Virus record (IMG/VR): IMGVR_UViG_3300025096_000124
Location: 1 to 24,733 of that record
Length of the DNA stretch: 24,733 nucleotides
Strand: one strand, 5' to 3'
Origin: a virus
Lineage: Duplodnaviria; Caudoviricetes
Shown here: in pieces, positions 1 to 24,733 of the stretch
How the letters are laid out: each line of letters starts with the position of its first letter
Numbering within the stretch: position 1 is the first letter of the stretch
Notes under the pieces: generated by a model
Told to the model about the DNA's origin: nothing
The model's input: the letters and a program-made list of their open reading frames with translations, nothing else
Databases searched by the model: none
Made by a program: the position numbers and the translations under genes

Positions 1-606
1 ATCTCCTTCCTCTGCTCCCGAATCAGAATTACCAACACTTCCACTTCTTTTAATCATAAATCCTTCATTTGGTACTCTTCCATCTATCCAAGTCCACATA
101 ATATCAGTTACATCCATTCGCATATCAGTTGTTTCCCATTCAAAAGATTGTGAAGCTTGATATCCACTTCCACTATACCAATTTCCCCCTGTATTATTAC
201 TACCACTTACCCATTGAGTACCATCTACTGCTCCGTGTCTATATCTCCAACTAACACCTTCTTCATCTTTAGGATTATCATAAAATTTACCTTCTCCAGC
301 AGTCCAAGATTGACTTACTGGATGTGCATATAAAGATTGTGATGTAGTTAAATTAGATGAATTTGCATCATAAAGATTTAAATAAAATTTTGTATCTGAT
401 CCTGACGTAATTAATCCAGATGATATTGATTTAGAAATTTCTGTTAAATCAAATTTAATTAACGCTCGAGAAACATTTATTACACTAGCATTATTATTAG
501 TATCCTTACGTATTTCTAATATTTCATCCAATCCAGTATTCTGAGATTGAGTAACTGCTCCTTCATACATTGTGGCATCTGCTGATGCATATTCAAAATA
601 ATGCAT
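1..606 (-). CDS. Putative virion/baseplate-associated protein, partial (runs off the left edge); not in the ORF track
   Basis: ATG at 604-606 overlaps the upstream gene's TAA (TAATG). Open to position 1: MHYFEYASADATMYEGAVTQSQNTGLDEILEIRK...SRALIKFDL...VSQSWTAGEG...MDVT. The RALIKFDL, W and MDVT elements resemble DNRLRE-type beta-sandwich domains; lies directly after the baseplate wedge gene. Confidence 0.75.
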   Translation of the reverse strand, partial: MHYFEYASADATMYEGAVTQSQNTGLDEILEIRKDTNNNASVINVSRALIKFDLTEISKSISSGLITSGSDTKFYLNLYDANSSNLTTSQSLYAHPVSQSWTAGEGKFYDNPKDEEGVSWRYRHGAVDGTQWVSGSNNTGGNWYSGSGYQASQSFEWETTDMRMDVTDIMWTWIDGRVPNEGFMIKRSGSVGNSDSGAEEGD

Positions 607-2519
607 TATGCTATATCTCCTATTACCCTACCGATTATATCTTGTTCTGGAAATTTTACTTCAAATATTGATGGGTCTTTTGATGGATAAATAACTCCAT
701 TCTTAAGTACCATTGAGTCTGCCAAATCATATACATTGCCAGAATATCCCTTAGAAGTATCATATTTGTTTGTTATAGCTAAATTAGTACCTAATGGATT
801 ACTATCCGATGGCTTTTCAACTCCAAGCACTCCTTCTACCTTTAACAATTCTGCAACTGATTCTGCTATTACAATAGGTTGATTTATTTGCCAATTATCA
901 CTATTCCAAAATTCTCTCATTTTAGCAATTGCCCTTAATAAAACTTCATTTTTATTATATCCACGTTTTACTAAAATATCAAATCTAATTCCTATGTTTA
1001 TTATATAAGCATCTTTAATATTAATTGCATCAGTTAACATACGAAATCTACCTAAATAAGTTTTTAAATTATTCTTAGTAACTGTATTTAATTTTACTAA
1101 TTTTTTATTATTATTATATCCTAACGTATATAAATTCAAACCTAACTGATTTTTTTCGAATTTGGGTTTTTCTCCAGCGGGAGTAGAAATTTGTTCATCT
1201 TGTACAACATAAGCTTTAGCAATATTACCATATCTCTCTGGTAACGCATACACTCTAGTAATAACATCATCTCTTGTTACCATTCTAGCTTGTGCCTGAA
1301 AATGACCTAATGCATTTTGTCTTATTTCTTCATTTGATTCTGCATCCATTCCTCCTGATGATGGTTCTACATTTGTTAAGTTAATTGATTTTCTAACGCG
1401 AGCTAATTTTGTAGAATCTAAATTTCCTGCAAATGATGATAGAACTTTACTAGCAAAAGTATTTATATCCCCTGACCTAACATTATGTTTTGATCCTCCA
1501 CCATATGCGTAATGTATAGTTAAAGTAGTATTAGATGGTGCTTCACCGTAAGCCCTGGTATTTGTAAAATTATTAGGATCAAATGCAATTCCTAATTTAG
1601 ATGGAGATCCTGGTAAATTTGAACCTACATTATCTGGATTTGGAATTAATTCTTCATCTGGAGTTACTTCTGTTCCAGCTCCAAATCTTATTTCTGTCTT
1701 TTTATCAGACCTTACATACGTTCTAAATCTTTTAGATGTTTTTAATCTTTTTATAATATAAGGATTAGTTTCATCATATTGAACAAGAGAACTGTCATTT
1801 TCAGCTAAATTTTGAAATTCAGAAAAAACCATATCTTGTGCCAAGTAAGGAACTTCATACCAAGTATTTCCATCACTATCTGTAACTGATAAAATTTCTG
1901 TTACATTATCTTCAGATAAAACTAGCTTATCATATTTTTGAGGTCCCCCAAAAGAAAAAGTTTCTTTTTTAGCAAACCCACTTATAGCAGTTACAGTTTT
2001 ATATATTCTAAAATATTTTAAACCTGTTGACCAATTACCAGTTCTTTCTATTTGTGAGCTTTGGCTACCTTGTCCAGTTTTAAAATTACAATCTGACAAT
2101 AATCTAAACTCTACGCCATGTACTGGAGAAAAAACTCTAGTATCAGATTTTATATTCATCGCATAATCATAATCTGGTTGTGCATCATCATCAACTCTAG
2201 CTGGTAACTCTTGTGAAAATCTTATTTTAGTTAATGACGGGGATATCAATCTTGGTCTATATCCCATAAATTGTGCTATATTATATATTTGATTTTTTTC
2301 TTCAGCATAAGGTAATAAAGATTCTTTAAATACCGCATCAGTATAAAAACCCATCACATCACCAACATACGCAACTGATTCTAAAAACATCATACCAGGC
2401 GAAACCTCATTAAAATCCTTATATGCTGTAGGAAAATATGTTTTAGCATAGTCCATCAAATTTTGACGTAAACTAGCAAAATCTCTTCCTATATAATTTA
2501 TATCTTTATTATTCGGCAT
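606..2519 (-). CDS. Baseplate wedge subunit (T4 gp6-like / baseplate J family)
   Basis: N-terminal 'RDFASLRQNL..Y...Y.DF', 'IRFG.G', 'GG.D.ES.EEIR.NA...F.AQ.R.VT..D' motifs typical of gp6-like proteins; adjacent to a gp25-like gene; SD-like GGAGA upstream. Confidence 0.9.
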   Translation of the reverse strand: MPNNKDINYIGRDFASLRQNLMDYAKTYFPTAYKDFNEVSPGMMFLESVAYVGDVMGFYTDAVFKESLLPYAEEKNQIYNIAQFMGYRPRLISPSLTKIRFSQELPARVDDDAQPDYDYAMNIKSDTRVFSPVHGVEFRLLSDCNFKTGQGSQSSQIERTGNWSTGLKYFRIYKTVTAISGFAKKETFSFGGPQKYDKLVLSEDNVTEILSVTDSDGNTWYEVPYLAQDMVFSEFQNLAENDSSLVQYDETNPYIIKRLKTSKRFRTYVRSDKKTEIRFGAGTEVTPDEELIPNPDNVGSNLPGSPSKLGIAFDPNNFTNTRAYGEAPSNTTLTIHYAYGGGSKHNVRSGDINTFASKVLSSFAGNLDSTKLARVRKSINLTNVEPSSGGMDAESNEEIRQNALGHFQAQARMVTRDDVITRVYALPERYGNIAKAYVVQDEQISTPAGEKPKFEKNQLGLNLYTLGYNNNKKLVKLNTVTKNNLKTYLGRFRMLTDAINIKDAYIINIGIRFDILVKRGYNKNEVLLRAIAKMREFWNSDNWQINQPIVIAESVAELLKVEGVLGVEKPSDSNPLGTNLAITNKYDTSKGYSGNVYDLADSMVLKNGVIYPSKDPSIFEVKFPEQDIIGRVIGDIA

Positions 2520-2535
2520 ATACTATTTCTCCTTA

Positions 2536-2940
2536 TTACTTATAATCAACTGTTGCAACACCAACCTGTGATTTATCTGTTTTTAAAGTATAGGTTATTT
2601 TTACATTCAACCTACTGGCATCTTGATTGATAGTAGGTTCTACTTTAACTATATTTAAATATGGTAGCCATTTACTAACTGCTTCAGTTATATCTTCCTC
2701 TGCTTTTACTATAATACTGTCATCCAATTGCTCAAAATTTAAATGTGCCAACCTGCATCCCAAATCTGGATGAGCAGGTCTTTCGCCAAATTTAGTTAAA
2801 AGTAAATTTTTTAAATTATATTCAGCCTGTTCTATAGTAGTAGAAGTTTTATTCCAAAACCCACTATTACCAAACTCTATAGGTAATTTTACTCCTATAT
2901 ATACATCTGGATCACTATCGTATTCTCTATTAGACGCCAT
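2536..2940 (-). CDS. Baseplate wedge protein, gp25/GPW family
   Basis: 'NLKNLLLTKFGERPAHPDLGCRL..L.FE' and 'AVSKWLPYLNI' are gp25-family signatures; 134 aa. Confidence 0.9.
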   Translation of the reverse strand: MASNREYDSDPDVYIGVKLPIEFGNSGFWNKTSTTIEQAEYNLKNLLLTKFGERPAHPDLGCRLAHLNFEQLDDSIIVKAEEDITEAVSKWLPYLNIVKVEPTINQDASRLNVKITYTLKTDKSQVGVATVDYK

Positions 2941-3442
2941 TTGTTTTCTTCTTATCTATCGCTTTCATTAAACCACTATAATCTCTTGTGAGTGCATTCA
3001 TTGTGGACTCAGGAACTTTATCAACTGATACTCCTGCTGCCTTAACAGTCATAGCGGCTCCTAATTCTCTTTTAAATTCGTTTGTGTTTCCAAATTCACC
3101 ACTATTCATTGCTACCTCTGTTACTTTACTAGAATCAAATACTCCTCCGCCCATCGTAGGATAAGATTCTGTTCCGTCTCCTTGTGGTAATCCACCTCGA
3201 GTTTCATTCAAAACCTTATTTATAGCCTTATTTTCTGTATATTTTACTTCTTCTTTCTTACCAACTTTATATTTTTTTCTAATTGGTTCTTTAAACTCTG
3301 TTTCTGTTACTGATTTTGAAACTAATTCGGAAAGTTGAGATGATTTATCGTCGTTTATAAATATCTCATTCATTTGTTTTTTAACTTCCTTACGAACTAC
3401 TGTTTCTATTATTCTTACTAGTTCACTTTTTTTCATTTCCAT
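2930..3442 (-). CDS. Hypothetical phage protein
   Basis: 170-aa ORF with GGGAG SD, inside the co-oriented structural cluster; no function recognised. Confidence 0.75.
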   Translation of the reverse strand: MEMKKSELVRIIETVVRKEVKKQMNEIFINDDKSSQLSELVSKSVTETEFKEPIRKKYKVGKKEEVKYTENKAINKVLNETRGGLPQGDGTESYPTMGGGVFDSSKVTEVAMNSGEFGNTNEFKRELGAAMTVKAAGVSVDKVPESTMNALTRDYSGLMKAIDKKKTNGV

Positions 3443-3460
3443 ACTCCCTTTATTAAATTC

Positions 3461-4951
3461 TTATCCGCCCAATGCATTTTGTGTCCACTCAACTAATGAT
3501 GCAAATGGTCCTTGATTTTTTTGTGATTCAGGTCTTTCTGCAACTGCTTCTATTCCCATAGAAGATCCTTCTTTACCTATATATGACTGATCAAGTACAA
3601 AAGTACCATATCTATTTTGTACAATAAATTCACTTCTGGCCTCACCATCTTTTTCTTCATCAGTAAACCAATACACCGTGTTACTCTTACCACCTTGTGT
3701 CTTAAATTCTTGTCTTGAGTCATGTGTAAATGTATCAGTTATCCCTGTTTCTCCAGTGTGTGCACTCCCGTGTGCTGCACTGTGAGACCCTTTTTTCCAT
3801 TCGGTTACATTTGTTACCGTCGCGGTCCTTATATGCACTTCCTGTAATGCAATTACTCCTACTGATTCATCTAGCAATTGTTTTTGTCTATCAGTAAGTA
3901 CCAAAGTATATTCATTCCCAGTTATTCTCCCAGTAGGATCTAATTTATCAGGGTTAGGGTCTTCCTGAAATCCTAACTGTTGTAAATCTGCAACATTTTT
4001 GTTATAATCAGCTTTTAAACCTTTTAGTTTAAGTTTCAATTCATCCATAGTTTTCCAATCAATCCGATTCTCTTTTCTCAAAGCTTCCTTTTCAGATTCG
4101 CTAAGCGGATTGTTTTGTCTATTTATTTTCTCGCTCCTTTTATTTACCTCAACCTTAAGATCATACCAATCTCTATAATCCAAAATCCAATCTACTAACT
4201 TCCAATTCATTTTTATTTCAATTTCAACTCTTGTATTTAGAAGCCAATTTTCTGCCTGACTGCCTCTAATCGCCTCTAATACTTTGGGACCACGCTTCTT
4301 AGCATCTGATAATACTTTAGCATATCTTCTTGGATCCGCATGAACATAATCTCTAATTTGATTTGAATACGCCTCCGTCCTATCACCCATGTAAAATAAA
4401 TCAGTTGTTCCCTCACTTTCGTTAGCTAACCATCTTTGTTCTATTTCTACAGAAAATTCTCTATCTTTTAATAATTTTGCTTGTCTATGTGCATCTGCCA
4501 ACTCTGCCATCTCTATCATCTCTGAATTCAGTCCAGCATATTCTGTTTTTACCTTATTAACTTGGGATTTTGTAGATTCTAATGTATCTTCCACATCAGT
4601 AATAAGTTTATCACTCTGCTCAGAAATCATTAATTGTGGTTTAAGTGGACCACTAACGCCAACCATTGTAGTTTCTGCTACGTCTTTCCCAACCTTAACT
4701 CCTTTAACTACATTCTTTGTAGTTTTTATAACAGTATCCATTTCATCTATTGGAACTTTACGCAAAGTCAATTGTATTTTCTCACCTTCTTCAAGTAACC
4801 GTCGGAGCTCCTCTTCCGTTATTGTACCTACTTTAAGAGATTTTTTTAAAGCCCTATTTATCTCTTTCAATCTCCCAATAGGTGACATTATAGAATCAGC
4901 CACTTTATTTATACCACCTGATAGTGCTTTTCCTGCAAAAGTTTTAGCCAT
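3461..4951 (-). CDS. Hypothetical helical/coiled-coil protein in the baseplate cluster
   Basis: 496-aa ORF coupled (TAATG) to the upstream gene; no recognisable motif. Confidence 0.75.
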   Translation of the reverse strand: MAKTFAGKALSGGINKVADSIMSPIGRLKEINRALKKSLKVGTITEEELRRLLEEGEKIQLTLRKVPIDEMDTVIKTTKNVVKGVKVGKDVAETTMVGVSGPLKPQLMISEQSDKLITDVEDTLESTKSQVNKVKTEYAGLNSEMIEMAELADAHRQAKLLKDREFSVEIEQRWLANESEGTTDLFYMGDRTEAYSNQIRDYVHADPRRYAKVLSDAKKRGPKVLEAIRGSQAENWLLNTRVEIEIKMNWKLVDWILDYRDWYDLKVEVNKRSEKINRQNNPLSESEKEALRKENRIDWKTMDELKLKLKGLKADYNKNVADLQQLGFQEDPNPDKLDPTGRITGNEYTLVLTDRQKQLLDESVGVIALQEVHIRTATVTNVTEWKKGSHSAAHGSAHTGETGITDTFTHDSRQEFKTQGGKSNTVYWFTDEEKDGEARSEFIVQNRYGTFVLDQSYIGKEGSSMGIEAVAERPESQKNQGPFASLVEWTQNALGG

Positions 4952-6066
4952 TATCTTATATCCTCAGCTGCTAGTATTTTTGGTTCATCTAATTGTTTTA
5001 TACTATGTTTATCTGGTATTGCATAAAATTCTTTATTCTTTAACGACTTTCTTATAGATGCCATAGCTTGATTTGGTCTCATAGGTCCTCCCATAGCTGG
5101 ATTTCCTTGTGGTGTTGCTGATACTCCTGTTATTAAAATATCAATTAAATCACATATATCTTCTAAAATTAATGATAATGATTCAGCCATTGTTGCTGGC
5201 TCATTTCCAATATAAACACTTGGTGCATTTAAATATAAAGTCTTAGGAGTATTAATATGTATATTATCCCTCTTAGCTTGAAAAATTAATTGATTAGAAT
5301 TTATTATTACCTTATCACCATGATTATCTGCAAACTCTTTAACCCCTTGTACAGACGCTCTAGGAAATGGGTCTGTTGTACCACTATCTATCAATATAGT
5401 TGAACCTTCCGTATAAAATTTAGATTCAAAATATGGTGAATTACCAACTTGACTTTGATTATTACTTAATCTTATAGTTGGTTTTACACCATTATGATCA
5501 AATAAAATTGAACTACCATATCTACTATTAATTGACTTTGACCCCTGTTGTATATAAGGTCTTTTGATAGGCTTCTTGGGTGCATCATAGTCTTTAATTC
5601 TTTCTTTTAAAAGTTCTACTATATCTTTTGGTAAAGTTGTTTTTCCTAGCGCTGGATCAAAATTAGAAGATGCGCCTTCTATACTTATTTTATCAAAATA
5701 ATAATTTTTATCCCAATACTTTATAACACAAACAATTTCACCTGGTATTGGTAATTCTAAATTATCTACATCAACTGGATACGCTCTAACTGGAGTAGGC
5801 ATTTTTTTGGATTGACTATATATAAATTTACCACTTACCATTCCAAATTTCGAAATATCTGATTCTATTTCTTCTTTATTATCCCAAACTTTACTAATTT
5901 GTAAAAAATCTATTTCAAATGGAACAGCTCTCGCATCTTCCATAAATTGCTTTACTAAATTATATACTTCTAATCGACTTGTAATACCTTTATTTAAATC
6001 AGGTACAGTCCCTACTGGCTCACTATTGACAAAAAATTTTTGTTTATCTACCTCAATATATGCCAT
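4951..6066 (-). CDS. Putative baseplate hub/central spike protein (gp5/gpV-like)
   Basis: OB-fold-like 'LPIPGEIV', 'SRYGSSI.F', and a C-terminal beta-strand run 'KVIINSNQLIFQAK..NIHINT..TLYLNAPSVYIG'; upstream of gp25 and gp6. Confidence 0.55.
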   Translation of the reverse strand: MAYIEVDKQKFFVNSEPVGTVPDLNKGITSRLEVYNLVKQFMEDARAVPFEIDFLQISKVWDNKEEIESDISKFGMVSGKFIYSQSKKMPTPVRAYPVDVDNLELPIPGEIVCVIKYWDKNYYFDKISIEGASSNFDPALGKTTLPKDIVELLKERIKDYDAPKKPIKRPYIQQGSKSINSRYGSSILFDHNGVKPTIRLSNNQSQVGNSPYFESKFYTEGSTILIDSGTTDPFPRASVQGVKEFADNHGDKVIINSNQLIFQAKRDNIHINTPKTLYLNAPSVYIGNEPATMAESLSLILEDICDLIDILITGVSATPQGNPAMGGPMRPNQAMASIRKSLKNKEFYAIPDKHSIKQLDEPKILAAEDIR

Positions 6067-6467
6067 TATGATTCTACTATTTTAGAGGGTTCTGGGTCTA
6101 TTTTACTATTAATTTCATCTGTATATTTTTGTAAATCCTTAGCTACTGGATCTAATGATTTTAACAAATCTTCTTTTTCTTTGTCCGACAAACCAAATTC
6201 GAACTCACTAGAACCTTTTTGCTCTCCTACTACCAATCTTTGTACAATGGCTGCCATTTTTACTAACTGTTCATCGTTCTTAACCTTAATATCTAAATAT
6301 TCTTTAATAGCTGGAATTAACTGTACCGCAGTATCTCCATCTTTAATAAATTGCACTACTTCTCTAATCAACACATCTAACTGTTTTTTATTATCCGATG
6401 AGTTGTTGTAGATATCTTCAAATATATCGGCCAACGATTTTTCTTTAAATACTTTATAATCTGACAT
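6066..6467 (-). CDS. Hypothetical helical phage protein
   Basis: 133-aa ORF, first gene of the structural block, coupled to the next gene. Confidence 0.75.
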   Translation of the reverse strand: MSDYKVFKEKSLADIFEDIYNNSSDNKKQLDVLIREVVQFIKDGDTAVQLIPAIKEYLDIKVKNDEQLVKMAAIVQRLVVGEQKGSSEFEFGLSDKEKEDLLKSLDPVAKDLQKYTDEINSKIDPEPSKIVES

Positions 6468-6624
6468 GATTGAATTTTACCTTATTATACACTTATAAAT
6501 ATAACTAACTTAAAAACCTCTTGTATATAAATATATAAGAATTTCGGAAATATAGTCACTTAAATAGTTATTTTAGAGGGAAAACATACCCTTATGATGA
6601 AACATAACTAACGGGAGAATAACC

Positions 6625-6849
6625 ATGAAGGAAGTCGTAACAATGGTTAAAGGATATATTGATGACTTAGCTCATTTAATGCTATCCTTTGTTGCCATAG
6701 GTGCTATTTCCGAAGTAATCTTCGGAACAGGCATTTTTGGTGTCAATGTTATTGGAAACCTAACAGCAATTATCTCTAAGTTTGGGGAAGGCGGATTCGC
6801 TGGACTCGTAGCTTTATTGGTATTGGTTGGTTTATTCCGCAGCAAGTAA
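6625..6849 (+). CDS. Small membrane protein (2-3 hydrophobic segments); only credible plus-strand gene
   Basis: GGGAGA SD upstream, hydrophobic Gly-rich 74 aa, followed by a terminator. Confidence 0.8.
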   Translation: MKEVVTMVKGYIDDLAHLMLSFVAIGAISEVIFGTGIFGVNVIGNLTAIISKFGEGGFAGLVALLVLVGLFRSK

Positions 6850-6892
6850 GCAGTGGAATATTTTGATAGGTATGCCTATGCCTATTAGATGT

Positions 6893-6924
6893 AAAAAAAG
6901 GGAAGTAAATACTTCCCTTTTTTT
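6893..6924. terminator. Bidirectional intrinsic terminator
   Basis: A7-GGGAAGTA-AA-TACTTCCC-T7 inverted repeat between convergent genes. Confidence 0.85.
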
Positions 6925-6926
6925 GT

Positions 6927-6990
6927 TTAAAGATTCGGTTGTTTTTAAGTCTGTCTATTAGTGGAAACTAAAAATCGGTTGAATCTTTAA
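6927..6990. repeat. Structured hairpin motif, copy 1 (copy 2 at 22304-22375)
   Basis: TTAAAGATTC-GGTTG-TTTTTAAGT...ACTAAAAAT-CGGTT-GAATCTTTAA; core shared with copy 2. Confidence 0.75.
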
Positions 6991-6995
6991 TTATG

Positions 6996-7024
6996 ATGAT
7001 AGTGAGACTGAATCTCATTATCAT
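6996..7024. promoter_or_regulatory. Imperfect palindrome containing a Fur-box-like site
   Basis: Minus strand 7022-7004 reads GATAATGAGATTCAGTCTC, 15/19 identical to the Fur consensus GATAATGATAATCATTATC; whole element ATGATAGTGAGA-CTGAA-TCTCATTATCAT. Confidence 0.45.
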
Positions 7025-7037
7025 TTATATAAGTTAA

Positions 7038-7757
7038 TTATGCAAATATAGATCCCGTATTAGATGTATCTATAGTACCATCTTTTTGATATTCTGTATT
7101 TAAAAGTAAATACTGTTGTTTCATTTGATTTACAATTCTAGTAATATGTTGAGTATTAGAACCTGTCATTTCACGAACCAAGATATATAAAGCTTTCTTA
7201 TTAAAGTTTTCCAAAGTTGATCGTCTTTTAAATAACTCTAAAACAGAATAAGCTACATTTAAATCTTTTTTTCTCTTAAAAAAATTATTTAAATTATTTT
7301 CCCAATAATTTACCATTTGTTCTACAAAATCATTATAATATTCAATCTCCTCTTTATTAGCTTCTTCCATACCTATATTTCTTTTAAAATCTAATACATC
7401 TAATGCTGTATGTTGTTTCATTTTTTTGTAATTATTATTATTATGTAATATTAACCAATTCTTACCAACAATACTGAAATATGAAAATGCCTTACCTTTC
7501 TCTGGTACATACTTATGCATATTCATTAATAGAAATGCTACAACTTCATGTTTTACATCTGTTAATGGTACATCAAAATAATAAAATTTAAATGTATGAA
7601 TTAAATTTTCAGCTAACTTATTAAAAGCCGCATCTATGTGTTCTTCATAAATTCTATTTTTAATATGTTGTTTATCGCATTTATTATATCTAATAATTGC
7701 ATCTTCAGTTTTTTGCCCAAAATATATTTTACTTTTCTTCTTTTTCTTAACTGGCAT
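7038..7757 (-). CDS. Phage sigma-factor-like protein (gp55/late-sigma-like)
   Basis: Sigma region-2-like 'L..MHKYVPEKGKAFSYFSIVGKN', preceded by 'KLAENLIH.FKF'; helical C-terminus. Confidence 0.6.
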   Translation of the reverse strand: MPVKKKKKSKIYFGQKTEDAIIRYNKCDKQHIKNRIYEEHIDAAFNKLAENLIHTFKFYYFDVPLTDVKHEVVAFLLMNMHKYVPEKGKAFSYFSIVGKNWLILHNNNNYKKMKQHTALDVLDFKRNIGMEEANKEEIEYYNDFVEQMVNYWENNLNNFFKRKKDLNVAYSVLELFKRRSTLENFNKKALYILVREMTGSNTQHITRIVNQMKQQYLLLNTEYQKDGTIDTSNTGSIFA

Positions 7758-8013
7758 CTTCTTCTACCCCTTCTTGACTTAATTGTTGTGTAACATCTTT
7801 TAATTGACTAAATACATCCCCTACTTCATCATCCGCCTCAAATACTCCTCTATCATCTAATAATTGCATTTCACTATAAGCTCCATAAATTTTTTCTGTA
7901 TACGTTTCTATCCAATCTTCCAATCGTTCTACTTTCTTCATCATATTCCAAATTACATATCCTTCAATTATAGACGCTATAATAAAAACTCCTAATAATA
8001 TTTCTACTAACAT
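7747..8013 (-). CDS. Small protein with N-terminal TM helix and acidic coiled-coil
   Basis: Hydrophobic residues 1-22; coupled to both neighbours. Confidence 0.75.
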   Translation of the reverse strand: MLVEILLGVFIIASIIEGYVIWNMMKKVERLEDWIETYTEKIYGAYSEMQLLDDRGVFEADDEVGDVFSQLKDVTQQLSQEGVEEDAS

Positions 8014-8798
8014 TAGTTATCTCCAAATAATTCTTCAAAAAGTTCTTTAGCTCTATCACCTGAAACTTGAGTTTCTTCCGTTGCAGATAATACCTCATTA
8101 GTAGTTTCCATTTGCTCTTTAAACTTCTCAATAGATTCTTCTTCTTTTTCTTTTTGTTTTACTTCACCTTGAACATGATGTTGTTTTTCTGCAACCGTTG
8201 CCATCCAATCTCCCATATGTACTATATAATGTAATACATTTCTGGTAGCTGAAGGTTTTCTATAATACTGCTCATTTCCAGCATCAAACATTCCATCCGA
8301 CATTTTAATTGCTTTCCAAACTTCAGTACTTACATTAACATTAAACTGTTGAAGTATCCATAAAGACCTATCTGTTACAGACATATATTCTCCAATTTCA
8401 TTATGTTTATAAAATTCTCCAAGCTTATTACGATGCCATTCTGAATCCTGTTCTTTATAATATGGTGTATCTAAATCACCAAGTTTTCCCCAGTCATGAA
8501 ACATAGCAGCTAAAAAAACATCCGAATCTGGATGTTGTACTTCAACTCCCAAATCCTCAAATTGTTTCTTTACCTTTAATGCAGTTGTAGCAACTCTAAC
8601 GGTATGATCTAAAAATCCACCAACGAAACAATTGTGGTAATCTAATCTACCTGAAGCTGGTGCTTCCATTAATCTATTTTCAAAATGGCTAATGATAGAT
8701 TTAACTCCTTCGAGAGTTTCCCCCTCTAAATGAGTTTCTACCATTTCCATTAACTCTTTGTATCTTTCTACAATTTGATCAGTTGTAAGTGTAACCAT
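8013..8798 (-). CDS. HD-domain phosphohydrolase (YhaM-like HD domain)
   Basis: 'APAS..DYHN...GG.LDH', 'FHDWGKLG' and a distal 'H.GD' motif. Confidence 0.85.
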   Translation of the reverse strand: MVTLTTDQIVERYKELMEMVETHLEGETLEGVKSIISHFENRLMEAPASGRLDYHNCFVGGFLDHTVRVATTALKVKKQFEDLGVEVQHPDSDVFLAAMFHDWGKLGDLDTPYYKEQDSEWHRNKLGEFYKHNEIGEYMSVTDRSLWILQQFNVNVSTEVWKAIKMSDGMFDAGNEQYYRKPSATRNVLHYIVHMGDWMATVAEKQHHVQGEVKQKEKEEESIEKFKEQMETTNEVLSATEETQVSGDRAKELFEELFGDN

Positions 8799-8801
8799 AA
8801 T

Positions 8802-9671
8802 TTAACTCCAAAACTTATGTTCTATATTTTTAACTTTTTCTTTTTTATTTTCTAATTGATAATTCATAATCAATAACTCTGTTCCTTTATTTTGGCTTTT
8901 GCCTTTTTGTGCAGAAGCTGGTTTTACAAAATCTTTTAATTCCCACTCATATTCATCTTCTGGAAACCAATCATGTAATTGCTCAAAATCATAATATGAC
9001 AAACTAAATCTACCTTCTATATTTTTTAATACATCAGCTAATCTTTTATGATCATCTGTATCAAAATCATGTAATGAATAATAATTTTCTGTTTTCCAAT
9101 AAGGTGGATCTACATAAAAATATGTTTTAGGACTATCATATTTTTTAATAACTTCTTCACAATCCATATTTTCAACATTAGTTATTTTATTTAATTTTTC
9201 TATAACCGCAGGATTTTTTAATCTTCTTCTAAATGCATCAAATTTAGAACTATACTTTCCTTTTAAATCTATAAATTTACCTTTTTCTGGATTTAACCCT
9301 GAAAATATTTGTGTAACTATATAGGCATATTTCATACCATAATCATAATCTGGTATTTCTATATCTTTAATATTTTTATTTTCAAATACATCTGTTTTAT
9401 ATTGATAGAATAAATCAGAATTTTGTGCAACAATTTCATCCATTGACTTTAAAAATTCTTGTGGATTTCTACAACACGCAAATAAATTTGTCATATATCT
9501 ATTAAAATCATTATATATAACATTTTTTAAAATGGGTTTTTTATGTACCTGTCCATTGACATATACCCAAAATGCCCCACCAAAAACTTCTACATATGTT
9601 TCTATATCATTAGGAATATAATTCCCAATCCATTTAGCCATACGGTTTTTACCACCGATATAACTTATCAT
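8802..9671 (-). CDS. DNA adenine methyltransferase (D12/Dam class)
   Basis: 'YIGGK', 'YVEVFGGA', 'YND', catalytic 'DPPY', C-terminal 'ELLIMNY'. Confidence 0.92.
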   Translation of the reverse strand: MISYIGGKNRMAKWIGNYIPNDIETYVEVFGGAFWVYVNGQVHKKPILKNVIYNDFNRYMTNLFACCRNPQEFLKSMDEIVAQNSDLFYQYKTDVFENKNIKDIEIPDYDYGMKYAYIVTQIFSGLNPEKGKFIDLKGKYSSKFDAFRRRLKNPAVIEKLNKITNVENMDCEEVIKKYDSPKTYFYVDPPYWKTENYYSLHDFDTDDHKRLADVLKNIEGRFSLSYYDFEQLHDWFPEDEYEWELKDFVKPASAQKGKSQNKGTELLIMNYQLENKKEKVKNIEHKFWS

Positions 9672-9684
9672 TCAACAACCTTAA

Positions 9685-10221
9685 TTATTCATTACTCACT
9701 TTATTAAAATGTACTAAATCTGTTTTATGTATTTTAGCCTTTTCAAATTTATATGGTTTAACACTAACAGATTCTAGAATATCTATACGATTAACCCAAC
9801 GTTTATTCATTGTATCTCTAACTTGATATACACCATCTTTATGTTCTGTACCTTTAAGTAAAACAAAATCGCCGTAATTTAACCAACCACCCCATCGTTC
9901 CAAAAGATTTCTACTCACCGCTATAAATTTATAATTGGACGCATCTTCCGTCCTAATACGCGTTCCATCTGCGAGAATGTTCGGTGTAGAATCAGTTTGC
10001 AAACGAACAGGTTGGTACATAGTTACAGTCACGTCCATTCCTTCACTTTTTAACTCTGTTAGAGTTTCAGTTAATGCAACATTTTCCTCTCTAATAGTTT
10101 CTATTAAAGAGTTATAATATCTCTTATTTTTTTCTAATATATTGACTGAAATAAATCCATTTGAAAAAGTTATCAAAAGGATAAGTGCCAATACACTAGT
10201 TGAATCAATTAGTTTATGCAT
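9685..10221 (-). CDS. Membrane-anchored 3D-domain protein (lytic-transglycosylase-like)
   Basis: N-terminal TM and coiled coil, then 'VTVTMY', 'IAVSRNL', 'V.DTMNKRW..RIDI'. Confidence 0.8.
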   Translation of the reverse strand: MHKLIDSTSVLALILLITFSNGFISVNILEKNKRYYNSLIETIREENVALTETLTELKSEGMDVTVTMYQPVRLQTDSTPNILADGTRIRTEDASNYKFIAVSRNLLERWGGWLNYGDFVLLKGTEHKDGVYQVRDTMNKRWVNRIDILESVSVKPYKFEKAKIHKTDLVHFNKVSNE

Positions 10222-10294
10222 TCTTACTTTCCCGTTATTTTATATAAATATGTTTTAAAATTATGTTTTACCATTATTTTCATAACCTTTTTTG

Positions 10295-10731
10295 TGGAGC
10301 GGGGGAGATTCGAACTCCCGTCCTGTCTGTCTTTAATATAAAGTCATTCACAACTTATTTGATTTCTAATCGGTTAAAATCAACAAAACACCATTGAGTT
10401 CGTTTCTCAACTACGACAACATATCTCTGTGTTGCTCAGGGTTGGATTTCAAATAGGTAGTAATCCAACGAAACCACCGTTTGTCTAACTTATTTTATGC
10501 TCGGGTGTTAGACAACCCAAGAACTTATGCGTAAGCGTAAGTTGGTTGAGAATCCATCACGGGTTCAACGAAAACGTCAAACATCCGTTCTGTATTGGCT
10601 AAATGCCAATCAATTTCCAACCCTTGTAGCGATTTATCGCCATTTTGGGTTTGTGAGTCTTTTTTCACGAGTCTACTCAAACTCTGTTGCACTCTATTAT
10701 CAAATAACACCAGTCGAAACCTGTCCGCCCC
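10295..10731 (-). ncRNA. ssrA: tmRNA (437 nt)
   Basis: 5' GGGGCGGACAGGTTTCGAC; 3' GACGGGAGTTCGAATCTCCCCCGCTCCA (T-arm, acceptor stem with G3:U alanine determinant); PK1-like GAGT/ACTC plus TGAGT/ACTCA; internal reading frame ending YAYA-TAA at 10525. Confidence 0.95.
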
Positions 10732-10738
10732 ATATTAC

Positions 10739-10948
10739 TTAGTCCGTTGTTGTAACGTTTTTAGCTACTGGACCTTTGTCACCTTCACCGATTTCAAACG
10801 TAACTTTTTGACCTTCTTCTAAAGTCCTAAAGCCATCTGTTTGAATTTCGGAGAAATGCACAAAGTAATCTGTATCAGTCGATGCTGAATCTGCTACGAA
10901 ACCGTAACCTTTTTTAGCATCAAACCATTTTACTGTACCTGTATTCAT
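10739..10948 (-). CDS. Cold-shock protein (CspA family)
   Basis: '[15 protein letters not shown]' (RNP1) and 'YFVHFS' (RNP2); 69 aa. Confidence 0.97.
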
Positions 10949-10975
10949 TTTATTTCCTATATTACTCTTTTACTA

Positions 10976-11122
10976 TTACCAATCCAATTCATTTTCTTGA
11001 TATTCATCAAACGGATTGTCCAATTCTTCTGTCAATTTTTCTAATACTTGTTCTACTATTTGCCACTCTTGTTCTTCTATTGCTTCTCTTAACAACTCAA
11101 TTAAATTTTCCACATCTAACAT
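10976..11122 (-). CDS. Small acidic protein (48 aa); not in the ORF track
   Basis: MLDVENLIELLREAIEEQEWQIVEQVLEKLTEELDNPFDEYQENELDW*, GGAG SD upstream, fills the gap between neighbours. Confidence 0.75.
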   Translation of the reverse strand: MLDVENLIELLREAIEEQEWQIVEQVLEKLTEELDNPFDEYQENELDW

Positions 11123-11142
11123 AAACGCACTCCGATTTTTAT

Positions 11143-12531
11143 TTAAGTATCTAGTAAGTGTGGTTTTCCTTCAATATTTCCCGCACTTGTCACCTCTATT
11201 AATTCTACTTTAGAATGATACTCAGAAATATTGTTAGCACCAACATAGCTGAAAGCACTACAAAGTCCCTCTTGTATATCTCTAAGGATTCTTTTGACTT
11301 TCCCTTTATAGGGAATGACTTTGTGATTTCCTTCGACATTTTTATTATCACCTCTTGATTTTTTAGAGTCCAATGATGCGGAACCTCTATATTTTTTATA
11401 TAACTGTTCATTAGGCCATTTGCCTACTTTTTCAATTTCTCCTGGACTTTCTTTTGTACCAGATAAAAGGGAACCCAACATAATCGTATCAGCCCCACAA
11501 CCAAGTCCTTTACACACATCCCCAATATCGCGAACACCACCATCAGCAATAACGGGAGTGCTAAAATCATCAGCAACGGCGACGCAATCACGGATAGCAG
11601 ACACTTGAGGGATTCCGACACCCGTTCTAATTCTCGTTTCACATAACGATCCATTTCCAATTCCGACTCTAATCGAGTCCGCTCCTTTTTCACATAAGTA
11701 TTCAGTCGCTTCTGCTGTTGCAACTGATCCCGCAATGACTTCAACTCCTGATAACTTGGTTTTGATTTCTTCAATGGCTTCTCCTACATATTTATGATGT
11801 CCATGCGCTACATCTATAAGTAACACATTACACCCATTTTTGACTAATTCTTCAGCCCTTTCTAAATAATCTCCTTTAACACCTATTGCGGCACATATTG
11901 GTAATTTACTTATATTTTCTTGTAAACTTTTCATACTTTTATAAAAGTCTTTTATAAGTTTTAATTTCTGTTTACTTACCTTTATAGAATTAAGATCTAT
12001 CTGTCGTTTATGTACGTCAAAGTAATCAAGATCTACATCATGTCCAAACTTTAGTTTAAATATTTTCCTATAATAAGACCTGGTAGCACTTAGATGTAAT
12101 GTAATTGGATGATTATCTAATGTTTCATCCAATAAAAATTTCCATTCTTTTAATGTATACTCCTCAAGTGGTTTAGTTTTGGAACCAATTATTGTGCCTG
12201 CATAAGCAAACATAGAATCTACTTCATTCTCTAAAGTTACATTTTCTGATATAAACTGACCCCATAATTTTTTATTTAAATTTAACTTTTTTACTATATC
12301 AGATTGTTCTTTAATGCTCATAAAACGATGTATAACTCCAACACCACCCAAACTCATCATTTCCAAAGCCATATCATATTCAGTTACAGTATCCATTGGT
12401 GAAGATACTATAGGTATTTTAATATTTAAAGTCTTTGTTAACTTAGTATTTAAATTAACTCTTTTACGAGAAACCAACTCTGAATATTTAGGAACAATAT
12501 TTACATCATCATATGCTAATAATTTACTCAT
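11143..12531 (-). CDS. IMPDH/GMP reductase family enzyme, probably GMP reductase, with a non-CBS insertion
   Basis: 'SSPMDTVTE', 'GVIHRF', 'DVAHGH', catalytic loop 'GIGNGSLCETR', 'IADGG', 'YRGSAS', 'NVEG'. Confidence 0.9.
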   Translation of the reverse strand: MSKLLAYDDVNIVPKYSELVSRKRVNLNTKLTKTLNIKIPIVSSPMDTVTEYDMALEMMSLGGVGVIHRFMSIKEQSDIVKKLNLNKKLWGQFISENVTLENEVDSMFAYAGTIIGSKTKPLEEYTLKEWKFLLDETLDNHPITLHLSATRSYYRKIFKLKFGHDVDLDYFDVHKRQIDLNSIKVSKQKLKLIKDFYKSMKSLQENISKLPICAAIGVKGDYLERAEELVKNGCNVLLIDVAHGHHKYVGEAIEEIKTKLSGVEVIAGSVATAEATEYLCEKGADSIRVGIGNGSLCETRIRTGVGIPQVSAIRDCVAVADDFSTPVIADGGVRDIGDVCKGLGCGADTIMLGSLLSGTKESPGEIEKVGKWPNEQLYKKYRGSASLDSKKSRGDNKNVEGNHKVIPYKGKVKRILRDIQEGLCSAFSYVGANNISEYHSKVELIEVTSAGNIEGKPHLLDT

Positions 12532-12950
12532 CTATTAGAAACTTTCTTTCTATACCACTCATTAGTTGGTTTTTCTTCTTCAGTATTCCATACTGCTTTA
12601 TCAAACAATTCATTAATCGGTTTATTTTCTTCTCCAAATCTCGCGTCCATCTCCCATAATATATAGAGAATTGTATTTAAAGATTCCGCTATTTTTTTCA
12701 ATGTTTTATAATCTTCTGTAAGATTTAAATCACCAAACCATACTTTACCATAATTAGGCATCAATACATTAGCATTAAATACAACTAAATCACCTTCATG
12801 TTCTTTTGTATATTCCCATTTTGATCCATCTAACATTCTTGCGTCATGAAATTCATATGCACTAAAGTGTTTCTGAATTTCCATTACCGACATTGTTGGT
12901 TTAAAATCACTTGGATATTCTCCTGTAAGTTTTATTGTTTTGTCAAACAT
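12528..12950 (-). CDS. Hypothetical phage protein
   Basis: Likely start is MFDKTIK at 12950 (TAATG coupling with def) rather than 12983. Confidence 0.7.
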   Translation of the reverse strand: MFDKTIKLTGEYPSDFKPTMSVMEIQKHFSAYEFHDARMLDGSKWEYTKEHEGDLVVFNANVLMPNYGKVWFGDLNLTEDYKTLKKIAESLNTILYILWEMDARFGEENKPINELFDKAVWNTEEEKPTNEWYRKKVSNR

Positions 12951-13603
12951 TAAGTTATAGGTCCTCCAATATAGATTTCCCATTTACCACTATCTATAAG
13001 TGGTTTAGCTTTTTTGTATTTAATTTCTTTATAAGTTTCACCATCCGTAATTCCGACAATTTCATTTCTTCCCCATTTCTGTTTAACTTTAATAGGTTCT
13101 AGTTTATGTTCTCTATCCATTATTGTAACTCCATTCAAATGGTCTATTTCGTGTTGGACACAAATAGATTCTAGTAATCTTAATTCATTATCTTTTTTTA
13201 TATTTTGTTCTTGTTCCCAACTACCTTTACCTTTAGTTGGGTTATCTACTCCACTAAAATACCAATCACATTCTTCTTGTTCAGTATGTATAACTATATT
13301 CTTAAATCTTTTAGTATCAACTCCCTTACCTTTATATGATAAGCAACCTTCATAATAAGAAATTTCATCCCATTGTTCTTTAATAACAGGATTAATTAAT
13401 ATAAGTGGCTCCCTAACATTAACCACAGCAACAGCGGCGTCAATACCCACTTGGTTAGCTGCAAGACCAATACCATCCTTCCGTTCTGCGAGGATGTTGA
13501 ATAAATCTTTCGCAATATGTAGTCCTTCATCTATTGTAACCTTTCTCAGTTTTTTATTTATAACTGGATTATCTTCTTTGAAACAATTAATTATTTTTGT
13601 CAT
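12950..13603 (-). CDS. def: Peptide deformylase with C-terminal extension
   Basis: All three motifs present: GIGLAANQVG, EGCLS, QHEIDHLNG. Confidence 0.95.
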   Translation of the reverse strand: MTKIINCFKEDNPVINKKLRKVTIDEGLHIAKDLFNILAERKDGIGLAANQVGIDAAVAVVNVREPLILINPVIKEQWDEISYYEGCLSYKGKGVDTKRFKNIVIHTEQEECDWYFSGVDNPTKGKGSWEQEQNIKKDNELRLLESICVQHEIDHLNGVTIMDREHKLEPIKVKQKWGRNEIVGITDGETYKEIKYKKAKPLIDSGKWEIYIGGPIT

Positions 13604-13689
13604 TAAAACTTTGGTGTGTTTTTATAATCATTATCCCACAATTTAAATGCAATATATGCCAACAAACAAACTACTATAAATTCAAACAT
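13603..13689 (-). CDS. 28-aa single-TM peptide; not in the ORF track
   Basis: MFEFIVVCLLAYIAFKLWDNDYKNTPKF*; stop overlaps the def ATG and start overlaps the upstream gene end. Confidence 0.55.
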   Translation of the reverse strand: MFEFIVVCLLAYIAFKLWDNDYKNTPKF

Positions 13690-13900
13690 TTATTTTCCTA
13701 AACTTAGATTTTTTTGATTTTTCTTTAACATTAATTTTTCTCTTATATCTACCAGAATCGGAATAGTGGTTTTCAATAAACCAATCTGGTATATCTCCGT
13801 CATTAGCTTCCATATGTCTACGTAGAGCTCTACGAATATTACTCAACTTTCTCCACTTAGAATCATTCATTTTTTTCTTATGATGTTTACTTCTTGGCAT
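13682..13900 (-). CDS. Small basic hypothetical protein
   Basis: 72 aa, K/R-rich, GAGG SD upstream. Confidence 0.7.
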   Translation of the reverse strand: MPRSKHHKKKMNDSKWRKLSNIRRALRRHMEANDGDIPDWFIENHYSDSGRYKRKINVKEKSKKSKFRKINV

Positions 13901-14036
13901 TTTTTTCCTCTACAAATTTAATATAATCTTTAGATGATTCATCATCTTTTGCCCAAAACTTTGTACCATCCTTTAACTCATATTGTTTATAATTATGAGC
14001 TATGTGAAACGGTATAGACTTTTTCTTTTTAGCCAT
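13887..14036 (-). CDS. Small hypothetical protein (49 aa); not in the ORF track
   Basis: MAKKKKSIPFHIAHNYKQYELKDGTKFWAKDDESSKDYIKFVEEKNAKK* fills the gap between neighbours. Confidence 0.65.
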   Translation of the reverse strand: MAKKKKSIPFHIAHNYKQYELKDGTKFWAKDDESSKDYIKFVEEKNAKK

Positions 14037-14038
14037 TA

Positions 14039-14227
14039 TTAACACCCATCAATTATTATTGTATTCTTATCTTTATGATAAAGTTCATTTATTTTTTTCT
14101 TATCAAAATTTTGCTTTTTAAATGACTCACTTCTTGTCATATAAGTCATTGGAACATCTGATAGATTATATTCTCTACCATATTCATCTACAAAAACTTT
14201 TTCTTGTAACCATTTCTTTTTAGACAT
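14039..14227 (-). CDS. Hypothetical protein
   Basis: 62-aa ORF in a tightly packed co-oriented array. Confidence 0.65.
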   Translation of the reverse strand: MSKKKWLQEKVFVDEYGREYNLSDVPMTYMTRSESFKKQNFDKKKINELYHKDKNTIIIDGC

Positions 14228-14228
14228 A

Positions 14229-14411
14229 TTATTCCCAAATTCTCGCTAATCTACGAATGAAACCAAGTGTGGCTCCAAACCCAAATGCTATTGCAGCTAC
14301 TTGAAAATTTTCCAAATATAGTGCTATAGCAGATAACATATATGTTGTGAATCTTGCTACACCATATAATGAAAAATTACCACTTGATTCTACAAATTCT
14401 TTTCTTGACAT
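14229..14411 (-). CDS. Small two-TM membrane protein
   Basis: 60 aa with two hydrophobic segments. Confidence 0.65.
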   Translation of the reverse strand: MSRKEFVESSGNFSLYGVARFTTYMLSAIALYLENFQVAAIAFGFGATLGFIRRLARIWE

Positions 14412-14414
14412 TTT

Positions 14415-14846
14415 TTATCCTTTATTTATATTATGATCTAGAAAGTCTTGTTGTTTCTTAACTGCTTTTTTCAAAGCTACTTTCTTTTCCTTATGTCGAG
14501 CAACTAACATTTGTTCTCTTGTACGACGTTTATTTTTTCTTTTCTTAGATGGTTTAACCTTTGTAGGTTTTAGCGTGCCCTTCAATTTAGGTTGTTCTTT
14601 ACCCTTGTGAAATACATTACCATCTTTATCTACGAACTCATTCATCCAATGCCATCCTGCTGGACGACCAGTTGGTTTATAACTTTTAGTTTCTTCTAAT
14701 GGTACTGAAAAATTAACACATCTACTACATTTTACTCCTATAGCTTCTTCGCCAACATTCTGATATCTTCCACATACCTTACAAGCCATATACCGTAAAT
14801 GTCCTTCATAATAAGAGTGATACTCTATTTTCTTCTTACGAGCCAT
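14415..14846 (-). CDS. Zn-ribbon-containing basic protein
   Basis: CKVC...CSRC pairs, 'GRPAGWHW' motif, Lys-rich tail. Confidence 0.7.
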   Translation of the reverse strand: MARKKKIEYHSYYEGHLRYMACKVCGRYQNVGEEAIGVKCSRCVNFSVPLEETKSYKPTGRPAGWHWMNEFVDKDGNVFHKGKEQPKLKGTLKPTKVKPSKKRKNKRRTREQMLVARHKEKKVALKKAVKKQQDFLDHNINKG

Positions 14847-14851
14847 TTATT

Positions 14852-15448
14852 TTATTTTCCCTTTTCTATTTTTTTTGTAAATTGTTTATACATTTTATTT
14901 AAAGCTTTTCTCTGTTTAACAGTTAAACTACCACGTTTTTTAACCTGTTCGGAAATAGAATTTAAAAACCATTTTGAATTTGATTCATAGGATCTAGTAT
15001 AGTTAGCTTCCTCTAATAACTTTTCAATCATACTAATTTTAAATAAACTATCTTCAATATATTTTTCTTTTTTCTTTTTATGTTCTGGATCGTTTTCTTT
15101 CTTCAACCAATCAGCGTAAGTTTTAACTATCTTTGTAATAGATGATTCCATTTTGGGTGTAATCTTTCTACCACTTATTAAAGCTCCATACATACTAAAT
15201 ATAAAATCATGATATGAATTTGCAAGTTTAGTTCCAGTAGTACCACGTGATGGTATATAATTCTCATCGTTTGTAATGGCTTTTAATTGTTTAATTCTTT
15301 TACCATATAAAGATTTATTTCTTGCAATCTTTTCATAATGTTTTCCAACACCAGCTTTTTTTATTTTAGCAATTTTTTTAACTGCTACTGTTTTAGCAGT
15401 TTTTTTAACGGCTATAGGTTTTTTAATTACCTTTACTACATTACTCAT
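14852..15448 (-). CDS. Hypothetical basic protein
   Basis: 198 aa; Lys/Ala-rich N-terminus (AVKKTAKTVAVKKIAK); C-terminal 'FLNSISEQVKKRGSLTVKQ'. Confidence 0.7.
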   Translation of the reverse strand: MSNVVKVIKKPIAVKKTAKTVAVKKIAKIKKAGVGKHYEKIARNKSLYGKRIKQLKAITNDENYIPSRGTTGTKLANSYHDFIFSMYGALISGRKITPKMESSITKIVKTYADWLKKENDPEHKKKKEKYIEDSLFKISMIEKLLEEANYTRSYESNSKWFLNSISEQVKKRGSLTVKQRKALNKMYKQFTKKIEKGK

Positions 15449-15807
15449 CTATGCCATCTTGCTCCATTAGAGCTTTCTAAATATAACCACCCACCGAATC
15501 TGTCGGCATTTTTAAAAGTTTCTTTATCATATATAGAACCTCTGATACAATTACCTTTTGTATTTGGTGATCTCCAACCAGCAGGTTTATAAATATTACC
15601 AGTATTCCGTTCTACAAAACAATGTATACGGTTAAAATCAAACTTATTATCATAAACTATTCTATCAAATCTACGACCTTTAATCATTTTTATAGAATAC
15701 TTATCAGGATATGTATCCCGTGTATTAGATTCTTCTGTAAATCTATTTTCCAAATAATTCATAAACTCTATAAGTTTTTTATTATAATCAGTATTATTAC
15801 TATTCAT
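15445..15807 (-). CDS. Phage hypothetical protein
   Basis: 'IHCFVERNTGNIYKPAGWRSP...RGSI' resembles a motif common in small phage proteins; likely start at 15807 (TAATG coupling). Confidence 0.7.
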   Translation of the reverse strand: MNSNNTDYNKKLIEFMNYLENRFTEESNTRDTYPDKYSIKMIKGRRFDRIVYDNKFDFNRIHCFVERNTGNIYKPAGWRSPNTKGNCIRGSIYDKETFKNADRFGGWLYLESSNGARWHR

Positions 15808-16430
15808 TAATAAGTTATTTCTTCTAATTCTACACCACACCATTTAAGTTTAGGTATTAAGTTACCATAAATACAAGAAACGTTATCTATATCATTTTTG
15901 TGAAATCTTAAAGTAGTATAATTACCTTTTTTACCATCACCATTATTATACCAAGAAGAATCTTCACATTCATCCAAATTCGCTTCGTAAACACCCAACT
16001 TTGATATTTTATTATTTTCAACTTCCATTTTTACAAGTAGGTGATTAGGTACTTTAACAGACTTTTTATTACCAGTCCAAGAATTACCTAAACCCATTGT
16101 TAATTTAAATTCTTTTTCTATACCAACATCAATACCGTCAAAACCATCAGAAGCACAAGCAAAATAATCCATAGCATGATTAGTAGCTATCAATTCAATG
16201 ATAGATTCAAATGTTCCTGCAACACCTTTTGTAAAATCTTGAGTAGATTGATTTGAACCACTACCATCATAGTACTCTTTAATACAATTGTATTTTTTAA
16301 TACTAAACTTATTCTCTACACGTAAACGGTGATCAAGATAGTCATTAAATACTGGAATAAATTCATCCCAAAAACGACGATCTCCTAAATTTTGAATTTT
16401 ATTTGTCAAATCTTTCATATTATCTCTCAT
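15807..16430 (-). CDS. Hypothetical protein, possible PD-(D/E)xK nuclease fold
   Basis: 'FES...DGFDG...EKEFKLT' spacing; has its own sigma70-like promoter. Fold call is tentative. Confidence 0.55.
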   Translation of the reverse strand: MRDNMKDLTNKIQNLGDRRFWDEFIPVFNDYLDHRLRVENKFSIKKYNCIKEYYDGSGSNQSTQDFTKGVAGTFESIIELIATNHAMDYFACASDGFDGIDVGIEKEFKLTMGLGNSWTGNKKSVKVPNHLLVKMEVENNKISKLGVYEANLDECEDSSWYNNGDGKKGNYTTLRFHKNDIDNVSCIYGNLIPKLKWCGVELEEITY

Positions 16431-16440
16431 TATCTACTAT

Positions 16441-16470
16441 AATATAAGCATAAAAAGCTATACGTGTCAA
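16441..16470 (-). promoter_or_regulatory. Sigma70-like (early) promoter
   Basis: TTGACA-N18-TATATT with an upstream A-tract; near-duplicate at 17089-17118. Confidence 0.7.
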
Positions 16471-16491
16471 GCTTTTTCTTTAGTTTTTTTG

Positions 16492-16571
16492 TGAGTGCGG
16501 TAGGATTCGAACCTACTTGATGGTTAAAACGGGTTACAGCCGTTCTCCTTGCCAAATCGGACTACGCACTC
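16492..16571 (-). tRNA. tRNA-Tyr (GUA), CCA not encoded
   Basis: Acceptor GAGTGCG/CGCACTC-A; anticodon arm AACGG-CTGTAAC-CCGTT; T arm GTAGG-TTCGAAT-CCTAC; 11-nt variable region. Confidence 0.88.
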
Positions 16572-16576
16572 ATTAA

Positions 16577-17083
16577 TTAAAAATCACCTTCAGCAACTTG
16601 AAATACGGTTAAACCTAATGATCTCCACATATCTACAACTTTGTTTCTATCATCAACAACTAAGAAAACATCATCAATATCAACAAACAAATCTAACATA
16701 TGTTTCTTTAAGATTTCATCAGGCATAAATCTCATTTCTTGAGTGGCAATATTACCACTAGCGATCTTTTCGCCCCAATTAAGAAACTTATCAGGTCTCA
16801 TAACTAACTTCTGAAATGGGATTCTATGTCTGGATAACCAACTTCTGGTAGTATGAAAACTTCTATCATTTCTACCTGAAAAGATTACAATATTAAAACC
16901 GTTCTCAGCAAACATCTGAGCCATTTTTACTACTGGTTCATTAGGAACATCTAACAAAATATTAGTAGATGAAAAGAAAACATCCCAATCTAATTTACCA
17001 TTAGGTTTGGTTGCTAACTTTTTCCTTGCATCAATATTAGCAAGAGTTCCATCTAAATCAAAAATTATAGTATTCTTTTGCAT
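16577..17083 (-). CDS. HAD-family phosphatase, like the 3'-phosphatase domain of T4 polynucleotide kinase/phosphatase
   Basis: 'IIFDLDGTLA', 'FSGR', 'MRP', 'VDDR..VV.MWR.LGL..FQVA.GDF'; no kinase domain. Confidence 0.88.
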   Translation of the reverse strand: MQKNTIIFDLDGTLANIDARKKLATKPNGKLDWDVFFSSTNILLDVPNEPVVKMAQMFAENGFNIVIFSGRNDRSFHTTRSWLSRHRIPFQKLVMRPDKFLNWGEKIASGNIATQEMRFMPDEILKKHMLDLFVDIDDVFLVVDDRNKVVDMWRSLGLTVFQVAEGDF

Positions 17084-17088
17084 ATACT

Positions 17089-17118
17089 AATATACAAATA
17101 AAATACTATACGAGTCAA
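17089..17118 (-). promoter_or_regulatory. Sigma70-like (early) promoter, probably yielding a leaderless mRNA
   Basis: TTGACT-N18-TATATT ends 5 nt before the ATG at 17083; no SD. Confidence 0.7.
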
Positions 17119-17175
17119 GCTTTTTTTTTAGTAAAAATGGGGGATATATTACAACCCCCCATAATATTTACTAAT

Positions 17176-19998
17176 TTAGAAATTTAGGGATAACCCTAGA
17201 TTAAAGTATCTTGGTGTACCAAGAAATACTTCAGCATTATGAGCTGCGTGAGTTTTATCTCCATAGCTATTGTACTGACTATGATCTACTGCATCTTGAA
17301 CAAATATTGCATCAGTTGCATTAAACACGTGACCAAATAAAGTTACATCATATCCACTAATTGGTAGTTTATATGAAGCATGTAAATCCACTTTGGAATA
17401 TCCAGGTGCTTTCCATACTTGTTCTCTATCTGCATCTGCGTCTGAACCATCATACTCTCTTGCGCCAGGACTCCAATCAGAATAATTATCATCATACTGA
17501 TTGTATATTGCCTGTAACTGTAATCCCTTTATGGGAGTAAGTGTTCCAACAAGTGCGTAAGATGTCTGAGGCATATCACCTACATTCAAACCATCCAATG
17601 CATAAGAATAAGGTGTAGTTGTCTGTCCGATGACTTGACCTTCATCATTGAACTCATCTTCTTGATAATTACCATCAGCATCACCGTCAAACTGCCATTT
17701 ACCAAGACTTACTATAGCATCCAACCTAAGCATATCTAGGATTTGTGTGGAAGCTTCAACTTCAACGCCTTTATGGTTCTGATTAATTCCACTTAGGAAT
17801 ATAACATCAGTATCACCACTTGAGCCTTGTCCACTTGTTACAGACTTGGTAAGATTTCTGTCTTTCCAATCTGTATTGTAAGCAGATACTTTAACTGCGT
17901 AGTTACCAGCAGAATAGTTTACACCAGCTTCTGAACTAATGAATCTTTCATTAGCAGGATCTGAAGCAACAGTTCCATCAAAGTAAATCACATTATCCAT
18001 AATGGGTGGTTTTTCAACTATACCAAAATTACCGAAAACACTAACGTCATCAGTAACATCATACATTGCTCCACCTTTCCATTGTATAGTAGAGATAGGA
18101 TCAGCTGTGATCTTTTCATCTGCTACTGTAAAATGGTCTTGGTATGAATATGCAATTTGAGTTAATCCTAACATACCATAAGCGTTTAATGGTCCTGAAT
18201 TATATGCTCCTTGAACATATCCACCTAACCAATCAACTGTAGTTGAGTTATGATAAGCGATTATATCACCTAACTCAACTCTTTTACCATCTGGTGCGTT
18301 ATCATCAGCATAATCCATATAATAATCACCACCAAGTAAATCACGAACTTCACGTGCGTGTTCAATACCAGCAGTTCTCCAATCAATACCAACTTGTAAT
18401 TGAAGTTCATCACTTAAATCATAATTAAGTTTAGAAATCAAACCAAGTGTATTTTGACGATTAATACTATTCCTCAAAATACCTACTGATTGATTATTAT
18501 CAACACCATGTGTACGTGTGATTACTCTTTTGTCTACATAGACAGTATCAGAATCACCGCTATTCATAGCTACTAGTGCATTCCAATCGCGGGTCCACGG
18601 ACTACGACCATAATAGAACTTATAGTTCTCTCCACCTAATGTACCATCAGCGTCTAAGGTAGGAATCCTACCATAAGTACCTGTACCACCACCAGAACCA
18701 CCACTCCAATACAATACTGAACTCAGTCTTGTTTTGTCATTGATAGTCATAAAATGATTCAAGTTAACCAATGGTTTGTGAAAAAAGTTTTCACGTTCAT
18801 TAAGGAAGTTAGGATCGTGTCTGTCTACCGTTTTTGCACCATACATATAATAGTATTGTTTACCAGTATATGATGGATCAATTGGTGACCAGTTCTGATT
18901 AAAAAACCTACCAACATCTTTGAACTTACCATCTTCACCAAGTGCTTCAGTATCATATCCATCTACACTTGCAGCAAATTCGGCATCGTATGCACCAAGA
19001 TTCTGTTTGTATAGATTATGTCCATGACGTTGTGGTGCACCTATTGCATATAATTCGAATCTGTTATCTTTATTTGCCTGATAACTAGCTCCAAAATAAT
19101 ATGCCCAAGCGTCCGTCCAAGTCTTGTCTATGACACCATCACCTGTTTTTCGTACTATTGTACCACTTAATGCAAGTTTATCATCCATCATCAAACCACT
19201 ATTATAATTTATAGTAGACTTCATGAATCCTCCTGCACCAGCTTCTTGTTTGAACTTACCACCCTTTTCATGGGAAGTAGGATCAGTTATAATATTCATA
19301 GTTCCACCAATGGAAGGGGCAGCTAAATTTACAGCACTAAGACCACGTTGCATCTGGATAGATTGAGCAGCATCTGCCACACCATCCCAGTTAGACCAAT
19401 AGACCCAACCGTTTTCCATATCATTTTGTGGAACTCCGTTAATCATTACTGCTACATTCCGTTGATTAAAACCTCGAACATTGATACGGGCATCCCCCGC
19501 ACCACCACCTTGTTGTGTTGCATATACACTTGGTGTAGTATTAAGTGACATTGGTACATCTTGTGAACCAAGACGAAATTCCAATACTTCTTTTCCTACC
19601 GTTGTATAAGCAACAGGTGTCTTTGCATCTGCGCGGGAAGCCAAAACTTCCAACGCTGACATCTCGACTGCTGAAACTGCTAGGCTAAAGTCGAGTGTTA
19701 CATCACCACTAACATCAACAGATTTAGTGGATGATTCGTAACCAATAACTTGAGCCGTAATTGTATAAGAACCGTCACCAACCTCAATGGAATAAGTACC
19801 ATCTTCTAAAGAAGCTGTACCTAAATCTGTTCCTACTACTATTACATTAGCTCCAGCTAATGGATCCCCTGACTCATCAGAAACAACTCCACCAATGCTT
19901 GTGCTTACCTTTTCTTCAATTACTGCTTCTTGTCCGAAAAGGAACATAGGCATCAGAATCGTCATTACCGATGAGATTAGATTACGTTTGTTTTTCAT
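17176..19998 (-). CDS. TonB-dependent outer-membrane receptor with N-terminal carboxypeptidase-regulatory-like domain
   Basis: Signal peptide; 'G.V.D.SGDPLAGANV.V.GT..GT....DG.Y'; plug 'INVRGF...VMINGVPQND'; beta-barrel ending in terminal Phe (YFNLGLSLNF); GAGGAG SD. Confidence 0.93.
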   Translation of the reverse strand: MKNKRNLISSVMTILMPMFLFGQEAVIEEKVSTSIGGVVSDESGDPLAGANVIVVGTDLGTASLEDGTYSIEVGDGSYTITAQVIGYESSTKSVDVSGDVTLDFSLAVSAVEMSALEVLASRADAKTPVAYTTVGKEVLEFRLGSQDVPMSLNTTPSVYATQQGGGAGDARINVRGFNQRNVAVMINGVPQNDMENGWVYWSNWDGVADAAQSIQMQRGLSAVNLAAPSIGGTMNIITDPTSHEKGGKFKQEAGAGGFMKSTINYNSGLMMDDKLALSGTIVRKTGDGVIDKTWTDAWAYYFGASYQANKDNRFELYAIGAPQRHGHNLYKQNLGAYDAEFAASVDGYDTEALGEDGKFKDVGRFFNQNWSPIDPSYTGKQYYYMYGAKTVDRHDPNFLNERENFFHKPLVNLNHFMTINDKTRLSSVLYWSGGSGGGTGTYGRIPTLDADGTLGGENYKFYYGRSPWTRDWNALVAMNSGDSDTVYVDKRVITRTHGVDNNQSVGILRNSINRQNTLGLISKLNYDLSDELQLQVGIDWRTAGIEHAREVRDLLGGDYYMDYADDNAPDGKRVELGDIIAYHNSTTVDWLGGYVQGAYNSGPLNAYGMLGLTQIAYSYQDHFTVADEKITADPISTIQWKGGAMYDVTDDVSVFGNFGIVEKPPIMDNVIYFDGTVASDPANERFISSEAGVNYSAGNYAVKVSAYNTDWKDRNLTKSVTSGQGSSGDTDVIFLSGINQNHKGVEVEASTQILDMLRLDAIVSLGKWQFDGDADGNYQEDEFNDEGQVIGQTTTPYSYALDGLNVGDMPQTSYALVGTLTPIKGLQLQAIYNQYDDNYSDWSPGAREYDGSDADADREQVWKAPGYSKVDLHASYKLPISGYDVTLFGHVFNATDAIFVQDAVDHSQYNSYGDKTHAAHNAEVFLGTPRYFNLGLSLNF

Positions 19999-20026
19999 GA
20001 AACGTCTCCTCGTTGTTTATTGTTAA

Positions 20027-20060
20027 GACGCATTTTTTCACAGGTGCGTCAACTGCCTGT
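20027..20060 (-). promoter_or_regulatory. H-type pseudoknot in the receptor 5' leader
   Basis: ACAGG-cagtt-GACGCA-CCTGT-gaaaaaa-TGCGTC: perfect 5-bp and 6-bp crossing stems. Confidence 0.6.
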
Positions 20061-20080
20061 CCGCATTTTTTTCAAATCTC

Positions 20081-20140
20081 ATATAATACAAAAGGGTACC
20101 CTCCAAATTAATGAATGTAGAATACCCTTTTGTTTTATAT
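20081..20140. other. Long inverted repeat, possibly a bidirectional terminator or attenuator
   Basis: ACAAAAGGGTA...TACCCTTTTGT arms around an AT-rich loop; a second hairpin at 20161-20185. Confidence 0.5.
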
Positions 20141-20227
20141 GTTAACATCATTTATAATTCATACAGTAGGCTTTCCCTACCGTATATAAGTATAAACTAA
20201 AAATTTTAAATACATCATTTTTTAACG

Positions 20228-21091
20228 TCAAACTACTTTTCTCCCACCTTTAGATTCTGATTGTACTTCTTCCCGTGATTCTTCTACTTTTGGTTTATCT
20301 GGTATAAAATCCTTGCGGTGCGAAATATATTTACTAAATGAATTATCAATAATATCTTTTCGCTCGCTCTCACCATATACTTCCCATTTCCTATTACCAG
20401 TTATAGCTACATTATAAGCTACTACTAGTGCAACTGCTAATGGGTCAAACACAAAAATAAGAATAAAGATAAAAAACTTAACAACTGTATCTATATCTGT
20501 ATTAAATGTTCTTGCTAAATAAATAGCTGGACCAACATCCACTCCAGTTTCTATCAAGGCAGTTTTTAAATCACCTATCTCTTGTTTAATATCTAATATT
20601 TGGTCATTTACTTCTAATACCTTTGGATTATAATCTGCACGAAGTTGTCTTTTCGCTGTGATATAATTGTCTGGTAGTTCTGATATAGCAAGTTCTAACT
20701 CTTCTTTAAGATAAGTTTTATCTTCTTCTAATTGGTCTAATCTATCTTCTTTATACAATAATGTAGTAGATTGTTTCTCAAACTCTATTGTAGCTCCTTG
20801 ATATGCATTAGATAAAAATCCAAAGATACCTGCTGATGTTATTAATATTAAAGTAATAACACCTACCAACAAATAAGATTTCATGAATTTATTAATATGT
20901 TCCCAGTATCTATATAGATAAGCTGCAGTTACCAACTTAGCTAATTCTAAACTACTTGCCATAAAAATTACAGAGCCCGTAGCTCCTGCAAATAATTTAG
21001 ATAAACCAAATACTGAAAAGAATGCTGCGTTAAACGCCACAAAAAGAGCAGAAAATCCTAGGAGTGGCGTAAAATATTTAGATCTTTCCAA
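20228..21091 (-). CDS. Membrane protein: three N-terminal TM helices, coiled coil, C-terminal TM
   Basis: 'AAFFSVFGL..LFAG', 'LELAKLV', 'TSAGIFGFLS', 'VGPAIYLA', 'IFVFDPLAV'; TTG start with GGGAGA SD. Confidence 0.8.
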   Translation of the reverse strand: MERSKYFTPLLGFSALFVAFNAAFFSVFGLSKLFAGATGSVIFMASSLELAKLVTAAYLYRYWEHINKFMKSYLLVGVITLILITSAGIFGFLSNAYQGATIEFEKQSTTLLYKEDRLDQLEEDKTYLKEELELAISELPDNYITAKRQLRADYNPKVLEVNDQILDIKQEIGDLKTALIETGVDVGPAIYLARTFNTDIDTVVKFFIFILIFVFDPLAVALVVAYNVAITGNRKWEVYGESERKDIIDNSFSKYISHRKDFIPDKPKVEESREEVQSESKGGRKVV

Positions 21092-21142
21092 AAACTTTCT
21101 CCCGTTATATTCTAGTTAATAAATAGAATATATACTGGATAA

Positions 21143-21316
21143 TTACGCATCATCCTCTAATTCAATCATATTCCTTATATTATCAACTTTACTCTCAACT
21201 TGCTCTATTTGATTAGCTACTTCTGCTAAATTGTTAGCATCAATAGCATCTTTACAACGTCCTAAATGTCTTTCGATTATATCCAAATCCATTTCAACTC
21301 TGTCTTTATATCTCAT
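21143..21316 (-). CDS. Small helical protein (57 aa); not in the ORF track
   Basis: MRYKDRVEMDLDIIERHLGRCKDAIDANNLAEVANQIEQVESKVDNIRNMIELEDDA*; GGGAG SD. Confidence 0.75.
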   Translation of the reverse strand: MRYKDRVEMDLDIIERHLGRCKDAIDANNLAEVANQIEQVESKVDNIRNMIELEDDA

Positions 21317-21327
21317 AAATAACTCCC

Positions 21328-21870
21328 TTATTTATATGAACTAATTATTTTATCTTTAATATTTACTTTTGCTTCTTCATTAGCATGAAACCATACCCAA
21401 GCATAAGTAGTTTTCAAATGTTTTATTTTATCATTTATTTTATCAATACTTTTTTGTAAATAATATTCTGATTCATAAACATCATCAAATCCCAATTTTA
21501 CTGCTATCTCAACTAAATCATCATAATTACTTTCTTCAGATGCATCTGATGCTTTTTTATATAAAGCTTCTAACTCATTTTTTGCATCTTCAGAAATATC
21601 CTTATTTACCAACTTATCTGGATGGGTTTTATTTGCTATCCTATGATACAACTTATTTAATTCTTTTTCTTTAGGTTTTTTACTTTTATATTTTTCTTTT
21701 TTATTAACCTTTTGTGCTTTCTCATCACTTAATGGTTGTGTAAAATCTTGATAAAACTTTTCTAAAGATAACTCATATACATATTGGCATTCTTCTAATA
21801 CGGTTCTAAGATATTCAAATTGTGATTTAAGTTTTTTTAATTTATAACTCTGTAGTTTTTCTTCATCCAC
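21328..21870 (-). CDS. J-domain (DnaJ-like) protein
   Basis: 'LNKLYHRIANKTHPDKL' (helix II plus HPD) followed by a helix-III-like segment. Confidence 0.75.
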   Translation of the reverse strand: MDEEKLQSYKLKKLKSQFEYLRTVLEECQYVYELSLEKFYQDFTQPLSDEKAQKVNKKEKYKSKKPKEKELNKLYHRIANKTHPDKLVNKDISEDAKNELEALYKKASDASEESNYDDLVEIAVKLGFDDVYESEYYLQKSIDKINDKIKHLKTTYAWVWFHANEEAKVNIKDKIISSYK

Positions 21871-21872
21871 AT

Positions 21873-22076
21873 TTACGCCTGCGGAACATTATCCTTATTA
21901 TTATATATTAGCATCGCTTCCCATAAATCTTGTCTAGATTTAACTTCACTCCACCATTCCATAAATTGATTATCATCTTGTGGAACTCCTCGTGGATCTA
22001 TAAACCCATTATCAATAAGTCTATCCACGAATTCATGAACTGCTTGTCTTTCTTTTTCTGTAAAGTACGATTTCAT
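21873..22076 (-). CDS. Hypothetical protein
   Basis: 67-aa ORF in a co-oriented array. Confidence 0.65.
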   Translation of the reverse strand: MKSYFTEKERQAVHEFVDRLIDNGFIDPRGVPQDDNQFMEWWSEVKSRQDLWEAMLIYNNKDNVPQA

Positions 22077-22091
22077 ATTAATAAATATCTC

Positions 22092-22295
22092 TCATTTTTC
22101 TTTAATGTCATCAAATTCTGCATTTAATACATTCCTACAAAAGTAGTAAATATCTCCATTCCTAAGCAAAGTATCTGCTCCCCATCTATTCTTCCAAACA
22201 TCAGCGCCTTCTATATCCACTGATTTTACGGACTGATTTCCTAATACTTCATATAAAGTATCATTCACGTTAATAATTTTACCTAATTTACCCAT
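22092..22295 (-). CDS. Hypothetical protein
   Basis: 67-aa ORF in a co-oriented array. Confidence 0.65.
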   Translation of the reverse strand: MGKLGKIINVNDTLYEVLGNQSVKSVDIEGADVWKNRWGADTLLRNGDIYYFCRNVLNAEFDDIKEK

Positions 22296-22303
22296 AATAA
22301 TTT

Positions 22304-22375
22304 ATAAAAAGGGCTCGGTTGATTTTTAAGTTGTTTATAAAGTGAGAACTAAAAATTCGGTAGAGCCCTTTTTAT
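22304..22375. repeat. Structured hairpin motif, copy 2 (may also act as the hsp20 terminator)
   Basis: ATAAAAAGGGCTC-GGTTG-ATTTTTAAGT...ACTAAAAATT-CGGTA-GAGCCCTTTTTAT. Confidence 0.75.
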
Positions 22376-22392
22376 TTATACTGTAACCTCTA

Positions 22393-22866
22393 TTATGAGA
22401 TCTTTACAAAGGTTTTCTTAGGTTTTTCTGGTTCTACCTTTGGAATTGAAACTGAAAGAACTCCATCCTTAAAGTTAGCAGCGATTTTCTCACCATCTAA
22501 CAATTCGCCCAATTCAAATGAGCGTTTAAAAGATGATTGTTTTAACTCTCTACGGATAACCTTAGCACCATCATCTTCGAAAGTACTATGTTTATCACCT
22601 GATATAGTTAATATACCATCTTCAACATCTACGTTGAGTTGTTTCTTATTCAGTCCTGGAATTTCAGCTACGATACCAATTTTGTCATCGTATTCATATA
22701 CGTTTACCTTTGGATATGCTGAACCTTGATATGGTTTGACACCAACTGATTTAACTACATCTGGAAATTGTGATTCCACCATAGCATCAAACATTTTGTC
22801 AAACGGGGTTAAAAAATCATCCCTATCGAAGTAAGGGATATTTGTACGAAAAGCAACTTTAGTCAT
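22393..22866 (-). CDS. Small heat-shock protein (Hsp20/alpha-crystallin family)
   Basis: 'YPKVNVYE', 'AEIPG', 'GILTISG', 'SFKRSF.L', 'A.FKDGVL.V.IPK'; AGGAG SD. Confidence 0.95.
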   Translation of the reverse strand: MTKVAFRTNIPYFDRDDFLTPFDKMFDAMVESQFPDVVKSVGVKPYQGSAYPKVNVYEYDDKIGIVAEIPGLNKKQLNVDVEDGILTISGDKHSTFEDDGAKVIRRELKQSSFKRSFELGELLDGEKIAANFKDGVLSVSIPKVEPEKPKKTFVKIS

Positions 22867-23038
22867 TTTATTTCTCCTATTTTAGTTACTGTTAGTCAAC
22901 TATGAATACCAACTTCTTTTGAACCTTGATATTCGGTTTATGTATCGACCTCATAATGAGCGTCGAATTCTTTTTTTTCAGACAATCAAATCCGTCAAAA
23001 ATATTTCTAGTAATAAATATATACCTCTTAATAAAAAA

Positions 23039-23453
23039 TGAAAATTTTGGGGGTGTGGAACAGCCATTCCACATTGAATCACTCTGATTTATTACTTCAT
23101 ATCTCGTTTCCAAGTAGTTACCTCGGTTCTCCTCAATGCTATTAACATCACTTGAGCGGATACAATTCCTAATCCGATTGCTTTAACCCTCAAAGAAAGG
23201 TTTATTCAGCCAGTTTACAGGGAGATTTCCTTTCGGGTACTCCCAATGAAGCGAAAAAGTAGGCTTCTTTTTCAAGTAGTTTTGACTCAAACTCCCGCCC
23301 AAGATGTCTCTCAGTATTACCAGTATTTAGGTGAATACTCCTCTACCACAAGAGGGTTTGGGATACTTTACAAGCCCTTAACGTAACCTGTTATTCGGTC
23401 AACCCCACAGAAAGGTGTACGACCCGTCTGCTTTACTCATTTTCAAATTTTCA
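23039..23453 (-). ncRNA. Candidate large structured non-coding RNA (~415 nt), family unassigned
   Basis: GC-elevated gap without a credible ORF; complementary ends; about ten hairpins; GNRA tetraloops and a loop-E-like motif on the minus strand. Confidence 0.7.
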
Positions 23454-23526
23454 AAAAACTTTATCAACCTATTTTTATAGGCTGATAATATAAGTATGTT
23501 CTAAAATCTCAAAACACACTTTTTTT

Positions 23527-23706
23527 TTAACTTTTTGCAGTTATTAAATTTTCAACTGGCACATACCAAATTTTACCCATATCATCAGTAACTCGGTAAT
23601 CACCATTTTCTCTTCTTATAACTTTAACTGTATCACCCTCATACAATGTACCAGCATGTGTTGTCAAAGTTTTTTTTAATTTTGCTTTTTTATTATCTTT
23701 TACCAC
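23527..23706 (-). CDS. Small SH3-like beta-barrel protein (59 aa); not in the ORF track
   Basis: GTG start; ...GTLYEGDTVKVIREENGDYRVTDDMGKIWYVPVENL... has an SH3-like strand pattern. Confidence 0.65.
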   Translation of the reverse strand: MVKDNKKAKLKKTLTTHAGTLYEGDTVKVIRRENGDYRVTDDMGKIWYVPVENLITAKS

Positions 23707-23857
23707 CTTGTCCCCTATATTTTTTCTTATAACGATTTCTTGCTTTTTTACCTGCTTTAGTTGATGGTTTAGTTCCCCACTTAGTTCCCCTACCCATGCC
23801 TTGTCGAGTTTTCTTATTCCTTCTTATTCTTGTACCATCTGAAAATATTGATGCCAT
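23693..23857 (-). CDS. Small highly basic protein ending KKYRGQG (54 aa); not in the ORF track
   Basis: MASIFSDGTRIRRNKKTRQGMGRGTKWGTKPSTKAGKKARNRYKKKYRGQGGKR*; TAATG coupling with the upstream gene. Confidence 0.7.
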   Translation of the reverse strand: MASIFSDGTRIRRNKKTRQGMGRGTKWGTKPSTKAGKKARNRYKKKYRGQGGKR

Positions 23858-24108
23858 TAATTCAATCTACCACTTATATTAACATTATCTAATAGATTTC
23901 CATGATCATCAAACGGCCATCTAAACTTGCCTTCATTTTCTTCCATATCTTCCGCTCTCCATAACTTTACCATTGTCTCTTGTACGTCTTTTATTCCTTC
24001 ACTAATCTTATCTAAATTATCCATCATATCTTTCATAACAACTGATATATCTTCCACTTTTTCTTCTACTTCTGATACATTTTTTTCTACCTTATTAAAC
24101 CAACTCAT
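23857..24108 (-). CDS. Hypothetical coiled-coil protein
   Basis: 83 aa, heptad-like; ATGA overlap with the upstream gene. Confidence 0.65.
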   Translation of the reverse strand: MSWFNKVEKNVSEVEEKVEDISVVMKDMMDNLDKISEGIKDVQETMVKLWRAEDMEENEGKFRWPFDDHGNLLDNVNISGRLN

Positions 24109-24314
24109 GATTTCTTTTTCCTTTCAGCTTCTTTATAAGCTTGTTCGATTAACCCAACTAATTGATGTTTCTCTTTTTTAGATTCGCCAGGTCGAGTTTT
24201 AATTAACTCTAATTGTTGTTGGTGCGTCCGTTTATCGTGCACCTTTTGTCTTTTCAATGCTTCCTCTATTCTTTGTTTTACTCTTGCTTTATTTCTCTTA
24301 CCTTTATTCTTCAT
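24105..24314 (-). CDS. Small basic helical protein
   Basis: 69 aa, K/R-rich. Confidence 0.65.
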   Translation of the reverse strand: MKNKGKRNKARVKQRIEEALKRQKVHDKRTHQQQLELIKTRPGESKKEKHQLVGLIEQAYKEAERKKKS

Positions 24315-24335
24315 GAAAACCCTTAAATTTAATTT

Positions 24336-24506
24336 CTATTTCTTTAACATATGTATACAAATTTCTTGTCCACAATCATAATCTTTTTTATGTGATTTAT
24401 GTTTGTGTTCTACTCCACATATTCTTGGACAAATCGGTTCTCCAAAATTGGATGACCCAACAAACTTGACAGCCAAGACAATTAATATAATAACAACAAA
24501 ATTCAC
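24336..24506 (-). CDS. Small membrane-anchored Cys/His-rich protein (56 aa); not in the ORF track
   Basis: GTG start directly after the heme oxygenase stop: MNFVVIILIVLAVKFVGSSNFGEPICPRICGVEHKHKSHKKDYDCGQEICIHMLKK*. Confidence 0.55.
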   Translation of the reverse strand: MNFVVIILIVLAVKFVGSSNFGEPICPRICGVEHKHKSHKKDYDCGQEICIHMLKK

Positions 24507-24507
24507 T

Positions 24508-24733
24508 TTAAGCCTGACTCATCTCCACAAATAATCTTGTTGCAAAATCAAAAACCTTTTTAGCTTCATCTGCCATATCATCATTTATATTACAATATAT
24601 TGAATTAGCTAATTCTTCAGGTTCGTCAAACTTATAATACTTACCACTACCTGGTACTTTCTTAGATATCATTTGACCACCTCGTAAATCACCTAAGTAT
24701 CTAACATAGACATGAGCCATAAAATCTTCTTGT
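24508..24733 (-). CDS. Heme oxygenase, C-terminal part (N-terminus outside the window)
   Basis: 'AHVYVRYLGDLRGGQ' matches the HO distal-helix signature; downstream 'YKF' and 'EA...F.F'; frame open to the window edge (QEDF-M). Confidence 0.88.
   Translation of the reverse strand, partial: QEDFMAHVYVRYLGDLRGGQMISKKVPGSGKYYKFDEPEELANSIYCNINDDMADEAKKVFDFATRLFVEMSQA

Follow-up and report, generated by a model that had tools for sequence, protein, structure and literature searches.

A putative tandem manA RNA with exchanged P8 strands in marine phages and a proposed even-membered assembly

The manA RNA (Rfam RF01745) was proposed in 2010 as a possible riboswitch located upstream of mannose, nucleotide, ibpA, and photosynthesis genes (PMC2864571, accessible part of the text), and has been unexplained since. 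RNA-only cages have been demonstrated in vitro only recently. According to the accessible part of a preprint (10.64898/2026.07.01.735769), manA RNAs of less than 200 nt form pentamer-based 8-, 10-, and 60-mers, with manA_A0F1 forming the 60-mer and manA_pho34 and others forming decamers, through the intermolecular contacts L5-L7', L8-L9', L3-L8', and L6-P6'. These cages have been seen only in vitro, at about 3 mg/mL. The same preprint describes the dimer of EGFOA_Pae_6186, in which helices arise from strand exchange between two units. GOLLD and ROOL, which are large phage ncRNAs of unknown function with covarying kissing loops, range from 659 to more than 800 nt and adopt another fold, and a scaffold or container role in infection has been proposed for them but not shown (PMC12286853, accessible part of the text).

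The window analysed here, which is the whole 24,733-nt stretch of IMG/VR record IMGVR_UViG_3300025096_000124, is a fragment of a large tailed phage and encodes baseplate wedge genes, tmRNA, tRNA-Tyr, IMPDH, peptide deformylase, a TonB-dependent receptor, and hsp20. In agreement with an earlier sequence-only reading, the ORF listing placed the largest gap without a credible gene at 22867-23526, and the gap region was richer in GC (0.41) than its flanks (0.30 and 0.27); equally GC-rich 415-nt windows account for 3%. The strings quoted in that reading, as far as they were checked, lie on the minus strand where it had placed them, and its central claim, a real conserved phage ncRNA of about 415 nt, is borne out by relatives and covariation. 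The features of the locus are collected in Table 1.

Table 1. Coordinates of the double RNA, its parts, and the neighbouring elements in the window
Feature	Position	Strand	Remarks
Promoter-like element	23490..23531	-	A-tract, TTTTG box, and TA-rich box including TACTTATA; putative function
Leader hairpin	23461..23488	-	Variable or absent in relatives
U-run/GAAAA leader motif, boxA-like	23448..23459	-	Nearly invariant; kept where the hairpin is missing
Whole RNA	23039..23453	-	Includes A/U-rich terminal stalk (23453-23444 with 23049-23039)
Folded core of RNA	23431-23050	-	
manA copy a	23220..23431	-	P1, P2 5' strand, P3a, P4a-P7a, P8a strands, L8 hairpin, P9a
Closing helix P2, single	23402..23406 with 23054-23050	-	Paired throughout (100%) in the 22 and 24 sequences; compensatory changes
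P3a, first signature internal loop (YGAAYAA / UAAR)	23365..23401	-	
P4a junction	23293..23363	-	Hairpins P5a (L5a 23350-23345), P6a, P7a (L7a 23308-23305)
Swapped helix X	23283..23290 with 23081-23074	-	P8a 5' strand and P8b 3' strand
L8 hairpin	23253..23273	-	Loop 23265-23262 kisses L9b 23065-23062
Swapped helix Y	23246..23251 with 23100-23095	-	P8a 3' strand and P8b 5' strand
P9 of copy a, extended	23220..23244	-	GAAA cap in subtypes A and C; aligns to manA P9
manA copy b	23050..23212	-	P3b, P4b-P7b, P8b strands, P9b, P2 3' strand
P3b, second signature loop	23180..23212	-	Loop 23195-23190 pairs with 23087-23082
P4b junction	23101..23178	-	P5b (L5b 23166-23161), P6b, P7b (L7b 23121-23116)
P9 of copy b	23055..23072	-	
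hsp20 gene	22393..22866	-	Pfam HSP20
Terminator-like hairpin, conserved	22301..22373	-	Directly 3' of the RNA in most relatives; after hsp20 here

In an Rfam scan, the 3' half of the RNA (23244-23048) aligned over the full length of the manA model (34.4 bits, E 1.3e-5), and the 5' half, scanned alone, matched manA positions 23-182 (18.1 bits, E 0.009). Both scores are below the Rfam gathering threshold for manA of 55.2 bits, which was exceeded by the 3' halves of 5 of the 12 relatives scanned; the 3' half reached 65-73 bits in five of the six subtype-B relatives scanned, and the 5' half of the relative L171 matched the whole manA model with 36.8 bits (E 2.5e-8). The manA signature loop YGAAYAA/UAAR, flanked by a 2-bp stem and P3, is present in two nearly invariant copies with covarying stems, and the P4 junction with P5-P7 and complementary L5 and L7 also occurs twice, the complementarity crossing from one copy to the other. 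Where manA is defined by one core of about 190 nt with its own P2 and P8, here P2 is common to both copies and the P8 strands are swapped. By sequence comparison, the RNA is a tandem duplication of manA consisting of two fused copies, and the new class envisaged in the sequence-only reading gives way, as both halves match manA. The Rfam scan of the window RNA yielded no GOLLD, ROOL, OLE, RNase P, or intron match at E<=1, consistent with that reading as to RNase P and group I/II introns and inconsistent with its suggestion of a compact GOLLD/ROOL relative, and no covariance-model match to GOLLD, ROOL, or OLE was obtained at E<=0.1 in 12 relatives.

The double RNA resembles manA RF01745 in the signature internal loop, the P3-P9 order, the L5/L7 loop types, the complementarity between the L8 hairpin and L9, the marine phage hosts, and the frequent ibpA/hsp20 neighbour, and differs from it in being twice as long, with two cores under one P2, exchanged P8 strands, L5/L7 specificities crossed between copies, and the framing of its own transcription unit. 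Its likeness to GOLLD and ROOL lies in its being a large phage ncRNA with covarying kissing loops and in the position of one subtype within tRNA arrays, although it is only about 400 nt long. At least five rows of the 2010 manA alignment (PMC2864571, accessible part) correspond to subtype-B 3' halves that lack the 5' half and show a gap where P2 would be, so part of that alignment consists of half-molecules. A literature search, with most subscription journals outside its scope, found no paper on tandem manA, and the accessible parts of PMC7657543, PMC9964418, and PMC7779021 contain nothing on the double form.

Relatives were gathered by pattern scans and protein-anchored fetches, giving at least 726 sequences including the window, and at least 186 of these (at least 95 distinct) contained a near full-length profile match. 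The family thus comprises at least 95 distinct full-length relatives on viral and metagenome contigs, among which more distant members may be missed. Window-like subtype A is 70-95% identical to the window RNA, subtype B about 53%, and subtype C, represented by two sequences within tRNA arrays, about 49%. Most loci were fetched with patterns requiring both copies. In the protein-anchored sets with at least 900 nt upstream, which are free of this bias, the RNA was present in 26 of 62 SSB loci and 5 of 69 hsp20 loci, full length in every case, in agreement with the pattern-scan sets. All nine partial matches at E<0.001 sit at contig ends, and there was no lone half among the matches listed. A blastn search of 50,697 GenBank phages with the window RNA and subtype-B and -C relatives gave only short chance matches, and cultured phages thus offer no known carrier here. 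The tandem pattern matched 111 times in 185,579 prokaryote genomes, none with a family profile match, and a wider copy spacing (186-216 nt) gave 11 viral matches, none of them real.

Pairs were counted on MAFFT alignments, which were not fitted to the structure, of 22 subtype-A and 24 subtype-B representatives, with subtype C and near-duplicates left out. In subtype A, the 110 model pairs were paired in 94.3% of 2390 cells, and 44 pairs showed two-sided change; in subtype B, the 96 model pairs were paired in 98.6% of 2282 cells, and 59 showed two-sided change. The slid controls were paired in 37-49% of cells, though the structure model was drawn from the same sequences and is therefore favoured over these controls. 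Against a tree-based substitution null, 30 pairs were significant in subtype B (E<=0.05), comprising 24 model pairs, four non-canonical pairs, and two canonical pairs that lengthen P6b and the L8-L9 kiss. Subtype A, which has little power alone, yielded one significant pair, and the joint 38-sequence alignment yielded eight, six of them canonical model pairs. Judged by covariation, P2 encloses both copies. A loop-versus-loop scan found no partner for L3a, L6a, or L6b consistent across subtypes, L6b being able to pair with L5a in subtype B only. The locus almost certainly encodes a real RNA, and this RNA is very probably a double manA with swapped P8.

Seen against this model, about half of the helices proposed from the single sequence were wrong. 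The CCUCU/AGAGG helix and the 3' hairpin at 23073-23054 are supported by relatives, as is the pairing of the GGGAG...CUCCC hairpin, which had been called a loop-E/GNRA element and aligns to manA P9, thus marking the end of copy a. The long-range pairing of 23290-23283 with 23081-23074 holds as a pairing, not as the loop-loop pseudoknot that had been considered possible but as the nested helix X. In AACCUUUC/GAGGGUU, the first 4 bp stand, whereas the remainder forms a pseudoknot, and the terminal pairing, for which 5-10 bp are possible in 38 of 38 relatives, is without covariation (z 1.1). CCCAA/UUGGG and GAAGC/GCUUC were paired in only 59% and 66%, respectively, and the strands of GGUCG/UGACC (84%), CGGAU/AUCCG (83%), and CUUG/CGAG (85%) are required elsewhere by the covarying model; together, these five inner helices were paired in 76% of cells, compared with 75.7% when shuffled.

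The P8 strands are exchanged between the copies. Helix X was paired in 97% and 96% of cells in subtypes A and B, with means of 7.5 and 7.9 bp compared with 3.7 and 3.0 bp within a copy, respectively. Helix Y was paired in 99% and 96%, was significant against the tree-based null, and had means of 6.5 bp (A) and 6.8 bp (B) compared with 3.0-3.7 bp within a copy. On this covariation, the two cores are connected by X and Y in a common P8 junction, which makes core b a circularly permuted manA attached to core a. The strand exchange is reminiscent of that in the EGFOA_Pae_6186 dimer, which belongs to an unrelated family and exchanges strands between separate molecules (10.64898/2026.07.01.735769, accessible part), whereas in the double manA the exchange is fixed covalently by duplication. 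Further contacts cross the copies. The pseudoknot of L3b includes the top covarying pair of the joint alignment and has 6 bp in 36 of 38 sequences and 4 bp in the other two, and the kiss between the L8 loop and L9b scored z 7.6 for cognate versus permuted partners and was paired in 95.5% and 93.5% (A and B). Subtype C keeps X, Y, and both pseudoknots, by inspection. L7a and L5b form 3 bp in 46 of 46 sequences (22 of 22 in A, 24 of 24 in B), with a compensatory change from C-G to U-A in L571 and L573, two related sequences in which it may be a single event, and in all 24 subtype-B sequences one of the three positions is left unpaired when L5 and L7 are taken from the same copy. L5a-L7b fits in 24 of 24 subtype-B sequences, without covariation; only two of its pairs are invariant, and the third is C-U in 8 of the 22 subtype-A sequences and, in the further B-like loci L676 and L718, A-C. 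Photobacterium manA monomers of the 2010 alignment (accessible part) have the L5/L7 pair whose two loops are here divided between copies b and a. Covariation is blind to whether a pair is intra- or intermolecular, and any cross-copy contact could thus form within one chain.

Considering these results, we propose the following scenario, to which, taken as a whole, we give roughly even chances: a strand-swapped double manA, made as its own transcript, would assemble by itself into an even-membered RNA-only ring or cage. By position, the L8 hairpin would be assigned to core b and the strand beside X to core a. L5b-L7a, L8-L9b, and L3b-L8 would then be links from core b to core a already in place inside a single chain, probably the same contacts as those that join neighbouring molecules in the manA pentamer cages, and the next molecule would be recruited through the weaker L5a-L7b contact. 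The building block would be a pre-linked two-subunit unit for even-membered RNA assembly. Because the cores must alternate a-b-a-b, a five-membered ring could not close; rings of four or six cores (two or three molecules) would be expected, and the loop specificities predict against pentamers, which makes for a sharp structural prediction. In infection, the assembly may provide the phage with an abundant structural scaffold or container, which is the least certain step and is borrowed from the hypotheses on GOLLD and ROOL. The double RNA and the published cages share complementarity for L5-L7, L8-L9, and L3-L8, the helix numbering of the preprint being tentatively mapped onto that of Rfam, but the cages have one core, either L8-L9 or L3-L8, and pentamers, whereas the double RNA has both contact types and alternating cores (10.64898/2026.07.01.735769); the accessible part of that preprint does not mention a double manA. 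The loops appear to have diverged after duplication into crossed a/b pairs and yet stayed complementary, suggesting that cage-type contacts are under selection, and the double form would thus provide evolutionary evidence for selection on the contacts between neighbours. A more specific version, which we regard as speculative and rather doubtful, is that the RNA is a natural covalently linked, strand-swapped heterodimer, in which duplication has turned the subunit of a five-fold homomeric cage into alternating a and b subunits, whose six-membered rings would give rise to sheets, tubes, or larger quasi-equivalent shells within infected marine bacteria. Such an a/b heterodimer would be the RNA counterpart of gene-fused pseudo-hexameric shell proteins.

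The main rival keeps the double fold but supposes that duplication replaced oligomerisation, so that all cross-copy kisses close in one chain and yield a compact pseudo-symmetric monomer to which a protein of the host or phage binds as to a decoy or platform, which we consider possible although on balance not probable. L5a-L7b, the sole contact then left for a neighbour, is the weakest of all, with a mismatch in 8 of the 22 subtype-A sequences, and the near-invariance of the signature loops in both copies could reflect a binding partner. However, L5-L7 of the published manA is intermolecular and forms rings of five (10.64898/2026.07.01.735769, accessible part), both L5-L7 contacts between two cores would probably need very different geometry, and no neighbouring protein gene is constant.

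The RNA is probably transcribed as a unit of its own. A promoter-like matrix built from 43 relatives, with the window excluded, scored 31.8 bits at 23531-23490, and its next-best site in the window, upstream of the TonB-receptor gene (20186-20227), scored 11.3 bits. The motif TACTTATA, which the sequence-only reading had picked out, is alone at chance level (5 found, 3.0 expected), yet is the end of this conserved element. The upstream hairpin and U-run were considered as a terminator and rejected because the U-run persists without the hairpin. The U-run motif resembles but does not match the gammaproteobacterial boxA consensus (PMC5725501, accessible part), and a role in stable-RNA transcription is thus a lead only. 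The terminator-like hairpin starts no more than 150 nt past the RNA 3' end in 65 of 89 distinct loci, its profile having been seeded from 21 of these 89, and 19 of 40 loci have another promoter-like element past the RNA, compared with 0 of 37 coding controls. The window has neither element between the RNA and hsp20, which lies between the RNA and the terminator-like hairpin and is thus probably co-transcribed here. The independent transcription claimed from the sequence alone therefore probably holds in that the relatives' promoter-like and terminator-like elements frame a unit, but not to the exclusion of hsp20 in this phage. Contigs from at least six marine RNA libraries of six studies map to the RNA (the analysis covered 7 of the 24 listed runs), and one 334-nt RNA-library contig spans both copies (23064-23397, two differences). 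As the contigs are strandless and a probable DNA run has the same three contig peaks as the RNA runs, they suggest transcription without demonstrating it, and summed contig depth was not read as expression level. The lack of RNA-contig coverage upstream of 23466 and the adapter-ended single contigs at 23048, 23417, and 23422 were not taken to mark transcript ends.

A tandem-aptamer cis-regulator, that is, a riboswitch-like leader of the downstream gene, is unlikely. It would accord with the Rfam label 'Cis-reg', the 2010 riboswitch candidacy of manA, and the position of manA upstream of ibpA chaperone and nucleotide-synthesis genes (PMC2864571, accessible part), as well as with a next gene that shares the strand of the RNA in all 44 loci that have one (10 of 54 loci have no downstream ORF in reach) and the location of the window hsp20 before the terminator-like hairpin. 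However, the next gene varies, being a gp32-like SSB gene in 33, hsp20 in 7, and another gene in 4 of the 44 loci, and only 5 of 69 hsp20 and 26 of 62 SSB loci have the RNA. Moreover, the next gene often comes with a promoter-like element of its own, and antiterminator complementarity was no higher for cognate than for non-cognate pairs (7.8 vs 8.2, n=32). With the relatives' own promoter-like element, terminator-like hairpin, and varying next gene, an hsp20 leader is thus unlikely, the placement upstream of hsp20 named in the sequence-only reading is incidental, and the 'cis-regulatory' label is argued against for the double-manA branch.

It is very unlikely that two tandem manA monomers fold separately or are cut apart, the swapped state being one conformer. 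P8 retains a within-copy complementarity of 3-4 bp, and the covariation model lies 12 kcal/mol above the minimum-energy fold, with pseudoknots uncounted, but copy a lacks the P2 3' strand and copy b the P2 5' strand, X and Y covary across copies, and the partial matches, 9 of 9, are at contig ends. Finally, the absence of any functional RNA, the signal being a chance fold, a small ORF, or a DNA element, is largely refuted by covariation. A single sequence folds no better than chance (z -1.2 and -1.1 compared with shuffles), so that the structural evidence is comparative, and a 73-codon ORF overlaps the 3' end, but compensatory changes tolerant of G-U occur throughout and few gap runs have a length divisible by three (17 of 297 and 36 of 391).

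Several further observations concern the relatives. The terminator-like hairpins belong to a family of about 70 nt (22301-22373 on the minus strand and 6930-6988 in the window) with variable outer stems and a conserved apical part, which also occurs downstream of hsp20 genes at loci that lack the RNA (13 of 80 such loci) and between convergent genes, has no Rfam match, and may be a protein-binding terminator. L299:234-675 is an apparent recombinant, with a 5' copy almost identical to the window and a 3' copy like L209/L149, in which the cross-copy pairs are kept through G-U wobble. In a branch of subtype B (L171, L180, L164, L231, and L282), the promoter-like element and the U-run motif are separated by an additional structured leader of about 70 nt, and pilin-like genes, one with a PHROG pilin match, lie beside the RNA locus of the subtype-B phage L151 (4903-6020). 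The subtype-C RNAs, L128:2796-3237 and L130:2782-3220, are at the end of long tRNA arrays and have a different promoter-like element, repeated directly after the RNA, which we take to be reminiscent of Bacteroidota promoters.

Elsewhere in the window, a phage tmRNA at 10292-10731 (minus strand; Rfam 74.8 bits) was missed by ARAGORN, and a cold-shock protein gene ends 7 nt upstream of it. The single tRNA-Tyr (16491-16571, minus strand) is directly 3' of a polynucleotide-kinase phosphatase-domain gene. IMPDH and SSB searches returned metagenome proteins, the nearest isolates for SSB being Microcystis phage Mel-JY01 (50%) and Flavobacterium phage immuto (43%). The IMPDH/GMP-reductase (11143-12531, minus strand) has 462 aa, about 65 aa more than most close homologues (about 397 aa), and many RNA-library contigs map to the gene of the phage-encoded TonB-dependent receptor of 940 aa (17176-19998, minus strand).
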